A stretch of 50,178 nt of DNA from Candidatus Saccharibacteria bacterium UBA2112 (GTDB taxonomy: Bacteria > Patescibacteriota > Saccharimonadia > Saccharimonadales > Saccharimonadaceae), in contig DCYK01000013.1 in the NCBI GenBank assembly GCA_002331045.1, forward strand, positions 1-50,178. The letters are read 5' to 3'. The notes beneath the pieces were generated by a model. The model made no database searches, was not told the DNA's origin, and saw nothing but the letters and a program-made list of their open reading frames with translations. Below, one piece after another: positions 1 to 50,178 of the stretch; the first letter of the stretch is position 1, and every line of letters begins with the position of its first letter. Both the position numbers and the translations under genes were made by a program.

Positions 1-189
1 GCCGCAAAAGATCTGGCGAAGCGTCATCCCGACGCACAAGTCCCCCTACATTTACGCAATGCGCCGACAAAACTCATGAAAGACCTGGGCTATAGTCAAG
101 ATTATCAGTGGCAAGCGAATTTCAAACACAAGAAAGGCTTTCTGCCAAACGAGATTACACATAAAAACAACAATGCTGGTCACTCATAG
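1..189 (+). CDS. rarA: 3' end of a RarA/MgsA-type recombination-associated AAA+ ATPase, truncated by the window edge
   Basis: Frame-1 translation is [37 protein letters not shown]...AGHS*. The [16 protein letters not shown] block is the conserved C-terminal RarA/MgsA motif. Stop TAG is at 187-189. Confidence 0.6.
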
Positions 190-1377
190 TTATGGTGTAG
201 ACATTTGCTTTGTGTATAGATCGATCACGCGCTCATAAAGGGCAATATACCTGTCAGCCATAACATCCGCCGAGAAACGCTCTTCAACACTTTTTCGACA
301 TTCCCTTGGATCGATCTCGTCGATGCGCTGCATGTATTCACGAAATTCCTTGACAGAATTTGCCAAGAAACCATTTCGACCATGTTGAATAATCTCCGGA
401 AAAGCACCCCTATTGTTAGCAATGACAGGTGTACCACTCGCCAGCGCATCAATCAATGAAATGCCAAAAGGCTCTTCCCACTCAATAGGTGCCAAAAAGG
501 CCTTCGCGTTCGCAAAGAGTTTTTTCTTTGGAGGACCGAATACTGCTCCAAGATACTCAATCTTACCTTTCTTTAGGTATGGATACACCTCTTTCCTGAA
601 ATACGCAAAATGTGGATTATTCTCTAACGACGAAGCGGTTGGGTTGAGAATCTCTGCTTTTGCTTTTCGGGCCGTGGTGATATTGCCACCAATTGTTCCA
701 GCTAACTTTAATGGTACGTCCAATTCCGAACAAAGCTGTGCAGCCGTACCTTGGCCTTTATCTTTTGCAATACGACCCACACAGAGGAAATAATCATCTT
801 TACGAACTCGATAGGTATAGTCGTTGAGATCAACTCCGTTTGGTACAACCTCCAGAACTTTCGAGTCCATATCTTTTGGTGCGGTACTCAACTGCGATTC
901 AGAAACCCCGCTAAAATACATGTTTTTTGCATGTTTTAGCTCTTCAAAAAGCATGCGATTATCAGGAATACCCTTTTCTATAAGACGCAAATTTGTAAAC
1001 GGTTCATGTAGTGTATGCAGAACAGGCGGTAGGTTTCTATAAGCAAATGCCATCATTGCAGGCCCTACGAAGCTGTTGTGATCATGAATGATGTCAAAGT
1101 CGCCATGACTAACAATGATATTGAGAGAGTAAAGAATGTGGGAACTAATAATTGGCACCGCTTCATACCAAGCACGATGAATGTTATGGTACTGCCCCTC
1201 GTTATGATACGAGTAAACTTTTGATGCCGCAGTTGTACTGCCGCCAACGCCAAAAAGAACAACCTCATGCCCCTTTTCGTGAAGTTGGCTCGTAAGATTC
1301 TGGATAACGTTTTCAATGCCGTAGTAGCAGCCTGGATACGTACTGAGCCATGGTGGTGCTATTATTGCTATCTTCAT
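190..1377 (-). CDS. Glycosyltransferase family 4 (GT-B fold)
   Basis: 395-aa ORF. N-terminus is MKIAIIAPPW...GG. The C-terminal EEPFGISLIDALASGTPVIA block matches the GT4 nucleotide-sugar binding motif. Confidence 0.8.
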   Translation of the reverse strand: MKIAIIAPPWLSTYPGCYYGIENVIQNLTSQLHEKGHEVVLFGVGGSTTAASKVYSYHNEGQYHNIHRAWYEAVPIISSHILYSLNIIVSHGDFDIIHDHNSFVGPAMMAFAYRNLPPVLHTLHEPFTNLRLIEKGIPDNRMLFEELKHAKNMYFSGVSESQLSTAPKDMDSKVLEVVPNGVDLNDYTYRVRKDDYFLCVGRIAKDKGQGTAAQLCSELDVPLKLAGTIGGNITTARKAKAEILNPTASSLENNPHFAYFRKEVYPYLKKGKIEYLGAVFGPPKKKLFANAKAFLAPIEWEEPFGISLIDALASGTPVIANNRGAFPEIIQHGRNGFLANSVKEFREYMQRIDEIDPRECRKSVEERFSADVMADRYIALYERVIDLYTKQMSTP

Positions 1378-1446
1378 ATATCAGCGCTCTGCGTTATTCA
1401 CACATCTCGTTGGTCTATAGTACCATACTCTGGTGGTAATAAAAAT

Positions 1447-2787
1447 CTAACGGTGCGCGAGTAAGTATAACGTTTCAAAATAGACCGAAGCCGCCGTCCA
1501 GGCCTGCTCACGCGCACTTTGCTGACCCAATTCAGGATGATGCCATGGTCGCACATGGCCATCCTGGCGACAGACAAATAATTCAATGTTTGATCCTAGT
1601 TCATGTACCGCACTCAACGAGGCATTCATAATTTGGCGGGCATAGTCATCATGCCCAAAATGTAACATACCGCGACTGACAAAAGCAGATACGAATGGCC
1701 AATAGGTACTGCTAGTGCCGTGATAATGAGTTCCTTTTTGCCGAAAAATCGTTCCCTCTTCATAGTTACGTATACCTGCAGCAGGATTTAACATAGACGA
1801 TTTCATTGTCCTCTCTATCACTTTTTCAAGATAGGACTGTCCAATAACACACTCATCCCTATAGTATGCCCACATGCTCATCGGTACATCAGCCGCAATG
1901 TGAGGAAGTTGCGTACCTTCTGCATCGAGTGCTTGAGCATAGTAGTCTTTTGTCGGCAACAAAAAGCCAAATCGACTCATATTGAAGCGATGTCGCAGCA
2001 ACATTGCAACTCCGTTGATTTTTCGTGAATATTTTTCATCGTCACTCTTCCAGACTTCTGCCCCTAATCGTAACGCAGCCCAACTTTCAGCATTGACGAG
2101 GACGTCCTTGATAGGGTGAGTGGCTAAACTCCCGTCTTCATATTGATATATCTTTTCACTGTCTTTCCAGCCTTGATTGTGCAAGCCACTATATACCCTT
2201 CCGTCAGCATCGTCCGCCCCAATAAAGCCTACGAATCCTTCGTTATGATTCATATTGTCAACAATCCAATCCATGCCCGCCTTCACGCATTCCTTCGTGT
2301 AACGGTCTAGCGGTGACTGCAATACATCATGAAGGCGGATAACGGCAATAATCCATAACGGTGTACTATCAACACTATCCCAGTTCTTCATAATGCCGTC
2401 AGTTGGATCAACATACCAAGGCTTGGCGTTGGTACGAGCAGCATGTTGCACCTGATCTACGCTATCGAATGTCGTGCGTATCTCATGAGGCATTTTCCCA
2501 ATTTCTTCACCTGTTTCGGGATTATTTTTACTGCCCTGAAACCTTGAGAAAGCAAGAAGTGACTGCAGAGCATCCATTGCCAAAGTACAATTACCGCCAA
2601 AAGGCACAGCAGCACCAATAAGCTCGGCCGTTATTGCGCCGTCCCGACCAAACCAACTATGGTACGGACCCTTCCAGCCGTTTTGTGCCGATGCATAGAC
2701 GCCATCATCTGTCACTAACTCTTTCAATACATCGTCAGCACGATGATGAAGCGCTTCCAAAGTTGTTCTATTGAGTTGTTTCGTCAA
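1447..2787 (-). CDS. GDE_C / amylo-alpha-1,6-glucosidase-like (alpha/alpha)6-barrel glycoside hydrolase
   Basis: 446-aa ORF with the blocks SWFGRDGAI, GLHNQGWKDS and STYWPF. It shares the Q[GA]WKDS block with the divergent neighbour. Confidence 0.6.
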   Translation of the reverse strand: MTKQLNRTTLEALHHRADDVLKELVTDDGVYASAQNGWKGPYHSWFGRDGAITAELIGAAVPFGGNCTLAMDALQSLLAFSRFQGSKNNPETGEEIGKMPHEIRTTFDSVDQVQHAARTNAKPWYVDPTDGIMKNWDSVDSTPLWIIAVIRLHDVLQSPLDRYTKECVKAGMDWIVDNMNHNEGFVGFIGADDADGRVYSGLHNQGWKDSEKIYQYEDGSLATHPIKDVLVNAESWAALRLGAEVWKSDDEKYSRKINGVAMLLRHRFNMSRFGFLLPTKDYYAQALDAEGTQLPHIAADVPMSMWAYYRDECVIGQSYLEKVIERTMKSSMLNPAAGIRNYEEGTIFRQKGTHYHGTSSTYWPFVSAFVSRGMLHFGHDDYARQIMNASLSAVHELGSNIELFVCRQDGHVRPWHHPELGQQSAREQAWTAASVYFETLYLLAHR

Positions 2788-2862
2788 AATAGTTTTGCTT
2801 ATGGTTATGTACTCATTCTACTGTATAAAGCTTGCTATAAGAAATTTCGATATACTGTATAT

Positions 2863-4512
2863 ATGGAATTAACCAAGTTTCAACAACATGAGCGTGTGAA
2901 TGATACTATTAGTGAACCGTCCCTCCCCCTACTTTCTATCGATGAACTGCCACAGCTCATCGATCTTCGCGATCACTTACCCGTTGCAACACAGAGCCGA
3001 CTGGGCGAGGATGATATTGTTGCTCATATTTCTACCCCGAATATACAACGCTCTCGTCAGCGACCTGCCGCGCTCAGAGAAATGCTTCGCCTCACCAAAG
3101 CTTCTTCGAGTGATGATATTGGAGAATCTGGGGCAGCCCTCGCCTCACTTGCCAGCCTCGAAAATAGCACCGTTGCTGAGCTAAGAAAGTATGAGACACC
3201 CCACGGTAGAGATGCGTTGGAAATTGCACGAAAATTACATGAACATCATCCGAAATTGCTGCGTGCAACTATTCTTGAACTTGCACAAAGTCAGGGCCTC
3301 GAATATGAAGAATACCGCAAGGGAGAACCAGTGCGCCAAGAGCAGCCGGGCAAGATTATTTTGCTCGACAGGGGAACGACACATGACACAGGAACTGCCG
3401 ATCCAATGGCGCAGAAATTTAGCAAACGATTAAACTGGGGCTGGCCGTTCTATGGTTCGATTGATGCAACACCCAGTTACATACAGGCAATTCATACGTA
3501 CGCTATGCAACATAATGCCTCAATTCTTGCTGAACCCTACATAGGCAAAGACGGGCAAGAGAGAACAGTCGCCGACTCCCTTGCTCTCGCCACACATTGG
3601 CTCCAAGAACGCCTTGCTGAAAATCCCGAAGGTTTGCTTGAGTTTAAGAATCTCGATCCAACAGGTAAAGGGATTGATAGTCAGGCTTGGAAGGATTCGG
3701 CATTTGCCTACGTTCATGCAGACGGCTCTCGAGCAAACTACAATAATGGTATAGCATCAGTTGAAGTACAAGCACTTGCCTACGACGCCCTCATCGATAG
3801 CGCTGAACTTTATGCAGCCACAAACCCGGCACATGCCGATCAACTACGACAACAGGCGGAACAATTACGCGAGAGAATACTCGCCGAGTTTTGGATTGAT
3901 GATCCAAAAAAAGGTGGTTATTTCGCACTCGCTACTGACCGGGATGAGCAGGGAAATCTCCGTCAACTTGCCGTTCGTACATCTAACATGGGAAGACTCC
4001 TTAATTCACGCCTTTTGGAAGGGGATGGACCAGACGAGACATTTCTTCGCGAGTCGATTGTCAGACAGCTCTTTCGCCCCGAGCTACTTCACCACAGTGG
4101 TATCAGGACTCTTGCATCCGACGAGGTCGCTTTTCGGGCTGGTAGCTACCATACGGGATCGGTATGGTTATGGGACACCGCATACGTCGCTGACGGGTTG
4201 GAACGTCAGGGTTATGAAATGCTCGCCTGGGAGCTGCGCTCACGTATCTGGCGCACCGTCTACGACACGAATTCATTCCCTGAATTTGTTAACGGAAATA
4301 CTGACGACAGTATAGAAACAAACCCCCATGAAATATACGTATGGAATACGACGCATCAGGTGCTTCACCTATTCGAGCAACCTCCTCAAGAAATTCAGGG
4401 ATGGACAGTCTCGGCAATTCTTGCCGCAAAATACGGATACAAAGCCTACCTCAGTAATCCCAAACCAATTAGTGACTTCGAGCAAGCTATTAGTGCATCA
4501 ATCTACAATTAA
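2863..4512 (+). CDS. GDE_C / amylo-alpha-1,6-glucosidase-like glycoside hydrolase (second paralogue)
   Basis: The ORF track starts at 2743, but that start overlaps the divergent gene. The ATG at 2863 (MELTKFQQ...) is the first non-overlapping start. Motifs are GSIDATPSY, SQAWKDSAF and SYHTGSVWLWDTAYVADGL. Confidence 0.6.
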   Translation: MELTKFQQHERVNDTISEPSLPLLSIDELPQLIDLRDHLPVATQSRLGEDDIVAHISTPNIQRSRQRPAALREMLRLTKASSSDDIGESGAALASLASLENSTVAELRKYETPHGRDALEIARKLHEHHPKLLRATILELAQSQGLEYEEYRKGEPVRQEQPGKIILLDRGTTHDTGTADPMAQKFSKRLNWGWPFYGSIDATPSYIQAIHTYAMQHNASILAEPYIGKDGQERTVADSLALATHWLQERLAENPEGLLEFKNLDPTGKGIDSQAWKDSAFAYVHADGSRANYNNGIASVEVQALAYDALIDSAELYAATNPAHADQLRQQAEQLRERILAEFWIDDPKKGGYFALATDRDEQGNLRQLAVRTSNMGRLLNSRLLEGDGPDETFLRESIVRQLFRPELLHHSGIRTLASDEVAFRAGSYHTGSVWLWDTAYVADGLERQGYEMLAWELRSRIWRTVYDTNSFPEFVNGNTDDSIETNPHEIYVWNTTHQVLHLFEQPPQEIQGWTVSAILAAKYGYKAYLSNPKPISDFEQAISASIYN

Positions 4513-4515
4513 CAC

Positions 4516-6120
4516 TCAGCGTTTTTCGTCTTCGGCTTTTAATGCTGAATAAACACCATTCGTCCACCCAAAGCCATCTTGCAGTGTATATTCACCGCCC
4601 CCTCCAGGTTCGTTTGGCGTCACAACATTATACTTTTCAACCATTTTGTTTTCTCGTTCATAGACTGTATCGCACGTCTTCAGCCAACGCTCTTTGATGC
4701 GATCGGCAAGTGTGTGATAACCATATTCACGTAAACCGTAGATCGTCACCCACTGTAGCGGCGCCCAGCCATTCGGTGAGTCCCACTGTTGCCCAGTTTC
4801 GAGCAACGTCGTCACCAACCCTCCGTCTTTGAGAAAATCTTTTTCGATTCGCTCAGCGACAGCTTTTGCCTGATTTGGTGTTGCGATCTTCGCATACAGC
4901 GGAAAAATTCCGGCAAGCGTTACCCTACCCGTTCGCTCACTTGCACGAAAATCATAATCGATAAAGAATTGCTCACCCTCATCCCACATGTATTTATTAA
5001 TTGCGGCCGCACGTTTTTCGGCCAATCGACGATATCGCCTCGCAAGAAGCGGCTGGAACATTAACTGATAGGTTTCAGCTATTGTCACCTCTAAGTGGTA
5101 TAACAAGCAGTTGAGATCAACTGGAACAATATCGGTCGTGTGGATCGAGCTAATTTCTTTTGGATCTTTGAACCATCGACTGCTAAAATCCCAGCCGCTC
5201 TCTGCACCAGCCCGAAGATCCAAAAATAGTTTTTCTGATATCTCTTTGTCTGTCTGACCTGCCGTATCCGTATCTTCGCGAAGTGATTCGGGTCGCGGTG
5301 TTTTCTTGTTATCAAAATAACGATTGAGGTGTGTGCCATCGGGCATACGTACAACTCGCCGTAACGCAGAAGCCTCATCCATTTTATCGAGTGTTCGCTT
5401 ACCACGCATCCAAAAGCGATATTCACCGAGCATATACGGTAGATATTCAAGTAGTGTAAGATGACGATTTTGATGACGCGCAAGCAATCTGACCATATGA
5501 CTAAAGAATGGTGGCTGACTACGCGACAAAAGATATGTCCGGTTACCGTTTGGGATAAATCCAAACTTTCGAATCATGTAAGTCGAATTCCGTATCATAT
5601 CTTCTACACGACCCCACTTACCATCAGCGGCCAAGCCAATCATAATGAAATAACTATCCCAATAATACTGCTCAACAAATCGCCCACCCGGGACAATGTA
5701 CGGATAAGGTATGGCGATCAATGATCCACGATCACGGCGATTACGACGCTCCAAAACTCGCCATAATTCCTTAATATGCTCACGAGGGGTGTGCTCGGTA
5801 TTACTAAAATACGTCGGTGCCTTGTGCTCGAATTCATAAAAATGGCGACCGACAAATTCTTGCAAATCAAAGTTTGGATCTTCACGTTCAACCAGGTATT
5901 CTTTCCTGATTTGTTTCAGTCGTTTGCGTGGTATTAAATCGATAAACGTTTTACCATCTGAATACACCTGCCGCTGTTGCACGAGGTCAAAGAGCTCACC
6001 TAATGCCTCATCAGGACTTTCCTTTGTTAGCATCAGGGCACCTGCCGTGCTAACGAGCGCCGACTTCAACGCCTCCTCTGAGGCAAGGCCAATACTACTA
6101 AGTTTATTTATCTTTGGCAT
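4516..6120 (-). CDS. treA: Trehalase (glycoside hydrolase family 37)
   Basis: Both classical trehalase signatures are present: PGGRFVEQYYWDSYF and QWDSPNGWAPLQW. 534 aa. Confidence 0.9.
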   Translation of the reverse strand: MPKINKLSSIGLASEEALKSALVSTAGALMLTKESPDEALGELFDLVQQRQVYSDGKTFIDLIPRKRLKQIRKEYLVEREDPNFDLQEFVGRHFYEFEHKAPTYFSNTEHTPREHIKELWRVLERRNRRDRGSLIAIPYPYIVPGGRFVEQYYWDSYFIMIGLAADGKWGRVEDMIRNSTYMIRKFGFIPNGNRTYLLSRSQPPFFSHMVRLLARHQNRHLTLLEYLPYMLGEYRFWMRGKRTLDKMDEASALRRVVRMPDGTHLNRYFDNKKTPRPESLREDTDTAGQTDKEISEKLFLDLRAGAESGWDFSSRWFKDPKEISSIHTTDIVPVDLNCLLYHLEVTIAETYQLMFQPLLARRYRRLAEKRAAAINKYMWDEGEQFFIDYDFRASERTGRVTLAGIFPLYAKIATPNQAKAVAERIEKDFLKDGGLVTTLLETGQQWDSPNGWAPLQWVTIYGLREYGYHTLADRIKERWLKTCDTVYERENKMVEKYNVVTPNEPGGGGEYTLQDGFGWTNGVYSALKAEDEKR

Positions 6121-6182
6121 ACTTATCCTATAGTTATTATAGGGTTTATGCTTCAGGTATACAACCGTAACGAAAGTGCCCG

Positions 6183-8003
6183 CTATTTTGCGGCACGTTT
6201 TCGTTTATTTGGATCAAGCTCACGTTTTCGCAAGCGCAAATTTTTCGGTGTTACTTCGAGTAGTTCGTCATCATTCAAAAAGTCGATACATTGTTCAAGA
6301 CTCAGTTCAGTAAACGGCGTTAGTTGTACGACACCATCACTACTACTTGATCGCATATTCGTCAGATGTTTCGCCTTACACACATTCATTTCCATATCTT
6401 CCTGTCGACGATTCAGTCCAACAATCATGCCGGCATATACCTCAACACCAGGCCCAACATACAGTTCGCCACGCGCCTCTGCAGTTTGCAGCGCATACGG
6501 TGTCGTCGTCCCTGCTTCAAATGCAATCAAGGCCCCGTTACGACTGCCGTTTAATTTCTGCCCTAGAGGCTGATATCCATGCGGCAGGCTATTCATGATA
6601 ACCGTCCCCTTGGTTGCTGTTAGTAATTGATTACGAAGACCAATCATCGCGCGCGTTGTTATGATATAAGTTTGTCGCATCGATCCACTACTTGTTGTTT
6701 CCTGATGAGTCAGTTCCGCTCGACGCAATCCCAACTCTTGACTGATTGTTCCGACAAACTCAGCACCAACTTCGATTACCAGTTCTTCAACCGGCTCTTG
6801 TGTCTGCCCGTCTTTCTCGATTGTCACAACCTGTGGTCGTCCTACCTCGAATTCATAACCCTCACGACGTAACGTTTCGATCAATACAGAAAGGTGAAGC
6901 TCGCCTCGACCACTTACAATAAAGCCTATGCCGTCCTCTCGGACACGGAGTGCAACGTTAGTCTCGAGCTCTTGTCGCAAACGATCACCAATCTGTCGAC
7001 TAGTATTAAATTCACCTTCACGCCCCTTCATCGGACTGGTATTCGGGCCTAAATACATACTGAGCGTAGGTGCCTCAACTTCGAGGACCGGTAACGCCTC
7101 TGGCGTGTCCTTGTCGGCGATTGTCTCGCCAATATGAACCTCGGTAATACCAGTTAATGCAACGATATCACCAGCGCCAGCAGCAGTAATTTCCTCACGT
7201 CCAAGTCCGCGATAACCAAATAATTTATCAACCTGCGACGCAATTTTGGTACCATCGCGTTTCACTAGTGACACCTGTTGCCGCGGTTTGAGTGTACCGC
7301 GGGTAATTCGGCCAATTGCATACTTTCCTAGAAATGAATCGTATTGTAATGAGGTAACTAGTAGTTGCAATGTTCCACTAACATCTACATCAGGGGCCGG
7401 AATATCACTCACGATTGCATCAAAGATCACACTCAGGTCTGCATGTTCACCCGGATTATCAGGCATTGCCTTCCAGGCTTTTCCTTCTCGTGCAATAGCA
7501 TAATACACAGGATAATGAAGCTGTGAGTCATCAACCGCAAGTTCCAAGAATAGATCAGCCACCTCATCCTCAACTTCCGCAACCCTGCGAGATGGCTTGT
7601 CAATCTTATTAATCACCACAACAGGCTTGAGCCCCAACTCCAACGCCTTTGATAATACGAATTTCGTTTGGGGCATTGGACCTTCTTGGGCGTCAACGAT
7701 TAGTAATACGCCATCCGCCATATTAAGCGTCCGCTCAACTTCGCCGCTAAAATCCGCGTGACCAGGAGTATCAATAATATTAATCTTGTAGTCACCATGA
7801 TATATCGATGTCTGCTTGGCTGTGATCGTGATGCCGCGTTCGTGCTCTTGATCGCCACTATCCATAATCAGTGTCTGAGTCATCTCGGCCTGATTTTCGC
7901 GAAAAGTGTTCGACTGCTTTAACAACCCATCGACAAGCGTCGTCTTACCGTGATCGACATGAGCAATGATTGCAATGTTTCTGATAAATTTTGGTTCTTT
8001 CAT
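6183..8003 (-). CDS. typA: Translational GTPase TypA/BipA
   Basis: 606 aa. G-domain motifs are AIIAHVDHGKTTLVD, DTPGHADF and NKID, with EF-G-like domains downstream. Confidence 0.95.
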   Translation of the reverse strand: MKEPKFIRNIAIIAHVDHGKTTLVDGLLKQSNTFRENQAEMTQTLIMDSGDQEHERGITITAKQTSIYHGDYKINIIDTPGHADFSGEVERTLNMADGVLLIVDAQEGPMPQTKFVLSKALELGLKPVVVINKIDKPSRRVAEVEDEVADLFLELAVDDSQLHYPVYYAIAREGKAWKAMPDNPGEHADLSVIFDAIVSDIPAPDVDVSGTLQLLVTSLQYDSFLGKYAIGRITRGTLKPRQQVSLVKRDGTKIASQVDKLFGYRGLGREEITAAGAGDIVALTGITEVHIGETIADKDTPEALPVLEVEAPTLSMYLGPNTSPMKGREGEFNTSRQIGDRLRQELETNVALRVREDGIGFIVSGRGELHLSVLIETLRREGYEFEVGRPQVVTIEKDGQTQEPVEELVIEVGAEFVGTISQELGLRRAELTHQETTSSGSMRQTYIITTRAMIGLRNQLLTATKGTVIMNSLPHGYQPLGQKLNGSRNGALIAFEAGTTTPYALQTAEARGELYVGPGVEVYAGMIVGLNRRQEDMEMNVCKAKHLTNMRSSSSDGVVQLTPFTELSLEQCIDFLNDDELLEVTPKNLRLRKRELDPNKRKRAAK

Positions 8004-8035
8004 AAAAATATGCCCCTTCGGGCTCCTTTACTATA

Positions 8036-8064
8036 ATTATAACAGATATGGTAATCGTAAGCAA
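8036..8064 (-). promoter_or_regulatory. Sigma70-like promoter for typA
   Basis: The minus strand reads TTGCTT (8064-8059), a 17-nt spacer, then an extended -10 TGTTATAAT (8044-8036). It lies 32 nt upstream of the typA ATG. Confidence 0.45.
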
Positions 8065-8095
8065 TCTTGTGTATAATTGTGCCTGATACACACAT

Positions 8096-8182
8096 GCGCG
8101 TGTGCTGGAATTGGTAGACAGGCTAGCTTGAGGGGCTAGTGTCCTTCGGGACGTGGAGGTTCAAGTCCTCTCACGCGCACCA
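8096..8182 (+). tRNA. tRNA-Leu (anticodon GAG), class II with long variable arm and encoded CCA
   Basis: Hand-folded structure. The 7-bp acceptor stem pairs GCGCGTG with CACGCGC. The D stem pairs CTG with CAG. The anticodon stem pairs CTAGC with GCTAG, with loop TTGAGGG (anticodon GAG at 8130-8132). The variable arm is GTCC-TTCG-GGAC. The T loop is TTCAAGT. Discriminator is A, followed by CCA. Confidence 0.9.
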
Positions 8183-9863
8183 ATGAAACTTCCTGGGGGC
8201 GAGTGAGCTTAAAAAGCTCGTTCACCCCTGGGATTTTTTCAATTTCCGGGGTTCCACAAGCGATTTCCGCGTAACTTGGAACCTGATCGAAAACGACCCC
8301 AAAATATCGTGCTTTTAGGACTGGATTACAGTGGTCAATAAGTAATTCTTTGAGGTGTTCCACAAAGTATTTTACGTATGTCAATATTGTCGGCATATCG
8401 ACGTTTCCTTTCATCTCCTGTCCGTCAACACGGACATCCAAATCGTTAATTTGCTGCTCTATTTTATTTAAGTCCTCCTCCATATATTTAATTGCTGTTG
8501 GCGATGAAACCAACCTCATCTTATCTACGATCACACGCATCTCCGCCTCAAGCTCTTCGCGCCTTTTATCGCGATGGTCACTCTCATTTTGCGCACGCGC
8601 TTGGCGCTGTTCCCAAACCGTCAGGACAGCCTGCAGTACTTCATCCAAGCGCTTGGGGTCTACGACAAGCCGCTCAACAAATTGGTTAATCTTTTCGTCG
8701 AATTCGTTCTTGGGAACGCGGAAATAGTGGCCGTGATGACTGCAATGATATGCAGGATAGTATTTGCCGAGCTTGCCGCGCGAGGCACTACCCAGCAGAG
8801 GGTTGCGACAGGTCGGGCACGTCACTAACTTACGGTACGGGAACTCGCCATTGTATATGTTTTTCTTCACGAATTTTTCTTGTTTTGGCGCTCTCGTGAC
8901 AATAGGATGATCATGATCATCGGAGTTCAGCGTAATACTTATCTTGCCGCGATTGGCTTTATTCCACAGATCAATCGATACAAGTCCGTTGAACTTACAT
9001 AGCACCGGTTGCCCACCCGTCCATTTCTCCGTATTAACGCCAGCGTAGATTGTCTTGGCGACATATACCCGAAGAAGTTTTGCGGTCATTTTCTTACTAC
9101 CACTACGCCGGACAATCTTAGTACGGTCGGCCTTATCCCGTATTACCTTTAAGGGTGTCTGGAACCCCATGCGGTTCATTTCGTCAGCAATTTGGTCGTC
9201 GCTATACATGCCGCTGGCACGCATTTCATACATCTTACGGATAATTGGGGCCTGGTCGTCATACGGCGCAAGGATTGACCGCTTGCCATTGGTCGTTTCT
9301 ATTTTCTTGGTTTCGTAACCATACAAAGCGCCCCTCGACCAGTAACCGATCTGCGTGTAGCGAATCTCCGAGCCAATCATGCGAGTGAGGATATCCCGCA
9401 CCTCGTCTTTCGCCCGTTCCGCCTCAAGAATCTCCGTTTTCCTTGATGGAGTATGGATACTCCATTTGTACTCCATACCCAAATGTTCGAGCGTATTAAC
9501 TTTAACGTTACTAATCACACCGTACATGTCCTCAAGATCCACATTGCACGGTTCAAGTTGCCGTTTCAATAAATCGTAAGCTGTAGATCCCCCTCGGGTA
9601 AAGCGGTCAATCGACTTGACCAGCACGACATCGATCTCATTCTTCGGATCAACCGCATAATCAATCACATGTTGCATGGGTTGTTTATCTCCGGCTGCGG
9701 ATTCCAGATATGTCAGGATTTTGACAATGTTTATTCCGTGAGCAGGCGCATAGCGTTTACCTTGCTCTATCTGCGCCTCTGGAGAATCCCCATCAATCCC
9801 TTGACCGACCGTCGAGACGCGAACGGCCAGCACTCCGTTACGAAGCTTGCTGTTCGGTGCCAT
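8136..9863 (-). CDS. Large serine recombinase (integrase)
   Basis: 575 aa. The resolvase catalytic region is LAVRVSTVGQ...SIDRFTRGG. A recombinase domain follows (ALYGYETKK...). There is a zinc ribbon, CPTCRNPLLGS...YHCSHHGHY, then a coiled coil. Confidence 0.9.
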   Translation of the reverse strand: MAPNSKLRNGVLAVRVSTVGQGIDGDSPEAQIEQGKRYAPAHGINIVKILTYLESAAGDKQPMQHVIDYAVDPKNEIDVVLVKSIDRFTRGGSTAYDLLKRQLEPCNVDLEDMYGVISNVKVNTLEHLGMEYKWSIHTPSRKTEILEAERAKDEVRDILTRMIGSEIRYTQIGYWSRGALYGYETKKIETTNGKRSILAPYDDQAPIIRKMYEMRASGMYSDDQIADEMNRMGFQTPLKVIRDKADRTKIVRRSGSKKMTAKLLRVYVAKTIYAGVNTEKWTGGQPVLCKFNGLVSIDLWNKANRGKISITLNSDDHDHPIVTRAPKQEKFVKKNIYNGEFPYRKLVTCPTCRNPLLGSASRGKLGKYYPAYHCSHHGHYFRVPKNEFDEKINQFVERLVVDPKRLDEVLQAVLTVWEQRQARAQNESDHRDKRREELEAEMRVIVDKMRLVSSPTAIKYMEEDLNKIEQQINDLDVRVDGQEMKGNVDMPTILTYVKYFVEHLKELLIDHCNPVLKARYFGVVFDQVPSYAEIACGTPEIEKIPGVNELFKLTRPQEVSLVRVRGLEPPRPEGH

Positions 9864-10029
9864 GATCGCCCACCCTTATTCTGTTTAATAGTGAGAGGTT
9901 ATCAGCTTCGTCCTCGGCCATTCGGTTCACAATCAACTCAGCAATAAACAATATGCGTTCCTCGGTAGTAAATTGTATGGTGTCCGGTGTTGCAATCGCC
10001 CTATCGTTTTTACTGACAGATCCTGACAT
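9838..10029 (-). CDS. Small hypothetical protein (63 aa), possible recombination directionality factor
   Basis: An SD GGAGGG lies 5 nt upstream of the ATG. The 3' end overlaps the integrase start by 26 nt. No recognisable motif. Confidence 0.4.
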   Translation of the reverse strand: MSGSVSKNDRAIATPDTIQFTTEERILFIAELIVNRMAEDEADNLSLLNRIRVGDHGTEQQAS

Positions 10030-10067
10030 ATACCCTCCATTTAAAGGGCTGAACGCTCACAATCCGG

Positions 10068-10277
10068 CTAGTTGTTTTTATCCCAGGGTCGTCCTGGCTT
10101 TGGTCTTTCTTGCAGTTCTTTATTGACTAACGATTTAAGTTCCTTATCTCCGGTATTTGCAAGTAGTTGCAAGACAAGCTCACTAAGCGTAAGCCCGTGT
10201 TTTTTCGCAACGACCTTTGCACGCTTCCGCACGTCGTCCGTAACTCGAATTTGCATACTGACAATCTTTCTGGACAT
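10068..10277 (-). CDS. Ribbon-helix-helix (CopG/Arc/MetJ-type) DNA-binding protein
   Basis: 69 aa. The layout is beta-strand IVSMQIRVTDDV, helix RKRAKVVAKKHG, then LTLSELVLQLLAN. It is the first gene of the minus-strand integrase operon. Confidence 0.7.
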   Translation of the reverse strand: MSRKIVSMQIRVTDDVRKRAKVVAKKHGLTLSELVLQLLANTGDKELKSLVNKELQERPKPGRPWDKNN

Positions 10278-10517
10278 TTGCCCTATTTTAACATGTATTG
10301 CTATTTAACCCAGATATCACTAGCCGAATTGTTAACGTTCAACCTTTATATAAATAGTATTACTAATTAAAATAAAAAGCAATACTAGTTATACTTTTTT
10401 ACATCAAAAATATACCGAATATCGAGATACGGCATCTATACTCTTATTTACCTCTGTTATTTATTGCTATTTTTCTCTCTTTCTAATATATAAATATATA
10501 GAAAAGAAGTAGAGAGA

Positions 10518-11384
10518 GTGGAGTACACGAGTAAATCTATGGCAGATAAACGTTCAGCATTAAAACAAGGTCAGATAGATATATTGGAATTACTGTATAA
10601 ATACAGGTTTGGTAGTCGTCAGTTATTAGCAGACAGCTTGGGTATTAAAGCGGGTTCAAGTCTCTATGAAAAACTAGAAGTATTGGTAAAGCATAATTTG
10701 ATAGGCAAACGTCAGGAAAAACATTTGAAGCTTCTCGGCGTACCGGCTGCTTATTACCTGACACCAAAAGGCCTACGAACACTCCAGGCTCTGCCTGACC
10801 ATGAATACATTACCGACAGTGTCATCAAGGTTGGCTACAAAGACAAATCCGTCAGCCAAGTCTTCGTTTCGCATACCTTAAAAGTCTACCGGCTTACTAA
10901 CGCCCTGAAACGCCACTACCCGGATTTGAAGGTATACCTACGCCGTGACATGAGCCACTATAGCTATTTCCCAAGCAACCCGCCGGACGCTTTTCTGTCT
11001 CTCATGATCAGCGACACTCCCAAACGCTTCTTCCTCGATGTCATTCCCGACAGTCTGCCGCGCAACGTTCTTGATCGGCAGATTACCAACTACGGGCAGT
11101 TCTTTGAAGATGGCGGTTGGGAGGTTACGAATAGCGAACTTCCAGCCCTCCTCCTCATTGCGGATAAGGGTACGACCGAGACCCGCACCAAACGTGCCGT
11201 CCGTGCGGCTCTTGGTCGTCTTGAAATGGACGATGAATTGAGCGCATATATCACCACATTCACGGCACTTGAGAATGGTGATGAGAGCGGCAAGATTTGG
11301 ACGAGCATTGGCGAGCCTGATGAACTATTGTCCCTTCCCGAACTTTCCTGTTTGAGCCTTTTATCGTCATGCTCGGGACGTTAG
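10518..11384 (+). CDS. Replication-relaxation family-like winged-helix protein (candidate relaxase/replication initiator)
   Basis: 288 aa. The N-terminal pattern QIDILELLYKYRFGSRQLLADSL...KLEVLVKHNLIGK...YYLTPKGLRTL resembles PF13814-type proteins (from memory). The start is uncertain: GTG at 10518 or ATG at 10539. Confidence 0.5.
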   Translation: MEYTSKSMADKRSALKQGQIDILELLYKYRFGSRQLLADSLGIKAGSSLYEKLEVLVKHNLIGKRQEKHLKLLGVPAAYYLTPKGLRTLQALPDHEYITDSVIKVGYKDKSVSQVFVSHTLKVYRLTNALKRHYPDLKVYLRRDMSHYSYFPSNPPDAFLSLMISDTPKRFFLDVIPDSLPRNVLDRQITNYGQFFEDGGWEVTNSELPALLLIADKGTTETRTKRAVRAALGRLEMDDELSAYITTFTALENGDESGKIWTSIGEPDELLSLPELSCLSLLSSCSGR

Positions 11385-11386
11385 GA

Positions 11387-11701
11387 CTAATACTCCTCAG
11401 CCAGCATCACCGTCAGCACACGACGGCACCCACTATCAAGCGGATCGCACCAGTACTTGAGCTCCTGGTCGTAGTAATCGATTTTCCAGAATATCTTTTT
11501 GCCTTCGAACCGAAGCGAACCGAAATCATGCTCGCCATGCGGATCATTGTCTTCGTTGAATCGGTTGTAACTTTCAACCGCCCGTGACAAGCCGACAAGG
11601 TCCATGATCCCATCCCGCACGCCAGCCGTGTAGAACACGTCGATGCACATGCCTCGGAACCTGACGTTTAATTTTGCTATATCCAAAACCAGAGTTTCCA
11701 T
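11387..11701 (-). CDS. DUF3768 family protein (typical of conjugative plasmids/ICEs)
   Basis: The hallmark block is NEDNDPHGEHDFGS...FWKIDYYD...RVLTVMLAEEY. Start is taken at the ATG at 11701, preceded by AAGGAGG, rather than the upstream ORF-track start at 11776. Confidence 0.75.
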   Translation of the reverse strand: METLVLDIAKLNVRFRGMCIDVFYTAGVRDGIMDLVGLSRAVESYNRFNEDNDPHGEHDFGSLRFEGKKIFWKIDYYDQELKYWCDPLDSGCRRVLTVMLAEEY

Positions 11702-11862
11702 AAACCCTCCTTTTCTTATGAGCCGGTATCCTCCCGCTCTGTCCAGAGGGCATAGGGTAGCGGCTGAATGCGTCAAGGTGGAGACTTGTACTACCTTGAT
11801 GTGTTCAGTTCTACCCGTACAATGAGAAGACAGAGGGAGGAATACCCGTTATAATCAGCAGC

Positions 11863-11905
11863 GAAGACTCGCGTTTCTTACGAGAAAGCACGAGTCTTCT
11901 TTTTG
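11863..11905 (+). terminator. Plus-oriented intrinsic-terminator-like hairpin with no obvious plus-strand gene
   Basis: GAAGACTCG (11863-11871) pairs with CGAGTCTTC (11891-11899). There is an inner TTTCT/AGAAA stem. A T5 run follows at 11900-11904. Confidence 0.35.
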
Positions 11906-11960
11906 CAAGAAGACATGTTCATTTGATGAATAGATACACATTGAGATCTATCTATGGTAT

Positions 11961-12476
11961 TTATCGACTTTTCGTCTGGTATAGAAAGTACAGTGGCACG
12001 CTGATGAGAGGAATCATCAGGAATAATCCGGGCACTATAAGGGGCAGGAGGATATGGTTAGGTTCGTAATCACCGGTTAGCAGGATTCGCGTAGTTGCCA
12101 CACCGATATATCCCACGGATGCGAGCATCGCGATATGGCATATTGCAAATAGCCAATCAGCCGACAAATTCGGTCGCTTAGATGTTTTGATGTAAAACAA
12201 ATATAAATAGAGGACTGCTCTAACGATAAATACCGCGCCGAAAAGAATTAATGGCAAGAAGACGGCCTTGCTAACTTCGACAATGGCCGAGCTATATAAC
12301 CACATAAAATAATTGAGACTCAGAATAAGAAACGTGTGTGTGACCTCCCAAGTTGCATGGAGATATTCCCCTCCCTTATCCATTGGTTTGCCAATACGTC
12401 GAAATGCGATATAAAGCTCATATAAGAACATTGGTAGATACGCAATGATGGGTATAAGAACGAACCAGATAGCCAC
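11961..12476 (-). CDS. Small polytopic membrane protein coupled to cydA (non-canonical, about half-length subunit II candidate)
   Basis: 171 aa with about 5 hydrophobic helices. The GTG start overlaps the cydA stop (TAGTG). The HATWEVTHTFLI block is faintly reminiscent of the CydB W-x-x-N-E-x-W-L motif. Confidence 0.5.
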   Translation of the reverse strand: MAIWFVLIPIIAYLPMFLYELYIAFRRIGKPMDKGGEYLHATWEVTHTFLILSLNYFMWLYSSAIVEVSKAVFLPLILFGAVFIVRAVLYLYLFYIKTSKRPNLSADWLFAICHIAMLASVGYIGVATTRILLTGDYEPNHILLPLIVPGLFLMIPLISVPLYFLYQTKSR

Positions 12477-13819
12477 TACTTTAATTCCTTAATGGGGCGT
12501 ATCCTGCCTTCACGCTTAAATAATAACCAAAGAGCAGTAGCCGTAGTTATAAATAGCAATACAAATAATACAGGGAATACGTAGCCCCAGTTACCAATTG
12601 CACTTTCGGCAATATATGCTTGAGCGGTTCGTAAATAGCCATTTACTACAAAAGGTTGCCGACCAAATTCGGCAACCATCCATCCAAGCTCTACGGTGAT
12701 AATAGCTAACGGGCCAAGCGGTAGTAGCGCCCACAAAAATAGACGCGAATATCTGAATGACCGAGTTCTTTCTTTAAGCCTTTTGAAATGCAAGGCAACA
12801 AACAAAATCGTTACACTGGAGAAAATAGAGACAATTAGTAACTTGGCTTCAAAAAGTACATTGATAAACATCATTGGCCATGTATCTTTAGAAAACTCAT
12901 TCAAGCCTTTCACTTCTGCATCAAAACTATTTCCGGCGAGAAAACTGAGCATTCCGGGAATCTTTATACCGCCCTCAACCTTGCCGTCTTCCGTCCAGTG
13001 ACCACCGATTATATACGGAGCATTCGTCTGCGTCTTTTCATTCATCTCTAGTGCCGCAAACTTTCGAGGTTGTGATTCAGCAAGATATTGGGTCTGGAAA
13101 TGACCAAGGGTTGCCGTAACGACAATAAAGAATACTGCCGTAGCGGAGAGCCGGAACATAATCTGCTCCACAGCAACCTTATCCTTGCCCACGGGCTTGT
13201 ATTTAAGCCTATAGAACGCATAAACTCCAAGCACGCACAGCATTGTCGCCAAATAGTATCCGGCGACCGAGTGGGCAATCATATAAAACGCGGTTTTCGT
13301 CATAAGTGCAGCTATCGGGTTGTCTGTAGTCGCAACACCGTTAATAACTTCAAAGCCGCTTGGATTTTGCATCCAGGCATTGCCGAGAGTTATTGCAAAC
13401 GCTGAACCAAGAGAACCAATAGCAACAGGAACGCCTATCCACCAGTGACGCCATCCTTTTAATTTTTTCCATGTAGTTACATAGAACGCCAGAAACACTG
13501 CCTCCAACATGAATGCATAGCCTTCCCATCCAAACGCAAGGCCAAGAATTCTACCGCCAAATTCAACGAGACCACCCCACATAAGTGACATTTGTATCGA
13601 GATAATCGTACCTGACGCAACACCCGCAACCACCAGTATCACGGCTGCATAAGATAGTCTACGTGCATGCTCTAGAATCACAGGATCGTTACGTCTTAGT
13701 CCGAGATGCTCAATTAACAATATGACGAGAGGAAGCCCCACTCCTAGTAGCGCAAATATAATATGAAAACCAAGGCTATCAGCCATGAGTGCGCGTGCAG
13801 CATTGACATCCAGAAGCAT
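12476..13819 (-). CDS. cydA: Cytochrome bd-type quinol oxidase subunit I (CydA-like, short form)
   Basis: 447 aa. The N-terminus ARALMADSLGFHIIFALLGVGLP contains the conserved His in helix 1. It is polytopic, with the GRQPF block near the C-terminus (EFGRQPFVV). Confidence 0.85.
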   Translation of the reverse strand: MLLDVNAARALMADSLGFHIIFALLGVGLPLVILLIEHLGLRRNDPVILEHARRLSYAAVILVVAGVASGTIISIQMSLMWGGLVEFGGRILGLAFGWEGYAFMLEAVFLAFYVTTWKKLKGWRHWWIGVPVAIGSLGSAFAITLGNAWMQNPSGFEVINGVATTDNPIAALMTKTAFYMIAHSVAGYYLATMLCVLGVYAFYRLKYKPVGKDKVAVEQIMFRLSATAVFFIVVTATLGHFQTQYLAESQPRKFAALEMNEKTQTNAPYIIGGHWTEDGKVEGGIKIPGMLSFLAGNSFDAEVKGLNEFSKDTWPMMFINVLFEAKLLIVSIFSSVTILFVALHFKRLKERTRSFRYSRLFLWALLPLGPLAIITVELGWMVAEFGRQPFVVNGYLRTAQAYIAESAIGNWGYVFPVLFVLLFITTATALWLLFKREGRIRPIKELK

Positions 13820-13859
13820 AATTAAACCCCGTTAGACCTTTCGAGTTTCATGATTCGTC

Positions 13860-14750
13860 TTAATGAGACTCATGGCTATCTTTTTTAGTAGCATCCTCAA
13901 ACTCTATTTCAATCGTAGGGTGTTGTATGTCATGAATGGACTTGACCTTTTCCTTCACTTCCTCGACGATCTTCCTACTGTCGTGAATGTGCTTTTTATC
14001 AATGACCACGTGGCAGCTCAGCGCACGGTAGCCGGAACGAATTGTCCACACATGTAGGTCATCAACCTGTTCAATTAACCTGTGTGCCAAAATCGTTTTC
14101 TTTACATCCGTTAAATCAATGTCGCCGGGAGTACCTTCAAGTAAGATATGTACGGCTTCCTTGATTATCTTCACCGTGTTATAGAGCAACATTGCCGCGA
14201 TGAGTAACCCAACAATACTATCTATACCGTTAATGCCAGTCAGAAGTATCGCGATGCCCGCTACAACCGCGCCAAACGACGAGAGCGCATCAAATAGCAT
14301 ATCGACGAATGCGCTGCGCATGTTCAAGTCTTTACTATGCTTGGAAAGAATGTACGCGATAGAGCCGTTTACTAATATACCGACAAATGCTACCAACGCT
14401 ACGATGCCGCCCTCGACAGGCTGTGGATGCTGTAATCGCTGAATCGCCTCATACACAATAAAACTGGCAACGCCTACCATAATGAACGCATTCAGCAAGG
14501 CGGCCAAAATGGTAACCCGTCCATAGCCGTATGTGCGTGTGGTATCCGCTTTGCGTCGAGCTAACTTATTCGCGGTAAATGAAACTGCGAGCGTCAAGGT
14601 ATCGGTAAGGTTATGTGTCGCATCTGCGATAAGTGCAAGGCTTCCCGTCACGATACCAAAGCAAAACTCGATAACAGTATAAATACTGTTAAGTACAAGT
14701 CCAAATTTTATACTTCTTCCGCTATCTTCCGTGTCGTGCGAATGTGCCAT
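13860..14750 (-). CDS. czcD: Cation diffusion facilitator (CzcD/ZitB-like) metal efflux transporter
   Basis: 296 aa. A His-rich N-terminus (AHSHD) precedes the TM2 motif SLALIADATHNLTD. A C-terminal cytoplasmic domain is present (HDLHVW...). Confidence 0.9.
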   Translation of the reverse strand: MAHSHDTEDSGRSIKFGLVLNSIYTVIEFCFGIVTGSLALIADATHNLTDTLTLAVSFTANKLARRKADTTRTYGYGRVTILAALLNAFIMVGVASFIVYEAIQRLQHPQPVEGGIVALVAFVGILVNGSIAYILSKHSKDLNMRSAFVDMLFDALSSFGAVVAGIAILLTGINGIDSIVGLLIAAMLLYNTVKIIKEAVHILLEGTPGDIDLTDVKKTILAHRLIEQVDDLHVWTIRSGYRALSCHVVIDKKHIHDSRKIVEEVKEKVKSIHDIQHPTIEIEFEDATKKDSHESH

Positions 14751-14771
14751 GACCTTATTGTACTCCTCGTA

Positions 14772-15446
14772 TTACATGCTCGCGCCATACCATTGCATTT
14801 GCCATGTGTGCAATTGCTTCATTCCTTCCTTATTGAAATCAACTATCTCCTTGGTAAGCCGTTTTAATTTATCTTGGTCGGCATTTTTTTGACCGGAAGC
14901 CGCCATATTTACCATGTCTTCAAAATTAAATATCATGAGCCGAAGAAACTCTTTATCAAATTCGTCACCGGTGAGTTTTTTGAGCTTAGCTTCGGAATTA
15001 AACTTTCCCTCAACCGAACTATTCTCATGGTCTACGTCTCTCCTGTCATGATCCGCTTCAACTGCTGACCCGAGGTCCTTTTTCAGATCCACCAAGCTAT
15101 TAAGCTGTATGTTCAATTCAGGGTTTATTTTGTTAAGAAAGTCTTTCAGCTCTTGGTGCTTTGCTGATGCCGAAGCAAGAGTCAACATATTTACCGCATT
15201 TTCATAATGGGCTATGGCGTTCGGAACAAACTTTTTATCGTAATCCTTGCCTTGCAAAGATGAATAGGTAAGGTATAGCGTTGAGTTTTTGTTGATGTCC
15301 GTGGGCATGCTCAGGTGCTCTCTAACTTGACCGGTATTGTCCTTTGATGATGGTTGCATAAAATAATATGCGATCACCCCAATTGCGATAACAGTGACTC
15401 CTATCAGTACTGAAAATACCAAAATATACATTTTTTTATCAGACAT
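14772..15446 (-). CDS. Membrane-anchored DUF305-like four-helix protein (degenerate, His pairs lost)
   Basis: 224 aa with an N-terminal TM helix. Two repeats, DYDKKFVPNAIAHYENAVNM and DEFDKEFLRLMIFNFEDMVNMA, resemble the DUF305 D-x-x-F-x3-MI-x-HH-x-x-A-x-x-MA repeat. Confidence 0.45.
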   Translation of the reverse strand: MSDKKMYILVFSVLIGVTVIAIGVIAYYFMQPSSKDNTGQVREHLSMPTDINKNSTLYLTYSSLQGKDYDKKFVPNAIAHYENAVNMLTLASASAKHQELKDFLNKINPELNIQLNSLVDLKKDLGSAVEADHDRRDVDHENSSVEGKFNSEAKLKKLTGDEFDKEFLRLMIFNFEDMVNMAASGQKNADQDKLKRLTKEIVDFNKEGMKQLHTWQMQWYGASM

Positions 15447-15465
15447 ACATTCTCCAATCTATACG

Positions 15466-15744
15466 TTACGCGTCTTGCGGCTTCTGCATATACTTGCGAT
15501 CACGATACATGATCACGCCAAGCACCACGACATAAAGGCTGACAGCCACTACATTGGAAATGATAAAATTCTGCCATCCTATATCAATGCCGGGGAGTAA
15601 CTTGTTGAAGTTCAAGATACGAAACAAATTCCCTTCGTTATAATCGCTCGTTAACATCAAGTAATAGGCCACCATTAGATGTGACGCCCCGAAAGTTATT
15701 ACCGTCAATCCATATGCTTTTATCAAGTTTTTCATCTTAAACAT
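15466..15744 (-). CDS. Small membrane protein (92 aa, 2-3 TM), unknown function
   Basis: Hydrophobic ORF in an operon position between the DsbA-like and DUF305-like genes. No recognisable motif. Confidence 0.45.
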   Translation of the reverse strand: MFKMKNLIKAYGLTVITFGASHLMVAYYLMLTSDYNEGNLFRILNFNKLLPGIDIGWQNFIISNVVAVSLYVVVLGVIMYRDRKYMQKPQDA

Positions 15745-15779
15745 TATCGTAGTGTACCTAGTCTGCCTTTGCTTTCAGG

Positions 15780-16418
15780 TTAATTCTCCACTCCTGCGTC
15801 TCGCAGTGCGTTATCCAAAAGTTTTTCAAACGCTTCTACTTGGTTGCCGGGGTTATCAATTTTCTTACCGTTCAGCACGAATGTCGGCGTACCGGTTCCG
15901 CCAAGTCGATTCACTTCTTTCAAATCAGCGGTTATGACTGCGTTCGTCATTGGGTCTTCAAGGTCTTTTTTGAACTGTGTCATGTCCAGGCCGATTTCTT
16001 TCGCATAATTCTCGAAGTATTCGTTTGGTCGCTGTGACCTTTCCCATATTTTCTGCCCTTCAAAAATCTTGTCGTGCATTTCCCAGAACTTGCCTTGCAT
16101 AGCGGCGGCTTGAGCATGAGCCGCAGCCATTTTTGCGAATTGATGGCCGCTCGTGATCGGGAAGTTGCGAACACGAAACTTTACTCTGTCCTTATACTTT
16201 TCTTTGATTTCCTTCACTGTCGGATAGAACGCATAACAGGCCTCGCACTGGAAATCGACGAACTCCGTCAGCTCAACTTTACTGTCAAGCTTTCCATAAT
16301 AGTTGCTAGAGCCGTTACTTTTTGGCTCGCTGGCGTTATTCTTTGAGGCGAATACCATACCGGCAAATCCGACAACTATAACCGCTAAAATTATCAATAA
16401 TCTTTTACTCATGCTCAC
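15780..16418 (-). CDS. DsbA-family thiol:disulfide oxidoreductase (membrane-anchored/secreted)
   Basis: 212 aa with an N-terminal signal/anchor. The thioredoxin-fold CxxC motif is FVDFQCEACYAF. GTPTFVLNG occurs near the C-terminus. Confidence 0.85.
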   Translation of the reverse strand: MSMSKRLLIILAVIVVGFAGMVFASKNNASEPKSNGSSNYYGKLDSKVELTEFVDFQCEACYAFYPTVKEIKEKYKDRVKFRVRNFPITSGHQFAKMAAAHAQAAAMQGKFWEMHDKIFEGQKIWERSQRPNEYFENYAKEIGLDMTQFKKDLEDPMTNAVITADLKEVNRLGGTGTPTFVLNGKKIDNPGNQVEAFEKLLDNALRDAGVEN

Positions 16419-16463
16419 TCCTTAGATTTTGGATTAGAAATACTCAAACAGAAGTATCGAATC

Positions 16464-16802
16464 TCAAAATCTGAGTTGCGTGGAAAGTAGTCTTCGTTTT
16501 TGGAGATAAAATATACTTAATAAAGCAGTTATCGGGGCCAGGTAGAGTAGCGTTAAGTTCAGTTCCCTCAGGTTAAGATTAAAAGGAGGGGGAGCCGGTT
16601 CCTTTTCATCATTTTCACCATCCTTAATATTGATGCTGCCAGGCAGTTGCGATCCGTGCGAGCTACACATTGCACTACAGTCAGATCTCTCAACAACCGT
16701 TGACGAACTATGGGATGAGAGACCAAGAAGCGCACATCCGGCAATCAAAAATACCGATACGAATAGCAACCCTACTCTTAGCCTCTTTAGCATTGAATCC
16801 AT
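16464..16802 (-). CDS. Putative lipoprotein/membrane protein with Cys pair and P-x-PP-x-FNL motif (paralogue 1)
   Basis: Start is taken at MDSMLKRLRVGLLFVSVFLIAGC, which has a lipobox-like LIAGC. It shares NIK-D-x-E-x-D-x-P-x-PP-x-FNL with the divergent neighbour. Confidence 0.5.
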   Translation of the reverse strand: MDSMLKRLRVGLLFVSVFLIAGCALLGLSSHSSSTVVERSDCSAMCSSHGSQLPGSINIKDGENDEKEPAPPPFNLNLRELNLTLLYLAPITALLSIFYLQKRRLLSTQLRF

Positions 16803-16842
16803 TATACAGCACATTGCCCGAGTGCTAACATGGTAAAATAAA

Positions 16843-17214
16843 ATGTACATGCTTAGTGCATTCAAAGCCATCGCGTATATCGTTCTTTCCGTTATCACGG
16901 TTAATATTGTTCATAGTGGTATGACGACAGCCGCCGACTTCGGTCATCTCGATAACTATGCCTCCGTCCAGAACGCACAGAGCAATAGCGAATGTAAACC
17001 TGTTTGTTATGGTTCTCCTGTGGCAAATAGGAGCAAGGTCGCAAATATAAAGAAAGATGAACGTGATCCTATCCCGCCAAGTTTTAATTTGAGCGACCAC
17101 CAGTTTATCGAGCAATCGGATAATCTTCTTACCGACAAACAGATATGGAAGCTTGCAAGTTGGGTGCCACCAGACCGACTCTTGCAGTCCAGTGCCTACA
17201 CAACAAGTCACTAA
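16843..17214 (+). CDS. Membrane-anchored protein with Cys pair and P-x-PP-x-FNL motif (paralogue 2)
   Basis: 123 aa with an N-terminal TM helix. ECKPVCYG...ANIKKDERDPIPPSFNL is shared with 16464-16802, which favours this strand over the antisense ORF 16825-17211. Confidence 0.5.
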   Translation: MYMLSAFKAIAYIVLSVITVNIVHSGMTTAADFGHLDNYASVQNAQSNSECKPVCYGSPVANRSKVANIKKDERDPIPPSFNLSDHQFIEQSDNLLTDKQIWKLASWVPPDRLLQSSAYTTSH

Positions 17215-17255
17215 TCTTTATTTAACACCTCAAACAAGTGTTAATCGGAGATTAT

Positions 17256-17405
17256 ATGAAAGTAAGTACAATATTTAAAGTTTTCCTGGCAGTCGCAGCA
17301 ATCATTGTCGGCATTTGGTTTTTTTTAACCGAAATCCAGTTTCAGCAAATGAAAAGTAACGCTCAAAAAGCATCTGCGGTCAGATCAAGTTCGGAAATGG
17401 CATAG
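17256..17405 (+). CDS. Possible small membrane protein (49 aa), not in the ORF track
   Basis: The ATG at 17256 is preceded by GGAG. The translation MKVSTIFKVFLAVAAIIVGIWFFL... contains one TM helix. Stop TAG is at 17403-17405. Confidence 0.3.
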   Translation: MKVSTIFKVFLAVAAIIVGIWFFLTEIQFQQMKSNAQKASAVRSSSEMA

Positions 17406-17416
17406 GAATTCGCGTT

Positions 17417-18571
17417 ATGAACAAAAAATACATACGAATAACTATCGCCTTAGTGTTTGGGATCTTATCAACTCAGTATCCAGTCCCCAACGCTAATGCC
17501 GATAAATATGATAGCCAGATACAGGCTTTGCAACGAGAAATTGACCAGTTCCAAGCCGAAGCCAGTAAACTCAAAGATCAGGCGCGAACACTTGAGCGAG
17601 AAGTTGCGCAGCTTGACTCTGAGCGACAGATCATCCAGGGTCAAATAGACCTGTCGCAGCTGAAATATGACAAGTTGCAGATGGACATTGAAGCAACGAA
17701 GAAAAAGCTTTCCGACGCAAGGGAAGCACTTGGGGACACCATCGCTGACATATACGTTGATAGTGATATTTCTTCGATTGAGATGCTTGCCAGCAGCAAA
17801 AGTGTCAGTGACTTTGTTGATAAAAGCTCGTATCAATCAGCGATCGCTGACGAACTGCGAAAAACAACCGAAGAGATCAAGACGCTCAAGAGCGATCTTG
17901 AAAAACAACAAACGGACGTGAAGCGTATTCTTGCGGAACAAGAACTCGCAAAGAACGAACTGATAAAGAAGACTAATGATCGACAAAGTATTCTCGATCA
18001 AACACGCGGACAAGAAAGTACATACAATAATCTTGTTGCCGACCGAGAAAAGAAGCAAGGCGAATTACACAGACAACAACAAGCTGAAATTGAAGCCGCA
18101 ATCCGGCGAGCCGGAGGGGGTATAGGGCCAATCCTCATCGGTGATTCCAGTAAGGGTGGTTATCCTTGGGAGGCCGGATGTTGGCTCGATTCCAATGCGT
18201 GGTCATACGGTGGAGTTAATGGCAATGGCACCGACCCCCTGGGATATGGTTGCAGACAATGCGTTAGCTACACGGCATTTAAAGTCGGCCAACGAACAGG
18301 CAATTATCCCCGCTACTGGGGTAATGCAAACATGTGGCCATCTAGCGCAAGAGCCGCTGGTTACCAAACTGGAAGTGCGCCCCGTGCTAATTCCGTTGGT
18401 GTTATTATGACTGGTCAGTACGGACATACCGTATGGGTCGACAGCGTAAATGGAGACGGGACACTCACGATTAGCCAATATAACTATTACAATGCTGGTG
18501 GACCTGGCTGGGGTAACTATAGCAAGATGCGAGTTCCCGCTAGTACATACAATGTATTCATCTATTTCTAA
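17417..18571 (+). CDS. Secreted coiled-coil + CHAP-domain peptidoglycan hydrolase (PcsB-like architecture)
   Basis: 384 aa with a signal peptide and a ~200-aa heptad-rich coiled coil. The C-terminal CHAP domain has catalytic Cys (CRQCVSY) and His (GHTVWV). Confidence 0.85.
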   Translation: MNKKYIRITIALVFGILSTQYPVPNANADKYDSQIQALQREIDQFQAEASKLKDQARTLEREVAQLDSERQIIQGQIDLSQLKYDKLQMDIEATKKKLSDAREALGDTIADIYVDSDISSIEMLASSKSVSDFVDKSSYQSAIADELRKTTEEIKTLKSDLEKQQTDVKRILAEQELAKNELIKKTNDRQSILDQTRGQESTYNNLVADREKKQGELHRQQQAEIEAAIRRAGGGIGPILIGDSSKGGYPWEAGCWLDSNAWSYGGVNGNGTDPLGYGCRQCVSYTAFKVGQRTGNYPRYWGNANMWPSSARAAGYQTGSAPRANSVGVIMTGQYGHTVWVDSVNGDGTLTISQYNYYNAGGPGWGNYSKMRVPASTYNVFIYF

Positions 18572-18584
18572 TCGCGTAACACAC

Positions 18585-19196
18585 TTAACACAAGTCCTTA
18601 TATTTTATGGCGATGTAACCTTCCCGTGCAAGTATCACGACAAAGATAAGACCAGCCGCAGGATCTAACCACCAAACTGGATAAAAGTAGTTGATAGTTA
18701 CGCTAACAAGCAATGTTACGGACATAAGGACACAAACAAGTGTTTGTTTACTGTCGGCGACTAGACTCGGGCTGTTAATCGCCTTGCCTGTCTTGTACTT
18801 CATATAAGTTAGAAGCGGCATAACCAGTAACGATAGAACAGCAATTATGATACCTATAACGCTTGCCTCCGGCGCTTCCCGACTAATCAGTTTGCTAACT
18901 GCTTCATAGAGTATGTAAGCGGCTAAGATGAAGAATGTTATACCTACAAGCGTTGCCGCTTTCGCTTCAACCGCTTCTTCTTCCTCTTCCGTCATTTTGC
19001 CGTGTTTGCCAAGACGCCATATCATCACAGTTCCCGATAGGCTTTCGATGAAGCTATCCATTCCAAACCCAATAAGCGCGACGCTGCCCGTAAGGTAACC
19101 GACAAATACAGACACGATACCTTCCAGTACGTTATAGCCAACGGTAATGTAGGAAAGAATCAGTCCAAGTTTATGAGTTTTCTTTAGCCCAAACAT
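18585..19196 (-). CDS. CDF-like cation transporter, transmembrane domain only
   Basis: 203 aa with about 6 TM helices. The motif GSVALIGFGMDSFIESLS is CDF TM2-like. There is no C-terminal cytoplasmic domain. Confidence 0.65.
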   Translation of the reverse strand: MFGLKKTHKLGLILSYITVGYNVLEGIVSVFVGYLTGSVALIGFGMDSFIESLSGTVMIWRLGKHGKMTEEEEEAVEAKAATLVGITFFILAAYILYEAVSKLISREAPEASVIGIIIAVLSLLVMPLLTYMKYKTGKAINSPSLVADSKQTLVCVLMSVTLLVSVTINYFYPVWWLDPAAGLIFVVILAREGYIAIKYKDLC

Positions 19197-19198
19197 TA

Positions 19199-20065
19199 TT
19201 AGCCTCCGCAGGTACTATCAGTTAACGGTTCTAGCTTGTTAAAACGATCTTTGATTTGCTGGTCGGTCGGCGCATCTTTTTGAACAAAAATTACGACGTT
19301 GCCTATAAGGTTATTTATTCGAGTTAGCTTTTGCTCCTCGGTTTCAGTGGATTCACTATTGCCACTTTGAGTCGATGAGTGGTCTTCCGTGCCATGCGCG
19401 TAGGCTTTGGGGAATAAACTGTCGAGAAAACTTACCTCTTCACCTTTATTTATTTTATGTGCCGGGGAGTTACTTGTTTTGCCAAAAAACTCTTCGAGGT
19501 CCTTACTCCGCCAGTCATCAAAATTACGCTTTTTGTAACCGTTTTCATCACCCGTATAAATATGAAATTCTTCTTTTGCCGGCAATCCCGGTAGATAATC
19601 TCCATGTGTTGTTACTTTTTGAATGTCAGTAAGATCGTCAAGCTTATAGCCTAAAGCATTATCCATACCGCCAATATAGTTCCAGCCGTAATACTTCATA
19701 ACCATTCCACCTGTCATGCCTTCCCAGTGAATATGAGTGAACTGGTCTTTATTGTCATGGAAATGAATAGGCTGCTCGGGGAGATTCGCATTACACTGGT
19801 CTTTGGCATAGCCTGTTTGATATGCCTTTGTACCAAAGTTTTCTGCCTTGCCGTTAACCAAAATCTGCATTCGGAAATGATAGTGCTCCAGTTTCGGATT
19901 TCGTATTACCTCCGGTGAGTTTGCATATACATACCCGACGAAAATAAGTGCAAGTGGAACAACGGCGGCAACTATCATGGTAGCCGCTCGAACCAGCTTC
20001 TTTAGACGCTTTTGACTGGTAGCTTTTTTGTCTTCCATAACCTCTCCTTCAATCATCCTCACCAT
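19199..20065 (-). CDS. Membrane-anchored extracytoplasmic protein with His motifs, unknown function
   Basis: 288 aa with an N-terminal TM helix. Motifs are HYHFRMQILVNGK and PIHFHDNKDQFTHIHWEG. Its stop lies 2 nt before the downstream CDF-like start. Confidence 0.55.
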   Translation of the reverse strand: MVRMIEGEVMEDKKATSQKRLKKLVRAATMIVAAVVPLALIFVGYVYANSPEVIRNPKLEHYHFRMQILVNGKAENFGTKAYQTGYAKDQCNANLPEQPIHFHDNKDQFTHIHWEGMTGGMVMKYYGWNYIGGMDNALGYKLDDLTDIQKVTTHGDYLPGLPAKEEFHIYTGDENGYKKRNFDDWRSKDLEEFFGKTSNSPAHKINKGEEVSFLDSLFPKAYAHGTEDHSSTQSGNSESTETEEQKLTRINNLIGNVVIFVQKDAPTDQQIKDRFNKLEPLTDSTCGG

Positions 20066-20130
20066 TATATGCTAACTTCGAACCATATTGTAGGTATAGA
20101 GATGCCATAAGCCGATTTAATACAGGATTT

Positions 20131-20139
20131 TGGTACAAT
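20131..20139 (+). promoter_or_regulatory. Extended -10 element (TGGTACAAT) upstream of the TM/TIR cluster
   Basis: A TGnTACAAT lies 22 nt upstream of the ATG at 20161. A GAGGA SD lies in between. No clear -35 element. Confidence 0.3.
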
Positions 20140-20160
20140 AAGGCCTGAGGATTTGGTTAT

Positions 20161-20673
20161 ATGCCTGAGAGACAAGATAAATTAAAAAATTTAGATGATA
20201 CTAAGACGCAGAATTGGCTTGATCTTGCCAGTCATTTTCAAGCAAAAGTTTTAAAACGCACGTCAGAAGTGGCCTTTTTACATACAAAGGCGGGTTTCCT
20301 AATCGCAGCAGCAGTTATAGAACTCCAAGCGATATCTGAATTGCCAAAATTCACAAATAATCTGATGATTTATGGTATGTTAGTTGCCGCAACTCTCGCA
20401 TTCACGTCATTGGTAATCTCCATTACATCAATGAACATTAGTAGGAGTGCGACACCGCTCAATCCCGACGATATGATCCTCGGGCTTACCGAGCGGCCAA
20501 AGATGAGCCGTAGTGATTTTGCAAACTGGCTCGCCAAAAGCTACGCAGCCGCGAATAAAGAGTTTAACTCAAAATACAGTCGGAAATACAATCAGCAAAT
20601 TATTTCAGCCAGTTTATTAGTCGCGTCATTCGTTATCATTGTAATTTTGAAAGGAATTCATACCTATGTCTGA
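20161..20673 (+). CDS. Small 3-TM protein, Pycsar-effector/DUF5706-like topology (tentative)
   Basis: 170 aa. A polar N-terminal helix precedes HTKAGFLIAAAVIEL (TM1) and TM2. A ~55-aa polar linker follows, then a C-terminal TM3. The family call is from memory and needs an HMM check. Confidence 0.45.
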   Translation: MPERQDKLKNLDDTKTQNWLDLASHFQAKVLKRTSEVAFLHTKAGFLIAAAVIELQAISELPKFTNNLMIYGMLVAATLAFTSLVISITSMNISRSATPLNPDDMILGLTERPKMSRSDFANWLAKSYAAANKEFNSKYSRKYNQQIISASLLVASFVIIVILKGIHTYV

Positions 20674-20908
20674 TACCGATGAACCGTACGTCGAGCCAGC
20701 TGTAAGCGCGCCGGAAGCCTCTTATGATGTAGTTCGGGAAACGTACCAACCACCAACGGCATCTATAGAATCGGTAAAGGCTGACACCTTGCCGCGCGCT
20801 TCGGTTGAAACCGTCCAGCTCAGTGAAGATCCAAAACCAGCCCAGCCGCAACCATCAGTAGATTACGAGAAAAAAGGTCTTGGCCTCGACGGGCGACGAC
20901 TCGGTTAA
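20666..20908 (+). CDS. Small acidic, Pro/Glu/Ser-rich disordered protein (80 aa)
   Basis: The start overlaps the upstream stop (ATGTCTGA), suggesting translational coupling. The composition is low-complexity. Confidence 0.4.
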   Translation: MSDTDEPYVEPAVSAPEASYDVVRETYQPPTASIESVKADTLPRASVETVQLSEDPKPAQPQPSVDYEKKGLGLDGRRLG

Positions 20909-20977
20909 GCATAAGCACTACACAATAAACATTACTGTATTGCAAATCAAGCTCAATCACTGTAAGATTGTGACTAC

Positions 20978-21436
20978 ATGGTAAAAACAGGGACGACAGC
21001 GGAGGATAAAAGAAAACACTTGGAGTTTGTTCAAGGTGTTGTCAACCGCATGGCGTCAAATTCTTTTCTGTTCAAGGGCTGGTCGATAACTATCATCGCC
21101 GGACTTTCGGCTTTTGCCACTACAGACTCAAATACCGCGTTCATGGTCATACCGATCGTCTCGACTTTGTTGTTTTGGAGCGTGGACGCGTATTATCTCA
21201 TGCTTGAGCGAGCGTTCAGAAATATCTACAACAAAGTTGCCAAAACGAAGCCGGAGCAAATTGATTACTCTTTGACGCCTGCCAAAGAGGACAGAACCGT
21301 GAAGTCATGGGCGAAGGTGTTCTTCGGACGGCCAATTCTGGTTCTTTTCTACGGAACCGTCCTTGTTATGCTGATTATCTTGTCGTTGATACTAAATAAT
21401 TACGGATTGGAAGTGAGGATTATCCATGGCTCGTAA
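20978..21436 (+). CDS. Small 3-TM protein coupled to the TIR-like gene
   Basis: 152 aa. An N-terminal helix KRKHLEFVQGVVNRMASNSFLFKGW runs into TM1, then TM2, a polar linker and a C-terminal TM3. This is the same topology as 20161-20673. It overlaps the next gene by 11 nt. Confidence 0.6.
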   Translation: MVKTGTTAEDKRKHLEFVQGVVNRMASNSFLFKGWSITIIAGLSAFATTDSNTAFMVIPIVSTLLFWSVDAYYLMLERAFRNIYNKVAKTKPEQIDYSLTPAKEDRTVKSWAKVFFGRPILVLFYGTVLVMLIILSLILNNYGLEVRIIHGS

Positions 21437-21875
21437 AGTATTTTTCAGCTTTCACTACGCCCGTGACGCATGGCGCGTCGGACAAGTGAGGAATAGCAAC
21501 GTAATAACCGGTCTGGAGAAAAGCCCTTTCTACGATAAAGCGCAGTGGGAAACGATAAAGCGACAGGGCGACCAGGCAGTAAAAAATTGGATCGACAATC
21601 AACTCAACGGAACTTCCGTAACCATAGTATTGATCGGTAAAGAGACGGCTTCCCGCAGGTGGGTTAAATATGAAATTCAAAAAAGTATAGAGCTTGGCAA
21701 AGGGCTTTTGGGCGTTCATATCACTGGCATAAAAGACCAGAATGGAAATACGGAAACCGCGCTTGGCGCGAACCCACTGCCCGCTGGATATCCTGTGTAT
21801 AAATGGAACGCTAGCGACGGTGCTAAAAACCTTGGCGTATGGATTGAGCAGGCTGCAGTTAAAGCAGGCAGATAA
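21426..21875 (+). CDS. TIR-like domain protein (ThsB / DUF1863 / MTH538-type)
   Basis: 149 aa. The family hallmarks are KVFFSFHYARDAWRVGQVRN at the N-terminus and RRWVKYEIQKSIELGKGLLGV, which contains the conserved Glu. A GTGAGGA SD lies upstream. Confidence 0.8.
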   Translation: MARKVFFSFHYARDAWRVGQVRNSNVITGLEKSPFYDKAQWETIKRQGDQAVKNWIDNQLNGTSVTIVLIGKETASRRWVKYEIQKSIELGKGLLGVHITGIKDQNGNTETALGANPLPAGYPVYKWNASDGAKNLGVWIEQAAVKAGR

Positions 21876-22016
21876 AAATTATGTAGTAGAATTTGCAATA
21901 CTTTCATAGGTGGTGAAGATTCTTATGCTATCTCTGAAAAAGCTTACGTTGATCATATTAAGAAATATTTCATGGTATCTTCAAGTCACAACTATTTTCA
22001 AACGGAGGGTCCCATC

Positions 22017-22361
22017 GTGATCAGAAGTTCCATTGGTATTAAAATAGTGACATTTACAGTATTAGTGGGAATACCAATAGTGTTCACAACACCAGCGTTC
22101 GCCGCAGGGGGCGACGTCGCGCAGGTGCAGACGTTTATTCGAAGCGTCATACAGGTAGTAGCAGGTTTGGCCGGTCTCGTCGCGACCGGTTTTATTGTTG
22201 TTGGTGGTTTCACCTACATCACCAGCTCGGGCAATCCCGAGCACCTCGACAGGGCAAAGCGCACGCTGTTCTTTTCGGGCGGCGGACTTGCCATTGTCAT
22301 AGCCGCTTTCGTCCTGAGTAACATCGTGACGACACTGGCGACTCAAGCATTCGGAGCCTAG
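22017..22361 (+). CDS. VirB2/TrbC-like T4SS pilin-type protein
   Basis: The ORF opens at 21972, but the GTG at 22017 lies 7 nt after GGAGGG. It has a signal peptide ending AFA|AGG, two hydrophobic helices, and a GGFTYITSSGNPEHLDRAKR loop. Confidence 0.6.
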   Translation: MIRSSIGIKIVTFTVLVGIPIVFTTPAFAAGGDVAQVQTFIRSVIQVVAGLAGLVATGFIVVGGFTYITSSGNPEHLDRAKRTLFFSGGGLAIVIAAFVLSNIVTTLATQAFGA

Positions 22362-22364
22362 ATC

Positions 22365-23828
22365 ATGGAAACCCTAACCATGAGCTTGTCGATCATGGCA
22401 GACACGTCCAGTGCTATTGCTGTCATGAGAGATTACGTGGGGCCGACTTTACAGATGTTTGCGGCAATCGCCGGAATCGCCTGCACGTTTTTCATTGTGC
22501 ACGGCGGCTACCTGTACATGACCAGTGTCGGCAGGCCGGACACGCTAGAACACTCCAAGCGGATTATGCGAAACGCAGTCATCGGACTGGTCATTATCTT
22601 AGGTGCCGCAACGCTGACATCCATACTGGCGAACGCCTATGGGCATCCGGCGGGCGGAGCGCAAGCATCGTTACCGACGCTCAACGCCATCACGCCGGAT
22701 CAGTCGAGTAGCGGACTGATCGAAGTGTTGATCAACGCGGTCATAGGCTTCCTGAACAATATCATTCAGGCGGTCGCCGCGCCGTTCCTGGGGGCGCTCA
22801 ATTACTTCACTTCCGGCACACCGCTGATGGTTAAAAACCCAAGCGTGTTTAATCTATGGCTGGCAGTTGTCGGTATAACGGACGTGCTGTTCGTGATCGT
22901 TCTGGCACTGATTGGCTTTCACTTCATGAGCGCTGCCAGTTTCGGCTTCGACGAAATAGAATTCAAGCATCTGCTGCCGAGAATTGCCCTCGTGTTCCTG
23001 CTGATCAATACATCGATCTTCATCATCGACGGGTTCATCGAACTGTCCAATGTGCTCATTACTGCGATTACCAAAGTCTCCGGCAGCGCGTCTGTGTGGG
23101 ACACGTTGACCAGCGTTGTTAAAGATTCCGGCGGACAGGGACTGGCAGCGCTGCTGATGATGCTGGCCTTCATCGTCTTTTCGGTCATGCTGCTCGTCTA
23201 TTACGTCATCCGCCTGGTGACGCTTTTTATCGGAGCTGTGTTGTCGCCGCTAATCTTCCTCATCTGGCTCGTTCCTGGCTTTCGCGATTTTTCGGAAACA
23301 GCCGCCAAGACGTATCTGACAACCGTCTTCGTCCTGTTCGTCCATGTTGTCATCTTGCAGCTTTCCGCATCGCTGTTCACCGGCATGGCGGCATCGAGCG
23401 ACAATGACGTGCCGAATACGCTGATGGCGATGGTAGCGGGCTTAGCCACGGTCGTTGTGCTGCTAAAAACTCAGGGCGTGATGATGCAGTTCGGCTACGT
23501 CAGTGGCGGCGCAAGGAATGCACGAAAACTCGGTGGCCAGTTTATGAACGGTGTCAGCTACATCACAGGCAAGGGTAAAGCAGTCGTTTCAACGATGTCA
23601 TCCCGCACCGCCCAATCGACCGGCTCAAGTTCAGGCGGCGGTAGTCGCGGCAAAGGTCTCCATGTCGTTTCATATACCCAACCTCGCAGCGGTGCTGGCA
23701 AAAATGCGCCGAAGCCCGCCGTATCCGTTTCCCGTAAAACCGGAGCAACGCACGAAGCGCCGAAAGTATCATCAAGACCATCTGCCAGCGAGCTGACAAC
23801 TAAGAAAGAAAGGGAGAAGAAATCATGA
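22365..23828 (+). CDS. VirB6/TrbL-like polytopic T4SS membrane protein with N-terminal pilin-like module
   Basis: 487 aa with at least 7 TM helices and a Ser/Gly/Lys-rich C-terminal tail. The N-terminal ~90 aa align with the upstream pilin. Confidence 0.7.
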   Translation: METLTMSLSIMADTSSAIAVMRDYVGPTLQMFAAIAGIACTFFIVHGGYLYMTSVGRPDTLEHSKRIMRNAVIGLVIILGAATLTSILANAYGHPAGGAQASLPTLNAITPDQSSSGLIEVLINAVIGFLNNIIQAVAAPFLGALNYFTSGTPLMVKNPSVFNLWLAVVGITDVLFVIVLALIGFHFMSAASFGFDEIEFKHLLPRIALVFLLINTSIFIIDGFIELSNVLITAITKVSGSASVWDTLTSVVKDSGGQGLAALLMMLAFIVFSVMLLVYYVIRLVTLFIGAVLSPLIFLIWLVPGFRDFSETAAKTYLTTVFVLFVHVVILQLSASLFTGMAASSDNDVPNTLMAMVAGLATVVVLLKTQGVMMQFGYVSGGARNARKLGGQFMNGVSYITGKGKAVVSTMSSRTAQSTGSSSGGGSRGKGLHVVSYTQPRSGAGKNAPKPAVSVSRKTGATHEAPKVSSRPSASELTTKKEREKKS

Positions 23829-24334
23829 AAGCAACGATTGTACCAGCACAAGTAACGACGGTTGAAGACCGGATCATGGGAGGACTGAGCTTTTCGCAGC
23901 TGATGCTGCTGCTTGTACCCGTATTCATGAGCGCGGGTATATACACGATGATTCCACCGTTTATGGACGGCAACATCTATAAATACATCGTGATGGGGGC
24001 AGTCGCTTTAATCTGCGGAATTCTCGCGATACGCATCAAGGGGAAGATACTCGCCTTGTGGCTGGCGATCGTTCTCCGGTACAATCTCCGTCCGAAATAC
24101 TATCTGTTCAACAAGAACACAACCGCCCTCCGCGAGCAGTACGCCGACCATGTTCCAGCGGCTGAAGAAAAGACCGAACGACAAAGCCTGAAAGAGCGGG
24201 TGCAAGTACCGCACCTTGAGCTGCACGAAGTGACGAAGGTTATGACAAAGCTGGAAAACCCGGCGGCCAAGCTGCGATTCGAAACCACAAGAAATGGAGG
24301 TCTCTATGTTCGCCTTACAGAAATCGAAGAATAA
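23825..24334 (+). CDS. PrgI-family / VirB3-like T4SS membrane protein
   Basis: 169 aa. VPAQVTTVEDRIMGGLSFSQLMLLL is followed by two TM helices. An ATGA overlap links it to the upstream gene. Confidence 0.55.
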   Translation: MKATIVPAQVTTVEDRIMGGLSFSQLMLLLVPVFMSAGIYTMIPPFMDGNIYKYIVMGAVALICGILAIRIKGKILALWLAIVLRYNLRPKYYLFNKNTTALREQYADHVPAAEEKTERQSLKERVQVPHLELHEVTKVMTKLENPAAKLRFETTRNGGLYVRLTEIEE

Positions 24335-24941
24335 AACCAGCGCCCGAAATCAGATAGCGATCAAGGGCGTGCGCGACGGTATTCTCATGTTGCCGAATAA
24401 CGAATACCGCGCCGTGCTGCAAGTGTCGTCACTGAATTTCGAGCTGAAAAGCGAGGACGAGCAGGACGCGATTATCGAGACCTACGAGAGCTTCTTAAAC
24501 TCCGTCGGTTCGTCGCTTCAAATCCTTGTTCGTACCCGCGAAATCGACATGGATAAATACCTTGAAGATTTGAACGTGCGGCGTGGCGGCGAGACGGAGC
24601 AGGTCTACCGCGACCAACTGAAAAACTATGATGAGTTTATCCGCTCGCTTATCATGACAAACAAAATCCTCACCAGGCACTTCTATATCGTCGTGCCGTA
24701 CAACACGACCGGCAAGGCGGACTTTGAGCTGATTCAGGAACAGATCAACCTGAAACTCGACATCGTGGCAAAAGGCATGATGCGCATCGGCATGCACACG
24801 AAAGAACTGACCAGCCTTGAAATACTCGATTTGTTCTACAGCTTCTACAGTCCGGCTCAGGCAAAGGTACAGCCGCTCACCGAACAAGCTCTGCGCATGA
24901 TACATGCCGCCATGATCGAGAAAGGAGACCAAGATGGATAA
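24306..24941 (+). CDS. VirB4-family N-terminal domain as a separate ORF
   Basis: IAIKGVRDGILMLPNNEYRAVLQVSSLNFELKSEDEQDAI...FLNSV matches the N-terminus of monoderm VirB4 (PrgJ/TcpF/Orf16-type). The ATG at 24306 lies 5 nt after GGAGG. Confidence 0.6.
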   Translation: MFALQKSKNKTSARNQIAIKGVRDGILMLPNNEYRAVLQVSSLNFELKSEDEQDAIIETYESFLNSVGSSLQILVRTREIDMDKYLEDLNVRRGGETEQVYRDQLKNYDEFIRSLIMTNKILTRHFYIVVPYNTTGKADFELIQEQINLKLDIVAKGMMRIGMHTKELTSLEILDLFYSFYSPAQAKVQPLTEQALRMIHAAMIEKGDQDG

Positions 24942-26670
24942 ACTTTTCGCACCAGTCAAAAAACGCCGAGAGGAACGAAAGGCAAAACAAAAAGAGCTGT
25001 CTCTCGCGTTTGGCGAGCAGGATGCAGTAGACGTACTGTCCTACGCCGGTTTGGAGGAGAACGTTGACCACCTTTGTATCGACGGCGTTTATATCCGCAC
25101 GCTTTATATCTCCGGCTATCCGTTCGTGGCAAGCTCAGGCTGGCTCGACAGCCTCATCAACTTCAACCATGACGCTGATATCAGCTACCATTTGCACGAA
25201 GTCAACGCGCTCCACGCCTTGCCGAAACTGCACCGAAAGATTACCGAGCTTGAATCAACGCGCCGTTCGATGATGCGAGCCGGAAAGATCGTCGGATCGG
25301 AAATCACCGACCCGCTGGAATCTGCCATCGAACTGCGCGACAAGATCCAGCGCGGACAGGAAAAGCTGTTCCAGATGTCGATTTACGTTTGTCTTCGCGC
25401 CGAAAGTTTGGAAGAACTCAACAAAACGACGACGCTCCTTGAAGCAACTCTGTCCGCCAGGTTGTTTTACTCAAAAGTCGCACGCTACCAACAGCTCGAA
25501 GCCTTACAATCCATCCTGCCGCGCGGTGAAGATCAGCTGTCGCAGAAACGAAACCTCGACAGTTCGTCTGCCGCCCTGACGTTTCCGTTCATGTCATCCG
25601 AGCTGGTGCAGGAATCAGGCATTTTGTACGGTGTTAACAAATCGAATAACTCACTGGTCATTCTTGACCGGTTCAGCCTGCATAACGCTAACAGTATCGT
25701 CTTCGCACAGTCCGGCTCCGGTAAAAGCTACACGACAAAGGTAGAAATACTACGCCAACTCATGCAAGGCACGAAGGTACTGGTGATTGATCCCGAACGA
25801 GAATATAAAATGCTGGCCGAATCGGTCGGCGGTACATATATAAAGCTGTCCGCCAAAAGCAAGGAAAAGATCAATCCGTTCGATCTCGCCACAACATACC
25901 ACACGGCAAGCGACCTGTCCGAACACGCACAGGATTTGACGGAAGTCATCAGCCTCATGGCCGAAGGTCTGAGTTCGCGGGAAAAAGCGGCGGTCGATAA
26001 ATCTATCCTGCGTATTTATAAGAAAGCAAAAGAACAGCAGCCACTGCTTGAAGATTTGTACACCGAGCTACATAAACTCGGTCAGGTTAAACTCTGCGAA
26101 CGGCTAGAAAAGTACATCTCCGGCTCGCTAGCCGATGTGTTCAACGCGCAAACGAACATCAAACTCGACAACCGCCTAGTGATATTCGATATCAAGGATT
26201 TGCCTGAGAGTTTGCGCCAGATCATGATGCTGATTATCAGCAACTTCGTGCAAAATCAGGTGAAAGCCAAACCGGAAAAACGACTACTGATTATCGACGA
26301 GGGCTGGATGCTGCTCGAACATGAAGAGTCGGCACGATTCGTTGCCGGACTTGTCCGCCGCGCCCGCAAATACTACTTGGGCGTATCAATCATTTCGCAA
26401 CAGGCAAACGACTTTCTGCGCTCGGATTACGGCCGGGCAATCGCGTCGCAGTCGGCGCTTCGCATTCTCATGCGACAGGATACAACAACGATCAAGAATG
26501 TTGTGTCCGAGTTTAATTTGAGTGAATACGAACAGAGCTTTCTGTTGACCTGTGAGCGCGGCGACGCGTTGATCATCGCCGACCAAAACCATGTCGCCGT
26601 CAAGGTTGTTGCTTCGGATAAAGAGCACCCTCTTATCACGACCAATCCAGCGGAGCTTTACAGCGCATGA
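24934..26670 (+). CDS. virB4: VirB4-family T4SS ATPase (central and C-terminal ATPase part)
   Basis: 578 aa. Motifs are IDGVYIRTLYISGYP, Walker A AQSGSGKSYTTK and Walker B LLIIDEGW. An 8-nt overlap (ATGGATAA) links it to the previous ORF. Confidence 0.9.
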   Translation: MDKLFAPVKKRREERKAKQKELSLAFGEQDAVDVLSYAGLEENVDHLCIDGVYIRTLYISGYPFVASSGWLDSLINFNHDADISYHLHEVNALHALPKLHRKITELESTRRSMMRAGKIVGSEITDPLESAIELRDKIQRGQEKLFQMSIYVCLRAESLEELNKTTTLLEATLSARLFYSKVARYQQLEALQSILPRGEDQLSQKRNLDSSSAALTFPFMSSELVQESGILYGVNKSNNSLVILDRFSLHNANSIVFAQSGSGKSYTTKVEILRQLMQGTKVLVIDPEREYKMLAESVGGTYIKLSAKSKEKINPFDLATTYHTASDLSEHAQDLTEVISLMAEGLSSREKAAVDKSILRIYKKAKEQQPLLEDLYTELHKLGQVKLCERLEKYISGSLADVFNAQTNIKLDNRLVIFDIKDLPESLRQIMMLIISNFVQNQVKAKPEKRLLIIDEGWMLLEHEESARFVAGLVRRARKYYLGVSIISQQANDFLRSDYGRAIASQSALRILMRQDTTTIKNVVSEFNLSEYEQSFLLTCERGDALIIADQNHVAVKVVASDKEHPLITTNPAELYSA

Positions 26671-27209
26671 GCCCCGCGCTCATCCTCACTTTCGGCAGTG
26701 GGATGAAAAAGCAGCTTGCCATCGTGTTTGCCACTATGGCCGTCACGTTGGCGCTGCCGTTTGTCGCGGTGGCATCTATGGGTTCGGAAGTCCTGACGTT
26801 CCTATCAGGCGCACCGAGCGCGGAAGCGGCAGAAACGCAAGGATTCTATACTGGCGGGCCCGTACCTGGTAATACGTACGCTTGGGGCAACTGCACCTAC
26901 TGGGCGTTCGCGCAGAGGTTGTGGGCGAACAAACCTATTCCGACATCTTGGGGCAATGCGAATACATGGGACGACCGCGCACGGGCTGACGGCTATGTGG
27001 TTGATCATACTCCGAAAGTAACGGCTATATTCCAAACCGATGAGGGCGACTTCGGACACGTGGCCTATGTGACAAAAGTTGCAGATGATGGCAAATGGAC
27101 AATTACAGAGATGAACGCGCCGACGCTCAATGTAGTTAGAACAAGAACGTTCACTGCATCAGCAGCGCAGCACTACACCTTTATCCACGATAAGAAAGGC
27201 TCGTCATGA
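26667..27209 (+). CDS. Secreted CHAP-domain cell-wall hydrolase (T4SS-associated VirB1 analogue)
   Basis: It has a signal peptide (MKKQLAIVFATMAVTLALPFVAVA). The CHAP Cys is in GNCTYWAF and the His in FGHVAYV. The start is either 26667 (ATGA overlap) or 26703. Confidence 0.85.
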   Translation: MSPALILTFGSGMKKQLAIVFATMAVTLALPFVAVASMGSEVLTFLSGAPSAEAAETQGFYTGGPVPGNTYAWGNCTYWAFAQRLWANKPIPTSWGNANTWDDRARADGYVVDHTPKVTAIFQTDEGDFGHVAYVTKVADDGKWTITEMNAPTLNVVRTRTFTASAAQHYTFIHDKKGSS

Positions 27210-29695
27210 TCTTCCGGTACTTAAACCGCCGATATCTGAAACACCGCTCGATAGTATGGCTGGAGATCACGCCGCCCGCATCGATCGCGAAAACCCCGGC
27301 CGCGACAGAACACCTGTTTTCCGTCATTCATGGCAACCGTGCGGCACGCAGCTTACGAGACAGGTTGCTCGGACGCTCGCCTGTCATGAGTTTCGAGATT
27401 ACTTCGACCAAAAAAGACGGTATACGGTATCTTGTGCAGGTTGAGTCATCCAGATCGGACAGCATACAAAAGGCTATCGTGTCGTACATCCCGGATTCAA
27501 AAGTGTCTGTTATCGCTCCGCCGGAACAGAGACACGCCGAGGTCATAGAATTTAAACAGCAAAAACATTACGTGCTTCCCATCCGACTTGCATCCGCGTT
27601 TGATCAACATGACCCGCTTTCGTACATTACCGGCGCAATGACAAAATTGAATGACGACGAACAAATCACGATGCAGCTCATCGTGACGCCGGTTGTACTG
27701 CGTGAAGCGAAGAGCCTTTCGCGCCGTATACTCGGAAACGAAGATATATTGAGACGAATTCAAAACAACAAAGTGTCCTTTGTTAGCCGTATCGGCGAGC
27801 TGATGGGAGGTTTTGCGCTCGGCACGGCGGAAATGGGGGGCGAATTTCATAACGGCACGACTCGCAGTTACTATTCGTCAAAAGCAGGCAAAGATGCACA
27901 GTTTCAGTCGCAGGTCTTAAAGAGGCAGCGTCCGGCACGAACACTCAGCGCGTTCGAGCTTGAACTGATGGAATCGATGCATCAAAAAGTCACTAAATCC
28001 CTCTTTGCAGTCAATCTCCGTGTACTCATAACCAGTGACAATCCGAAAGAACACATCGCCGCATTTCGTTCGGCGCTTGATGCATACTCCGTACCGCCAT
28101 ACCAGGAACTGAAAGCAAAGCTGCGCCTGCCTTTTCTTAACAGTTACCGAGCCCGACTTGCCAGTTTGCGGCTCCCGTCACTCTTTCGGCGTCACGGATT
28201 GGTGCTGGCGGCGTCGGAAATTGCGAGTTTGTACCATTTCCCATCAAGCCGTATCAGCAAAACGGACAACCTCATTACATCTCTCAGCCGTACATTGCCC
28301 GCTCCCGTCACGCTCAAACAAAACAGGCAGCTTGACGTTATTCTCGGCGAAAATATCCATCATGGCACAGCAACTCCGATCGGCCTCACCGAACATGAGC
28401 GACAACGACATTTGTATATCATCGGTGGTACCGGCAACGGCAAGACAACGATGTTGCAATATCAAATCGTCCAAGACATACAAGGCGGCAAGGGTATCGC
28501 TGTCATCGATCCGCACGGTGATATGGCCGAAACCCTGCTTACTCATATACCGGAAGAGCGCATGAAGGATGTTATCTATTTCAATCCCGATGATTTGGAG
28601 TATCCTATCGGTCTTAACCTGCTTGAGCTGACGCCCGGACTCACTGGCAATGAACTGCTGCGCGAAAAAGACATCATTACCGAATCGGTTATATCGGTCT
28701 TTCGCAAGATATTCTCAGAAGAAGATACCGGCGGCCACCGCATCGAGTATGTGCTGCGTAACGCGATACAGACGGCGCTGACCGTCGAGAATGCAACGCT
28801 GTTCACCGTTTTTGATCTCCTCAATGATACGAAGTATCGAAGAGCCGTCATCAAGACGCTTGATGACAAGAACCTCATAAACTTTTGGAAGAATGAGCTT
28901 GGTAAGGCCGGGGACATGCAGAAAGTAAAGATGGCCGCCGGTATCACGGCCAAGATCGGCCGTTTCCTATTCTCGGCATCGGCGCGGCAGATATTGGAAC
29001 AGCCGAAATCAACCATCGACTTTGACGGGATTATCAATGACGGTAAAATCCTGATCTGCAATTTCTCGAAAGGGCTGATCGGCGAAGATACGTCGGAACT
29101 GTTCGGTATTACTATTCTCGCCAAGCTTCAGCTGGCAAGCCTCCGAAGGGCACGAATCGCACAAGCCGCCCGCCGCCCGTTCTATCTCTACGTCGACGAG
29201 TTCCAAAACTTCGCCACTACCTCGTTCGTGCAGATGCTATCCGAAGCCAGGAAGTACAAGATGTTCATGATAATGGCCGAGCAGTCGACAAGCCAACAGA
29301 AAGACCAGCAGATGGTGAGCGTTATCCTTGCGAATGTCGGCACGGTTATATGTTTCAGAACAGGCAACCCGCAAGATGAGCGTACGCTACTGCCACTATT
29401 CAGTCCGTATGTGGAGCAGGGAGAAATTAGTAACCTGCCAGCTTTTAATTTCTACGCCAAGTTATCCGCTATTCAGGCACAGGAACCAATGTCGGGACAG
29501 ACATTCCTACTAGAGGGTGAAGGAAACCCGGCTATTGCGCAAAAAGTTATCAAGCACTCTCGGAAAAAATATGCCAAAAAACAAGAAAAACAGCCAAAGA
29601 AAACCGATACAACTGATGCGAAGAGAAGAGCGACCAAGACAACTACTCCTTCGTTGGCCAACGGCGTGCTAGATATTGAAGCTGGACGAGGCTAA
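27206..29695 (+). CDS. VirD4/TraD/TraG-like type IV coupling ATPase with a large N-terminal domain
   Basis: 829 aa. Motifs are Walker A IIGGTGNGKTTM, VIDPHGD and Walker B FYLYVDEFQNF. No obvious N-terminal TM helices. Confidence 0.85.
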   Translation: MIFRYLNRRYLKHRSIVWLEITPPASIAKTPAATEHLFSVIHGNRAARSLRDRLLGRSPVMSFEITSTKKDGIRYLVQVESSRSDSIQKAIVSYIPDSKVSVIAPPEQRHAEVIEFKQQKHYVLPIRLASAFDQHDPLSYITGAMTKLNDDEQITMQLIVTPVVLREAKSLSRRILGNEDILRRIQNNKVSFVSRIGELMGGFALGTAEMGGEFHNGTTRSYYSSKAGKDAQFQSQVLKRQRPARTLSAFELELMESMHQKVTKSLFAVNLRVLITSDNPKEHIAAFRSALDAYSVPPYQELKAKLRLPFLNSYRARLASLRLPSLFRRHGLVLAASEIASLYHFPSSRISKTDNLITSLSRTLPAPVTLKQNRQLDVILGENIHHGTATPIGLTEHERQRHLYIIGGTGNGKTTMLQYQIVQDIQGGKGIAVIDPHGDMAETLLTHIPEERMKDVIYFNPDDLEYPIGLNLLELTPGLTGNELLREKDIITESVISVFRKIFSEEDTGGHRIEYVLRNAIQTALTVENATLFTVFDLLNDTKYRRAVIKTLDDKNLINFWKNELGKAGDMQKVKMAAGITAKIGRFLFSASARQILEQPKSTIDFDGIINDGKILICNFSKGLIGEDTSELFGITILAKLQLASLRRARIAQAARRPFYLYVDEFQNFATTSFVQMLSEARKYKMFMIMAEQSTSQQKDQQMVSVILANVGTVICFRTGNPQDERTLLPLFSPYVEQGEISNLPAFNFYAKLSAIQAQEPMSGQTFLLEGEGNPAIAQKVIKHSRKKYAKKQEKQPKKTDTTDAKRRATKTTTPSLANGVLDIEAGRG

Positions 29696-29910
29696 TTTTC
29701 CGAGCCGCGTTTTTTCGCAAACTCATCGTAGAGTTTTCGCATTTCCTCGTCAGACAGTGTATGGCTAAGTTCATGAAAAACTGTCTGATAGTATTCGAGA
29801 AATGCGATTCCGTCCTCTGGCGTCGCATGTTCCGGATCGACAGTCTTTAGATAGGCAATAACTTTGTCTATGTCAGCTTCGTTGATCTCGTATGCTTCGT
29901 AATCTGCCAT
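29692..29910 (-). CDS. Small acidic protein (72 aa), last gene of the PLD cassette
   Basis: The start lies 1 nt after the PLD gene stop. The sequence is rich in D/E (MADYEAYEINEADIDK...). No known motif. Confidence 0.5.
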   Translation of the reverse strand: MADYEAYEINEADIDKVIAYLKTVDPEHATPEDGIAFLEYYQTVFHELSHTLSDEEMRKLYDEFAKKRGSEN

Positions 29911-29911
29911 G

Positions 29912-30358
29912 TTACTCCTTTATGTATCTATTGATAGCGATAAACTTGCATAAGTCCTTTGCTATCGTTACTGATACCATTTTTCTCATTATCTCACAAC
30001 TATCATTGAACGATAAGATATTGAGACTCCCCTCATAGATGACCCTGCGATCAATGATAGCCAGCTTGCGATGATGGCCACTCGTATAAAGTACTGTGAC
30101 ACCTAAATCCTGCATTGCTGCAACGGCTTCGAGTGCCTGGTAGTAATAGTCACCGTCATGCTCAATTGGATCGCGCGTATTTACGATGATGCGTACATTT
30201 TTCCTACGCATTTTTGCAAATTCAGGCAACAACATGTTCATGCGCTTTTCGGTGATGAACGGGCTTTCTATTATCAACTCCTGCCTGCAAGTACCAATAT
30301 CGCGCATGAATGCTTTATAAAATGTGTTCTGATCGTAGAGTGACGTGCTATTCAGCAT
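29912..30358 (-). CDS. Single-HKD phospholipase D superfamily protein (Nuc-like nuclease candidate)
   Basis: 148 aa. The canonical H-x-K-x4-D-x6-GS-x-N motif is present as GHHRKLAIIDRRVIYEGSLNILS. No signal peptide. Confidence 0.85.
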   Translation of the reverse strand: MLNSTSLYDQNTFYKAFMRDIGTCRQELIIESPFITEKRMNMLLPEFAKMRRKNVRIIVNTRDPIEHDGDYYYQALEAVAAMQDLGVTVLYTSGHHRKLAIIDRRVIYEGSLNILSFNDSCEIMRKMVSVTIAKDLCKFIAINRYIKE

Positions 30359-30530
30359 GGTACATACTCTCCTCCGTGTCAGGCTCTATGACTCTGATTT
30401 CTCCGTCCACATACTCAAAGCCTAGATCTACTAGCTTTTCATACATTAGAATAAGACTTGGCTCGATAGTGTTCCACGACAGGTCAATGAGGTGCACCAA
30501 ATCGGAACAAAATCGAAAATTGTCGCCCAA
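30348..30530 (-). CDS. Small hypothetical protein (60 aa), first gene of the PLD cassette
   Basis: It overlaps the PLD start by 11 nt in another frame. No recognisable motif. Confidence 0.4.
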   Translation of the reverse strand: MGDNFRFCSDLVHLIDLSWNTIEPSLILMYEKLVDLGFEYVDGEIRVIEPDTEESMYHAE

Positions 30531-30713
30531 ACGGGCGGCTTTTTCTTTGGCCGCGCGAAGTGCAGGCCAGATGTTCTCTTGTAGGAATAAAGAAGCTGAT
30601 CATCATTTACGACTACGTTTGCTGTCGGTATGACGTGTGCTTTTTATTCATCGGGATCCAGCCATTTTATCGACTTATCTACTGGGATTGCCTCTTTATG
30701 CAAATACTAATCA

Positions 30714-32609
30714 CTACTCAACACGTGGTTTGCGAAATAGACGAGGTACGGATCGTACTGTCAAATCTTTAACGGCAATCGTCGTATTGGACGGGAAATA
30801 TAACCCACACAATGTACCCGTTTGATTGGCGGAATCATAGGCTTCAGCAACGATCTCGCCATTTACCAGTGCATAGATATTTGATCCATAAACCATCAAA
30901 CCTACACGTTTTCCTGCCGCAACGGTTCCCGTCGGCAAGCTCGTACCGACCAGCGCAACTGTTCCACCAGCAGTTGTGGTTTTTTGTATTTGTCCATCGC
31001 CACTCGATGTCCATGCGAGTCGATATGAATCTGCCGAGCCTGTCGCACCAGCAACAATATATGCCCAACCCGAAGTTTGCCGTGCGACAATCGTGCATTC
31101 TATTCGCACATTATGCGAACCTGGGTCGACAAATATCACACGCGTCGATCCATCCGGTGAAGCAATCCGCTTTATAGCTCCACCTTCAATACGGTATTGT
31201 GGAGCCCAGCCACTCCATGTTAAAGTCTGCCCGCCAAGTCCTGCATTTGTCGACACAATCGGATCGACCGCTGTACGACAATCCTCTGAAGTAAGAATAG
31301 CTCCACCCACTGCGCGGAGACGCGTAGTCAAAACATCAATGATTGTTTCCTGATAGTCTGTGCGGATACTTACGGGACCAGCAGCAGATACAACACGCGC
31401 TCCAGGGCCACCAGCTGTCGTACCCACATTCGTAACCCGTCGCAGTTGTGCAAAAATTGTGCTCCAATCGGTGCGCATACGCTCTAGTGCAGGGCGCATC
31501 ACAACAGCTGCTTCACCGTCAACAGAAATCGCTGCCGATTCGGATGAGTCACCAACATACACACCATAATTTTGCATCGCCTCAGCAAGTGCATACCCTT
31601 CCTGCGTCAAGCCAAGTGTCGTTATATCTACACTTGGCGGTATAGCAAAAAACGATCCCATCGGAACATTACCTGAATACGTTACCGTTCCCGCATCCTC
31701 TGCAGCCGCTGGCCATACGAATCCACGTAATAATGCTTCTGGCGGAATCGAGATACATAACGCATGAGGGATATAATATTTTGATAATTCATGTGAACGT
31801 ATCAGGCCGCCCGAGGTTGGAAAACGTGCGGCGCGAGTACCTGCGTTTCGTCCAGTTCCGAGCAAATCTGTGCGAGTAATAAAATCAGCCGTATAGGTAA
31901 CGTCGTCAACCTTTACTGTTTTCCAGTAGTCATACGCCCAGCGCCCATCGATAATACGCATCGACCCATCTGATCCTGTAGAAATAACGGGATCATAAGG
32001 GATACGATGCGTAAAGCTGATAGGGGTCCCATTGTTAGTATATGTACCTGTACCAATAGGATCTCCCGGTCGCGTAATATTCAAGTAGAATCCATAGCCA
32101 TTCAAGGTGTCATTAATCACTGGTGTCGCCGCCAAGAAATCAGCTGTTGCTGCATCTCCTGCCGTCTCATACACGCAACCATTGCCAATCGGCGTGTTCC
32201 ATATTGAATCTGCCGCAAACGGCTGCGTATCGGTACTGCGAAAAACAGCTGGTAAATACGCTGCTGGCACGCGCGAATCAACCGTTGGTGCATAACTTGC
32301 ATCAGCAACTGTCTGCGAGATCGACTGATCCGCCTTATCAAGGCTCGTCACCACGTTCGAGTTGAGTTGCGTCGTTGTGATCGACCCATCAGCAATCGTT
32401 GCAGCGGTAATGGCATTGTCAGCGATAGCAGCGGAGGTGACACTGTTGTTCTGAAGCTTTGCGCTAGTAATGGCGTTATCAGCAAGTTGCGCAGATCCGA
32501 CAGTATCTGCCTTGAGGGTACCATCACTGCTGTGAGATTGCGAGAGATAGTCGTTGAGGATTTGGCCCCAGGTGCCAGAGTCTTTGCCGGGGATGGGAAG
32601 GCGGGACAT
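30714..32609 (-). CDS. Tail-fibre-like / surface protein with N-terminal decapeptide repeats and C-terminal beta-rich domain
   Basis: The ATG at 32609 lies 9 nt after GGAGG, whereas the ORF-track GTG at 32615 is too close to the SD. The N-terminus is LPIPGKDSGTWGQILNDYL. Five tandem 10-aa repeats follow (LADNAITSAK/LQNNSVTSAA/IADNAITAAT/IADGSITTTQ/LNSNVVTSLD). 631 aa. Confidence 0.7.
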   Translation of the reverse strand: MSRLPIPGKDSGTWGQILNDYLSQSHSSDGTLKADTVGSAQLADNAITSAKLQNNSVTSAAIADNAITAATIADGSITTTQLNSNVVTSLDKADQSISQTVADASYAPTVDSRVPAAYLPAVFRSTDTQPFAADSIWNTPIGNGCVYETAGDAATADFLAATPVINDTLNGYGFYLNITRPGDPIGTGTYTNNGTPISFTHRIPYDPVISTGSDGSMRIIDGRWAYDYWKTVKVDDVTYTADFITRTDLLGTGRNAGTRAARFPTSGGLIRSHELSKYYIPHALCISIPPEALLRGFVWPAAAEDAGTVTYSGNVPMGSFFAIPPSVDITTLGLTQEGYALAEAMQNYGVYVGDSSESAAISVDGEAAVVMRPALERMRTDWSTIFAQLRRVTNVGTTAGGPGARVVSAAGPVSIRTDYQETIIDVLTTRLRAVGGAILTSEDCRTAVDPIVSTNAGLGGQTLTWSGWAPQYRIEGGAIKRIASPDGSTRVIFVDPGSHNVRIECTIVARQTSGWAYIVAGATGSADSYRLAWTSSGDGQIQKTTTAGGTVALVGTSLPTGTVAAGKRVGLMVYGSNIYALVNGEIVAEAYDSANQTGTLCGLYFPSNTTIAVKDLTVRSVPRLFRKPRVE

Positions 32610-32628
32610 TAGCACAGACCTCCAGTCT

Positions 32629-32690
32629 GGGGGATCGGGGAATGGGAGATGGGAAATAGGGAGAGGAAATGAGGAGAAAGGAAAGCAGGG
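32629..32690. repeat. ~62-nt polypurine (plus) / polypyrimidine (minus) tract with a degenerate ~7-nt GGGARAT periodicity
   Basis: The sequence is GGGGGATCGGGGAATGGGAGATGGGAAATAGGGAGAGGAAATGAGGAGAAAGGAAAGCAGGG. It lies in the 5' leader region of the tail-fibre-like gene. Confidence 0.7.
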
Positions 32691-32806
32691 TTAGCTTTTA
32701 ATGGTCTCTCTGCTTTGTTTGTCGTGAACATGACGACGGTATATCCCCTCAACTAGTGATTTGTTAATTTTAGTGTAGCATAAGGGAAATGGGAGTCAAG
32801 TTGGAA

Positions 32807-34588
32807 TTAAGGTGTTTTGTATACCCGGCCCCGTTCGGCTGTCCAATACTGTACACCAGCGTAGTGGTCACTGGGACTCACTATCGTTTCATCTTTGCCA
32901 ATCACATTGGTTGCTTTTGTATGGGCGTAGATAAAGTTTGAGCGGTAGAGTCCGATTGCTGGAACATCAGCCAACCACTGCCGGGCGAAAGTCATATACT
33001 TTGGCACGCGAAGCGCTGGGTCAGAGGTTGAACGAGCGCTCGCCAAAGCGTCGTCGCTGATATCATTCCCATATTCCGAGAAGTTCAGTAATCCTCCTGA
33101 ATGCCAAAAGGCAAAGACATCAGGATCAGCACCAATAACAAGCTCGTCAACTAAAATATCGTAATTACGCGGCTGCAAAATATCACTCGCAAAACTCTTT
33201 GTCGTATCATTGGTATCATATATTTCGGCGTCAAGCTGCACCCCTACCGCAGACCACTGCTTGATCAGAAGCTTGAGTGCGGATTCATACTCAGTGTTTT
33301 GTCGTGTAACAACCCGGAACCTCAATTCTTTCCCTTTTTTCGTACGAATACCATCTTTTAGTTTCCATCCTTCTTTATTTAAGATCTTCGCTGCTTGGGC
33401 AACATTCACTTTCGGAGCTGTAATTTTTTCCGACCCTGCTACCTGCTCTGGAATAAATGGCAGGTCGAGCACTTGCGGCTCACTAAACATCTGCTCCCGA
33501 ATCGCCTCTGTATCTGTTGCATATCTCAGAGCGGTTCGTATCTTTTTATCTTTGAGGATGGGGTTCGATAAGTTAAAGATAGTATACACACCACTATTAA
33601 CTGGGCGCACTACCAGATCATACCTTTTTGAATCAATAGCCCGCGCAAGCTCACCACTAATATCACTTGCCCCCGTCACTTCGCCTGTTCGTAGCGCCTG
33701 TTTAATAGCATCGTTGTCTTTGTATGTATGCAGTTGAAAACGATCCAGGTGCGGACGACCTTTATAGTAACTATTATCGGCATTTAAATACACAATCTTG
33801 CGATCAATTTGGCTACTCACAGTTTGCAGTAGCTGAAATGCGAACGGACCGCTTCCAACAGGATTCGTACTATATGTATTCTCACGCAGCGTTGATGGTT
33901 CTACTGATTCTAAAAGATGCTGTGGCAAAATAGCAAACGTGAGTGCCTGGGGAAAAGCAGCATAGGCTGCAGGAAGTAAAAAACGAACTGTCTGATCATC
34001 AATGTACTCAGCTGCAATACCTTGCCAACTCGGAGCCAAAACCGACCGAGCCGCTGGATCACGCATCGTGTTAACAGTAAATACCACATCTTTTGCAGTC
34101 AGGGGTTCACCATCGTGCCATTTAGCATCTCGACGCAATGTTACAGTGAACTCCTCGTCATCCTTACTTGTTATTGATGTCGCTAAGTCGCCCTTCAAAT
34201 TGCCGGTCGTGTCGTACTTGTAGAGTGATGAAAAAACAAGTTTGACTGCCGAAAGTTCGGCCGGAGTAGTTGCATAGAGTGGATTCAATGTTTCGATCGG
34301 TCCTCGGACCGCTTCGGCATACGTTCCACCCTCAATTGGTGCAGTGGTGACATAGCTCTGCTGAAACCACACCATCTGCAAGCCGACGATACCAATAAGC
34401 GCACCGACTCCTGCTAACCAGCCAATAACATGAAAGCGAATCTCTCGTATTTTATCCCATCGATTAATAATAAAGCGACGAGCATGACGTACGGTCGCAC
34501 CCTCAGCACGGCGCATATGTCGCTTGATCTTTTTTGAACGATGTTTCAGCTCAAGACGACGTTTCCAGTATGGTAGCTTCTCTGTCAT
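32807..34588 (-). CDS. ABC transporter substrate-binding protein, family 5 (peptide/nickel type), membrane anchored
   Basis: 593 aa. A basic N-terminus and a TM anchor precede an SBP_bac_5-like body (KWHDGEPLTAKDVVFT, NPVGSGPF). Confidence 0.85.
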   Translation of the reverse strand: MTEKLPYWKRRLELKHRSKKIKRHMRRAEGATVRHARRFIINRWDKIREIRFHVIGWLAGVGALIGIVGLQMVWFQQSYVTTAPIEGGTYAEAVRGPIETLNPLYATTPAELSAVKLVFSSLYKYDTTGNLKGDLATSITSKDDEEFTVTLRRDAKWHDGEPLTAKDVVFTVNTMRDPAARSVLAPSWQGIAAEYIDDQTVRFLLPAAYAAFPQALTFAILPQHLLESVEPSTLRENTYSTNPVGSGPFAFQLLQTVSSQIDRKIVYLNADNSYYKGRPHLDRFQLHTYKDNDAIKQALRTGEVTGASDISGELARAIDSKRYDLVVRPVNSGVYTIFNLSNPILKDKKIRTALRYATDTEAIREQMFSEPQVLDLPFIPEQVAGSEKITAPKVNVAQAAKILNKEGWKLKDGIRTKKGKELRFRVVTRQNTEYESALKLLIKQWSAVGVQLDAEIYDTNDTTKSFASDILQPRNYDILVDELVIGADPDVFAFWHSGGLLNFSEYGNDISDDALASARSTSDPALRVPKYMTFARQWLADVPAIGLYRSNFIYAHTKATNVIGKDETIVSPSDHYAGVQYWTAERGRVYKTP

Positions 34589-34610
34589 AACAAGCCGTAA
34601 CCCACCAAGG

Positions 34611-34838
34611 CTATGAAGGCAATAAGAGTCCCGCTAAGATTGATAACACAAACACAACGGCAAGCACAATTGTTGCTTCAAAAAGGTTCTTGTCGAGACC
34701 ACGACGGGTAGTATATAGCTCACCCGAACTACCAAACCCAGCACCCAGTGATGCACCTCGCTGCTGTAATAGAATACTAATAACCATTAATACAGCCGAG
34801 CCTATCGTTACCGTCTGCAAAATACTATCAATTGTCAT
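34611..34838 (-). CDS. secG: Preprotein translocase subunit SecG
   Basis: 75 aa with two TM helices flanking the Gly-rich loop LLQQRGASLGAGFGSSGE. Confidence 0.8.
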   Translation of the reverse strand: MTIDSILQTVTIGSAVLMVISILLQQRGASLGAGFGSSGELYTTRRGLDKNLFEATIVLAVVFVLSILAGLLLPS

Positions 34839-35224
34839 GACATCTCCTTCCGACGTACATTCATCTCCACAACACTGCTTACTACATAGTTTATCAAAGC
34901 GAGGATAATTCCCGCGAGTATTGAATTGCCAAAGGACATTTCAAGGCCGGGCGTCAGTTGAAGCGAAATGTAGACCAAGAAACCATTCACAACAAGAACA
35001 AAGAGACCAAGCGTCAACAAGATTGCCGGAAGAGAAAGAATAACGACTATTGGTTTAAGGATGCTGTTGATAATCGAGAAAATAAGTCCAGCTAATAGAA
35101 AAACTCCGATACTGGCATCAACCTGAGCATCACTATACCCTGTTCCGAGCAGACGGACAGCAATCCAAAGCCCAAGTGAATTTAGCGGCCAACGGATCAA
35201 AAAAATCAGAAATTGTCGTTGCAT
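34835..35224 (-). CDS. DUF360 / phage holin family IV-like 4-TM membrane protein
   Basis: 129 aa. The pattern FLIRWPLNSLGLWIAV...LKPIVVILSLPAILLTLGLFVLVVNG is typical of the YvlD/DUF360 family. Confidence 0.7.
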   Translation of the reverse strand: MQRQFLIFLIRWPLNSLGLWIAVRLLGTGYSDAQVDASIGVFLLAGLIFSIINSILKPIVVILSLPAILLTLGLFVLVVNGFLVYISLQLTPGLEMSFGNSILAGIILALINYVVSSVVEMNVRRKEMS

Positions 35225-35248
35225 TACTACTATTTATTCTACCACATG

Positions 35249-36460
35249 TTATAAATCACTAGGCAGTTTGGCACTGAGATTTTTGTGACCTGTTTTAGTA
35301 ATTAAAATATCGTCCTCAATACGCACACCCAGTTTTTCGTCAGGTAAATAAATCCCTGGCTCAACCGTTAGTACCATACCGGGCTGAAAATGCTGTGGCC
35401 GGCCCAATGCCTCGTGGACGTCGATACCCAAACCGTGACTGATGGCATGTGGCATTAATTGTCGATAGCGATCATCATCACCTTCATTCATCAATCGTAA
35501 TTCAACTAGTTTTGCCTTGATGATTGCATCAACCTTCTGTTGGTATTCGCCCACTCCCAGGCCGGGTCGTAGTAAGTGAATGATATCTTTTTGCACAGAC
35601 TGCACTGCAGCGTGAATTTCGTTTAAACGTTTCGTCGGCTTACCAGCAGCCATTGTTCGGGTGATATCGGCAGCATAGTTATGCACTCTCGCACCAATAT
35701 CTAACATTAATGGTGTACCTTTGCGAATTCGCTGTTTCGTAAAATAGTGTACCGTTGCCGTACCCGCACCAGATGATACGATCGGTTCAAACGCATGCCC
35801 GTCAGCACCACCGTAACGAAAGGCGTGTGTTAGATCAGCCTCAATTTGGTATTCATGCTGATATTTTGCCAAATCATTTCGTACATCAGTGATTGCTTTT
35901 GCCGTAAGATCAATGGCAGCTTGCATCCACTCTAGTTCACACGGTTGCTTAATGGCACGAAGTTTGGCGATATCTAACCGAAAGTCACGAACACTCTTAA
36001 ATGTGCGCGTCAGTAACTCTTTCATTTCGCGCGGCGCAGGGTTGAGTGTAAATCCAAAATGATCGTGATGGTCCGGGTAGCCAACCGTATACACAAGCGG
36101 ATGTGCTTTTGCCCTTTGTCGGAGCATCGTCTTTGCGTCATCGCGCGACAAAACATCATCAACGCCACTTCGTTCGATTGCAGCTTCACGCTGCAAGCTT
36201 TCCTCGAACAATCGATGCCGATCATCAATTTCTGGTTCAACCAACCACGATTTTTTTCGCCCCGCATCAATAATCAGCCACCAGTCAGCAAATTCAATAC
36301 CAGATAGCCACCAAAATGTTGCCTCCTGTCGAAAAGGTACCGCTTCATCATTTGTTAATTGCATACCAGTGTAACCAGCAATAACCAATAAGCCACCTTG
36401 AAGCCTACCTGCAACCGAGTTACGATTATGTTCAAAAAAGTCCCTGTTCGGTTTTTTCAT
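35249..36460 (-). CDS. pepP: M24B Xaa-Pro aminopeptidase
   Basis: 403 aa. The metal-ligand blocks are DIGARVHNYAADITRT, HGLGIDVHE and VEPGIY...RIEDD. Confidence 0.85.
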   Translation of the reverse strand: MKKPNRDFFEHNRNSVAGRLQGGLLVIAGYTGMQLTNDEAVPFRQEATFWWLSGIEFADWWLIIDAGRKKSWLVEPEIDDRHRLFEESLQREAAIERSGVDDVLSRDDAKTMLRQRAKAHPLVYTVGYPDHHDHFGFTLNPAPREMKELLTRTFKSVRDFRLDIAKLRAIKQPCELEWMQAAIDLTAKAITDVRNDLAKYQHEYQIEADLTHAFRYGGADGHAFEPIVSSGAGTATVHYFTKQRIRKGTPLMLDIGARVHNYAADITRTMAAGKPTKRLNEIHAAVQSVQKDIIHLLRPGLGVGEYQQKVDAIIKAKLVELRLMNEGDDDRYRQLMPHAISHGLGIDVHEALGRPQHFQPGMVLTVEPGIYLPDEKLGVRIEDDILITKTGHKNLSAKLPSDL

Positions 36461-36490
36461 CTACTCTGTAGTGTATCATGAAAAAACCTA

Positions 36491-37126
36491 CTAATTTCCC
36501 CCTGTCGTCCATGCATGCCAATCAGGATCGCGACGATCGGTGTTCCAGTAGCCCATCGCTGCAGCGTAATCTGGAGTGCCGATCCCAGTCTGGCCAGTGA
36601 GCGAACCGCTGGTGTAGTTGGTGAATTCCTCAAAGTCTGGTTCAACCACAGATGTACCCGGATCATTCGTCGCGTGTGTTCTACAGCTGTCAGACCAGTC
36701 ACCGATCAGATACGAGTCAGTCCCTGTGTACTCCCTTGGATTTGCAGATTTACTACTAACGAATAACTTCGTACCATTTGCTGTAAATGACTGCAAAACA
36801 TATCCTTCATCGTTATCATATCGACAGTAAAATAAATTAATTACAGCTGGACTGCTACTACTAGCTTGAAATGCATCCTGGTTAAACCTAAATCCTATCG
36901 ATTTCATCTCTGATACAGTAGTAGGGTAAGCTCCATTCTGAATTTTATACACTTCCATTTTTTTGGCAAAATTTGCAAGGTCCGACTTTGCTGCAGATTC
37001 ACGAGCGCTTGATGTAACACCATTGTAGGCTACAATGACGATTGCCGCCAGGATACCAATCACCACTACAACAATAAGTAGCTCAACGATAGTGAAGCCG
37101 TTTCGATGGTATGATGCCCTTTTCAT
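36491..37126 (-). CDS. Type IV pilin (prepilin-type N-terminal cleavage/methylation domain)
   Basis: The prepilin leader MKRASYHRNG|FTIVELLIVVVVIGILAAI is present. 211 aa. Confidence 0.85.
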   Translation of the reverse strand: MKRASYHRNGFTIVELLIVVVVIGILAAIVIVAYNGVTSSARESAAKSDLANFAKKMEVYKIQNGAYPTTVSEMKSIGFRFNQDAFQASSSSPAVINLFYCRYDNDEGYVLQSFTANGTKLFVSSKSANPREYTGTDSYLIGDWSDSCRTHATNDPGTSVVEPDFEEFTNYTSGSLTGQTGIGTPDYAAAMGYWNTDRRDPDWHAWTTGGN

Positions 37127-37176
37127 AATAATACTTTCTTTATCCCCACTATATCATGGCCATAGCGCTCTTTTCA

Positions 37177-38727
37177 TTAAAGGTGAGCTCGTAGCATAGT
37201 TGCTTTCGATGCACCAACAGCATCGACCAACTGCTGTTCGGATGCAGACTTAACAGCACGCAAGCTACCAAAAGTACGGATGAGTTTGCGACGCGTCGCC
37301 GGACCAATACCAGGAATCTGTTCGAGATCACTTGCCGTTTGCTTCTGACGCTTCAAGACACTGTGGTAGCTGACTGCAAAGCGATGTGACTCATCACGAA
37401 TACGCTGGAACAGCTTGACGACATCGTTATAAGTACCAGACAGTGAACCGCCGCGCAAGTTTTTGGAATGAGCCGAAGCATTGCGCTGCCCTGGATGCAA
37501 ATTGACAACGTAATACTCGCCTGAACGCATAACATCAACTGAGTCAGTAGGATTCTTGACCAAATTTTCCAACAAAGAAACATCAATGTTCGAATAACGT
37601 CCATGCACAATCAACTCTTCTTCACGTTTAGCGATACTAATGACCGGCACCGTTATCTCACGCTCACGGAGTGCTCGAATCGCTGCGTCCAATTGACCCT
37701 TGCCGCCATCAATTAATAGTAGATCCGGTAAGCCCCATGCTTTGATGTTCTTGTCACTAAACCGACGCGTAATTGTCTCATGCATATTACCCGTATCATT
37801 ATTGCGCTCAATTCTCGTCTTGAACTTTCGGTATTCACTGCGATTGCTCACGCCATTCGTGAACACAACCATACTGGCAACAACGTTCGTACCGCCCATG
37901 TGACTAATATCGTAGCCTTCAATTCTGGCAGGGATTTTAGGCAAATTCAATAATGTTGCCAGATCACTGAGTGCACGATCTTTGCTAATATCCAAAAATT
38001 CACGATCACCAAACATAATCTTTCGCTGCAGCTCTGCGAGATCACGTAAACGATTGCGCAGTCGTGCTGCCGTCTCGAAATCGTGCCGCTTCGCTGCCTG
38101 CTTCATTTCTTTTTCGATTTCTCGGGCCAGAGTCTTGCGGCCACCTTCGAAATAACGGATTAATTTGCGCAGTACTGCTTTGTATTCGTCACTAGTTGTA
38201 CCTGGTGCCGGACTCAGTCCAATATGCGCATCCAAATCCGCCCGTTGATTTAACTTGGGCGGTTTTGTGTAATACGGAAACACGCGACGCAAATAGCGAA
38301 GTGCCTTTTTGATCGCATAACCGTTAAAATAAGGCCCAAAATATTCCGCCCCATCGTCAGCTGGATTGCGCGTAAAGCTGACCGTGGGCCACTCGCTCTT
38401 CATATCGATTCGCACATACATTTGCGACTTGTCGTCGCGAAGCAAAATATTAAACCGCGGCATATAGCGCTTTACCATTTCCGATTCCAGGAACAGCGCA
38501 TCGATTTCAGATTCGGTCACCGTCCAATCAGTATCAACCACCTCTGCGACAAGTGCCCGCGTTTTGACATCCATATCACGCTGTGACTGAAAATATTGCC
38601 GAACACGGTTTTTGAGGACGGCCGCTTTACCAACATACAAAATTTCACCATCGGCAGATTTATGAAAATACACACCTGGGCTAGATGGAAGTGACTGTAA
38701 CTTTTTTTCAAGTTTTCTGTTCATCAA
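37177..38727 (-). CDS. uvrC: Excinuclease ABC subunit C (short form)
   Basis: 516 aa. It has GIY-YIG (GVYFHKSADGEILYVGKA...RV.QY), a UVR domain, the endonuclease domain, and a C-terminal HhH (IPGIGPATRRKL). Confidence 0.9.
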   Translation of the reverse strand: MMNRKLEKKLQSLPSSPGVYFHKSADGEILYVGKAAVLKNRVRQYFQSQRDMDVKTRALVAEVVDTDWTVTESEIDALFLESEMVKRYMPRFNILLRDDKSQMYVRIDMKSEWPTVSFTRNPADDGAEYFGPYFNGYAIKKALRYLRRVFPYYTKPPKLNQRADLDAHIGLSPAPGTTSDEYKAVLRKLIRYFEGGRKTLAREIEKEMKQAAKRHDFETAARLRNRLRDLAELQRKIMFGDREFLDISKDRALSDLATLLNLPKIPARIEGYDISHMGGTNVVASMVVFTNGVSNRSEYRKFKTRIERNNDTGNMHETITRRFSDKNIKAWGLPDLLLIDGGKGQLDAAIRALREREITVPVISIAKREEELIVHGRYSNIDVSLLENLVKNPTDSVDVMRSGEYYVVNLHPGQRNASAHSKNLRGGSLSGTYNDVVKLFQRIRDESHRFAVSYHSVLKRQKQTASDLEQIPGIGPATRRKLIRTFGSLRAVKSASEQQLVDAVGASKATMLRAHL

Positions 38728-38748
38728 TAACCATTATACGCAGATATC

Positions 38749-39480
38749 CTACGCAACAGTAACGCCAAATACGTGGCCGATTCCATATGTAACTGCTGAC
38801 GCAAAAACGACAATCAAGAACTGGCGATTCGCACCATACCACACGCTTTTACCGCTGGATTTTGCCGTGTAACCACCTACAAATAAACTACCGATCGCTG
38901 TAAGCGCTACCGCTAATAAAATACCTTCGATATTGTGCCACCCGATAATCCACGGGACTAATGGGGGAATCGAACCCAACCAGAACAACACAAACGAGGA
39001 GCCAGCTGCAACCCAAGGCGAGCCAAGTTCATCCTCATTGATACCAATGACTTGCGACGAATACATCGACATAAATTCTTTATCGTCTACGCCAACACCC
39101 GCGACCGCTCGCTGGGCGGTTTTCGTGTCAATACCGTGTGCCTCAAGATTTTTTGCTAGATTTTTCTCAAGCAATGGCTTGTCCGCCTTGAGAATCTTAC
39201 GCAAATCATCAAGAACATTCTCAAACAGTTCCACCTGAGCCCTGACTGATATCCACTCACCCGCCGCCATCGAGATTGCACCTGCAAGTGCTCCAGCAAA
39301 CCCTGCAATCAAGACAGAGCGAGCATCGGCACCTGCCGCCGCCACGCCAACAACAATACACAAGATACTAACCAGTCCGTCATTCACGCCAAGCACGGCA
39401 GCACGTGCACTTCCGCGCTGTACTTGGGCAGCTCGTTTTGCCAGCATTGCGCTGGCTGTTTCATGAGATATTTTTACCAT
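38749..39480 (-). CDS. VIT1/CCC1-family iron/manganese transporter
   Basis: 243 aa. It contains GVNDGLVSILCIVVGVAAAG, and MAAGEWISV followed by a cytoplasmic helical insert. Confidence 0.85.
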   Translation of the reverse strand: MVKISHETASAMLAKRAAQVQRGSARAAVLGVNDGLVSILCIVVGVAAAGADARSVLIAGFAGALAGAISMAAGEWISVRAQVELFENVLDDLRKILKADKPLLEKNLAKNLEAHGIDTKTAQRAVAGVGVDDKEFMSMYSSQVIGINEDELGSPWVAAGSSFVLFWLGSIPPLVPWIIGWHNIEGILLAVALTAIGSLFVGGYTAKSSGKSVWYGANRQFLIVVFASAVTYGIGHVFGVTVA

Positions 39481-39531
39481 AGCTATCTATAGTATAGCAT
39501 TTTTTGACATGACTAGCGAATGAGAATCTTC

Positions 39532-40533
39532 TCAGTTTTCGTGATTCATGCGCTCTGTATACATAATATGCAGCACGGCTTCGGCTGCAGTTCGGTTGAG
39601 CCCATAATCCCGCGATAACCATGCCAATACTTCACCAGCGTCCTTTGCCTGCAGGTCCATAGACTTTGACCCAAACACGACCCCGTCAACATCGGCATAC
39701 TCCAGAAACTGCAACGCACTCTTGCCCGTTTGGCGCAGTACAATCGCATGATATTCCTCTTGCGGCATAGCAAGGATGGGCATGCCGTAATCAGCATCCA
39801 TGTTATACGCTGGAAATCCGATTCGCTCCGCCTGCTCAAGCGAACCCTGACGATTTTTTGTTTCACGAACCGTCATACTCCGACCTTCGATGCGCGCTCT
39901 GTTTTCTATCTCTTCGGCTCCGTCTAGGAGATTCTGTCGCATATATCGCAGCTGTCCGATACGCGTCCGTACAATACGCTCGTTACCACTGCTATCAGTT
40001 GCCGCACCATCCGGTCCATCAAAGCCGGGATCCTCTAGAATATCTTGAATGAGCGTCTGGACTTCAGCAATTGTTTCTGGTGACGATATACTTTGCTGAC
40101 GCAAGAGACCCGGCTGCGCAAATTGTCGCTCTATGAGAGATACCACACCTCTTGGACGCTTCGGTACCTCCAGATCATACTGAGTTTTTGCCATGTACAA
40201 CTGCCAAACATCACTCTGCAGATCATTTCCGCGACGAAAATTTAGCCATAACGTTGTCCCATAATCACCCTCGCCATCAAACGCATTTGTAAATTCACCT
40301 TTAGATCCTACTTGAACCCGCGTGATGTTCATGCCCCATGACTGCATGAATTCACTATAGGTGTCGACAAATGCCGAGGTAAATTCGCGCATATCAGGCG
40401 TCTGTCGTGACTCATGGTTTTCGCCAGCCGATATAAAAAAACGGCCAACCGGCCGCCCATTTTCTATTCCATCGTTCACACTTACTATTTCACTCATTTC
40501 AATCATCATACTGCGGCTGGGTAGAGGAATCAA
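39532..40533 (-). CDS. Hypothetical protein (333 aa)
   Basis: A long ORF whose start abuts the NUDIX stop. No motif recognised. The start is uncertain, with alternative Met codons at residues 9, 10 and 13. Confidence 0.5.
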   Translation of the reverse strand: MIPLPSRSMMIEMSEIVSVNDGIENGRPVGRFFISAGENHESRQTPDMREFTSAFVDTYSEFMQSWGMNITRVQVGSKGEFTNAFDGEGDYGTTLWLNFRRGNDLQSDVWQLYMAKTQYDLEVPKRPRGVVSLIERQFAQPGLLRQQSISSPETIAEVQTLIQDILEDPGFDGPDGAATDSSGNERIVRTRIGQLRYMRQNLLDGAEEIENRARIEGRSMTVRETKNRQGSLEQAERIGFPAYNMDADYGMPILAMPQEEYHAIVLRQTGKSALQFLEYADVDGVVFGSKSMDLQAKDAGEVLAWLSRDYGLNRTAAEAVLHIMYTERMNHEN

Positions 40534-41081
40534 GGCTTTTCGAGCGAGAACTGTGTTGCGTCAATTTGGTAATAGTTCGACAGAAGTTGTTCAACAATAA
40601 ATTTATAGATCGCGACGACATCTTCAAAGGCATAACCATCCTCTGCCGCTTGTTTTAATTCCGCGATAGTCAACCAGCGGAGGTCTGTCGATTCACCTTC
40701 GGCTGGATTACCGACAGGTTCACTATCAGCAATAAATGCATAGCCATAATCCGAATGATAGTGATCATCTGATATTTTGTGCGTATTCGATACGACTGAT
40801 ACCGGATGGGTTACCGCTTTTTTCGGCTGAATTTGCAAAGACTTTTCTGTAGGCTGCAATATTTTTAGTTCACTAATGTCATAACCGCTCTCCTCACGCA
40901 TTTCATGCGCCAGTGTTTGCCATGGTGTCTCATCCAATTCTATATGCCCACCAACTTGCATGAGCTTGCCGTGCTTGCGATGCATATGCACCAGTACCTT
41001 CGGCTCACTATCGACAATTCGGATAATCCACGCGCTCACCGTAATATCATGCTGACCCGGTTTGGTATGGATGTGCGGCAT
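40530..41081 (-). CDS. NUDIX hydrolase
   Basis: The Nudix box is GGHIELDETPWQTLAHEMREESGY (G-x5-E-x7-REUxEExGU). Confidence 0.85.
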   Translation of the reverse strand: MPHIHTKPGQHDITVSAWIIRIVDSEPKVLVHMHRKHGKLMQVGGHIELDETPWQTLAHEMREESGYDISELKILQPTEKSLQIQPKKAVTHPVSVVSNTHKISDDHYHSDYGYAFIADSEPVGNPAEGESTDLRWLTIAELKQAAEDGYAFEDVVAIYKFIVEQLLSNYYQIDATQFSLEKP

Positions 41082-41085
41082 ATTT

Positions 41086-42003
41086 TTAGTTTACCATCCC
41101 GTTGAAAATTGCACGAAAGATATTCTCGCCCTCGTGCTCCACTTTATGGTTACTCAATGTCCAATATAGTTTTGCGTTTGGAAGTTTTTGGTATAACTCA
41201 TAGGCAGCTTGCGGTGGACATACCATGTCATAACGACCTTGAACAATATGCACAGGCATTGTTAGTTTATTTACATTATTAAATACATATCTATCTGGCA
41301 AAAAACAATGGTTTGCTAGATAGTGTATTTCTATCCGTATACCTGTATGATCATATGTCTCGTAATCTTCGGTTGACGATCTGTCATCAAACAACATAAC
41401 ACCACCTTCAAGATTCTCGTAGGTATAGCCCGCCCTTTTTTGAATATCCGCATCACCCTCTAGAACTCGCTTGAAGTGATACTTACTGGGATTGTCTCGA
41501 TATTTTTTCGGCGTACTTTCAAGATACTTTTGCCATACATCAGGAAAGTGAGTTTTCATTAAGCCCTGGTCTAGCCAATCAATCTCATTCTTCGACCCAG
41601 TAAAAACCCCGCCAATTACTAATTGCTCGACTCGTTCCGGATGCGCAATCGCAAACAGCAAGGCAAGTGTTGAACCCCATGATGTTCCGTGAACGACAAA
41701 ACGGTTTATTCCCAACTTATCAGCAATTTTGACAATATCCTCCACCAAATCCTGTGATGTGTTGTTACGGAGCGAACCATACGGCGTGCTTTTGCCACAG
41801 CCACGCTGATCGTAAAACACAACCCTATGCGTCGTGGGGTCGAATAAGCGTTTGTGTTTATCTTTGCTCCCGCTGCCTGGTCCGCCGTGTAGGTAAAAAA
41901 TGACAACATTGGCTGACTTATTGCCCCAGTCCTGAACATACAGTTTATGCCCATCACCGACATCAAGCATTAATTCTTGATTTGTAAACTCATCTTTATT
42001 CAT
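41086..42003 (-). CDS. pip: Proline iminopeptidase-type alpha/beta hydrolase
   Basis: Motifs are HGGPGSG and the nucleophile elbow HGTSWGS. Start is taken at MNKDEF (42003) to avoid overlap with the upstream gene. Confidence 0.8.
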   Translation of the reverse strand: MNKDEFTNQELMLDVGDGHKLYVQDWGNKSANVVIFYLHGGPGSGSKDKHKRLFDPTTHRVVFYDQRGCGKSTPYGSLRNNTSQDLVEDIVKIADKLGINRFVVHGTSWGSTLALLFAIAHPERVEQLVIGGVFTGSKNEIDWLDQGLMKTHFPDVWQKYLESTPKKYRDNPSKYHFKRVLEGDADIQKRAGYTYENLEGGVMLFDDRSSTEDYETYDHTGIRIEIHYLANHCFLPDRYVFNNVNKLTMPVHIVQGRYDMVCPPQAAYELYQKLPNAKLYWTLSNHKVEHEGENIFRAIFNGMVN

Positions 42004-42010
42004 AGGGCGA

Positions 42011-42907
42011 CTATACAGCCTCGACTTTTGGTCGACAAGCCTCCGTATGATACAGCAAATCAGGATTTTGCTTACAATCTTCACATATTAATACTAGGTC
42101 GTTGCATTCCGCACGAGCACAATTTTCGAAGTTGCTTGTTTTGCCACCGCAGTGCGTACATTCACCAATTGTTTTGGTGTGGTCGCTAAAATTCACTGTC
42201 ATACGATCATCGAACACCCGCAAACTGCCTTCCCACAATCCGTCATCACCATAACTTTCACCATACTTCACGATACCGCCATCGATCTGATACACATCAG
42301 TAAAACCGCGTTTTTTCATCATGGCGCTGATGACTTCGCAACGAATACCACCCGTGCAATACGTTACTACCTTTTTGTTTTTGATGTCATCATACTTATC
42401 ACTTTCAAGTTCGGCGATAAAATCACGTGAGGTATTTGTGTTCGGCACCACCGCATCCTTAAACTTGCCGATCTTTGCCTCATGTTCGTTCCGACCATCA
42501 AAGAACACGACATCATCACCATATTGTTCAACTAGCTCATGCACTTGGCGCGGTTTAAGATGTTTGCCGCCACCAATGACACCATGCTCGTCTACCTCAA
42601 ATTCATCATCACTATTCTTGAACCCGACCAGCTCACGCCGCACCTTCACGCTCATTCGTGGAAAATTTTCACGACTACCATCAGACCATTTAAATACCGT
42701 GTCTTTGAATCCTGGATATTGTTTGGTTGCTTTGACATACCTCTTCAAATCATCAATATCGCCGCCAACGGTACCGTTCAGACCGTGTTGACTCACCAGT
42801 ATTCGTCCTCGCAATTGCAAACTATCACAAAGCGTTTTTTGCCACAGCTTCACCGCTTCTGGATCACGAATTGGTGTAAATTTATAATATAACAATATTT
42901 TTTGCAT
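42011..42907 (-). CDS. trhO: Rhodanese-domain tRNA uridine(34) hydroxylase (TrhO/YceA, UPF0176)
   Basis: The N-terminus is MQKILLYYKFTPI. The rhodanese active site is YCTGGIRCE, and the C-terminal tail is Cys-rich. Start is at 42907 rather than the ORF-track 43036. Confidence 0.85.
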   Translation of the reverse strand: MQKILLYYKFTPIRDPEAVKLWQKTLCDSLQLRGRILVSQHGLNGTVGGDIDDLKRYVKATKQYPGFKDTVFKWSDGSRENFPRMSVKVRRELVGFKNSDDEFEVDEHGVIGGGKHLKPRQVHELVEQYGDDVVFFDGRNEHEAKIGKFKDAVVPNTNTSRDFIAELESDKYDDIKNKKVVTYCTGGIRCEVISAMMKKRGFTDVYQIDGGIVKYGESYGDDGLWEGSLRVFDDRMTVNFSDHTKTIGECTHCGGKTSNFENCARAECNDLVLICEDCKQNPDLLYHTEACRPKVEAV

Positions 42908-43086
42908 CAGTACTATTGTACAACTATTCACCCCTGTTGTAAAATAAAAGTATGGCGAAATCACCCGAAGGAACAGGGTTTCTCGAACACCTAAAACCCG
43001 ATAAAAAACTACTGCATAATCTTGGCTCATTAGCATTATTGGGTATTGTCATTTACGCTATCGGCAGTAATATAGAGTCATAGCCT

Positions 43087-43665
43087 ATGAGTGAGCAATT
43101 CCGACCTACCTACCAACCACTAGAAGAACGACCCGAATATCAAGAGGCGACGACCGAAGAGCTTGAGATTACCACCGACCTCATAGACGAACTTCTCATA
43201 CCAAGCGAAAATCGTGCAAGTGGTGCAGTTCGCTCCGTATCATCAAGTGATGCGCTACACACTTCGATTAGCCAGTCGTTTTCTTATGTAGAGCGAGGAG
43301 CTCATTCAGGTCTAACACTATGGCCACCATCGGAGGCAGAGGTAACCCTATCCTATAGCAAAGATAAACGCCAACCCACCAAAGAGTATTACCAAGTCGC
43401 TATCTCGCACACCATTCATCAGACCGGTATTAATCCGCCGCCACTGCTCAGTGTATATACGATTGAGTACTTTGGTGAACAAAGAGAAAGCGCTAAAGCG
43501 ACCATTGAAGCAAATGACGTTCTTAACGACTCACCCTTTAGCCTCGAGGCGCGCCCAATCACCCGATACGATAATGAGCAAGGCTTGTTTCAGGAGCTCA
43601 GTTTTATCACAAGGCTCCAGTTCACTCAAGCACACGAACAGTCCATACTTGATCATCTCGATTAG
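43087..43665 (+). CDS. Hypothetical protein (192 aa)
   Basis: A long ORF with an acidic N-terminus. No motif recognised. Confidence 0.45.
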   Translation: MSEQFRPTYQPLEERPEYQEATTEELEITTDLIDELLIPSENRASGAVRSVSSSDALHTSISQSFSYVERGAHSGLTLWPPSEAEVTLSYSKDKRQPTKEYYQVAISHTIHQTGINPPPLLSVYTIEYFGEQRESAKATIEANDVLNDSPFSLEARPITRYDNEQGLFQELSFITRLQFTQAHEQSILDHLD

Positions 43666-43793
43666 TTTCTCGCCAGATATGTTGACTGCATCAATTTATA
43701 TGTTATTATAGATTCACTATGATTCTGTCTTAGAATCCTCTGTAGAACGCATATCACACCCTTTCGTTCGGCTAAAGCATACCTAAATAGCCC

Positions 43794-43855
43794 GGAATTC
43801 CCCCGAGATGCGTTGAAGTAGCAACGGCTACTCCTCCTTATCTCGGAAAAATTCC
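43794..43855. other. Long interrupted hairpin (candidate structured RNA or protein-binding palindrome)
   Basis: Three stems nest: GGAATT/AATTCC (43794-99 with 43850-55), CCGAGAT/ATCTCGG (43803-09 with 43840-46), and GTAGC/GCTAC (43818-22 with 43827-31) closing an AACG loop. The internal loops are GCGTTGAA and TCCTCCTT. Confidence 0.5.
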
Positions 43856-43984
43856 AAATCAATTTATGAATGTTGTAGCTCGAACAAAGAATATGACATA
43901 CGTTCATCGCCCAACGTTTGGACGGCCAAACCAATAGCGGAACGATTATCTATCACTTATAATTAGAATGAAAGGTTTTTTATT

Positions 43985-45733
43985 TTGGGCACAAATAGAA
44001 ATACACTGAAAATTTACTGGCAACAAGTTCGTAAGTATAAAACGAGCTTTTTCACTATGCTCATCTGTATTCCATCAGGAGCCTTGTTTATTGACACACT
44101 GCTACCGTATTTCCTCTCGCAAAGTATTGGTGGACTGTCTACACAGGACCAACAGGTTGTCATGCAAAATCTTGTATGGAGCTCTATCGTCGGCATCATT
44201 GGAGCATTATTAAATTTTATTGGCTTCCAGTTTATGGCCAGACACGAGGCTCGCGTTCGTACATCACTAGGCGACGAAACGTTTGCTCAGATTATCAAGA
44301 AAGATGCTCGTTTCTTTGTCGATACAAAAGTAGGCGCCTTAACAAGCCGTTATATTGACTTCGTCCGAAGCGAAACGACACTCCAAGACCTACTCATTAT
44401 TCGAACTCTCGGATTTGTCATCTCATTGTCTGCCGGCATCATTCTACTCAGCATACACTCACTGCCGGTCGGCATGTTTATACTAGCGCTTGTCATAGCC
44501 CTCGTTCTCGAAGTTAGATGGAGTATCAAAATTCGCACCCCCCTCCGTCATGCTCGTAAAACCTTAATTGGTGAAATCCACGGCTGGGTCGCTGATGCTG
44601 TAACAAACAATGTTATCGTCAAGACATTCGCCAATGAAGACGGAGAGATAAAGGCATTGAACCGTTTGAATCAACGTCTCGCAAAGGTCTATATAAAAGA
44701 TGTAGGTTTTTTGGCCAGTGAGGGCTCAGCAAGATTATTCCTCACGATTATTTTACAGATCATCGCCATTGCGGGTGCCAGTTATCTTGTATTTAACGGC
44801 GGTCTTGATATTGCATTAATTATCTTTGCACTCACCTATTTACAACGCCTTAGTTCACAAATATTTACCCTTGGTGATATACTCACGGGATATGATCAGG
44901 CGTTGCTCGATGCGGCACCAATGAGCGACATGCTGACAAAGAAAGATACAATTATTGACAAGCACGATGCGACAAAGCTACAAGACATCGTACCAACAGT
45001 TGAGCTACAAAACGTCAATTACCACTACGATGAAAACGGTGTTGCGGCATTAAACAATATCAACCTAGAAATACCCGCAGGTCAGAGAGTCGGACTGGTT
45101 GGTCATAGCGGTGCAGGAAAAACAACAATCACACAGCTCCTCCTTAGATTCGATGACGTAACAAGTGGTGCAATCTTACTGGGTGGCCACGATATTAGAG
45201 ATGTCACGCAAAAAAGCTTGCGTACACAAATCGCTTACGTCCCCCAGGAACCATTGCTATTTCATAGATCATTACGCGAAAACATAGCCTACGGCAACAG
45301 ACAAGCAAACGACGATGCTATACGGTCAGCTGCCAAACATGCTAATGCGCTAGAATTTATCGAAAAACTGCCTGACGGTTTTGATACACTCGTTGGTGAA
45401 CGCGGCGTAAAACTATCTGGCGGGCAGCGACAGCGTATTGCAATTGCACGCGCCATTCTGAAGGATGCGCCAATTCTGCTTCTCGATGAAGCGACGTCAG
45501 CACTGGACAGCGAATCAGAAAAACTAATTCAACAATCACTCGAAACGCTGATGAAGGGTCGAACATCGATTGTCATTGCACATCGCCTGTCAACTATTGC
45601 CAAGCTCGACCGAATCGTCGTTCTAGAAAAAGGCAAGATTATCGAAGACGGTACGCATACAGAATTACTCAAACAAAAAGGGGTCTATGCATCGCTATGG
45701 GCGCATCAATCAGGAGGGTTTATTGAGGAATGA
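43985..45733 (+). CDS. ABC exporter, fused permease + ATPase (MsbA/LmrCD-type half transporter)
   Basis: 582 aa with a TTG start and 6 TM helices. Motifs are Walker A GHSGAGKTT, signature LSGGQRQR and Walker B ILLLDEATSALD. Confidence 0.9.
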   Translation: MGTNRNTLKIYWQQVRKYKTSFFTMLICIPSGALFIDTLLPYFLSQSIGGLSTQDQQVVMQNLVWSSIVGIIGALLNFIGFQFMARHEARVRTSLGDETFAQIIKKDARFFVDTKVGALTSRYIDFVRSETTLQDLLIIRTLGFVISLSAGIILLSIHSLPVGMFILALVIALVLEVRWSIKIRTPLRHARKTLIGEIHGWVADAVTNNVIVKTFANEDGEIKALNRLNQRLAKVYIKDVGFLASEGSARLFLTIILQIIAIAGASYLVFNGGLDIALIIFALTYLQRLSSQIFTLGDILTGYDQALLDAAPMSDMLTKKDTIIDKHDATKLQDIVPTVELQNVNYHYDENGVAALNNINLEIPAGQRVGLVGHSGAGKTTITQLLLRFDDVTSGAILLGGHDIRDVTQKSLRTQIAYVPQEPLLFHRSLRENIAYGNRQANDDAIRSAAKHANALEFIEKLPDGFDTLVGERGVKLSGGQRQRIAIARAILKDAPILLLDEATSALDSESEKLIQQSLETLMKGRTSIVIAHRLSTIAKLDRIVVLEKGKIIEDGTHTELLKQKGVYASLWAHQSGGFIEE

Positions 45734-47511
45734 AACTATTTGCCAAAGCGGATACTGGATTAGCTAAAAAAACAATCGCAATTTACCGCGAAGAGATTCG
45801 TACTGACCGAAAAAGATTCATATTAACCTGCATCTTCGCGCCGATGCAAGGAATGCTTCTTAATATCATTATCCCTTTGATAATTAGCTTCTTCACACAG
45901 TCACTTATAACCAATCCAAAAGACACGACTACCGCTTTATGGCTAGTGGCCGGAGTTGTTATTATATCTGTCCTTACCTTAATCGTGAGTCGTATTGGTT
46001 TTATATCACTATTTCATCACCAAGAATATATGCAGACACGCCTTGCCGAACGAGCTATGCGCGGACTCCTCGCTCACAGTTACGCCTTTTTTGCTAATAA
46101 CAAAGTTGGTTCACTATCGGGTGATGTCGCATCATTCGCGCGATCATATTCCGCAGTAACAGAGAATATTTTCTTTCAAGCAAGTGGACCAATTATCAAC
46201 TTTGTCGTGAGTCTTATTATTATCGCCTTCATTGCGCCTATCATGTTGCCCGTCTTACTTATCCTAACAATCCTTGTCTTTGGTGAAGCAATCTATTCAT
46301 ACAACAGGCGCGGCAAGTTCCGTGCAATACGCAAAGAAATGATGTCACGACTCTTCGGGCTCTTTGCCGACTCACTGGGTAATCATACGCTCGTACGTAT
46401 GTTCGGCCGATCCGACTATGAAGTCGGTCTCACTGTGAAGCAACGTAAAGATATCGAAGAAGTATCTAGAAAGGAGATTTTGGAAATACAAAATAGTTCC
46501 CAAAGACGGGTATCAATCTTGTCGATCTTTCAGGTTATGACTCTACTCATCAGTATGTATCTCGTGTCAGAGTCTTTATTATCTATCGCTGCCTTTATTT
46601 TTATCATTACCTATTTGGGAAGAGTGTCAGGATCAATGCTTGGTCTTACTGGTATTATCCGTATGCTGGAGCAGGCTTTCTTGGATTCGGCAAAAGTAAC
46701 CGAAATCCTTGACAAAACGCCGGAAGTACTTGATGCTCCAAATGCAAAGAAGTTGGATGTGACGAAGGGTAAAATTGTATTCACTAATGTCGACTTCGCA
46801 TATGAAGAAGCAAAGAAGCAAATCGTATTCAAAGATTTCAACCTTACTATAGAAAGTGGTCAAAGTGTTGGCTTGGTCGGTAGAAGTGGTGGCGGTAAAT
46901 CAACGCTCAGTCATTTGCTCCTCCGTTATATGGACATCAAAAAAGGCAAGATAACTATAGACGGTCAAAATATTGCAGAGGTGACGCAAGATAGCCTGCG
47001 CCGATCCATTGCCTTTGTACCGCAAGATCCATTCCTGTTTCACCGATCACTGCGTGACAATATCGCCTATGGCAAGCCCGATGCGAGTGATGATGAAGTG
47101 CGAGCAGCTGCAAAGAAAGCACATGCACTAGAATTTATTGATAAACTACCAGATGGCTTTGACACAATCGTCGGCGAGCGTGGCGTCAAATTATCAGGTG
47201 GGCAACGCCAGCGTATCGCAATTGCTCGAGCGATTCTCAAGGATGCACCAATATTGGTGTTGGACGAGGCAACATCAGCGTTAGACAGCGAATCAGAAGT
47301 TTTAATCCAAAAATCACTCGAGGCTCTCATGAAAGATCGCACGTCTATCGTTATCGCTCATCGCTTGTCGACAATCGCTAAGCTTGATCGCATTATCGTT
47401 TTGGACAACGGCAGAATTGCCGAAGACAATAGCCATAAACACTTGCTCGAAAAAGGTAACATTTACGCAAAATTATGGAAACACCAATCCGGCGGATTTA
47501 TTGAGGAGTAG
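45730..47511 (+). CDS. ABC exporter, fused permease + ATPase (second half of a probable heterodimer)
   Basis: 593 aa. An ATGA overlap links it to the upstream gene. Motifs are Walker A GRSGGGKST, LSGGQRQR and ILVLDEATSALD. Confidence 0.9.
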   Translation: MKLFAKADTGLAKKTIAIYREEIRTDRKRFILTCIFAPMQGMLLNIIIPLIISFFTQSLITNPKDTTTALWLVAGVVIISVLTLIVSRIGFISLFHHQEYMQTRLAERAMRGLLAHSYAFFANNKVGSLSGDVASFARSYSAVTENIFFQASGPIINFVVSLIIIAFIAPIMLPVLLILTILVFGEAIYSYNRRGKFRAIRKEMMSRLFGLFADSLGNHTLVRMFGRSDYEVGLTVKQRKDIEEVSRKEILEIQNSSQRRVSILSIFQVMTLLISMYLVSESLLSIAAFIFIITYLGRVSGSMLGLTGIIRMLEQAFLDSAKVTEILDKTPEVLDAPNAKKLDVTKGKIVFTNVDFAYEEAKKQIVFKDFNLTIESGQSVGLVGRSGGGKSTLSHLLLRYMDIKKGKITIDGQNIAEVTQDSLRRSIAFVPQDPFLFHRSLRDNIAYGKPDASDDEVRAAAKKAHALEFIDKLPDGFDTIVGERGVKLSGGQRQRIAIARAILKDAPILVLDEATSALDSESEVLIQKSLEALMKDRTSIVIAHRLSTIAKLDRIIVLDNGRIAEDNSHKHLLEKGNIYAKLWKHQSGGFIEE

Positions 47512-50167
47512 TTTTATTGCGCCCGGCAGCCCGACGTGCCTTGCGATTACCTATCGAGAATTTCTCGATCGCTTTACGCAAAGTAAGGTAGTTCTTTTTG
47601 GTGCTATCACTCCATACATAGACTGAACGCCCGCCAAGTTCACTTTCTATTCCCTCAAGATACTTAACAAGCGATGTTTGTATTTCTATGAACGCTTTAT
47701 TGTTTTTATACGTCACACCAACCTCTACTGGCTCACCCTCTACATCAATCAGCAACGTATCTGGGGCATTTTTTCGTATAACCTCAGTTTCGTAACTATT
47801 TTCACCAAATGTCATCCTGAGCCGCGTATGCACCTTTCGCTTATGGAGAATATCCGCCAGTGAATACATGTCAGTTACCTCTATATCACGCCACTCTGCT
47901 ATATTCTGTGTTAATATCTCCATTATCTGCTCGTAATCTTCCTCTCTATCGGAGCGATCAACGAGAAGCTCCCGCAAGCGCTCTATCTCTTGATAGATTG
48001 CCCTGGTTTTTGGAGACATTTTCTCTACAGGTTCCTCATCGTAAAATAGTTTTTCAAGAAGTGCTTGAGTCGTTTCCTGACTTGGAGGTACCACTTCTTC
48101 AACATCATCATGAATTGCCTTTCCATCAAAATATACTTCTTTCTTCAGAAGCACCTTACCACGATCGTTTACGATTAAACGACCGTGATCGTAGGTACAT
48201 CGCCACGGAGCATGCTCTATGAGTTGCTCGGTCGTTACATTAGTCCCGTTAACAATCACCGGGTGAGCTTTTAGGTTTTTATTGCGATAATGTTCAAGTA
48301 CAAGGGGTGTACCAACGATAAGCTGAGAGCCCCCATCAATCCTCGTTGACTTCGCAAGCCGCCCCTCGAATCCCTCATTATTACTGTAGCCACTACCGCG
48401 CGAAATGAACAACGTATCACATCCAGCAATAATACAACCGAGAAGTTTTTCACGATCAGCTCGCTTTGGTATTTCAAGTTTTGTAATGTCTAGATCCGCA
48501 TCATTACATAGCCGCTCTAGTAAGCGTCTTGCTTTTTCAAGCCGTTGTTCAACAATATTATATCGCTTTAAATCGGCGGGGGGCATCCATAACGCCTGTA
48601 TAAGAACGTCAAGCTGGACAAGCATATCAGACTGTGCCTCACGGGTGAGTCGCGTCCATCCCTCCATTCCCTGCTCAGTCATCGTAATACCCTCTTGTTG
48701 ACAGGCGCTCACTGTTGCCGCCATCATCAACTCTATGTCCTTGCCATGTCTCCGTGCTTCAACGAGCATCCGCGCATATGTCGGATTGAGTGGCAGCCGC
48801 TGCATTTCTTTACCAATTTCGGTTGCAGCATCACTGTTTAATGCCAGGGCTCCCAACCGCGTCAGTTTGCGGCGTGCATACTCAAGCTCATCCGAGCGAA
48901 CTTCATCCTGCAATTGCAGCTGATCAAGCCGCATACCTGCCTGAGCAAGCTTTAATACATACGGCGCCGGGTCGGTACGTTGGATTGGTGGCACATCATA
49001 CGTATCAACCATGAGGTTTCCGTCACTGTCACGTGGAATTGGGGGATATCCCGGCATTGTCACGTGTTCATATGTACCAGGCATCACCCTGCCAACTCGC
49101 CCTTTACCCTGAATTACATCTGCCTGGGATACCGGTACCTCACGGAGATATCGTACTCCTCGCCTATAATCCCCAACTTTATGATATCCACCATCAAGCA
49201 CGACATGTAGTCCGGGTACAGTAAGACTCATTCGTCCGATATCTGTCGCAAGGATAATCTTACCACCAGGATACTCATGAAAAGCTCGACGCTGCTCCTC
49301 AATCGTTTGGTCACTGTGGAGTTCAAGAATGGTATAGCTCTTTGGAGTTCTTTTTCCTAGCCTACTCCTAATCTCTTCGCGATTATTACGACCCGAAACA
49401 AGAGCCATAATATTGAGCGGATTCTTAGGATCTAAATGAGCGTACTTAAGGATAGCCTCGTGCATACTGTCATCGTTATGAATCTCTTCGACAGGGTACA
49501 TTTGTCCCGGAATGTCTATGACCGGAACATTGGCACCACCCAAAACACGAGAACAATAATCCGCAAATCGTTCGGTGTTAATCGAGGCACTCTGAATAAG
49601 TAACCGTATGTTCTTCTTTAGCGCAAGTGCAATCGCTATGTCAATATTTGGATTTCTCTCGTGCGCTTCATCAGTAATCAAGACATCTTTCTCGGTGATT
49701 ACAGAATCATCACCCATCATTTGCTGAAGCGTGTAGCCATCTGTATGCTCACGAATACGATGTGACGGCAATATATCGTCACCCTCAGTCGCTGTTCTAT
49801 ATGCAACAATGTGGCCATGATCCTGACCTGTTGCTTGCTCCATCTGATACTTTGTAAACTGCGCATTCTCCCGCGTTGCTACAATGCGCGGTTGCGTCAT
49901 ATACACTCTTCGAAATAGTCCCGATTCGTACAACGCCTGAGGTACAAATATACTCTTTCCGTTTCCCGTTCCCGAAGAAAGAATCGTTACAGGATTATCG
50001 GCAACCGTATCCACAATACATTCACGATATCGCGCAACTGGCCATTCGGTATTACCGTATATATAGCCATCTTGCTGCGGTGGTTGTATTGTCCGCTCAC
50101 CTGTTTCAAAGTCAATCCAAACCTGATCCGGCCAGTGGTTAGCGGGAAACTGATTTTTTTCGGTCAT
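47498..50167 (-). CDS. DEAH-box ATP-dependent helicase (HrpA/HrpB-like)
   Basis: 889 aa. It has motif I GTGNGKS, motif II DEAHERN, and helicase C plus HA2-like regions. It converges on, and overlaps by 14 nt, the ABC gene end. Confidence 0.85.
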   Translation of the reverse strand: MTEKNQFPANHWPDQVWIDFETGERTIQPPQQDGYIYGNTEWPVARYRECIVDTVADNPVTILSSGTGNGKSIFVPQALYESGLFRRVYMTQPRIVATRENAQFTKYQMEQATGQDHGHIVAYRTATEGDDILPSHRIREHTDGYTLQQMMGDDSVITEKDVLITDEAHERNPNIDIAIALALKKNIRLLIQSASINTERFADYCSRVLGGANVPVIDIPGQMYPVEEIHNDDSMHEAILKYAHLDPKNPLNIMALVSGRNNREEIRSRLGKRTPKSYTILELHSDQTIEEQRRAFHEYPGGKIILATDIGRMSLTVPGLHVVLDGGYHKVGDYRRGVRYLREVPVSQADVIQGKGRVGRVMPGTYEHVTMPGYPPIPRDSDGNLMVDTYDVPPIQRTDPAPYVLKLAQAGMRLDQLQLQDEVRSDELEYARRKLTRLGALALNSDAATEIGKEMQRLPLNPTYARMLVEARRHGKDIELMMAATVSACQQEGITMTEQGMEGWTRLTREAQSDMLVQLDVLIQALWMPPADLKRYNIVEQRLEKARRLLERLCNDADLDITKLEIPKRADREKLLGCIIAGCDTLFISRGSGYSNNEGFEGRLAKSTRIDGGSQLIVGTPLVLEHYRNKNLKAHPVIVNGTNVTTEQLIEHAPWRCTYDHGRLIVNDRGKVLLKKEVYFDGKAIHDDVEEVVPPSQETTQALLEKLFYDEEPVEKMSPKTRAIYQEIERLRELLVDRSDREEDYEQIMEILTQNIAEWRDIEVTDMYSLADILHKRKVHTRLRMTFGENSYETEVIRKNAPDTLLIDVEGEPVEVGVTYKNNKAFIEIQTSLVKYLEGIESELGGRSVYVWSDSTKKNYLTLRKAIEKFSIGNRKARRAAGRNKTTPQ

Positions 50168-50178
50168 TGATTCACTCG

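Follow-up and report, generated by a model that had tools for sequence, protein, structure and literature searches.

Thoeris types V–XI were defined by Yirmiya et al. in December 2025 (bioRxiv 10.64898/2025.12.03.692087). Type V consists of ThsB and ThsF, a three-TM protein, which the authors annotate as Pfam DUF2270 and for which AF3 gave a channel-like homo-heptamer with basic pockets between the protomers. Two Bacillus type V systems protected B. subtilis, and the type V Bacillus ThsBs synthesised 3'cADPR upon infection. Cells with the B. thuringiensis system were poisoned by added 3'cADPR but not by other isomers; the Tad1 sponge lowered type V defence. External 3'cADPR did not trigger the validated type V system of Bacillus sp. 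1NLA3E, and the single type V system tried in E. coli gave no defence (bioRxiv 10.64898/2025.12.03.692087). [quoted passage not shown]

Types II (TM plus Macro, ThsC) and VII (SLATT, ThsH) resemble type V in that a TIR-made signal activates a membrane-disrupting effector, but differ from it in the signal, which is His-ADPR in type II and canonical cADPR in type VII. In addition, PADLOC-DB v2 holds a candidate two-protein system, PDC-M50, which is itself unvalidated and undescribed; a literature search for "PDC-M50" found no paper that mentions it.

Here, we describe an overlapping gene pair in a 50,178-nt stretch of DNA from a Saccharibacteria-like marine bacterium (hereafter the window). We consider it highly probable that this pair represents an anti-phage system of Thoeris type V, in the gene order thsF–thsB, likely coupled and carried as cargo on a probable conjugative element. 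The pair is very likely functional. As a kind, it is already known, both as PADLOC PDC-M50 (2023, candidate) and as type V Thoeris (December 2025, validated).

The thsF–thsB gene pair

The features of the pair are as follows.

[quoted passage not shown]
21426–21875, plus strand: thsB, encoding a 149-aa stand-alone ThsB-type TIR protein assigned as sensor and signal synthase, with putative catalytic Glu83
21426–21436, plus strand: 11-nt overlap ATGGCTCGTAA of the thsF stop and the thsB start, taken from the sequence

The preliminary description of this DNA, made from the letters alone, had reported the two ORFs of 152 and 149 aa with their 11-nt overlap, and both were found at the positions given there. 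The motifs KVFFSFHYARDAWRVGQVRN and WVKYEIQKS that it quoted are present in the 149-aa protein. The overlap suggests translational coupling, and thsF and thsB are probably coupled in this way. A Shine-Dalgarno-like motif, GAGGA, lies 6 nt 5' of the thsB ATG in the window sequence, and the 11-nt type of overlap is preserved in the ten closest loci (L001–L010). A scan for promoters and terminators around the pair gave results at chance level. No second TIR gene or ThsF copy was found in the window, and none of the approximately 35 window ORFs scanned with Pfam contained a SIR2 or SLOG domain.

Assignment to type V Thoeris and PDC-M50

Both window proteins matched the PADLOC-DB v2 profiles of PDC-M50 over their full length: ThsF matched PDC-M50A (PDLC04686) at 2e-43 and ThsB matched PDC-M50B (PDLC04688) at 3.8e-56. 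The window pair is tied to type V by three independent links, which concern the effector, exact matches to Table S1 and the TIR itself (see below). When the validated ThsB of B. thuringiensis DAR 81934, listed in full in Table S1, served as the query, a 100% identical protein (P0121) was found in a B. cereus-group genome, which carries the same ThsB and may not be strain DAR 81934 itself. At this locus (L081), a gene for a 141-aa protein (4773–5198) starts 14 nt downstream of thsB. The protein shares 35% identity and 67% similarity with the window ThsF over 127 residues (BLASTP, E 2e-33), aligns with the window ThsF family alignment at an HHalign probability of 99.9% and matches PDC-M50A at 1.8e-48. 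Since the ThsF of L081 and that of the window both match PDC-M50A, PDC-M50 and type V Thoeris represent one system. Furthermore, two TIR proteins that each adjoin a homologue of the window TM protein, from Aquimarina amphilecti DSM 25232 (L048) and Phocaeicola barnesiae DSM 18169 (L051), are letter-for-letter identical to IMG 2623395588 and IMG 2517817383, respectively, both labelled "DUF2270 - Type V" in Table S1.

The Pfam model named in the preprint, DUF2270 (PF10028), gave no match to the window ThsF at E <= 1 (hmmscan). Among 32 close homologues, four had a match, with a best E of 0.083, and a few other ThsF members showed weak partial matches over TM1–TM2 of 12–14 bits, short of the 25-bit cutoff, which no member tested attained. 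In hmmscan, PF10028 was not matched by the validated-locus ThsF either, so in this Pfam release the model does not discriminate type V members, and its failure was not taken as excluding the window ThsF from type V. Any relationship between ThsF and DUF2270 is remote at best.

The window pair shares with type V Thoeris a two-gene make-up of a stand-alone TIR protein and a three-TM protein of approximately 140–150 aa, a wide phyletic spread and the occurrence of multi-TIR islands. It differs in the order thsF–thsB with an 11-nt overlap, whereas the order in B. thuringiensis is thsB–thsF; in the C-terminal tail LEVRIIHGS of ThsF, which is specific to its own subclade; and in its Saccharibacteria-like marine host and probable conjugative carrier. 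The preliminary description had seen in the pair a Thoeris-type module with a bare TM effector lacking a SLOG or Macro sensor, which is supported by these data. The novelty that it implied does not stand, because the pair matches the PADLOC entries PDC-M50A/B and belongs to a named and validated type.

The ThsB protein

The TIR-like nature proposed for the 149-aa protein was borne out by a match to the Pfam family ThsB_TIR (PF08937) at 3.9e-28 and 98 bits (cutoff 21.2). Its best matches among solved structures were 6LHY and 9B7D, both of the B. cereus MSX-D12 ThsB (about 4e-29). The conserved Glu noted in the preliminary description is Glu83 (RRWVKYEI), which aligns with the catalytic Glu85 of the B. 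cereus ThsB (RRWVRYEI). Among the PADLOC profiles, ThsB1 (1.7e-60) scored slightly better than PDC-M50B. No NCBIfam family was found for either ThsB or ThsF.

In Table S1, the TIR proteins nearest to the window ThsB carry the label "DUF2270 - Type V"; the nearest is IMG 2711030597, with 67% identity. The TIR clade of the window ThsB differs from the clades of both validated type V ThsBs and also includes the type I ThsB of B. cereus. With type I Thoeris (B. cereus MSX-D12), the window pair has in common the close ThsB homologue, the same catalytic Glu and a probable shared signal, 3'cADPR. It differs from type I by the absence of a SIR2-SLOG ThsA at the window, and by an effector that, judged from the type V homologues, would act on the membrane rather than deplete NAD+ and would do so without a separate ligand-sensor domain.

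The ThsF protein

An AlphaFold2 model of the 152-aa protein, built on a 32-sequence alignment, had a pLDDT of 84.4 and a pTM of 0.72, with helices at residues 8–50, 53–89, 103–117 (short) and 119–139. This agrees with the N-terminal helix and three TM helices recognised in the preliminary description, and hydrophobic segments lie at about 30–50, 53–72 and 119–139 of the sequence. Based on the distribution of basic residues, the N-terminus and the segment 76–118 were placed in the cytoplasm. The predicted topology includes a cytoplasmic N-terminal helix (~8–28) continuous with TM1 (~30–50), TM2 (~53–72) with a cytoplasmic helical extension to ~89, and TM3 (~119–139).

Conservation was read from an alignment of 26 sequences, including the ThsF of the validated locus. 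In this alignment K11, L15, Q19, R24, N28, F30, G34, W35, W67, D70 and E77 are invariant, and E9, K13, H14, E16, K33, T38, F66, L74, R81, Y84, V87, F124 and Y125 are nearly so. Except for F124 and Y125 in TM3, the conserved residues sit on the cytoplasmic N-helix, at the cytoplasmic start of TM1 and at the cytoplasmic end and extension of TM2; TM3 and the outer loop are the variable parts of the family. The basic ones among them, invariant K11 and R24 and near-invariant K13, H14, K33 and R81, are all on the cytoplasmic side. As judged from the alignment, the conserved basic and aromatic residues fit a candidate cytoplasm-facing ligand and interface site that would need no separate sensor domain, and the basic residues are compatible with the basic inter-protomer pockets of the preprint.

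No Pfam family was found for the 152-aa protein, and a Foldseek search of the ThsF monomer against the PDB gave no match (best E 1.5). Several candidate relatives were rejected. The SLATT and DUF5706 models, put forward in the preliminary description, revealed no relationship: neither these nor Macro had a Pfam match at E <= 1 in the window protein or in 32 + 19 homologues. DUF3278 was matched by 30 of 32 ThsF members, with a best value of 1.6e-05, but under the cutoff, and was uninformative. A weak full-length similarity to 8xMP (PF24838; best E 0.00029) was dropped because a literature search turned up nothing on that family.

Distribution and pairing of the ThsF family

The gene pair goes well past anything that chance would produce. 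Searching the protein database gave about 194 homologues of the 152-aa protein. In GTDB species genomes, the ThsF family was represented by 389 loci from Saccharibacteria, other Patescibacteria, Actinomycetota, Bacteroidota, Pseudomonadota, Bacillota, Verrucomicrobiota and archaea. To survey the pairing, 80 fetched loci, drawn from many phyla, were searched by tblastn, first with the window ThsB as the query and afterwards with a set of diverse TIR proteins. At 76 of the 80, at least one TIR gene lies no more than 1.5 kb from ThsF, and the TIR pairing, which the preliminary description had proposed to test in homologues of the TM protein, is conserved. At one of the four unpaired loci (L071), the contig edge lies approximately 150 bp past ThsF.

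The partner TIRs comprise short ThsB types, TIR_2 types, the long B. thuringiensis type and the C-terminal TIRs of larger proteins, as well as a CAP12-type protein (L078), a WD40-Roc-TIR protein (L038) and a TIR-NB-ARC-WD40 protein (L045). STAND-type and CAP12-type TIR proteins, beside which members of the ThsF family also occur, are usually regarded as effectors. In approximately 29 of the 80 loci there are 2–4 TIR genes, drawn from several TIR clades. The association of one ThsF with 2–4 TIRs fits a single effector fed by interchangeable signal-making sensors.

The ten closest loci are all from Saccharibacteria MAGs, with a ThsF identity of 60–81%; they keep the overlapping thsF–thsB and have no other neighbour in common with the window. 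ThsF homologues were also found on 141 plasmids, 84 of them conjugative, in records that, among those listed, are annotated as "hypothetical protein", and in three 14-kb Vibrio phage-like elements, where they directly follow ThsB. Such mobility, with varying neighbours and carriage on plasmids and Vibrio phage-like elements, is typical of defence genes.

Genomic context

The features that delimit the surroundings of the pair are the following.

8096–8182, plus strand: tRNA-Leu(GAG) (ARAGORN)
8136–9863, minus strand: large serine recombinase of 575 aa (Resolvase N-terminal domain, 2.7e-08)
21972–29695, plus strand: T4SS operon directly 3' of thsB (Pfam)

To the left lie housekeeping genes for trehalase and BipA, the latter bordering the tRNA-Leu gene and the recombinase. 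To the right of the recombinase are, in order, genes for a Replic_Relax protein and DUF3768, followed by cytochrome bd oxidase, two CDF transporters, DUF305, DsbA and a CHAP protein. Just 5' of thsF–thsB lies the gene for a 170-aa TM protein, which an ORF of 80 aa overlaps. The T4SS operon encodes a VirB2-like pilin, VirB6/TrbL-like, PrgI/VirB3-like and VirB4-like (ATPase) proteins, a CHAP hydrolase and a VirD4-like coupling protein. The T4SS is complete and of the Gram-positive/CPR style; past it come a small PLD-family protein and a 633-aa unknown protein, and further to the right the housekeeping genes for SBP_bac_5, an M24 peptidase and UvrC.

The tRNA-Leu gene together with the serine recombinase probably marks the left end of an integrative conjugative element (ICE) that carries thsF–thsB. 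The mobile-element setting suggested in the preliminary description is plausible in view of these two features, the relaxase-like gene, the T4SS and the coupling protein. A search for att sites found no direct repeat of at least 13 nt from the tRNA-Leu region.

Two other claims about the neighbourhood fared less well. The 170-aa TM protein, described as a three-TM protein of the same topology, was examined as a ThsF paralogue or third component and rejected: its HHalign probability is 0.35 and it is absent from all 80 related loci. The adjacency to the T4SS is not kept in other genomes either, as the neighbours of the window pair are missing beside it in its nearest relatives and throughout the 80 loci. 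The exact window ThsB was found with the same synteny in many marine metagenome assemblies. We conclude that the T4SS is not part of the defence system.

Proposed mechanism and alternative interpretations

Based on the above results and on the validated homologues, we suggest the following course of events. Phage infection would switch on ThsB, a stand-alone TIR enzyme with Glu83 as the putative catalytic residue, which would use NAD+ to make a signal of the cyclic ADP-ribose kind, with 3'cADPR as the likeliest product. The signal would then bind to ThsF, a predicted inner-membrane protein with its N-terminus inside, three TM helices and no separate sensor domain. ThsF subunits are predicted to assemble into a homo-oligomeric ring whose cytoplasmic face bears basic pockets between protomers. 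Ligand binding may open or rearrange this ring, so that membrane integrity would be lost and the infected cell would arrest or die before the release of phage progeny (abortive infection). The present analysis contributes directly the homology of both proteins, the conserved pairing, the topology and the cytoplasm-facing conserved residues; for the defence phenotype, the synthesis of 3'cADPR, the toxicity that it induces and the heptamer model, we rely on homologues described in the preprint (bioRxiv 10.64898/2025.12.03.692087). Signal identity, oligomeric state and activity in the host are what we infer for the window locus.

3'cADPR is the likeliest signal because it is made by the type I ThsB, the nearest characterised relative of the window ThsB, and elicits a response from the B. 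thuringiensis ThsF. This identity is not certain, given that the 1NLA3E system did not respond to external 3'cADPR, that no defence was obtained in E. coli and that the window ThsB falls in another TIR clade. The last point also leads to a reading in which the ICE-borne thsF–thsB is not a plain phage-defence copy of type V: its ThsB may be triggered by something else, for instance by conjugative DNA entering the cell or by competing elements, or may make a molecule different from 3'cADPR. We regard this as unlikely. If it is true, ThsF would be a receptor-effector fold, represented as yet in neither Pfam nor the PDB, that is tuned to several TIR products.

The preliminary description had left two possibilities for the division of labour: either the TM protein senses a TIR product directly, or the TIR is an NADase effector and the TM protein serves as its sensor or anchor. 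The first corresponds to what has been shown or proposed for type V Thoeris and, by analogy, would apply to the window pair. The second, with the TIR as an NAD+-depleting effector and the TM protein as its sensor, anchor or regulator, draws on the fact that some bacterial TIRs are NADase effectors, and the preprint warns that this is possible for unverified TIR configurations (bioRxiv 10.64898/2025.12.03.692087); ThsF homologues indeed stand beside the effector-like CAP12-type (L078) and STAND-TIR (L045, L038) proteins. It is disfavoured, however, by the validated type V data: ThsB alone makes 3'cADPR on infection, and only cells that carry the system suffer from added 3'cADPR, which puts the action of ThsF after that of the TIR. 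Moreover, the nearest solved relative of the window ThsB is the signal-producing type I ThsB, and the approximately 29 loci with one ThsF and 2–4 TIRs are better explained by many sensors acting on one effector. We therefore consider a TIR effector in the window pair very unlikely.

A further question is whether the pair acts against phages or serves the conjugative element, for instance in entry exclusion, T4SS regulation or the killing of competing elements. Its location inside a probable ICE, directly 5' of the gene for the T4SS pilin and in the same orientation, would suit the latter role, and this arrangement of pair and T4SS recurs in several marine metagenome contigs. However, neither a T4SS gene nor any other neighbour gene goes with the pair in any of the 80 loci, homologues are also located in defence islands on chromosomes (at L081, for instance, next to Gabija-like genes), and the family has been validated against phages. 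The chance that the pair serves conjugation is accordingly slight. Membership in a different TIR plus TM system (type VII with SLATT, the unverified "3TM" class or a type II-like system), suggested by the small TM effectors of several Thoeris types and by the missing DUF2270 match, is the least probable reading in view of the homology with the validated-locus ThsF, seen directly both pairwise and by profile, the exact-sequence links to "Type V" entries in Table S1, the lack of a SLATT or Macro match even at E <= 1 (the window effector differing in this from those of types II and VII) and the pairing of the "3TM" class, in the part of Table S1 examined, with TIRs of another cluster (YNLFISHSW...), which the window TIR does not resemble.

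Significance

The assignment of the window pair to type V Thoeris leaves the present understanding of Thoeris unchanged; the points of note are the host, the carriage on a probable ICE and the annotation gap. As to the last, ThsF is missed by the Pfam model after which it is named and is effectively unmodelled in Pfam; it is without a solved structure, and the plasmid and phage entries listed or inspected in public databases call it a "hypothetical protein". The anonymous PADLOC candidate PDC-M50 was shown to be identical with type V Thoeris, and the conserved residues on the cytoplasmic face of ThsF single out positions at which the presumed ligand site could be probed by mutation. Type V Thoeris is hereby extended to a small-genome bacterium of the Saccharibacteria type (candidate phyla radiation) and to a probable conjugative element. 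For so small a genome, an abortive-infection system is a notable investment.

Probable Conjugative Element around the thsF-thsB Pair

The thsF-thsB pair lies inside a probable integrative conjugative element, with housekeeping genes on either side. The following features were recorded in and next to it:

8096-32615: probable integrative conjugative element (right-hand limit provisional), which includes tRNA-Leu, a serine recombinase of 575 aa, Replic_Relax and DUF3768, cargo genes (cytochrome bd oxidase, two CDF metal transporters, DUF305 and DsbA) and a T4SS with VirD4
20161-20908: 170-aa TM protein and overlapping 80-aa Pro/Glu-rich ORF, a short way 5' of thsF
29912-30358: small PLD-family protein
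30714-32615: 633-aa protein
34835-35224 (-): 129-aa Phage_holin_4_2 (PF04020) family protein, within the right-hand flank of housekeeping genes

A search for att repeats (direct repeats of at least 13 nt from the tRNA region) found none. The GC content increased to 0.51-0.535 over the T4SS genes (22001-28000), compared with 0.43-0.47 in the flanks, to which the thsF-thsB pair (0.435) belongs. These values suggest a mosaic element, with separate acquisition of the defence cassette.

The two genes just upstream of thsF had no match in Pfam, NCBIfam or PADLOC. They are unrelated to ThsF and were found in none of the 80 ThsF loci. Both are kept in the same element on two marine metagenome contigs (L083 and L084).

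Family Assignment of ThsF

The DUF2270 label (PF10028) that has been given to ThsF was not recovered by hmmscan in any ThsF member tested (alignments A1 and A2 and the gene at 4773-5198 of the B. cereus-group locus L081, the ThsF of the validated locus). The best weak full-length Pfam similarity of the ThsF family was to 8xMP (PF24838, "octameric membrane protein family"; best E 0.00029), a family on which no literature was found.

Plasmids and Phage-like Elements

ThsF homologues were found on 141 PLSDB plasmids, including 84 conjugative ones, with Klebsiella, Escherichia, Campylobacter and lactobacilli among the carriers. All 12 of the listed plasmid homologues (H1-H12) were annotated as "hypothetical protein". 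The ThsF homologue of plasmid pBRV294 from L. brevis (L086, 2441-2914) adjoins an IS30 transposase and lacks an annotated TIR neighbour; therefore, this copy may represent a disrupted system.

Phage-like elements also carry type V Thoeris, as follows from a 14-kb temperate Vinavirales-type Vibrio element:

L087, 1347-2635: thsB and thsF homologue (PQ189363.1, Vibrio phage 10N.286.55.A5_PE002)

Here, the ThsB gene directly follows the integrase and carries the note Thoeris__ThsB_Global in the record. It is followed, with a 4-nt overlap, by the ThsF homologue, labelled merely hypothetical.

Defence Islands and TIR Neighbours

The B. cereus-group type V Thoeris of the validated type sits in a typical defence island, between the following genes:

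L081, 773-2119: DAC/DACNH (diadenylate-cyclase-like) gene
L081, 5454-8759: Gabija-resembling pair (OLD-TOPRIM/AAA_15 and UvrD helicase)

Bacteroidota islands combine a single ThsF with several TIR genes:

L026, 5438-8325
L066, 3901-7231
L072, 5407-8862

A TIR_2 protein of 405-430 aa and a SLOG cluster3 (PF18180) protein are also encoded in these islands, which resemble a combination of type V with type IX-like Thoeris.

Large TIR proteins of the TIR-NB-ARC-WD40, WD40-Roc-TIR and CAP12 types were left out of the survey by Yirmiya et al. (10.64898/2025.12.03.692087). Such proteins, and a STAND-like protein, adjoin ThsF homologues, in the TIR cases directly:

L045, 1726-5847 (-): TIR-NB-ARC-WD40 protein
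L038, 2952-5987: WD40-Roc-TIR protein
L078, 6488-7492: CAP12-type TIR
L073, 3061-4869: P-loop STAND-like protein

Large TIR proteins of these types are commonly regarded as NADase effectors. The adjacency of the genes hints that some of them may signal to ThsF instead.
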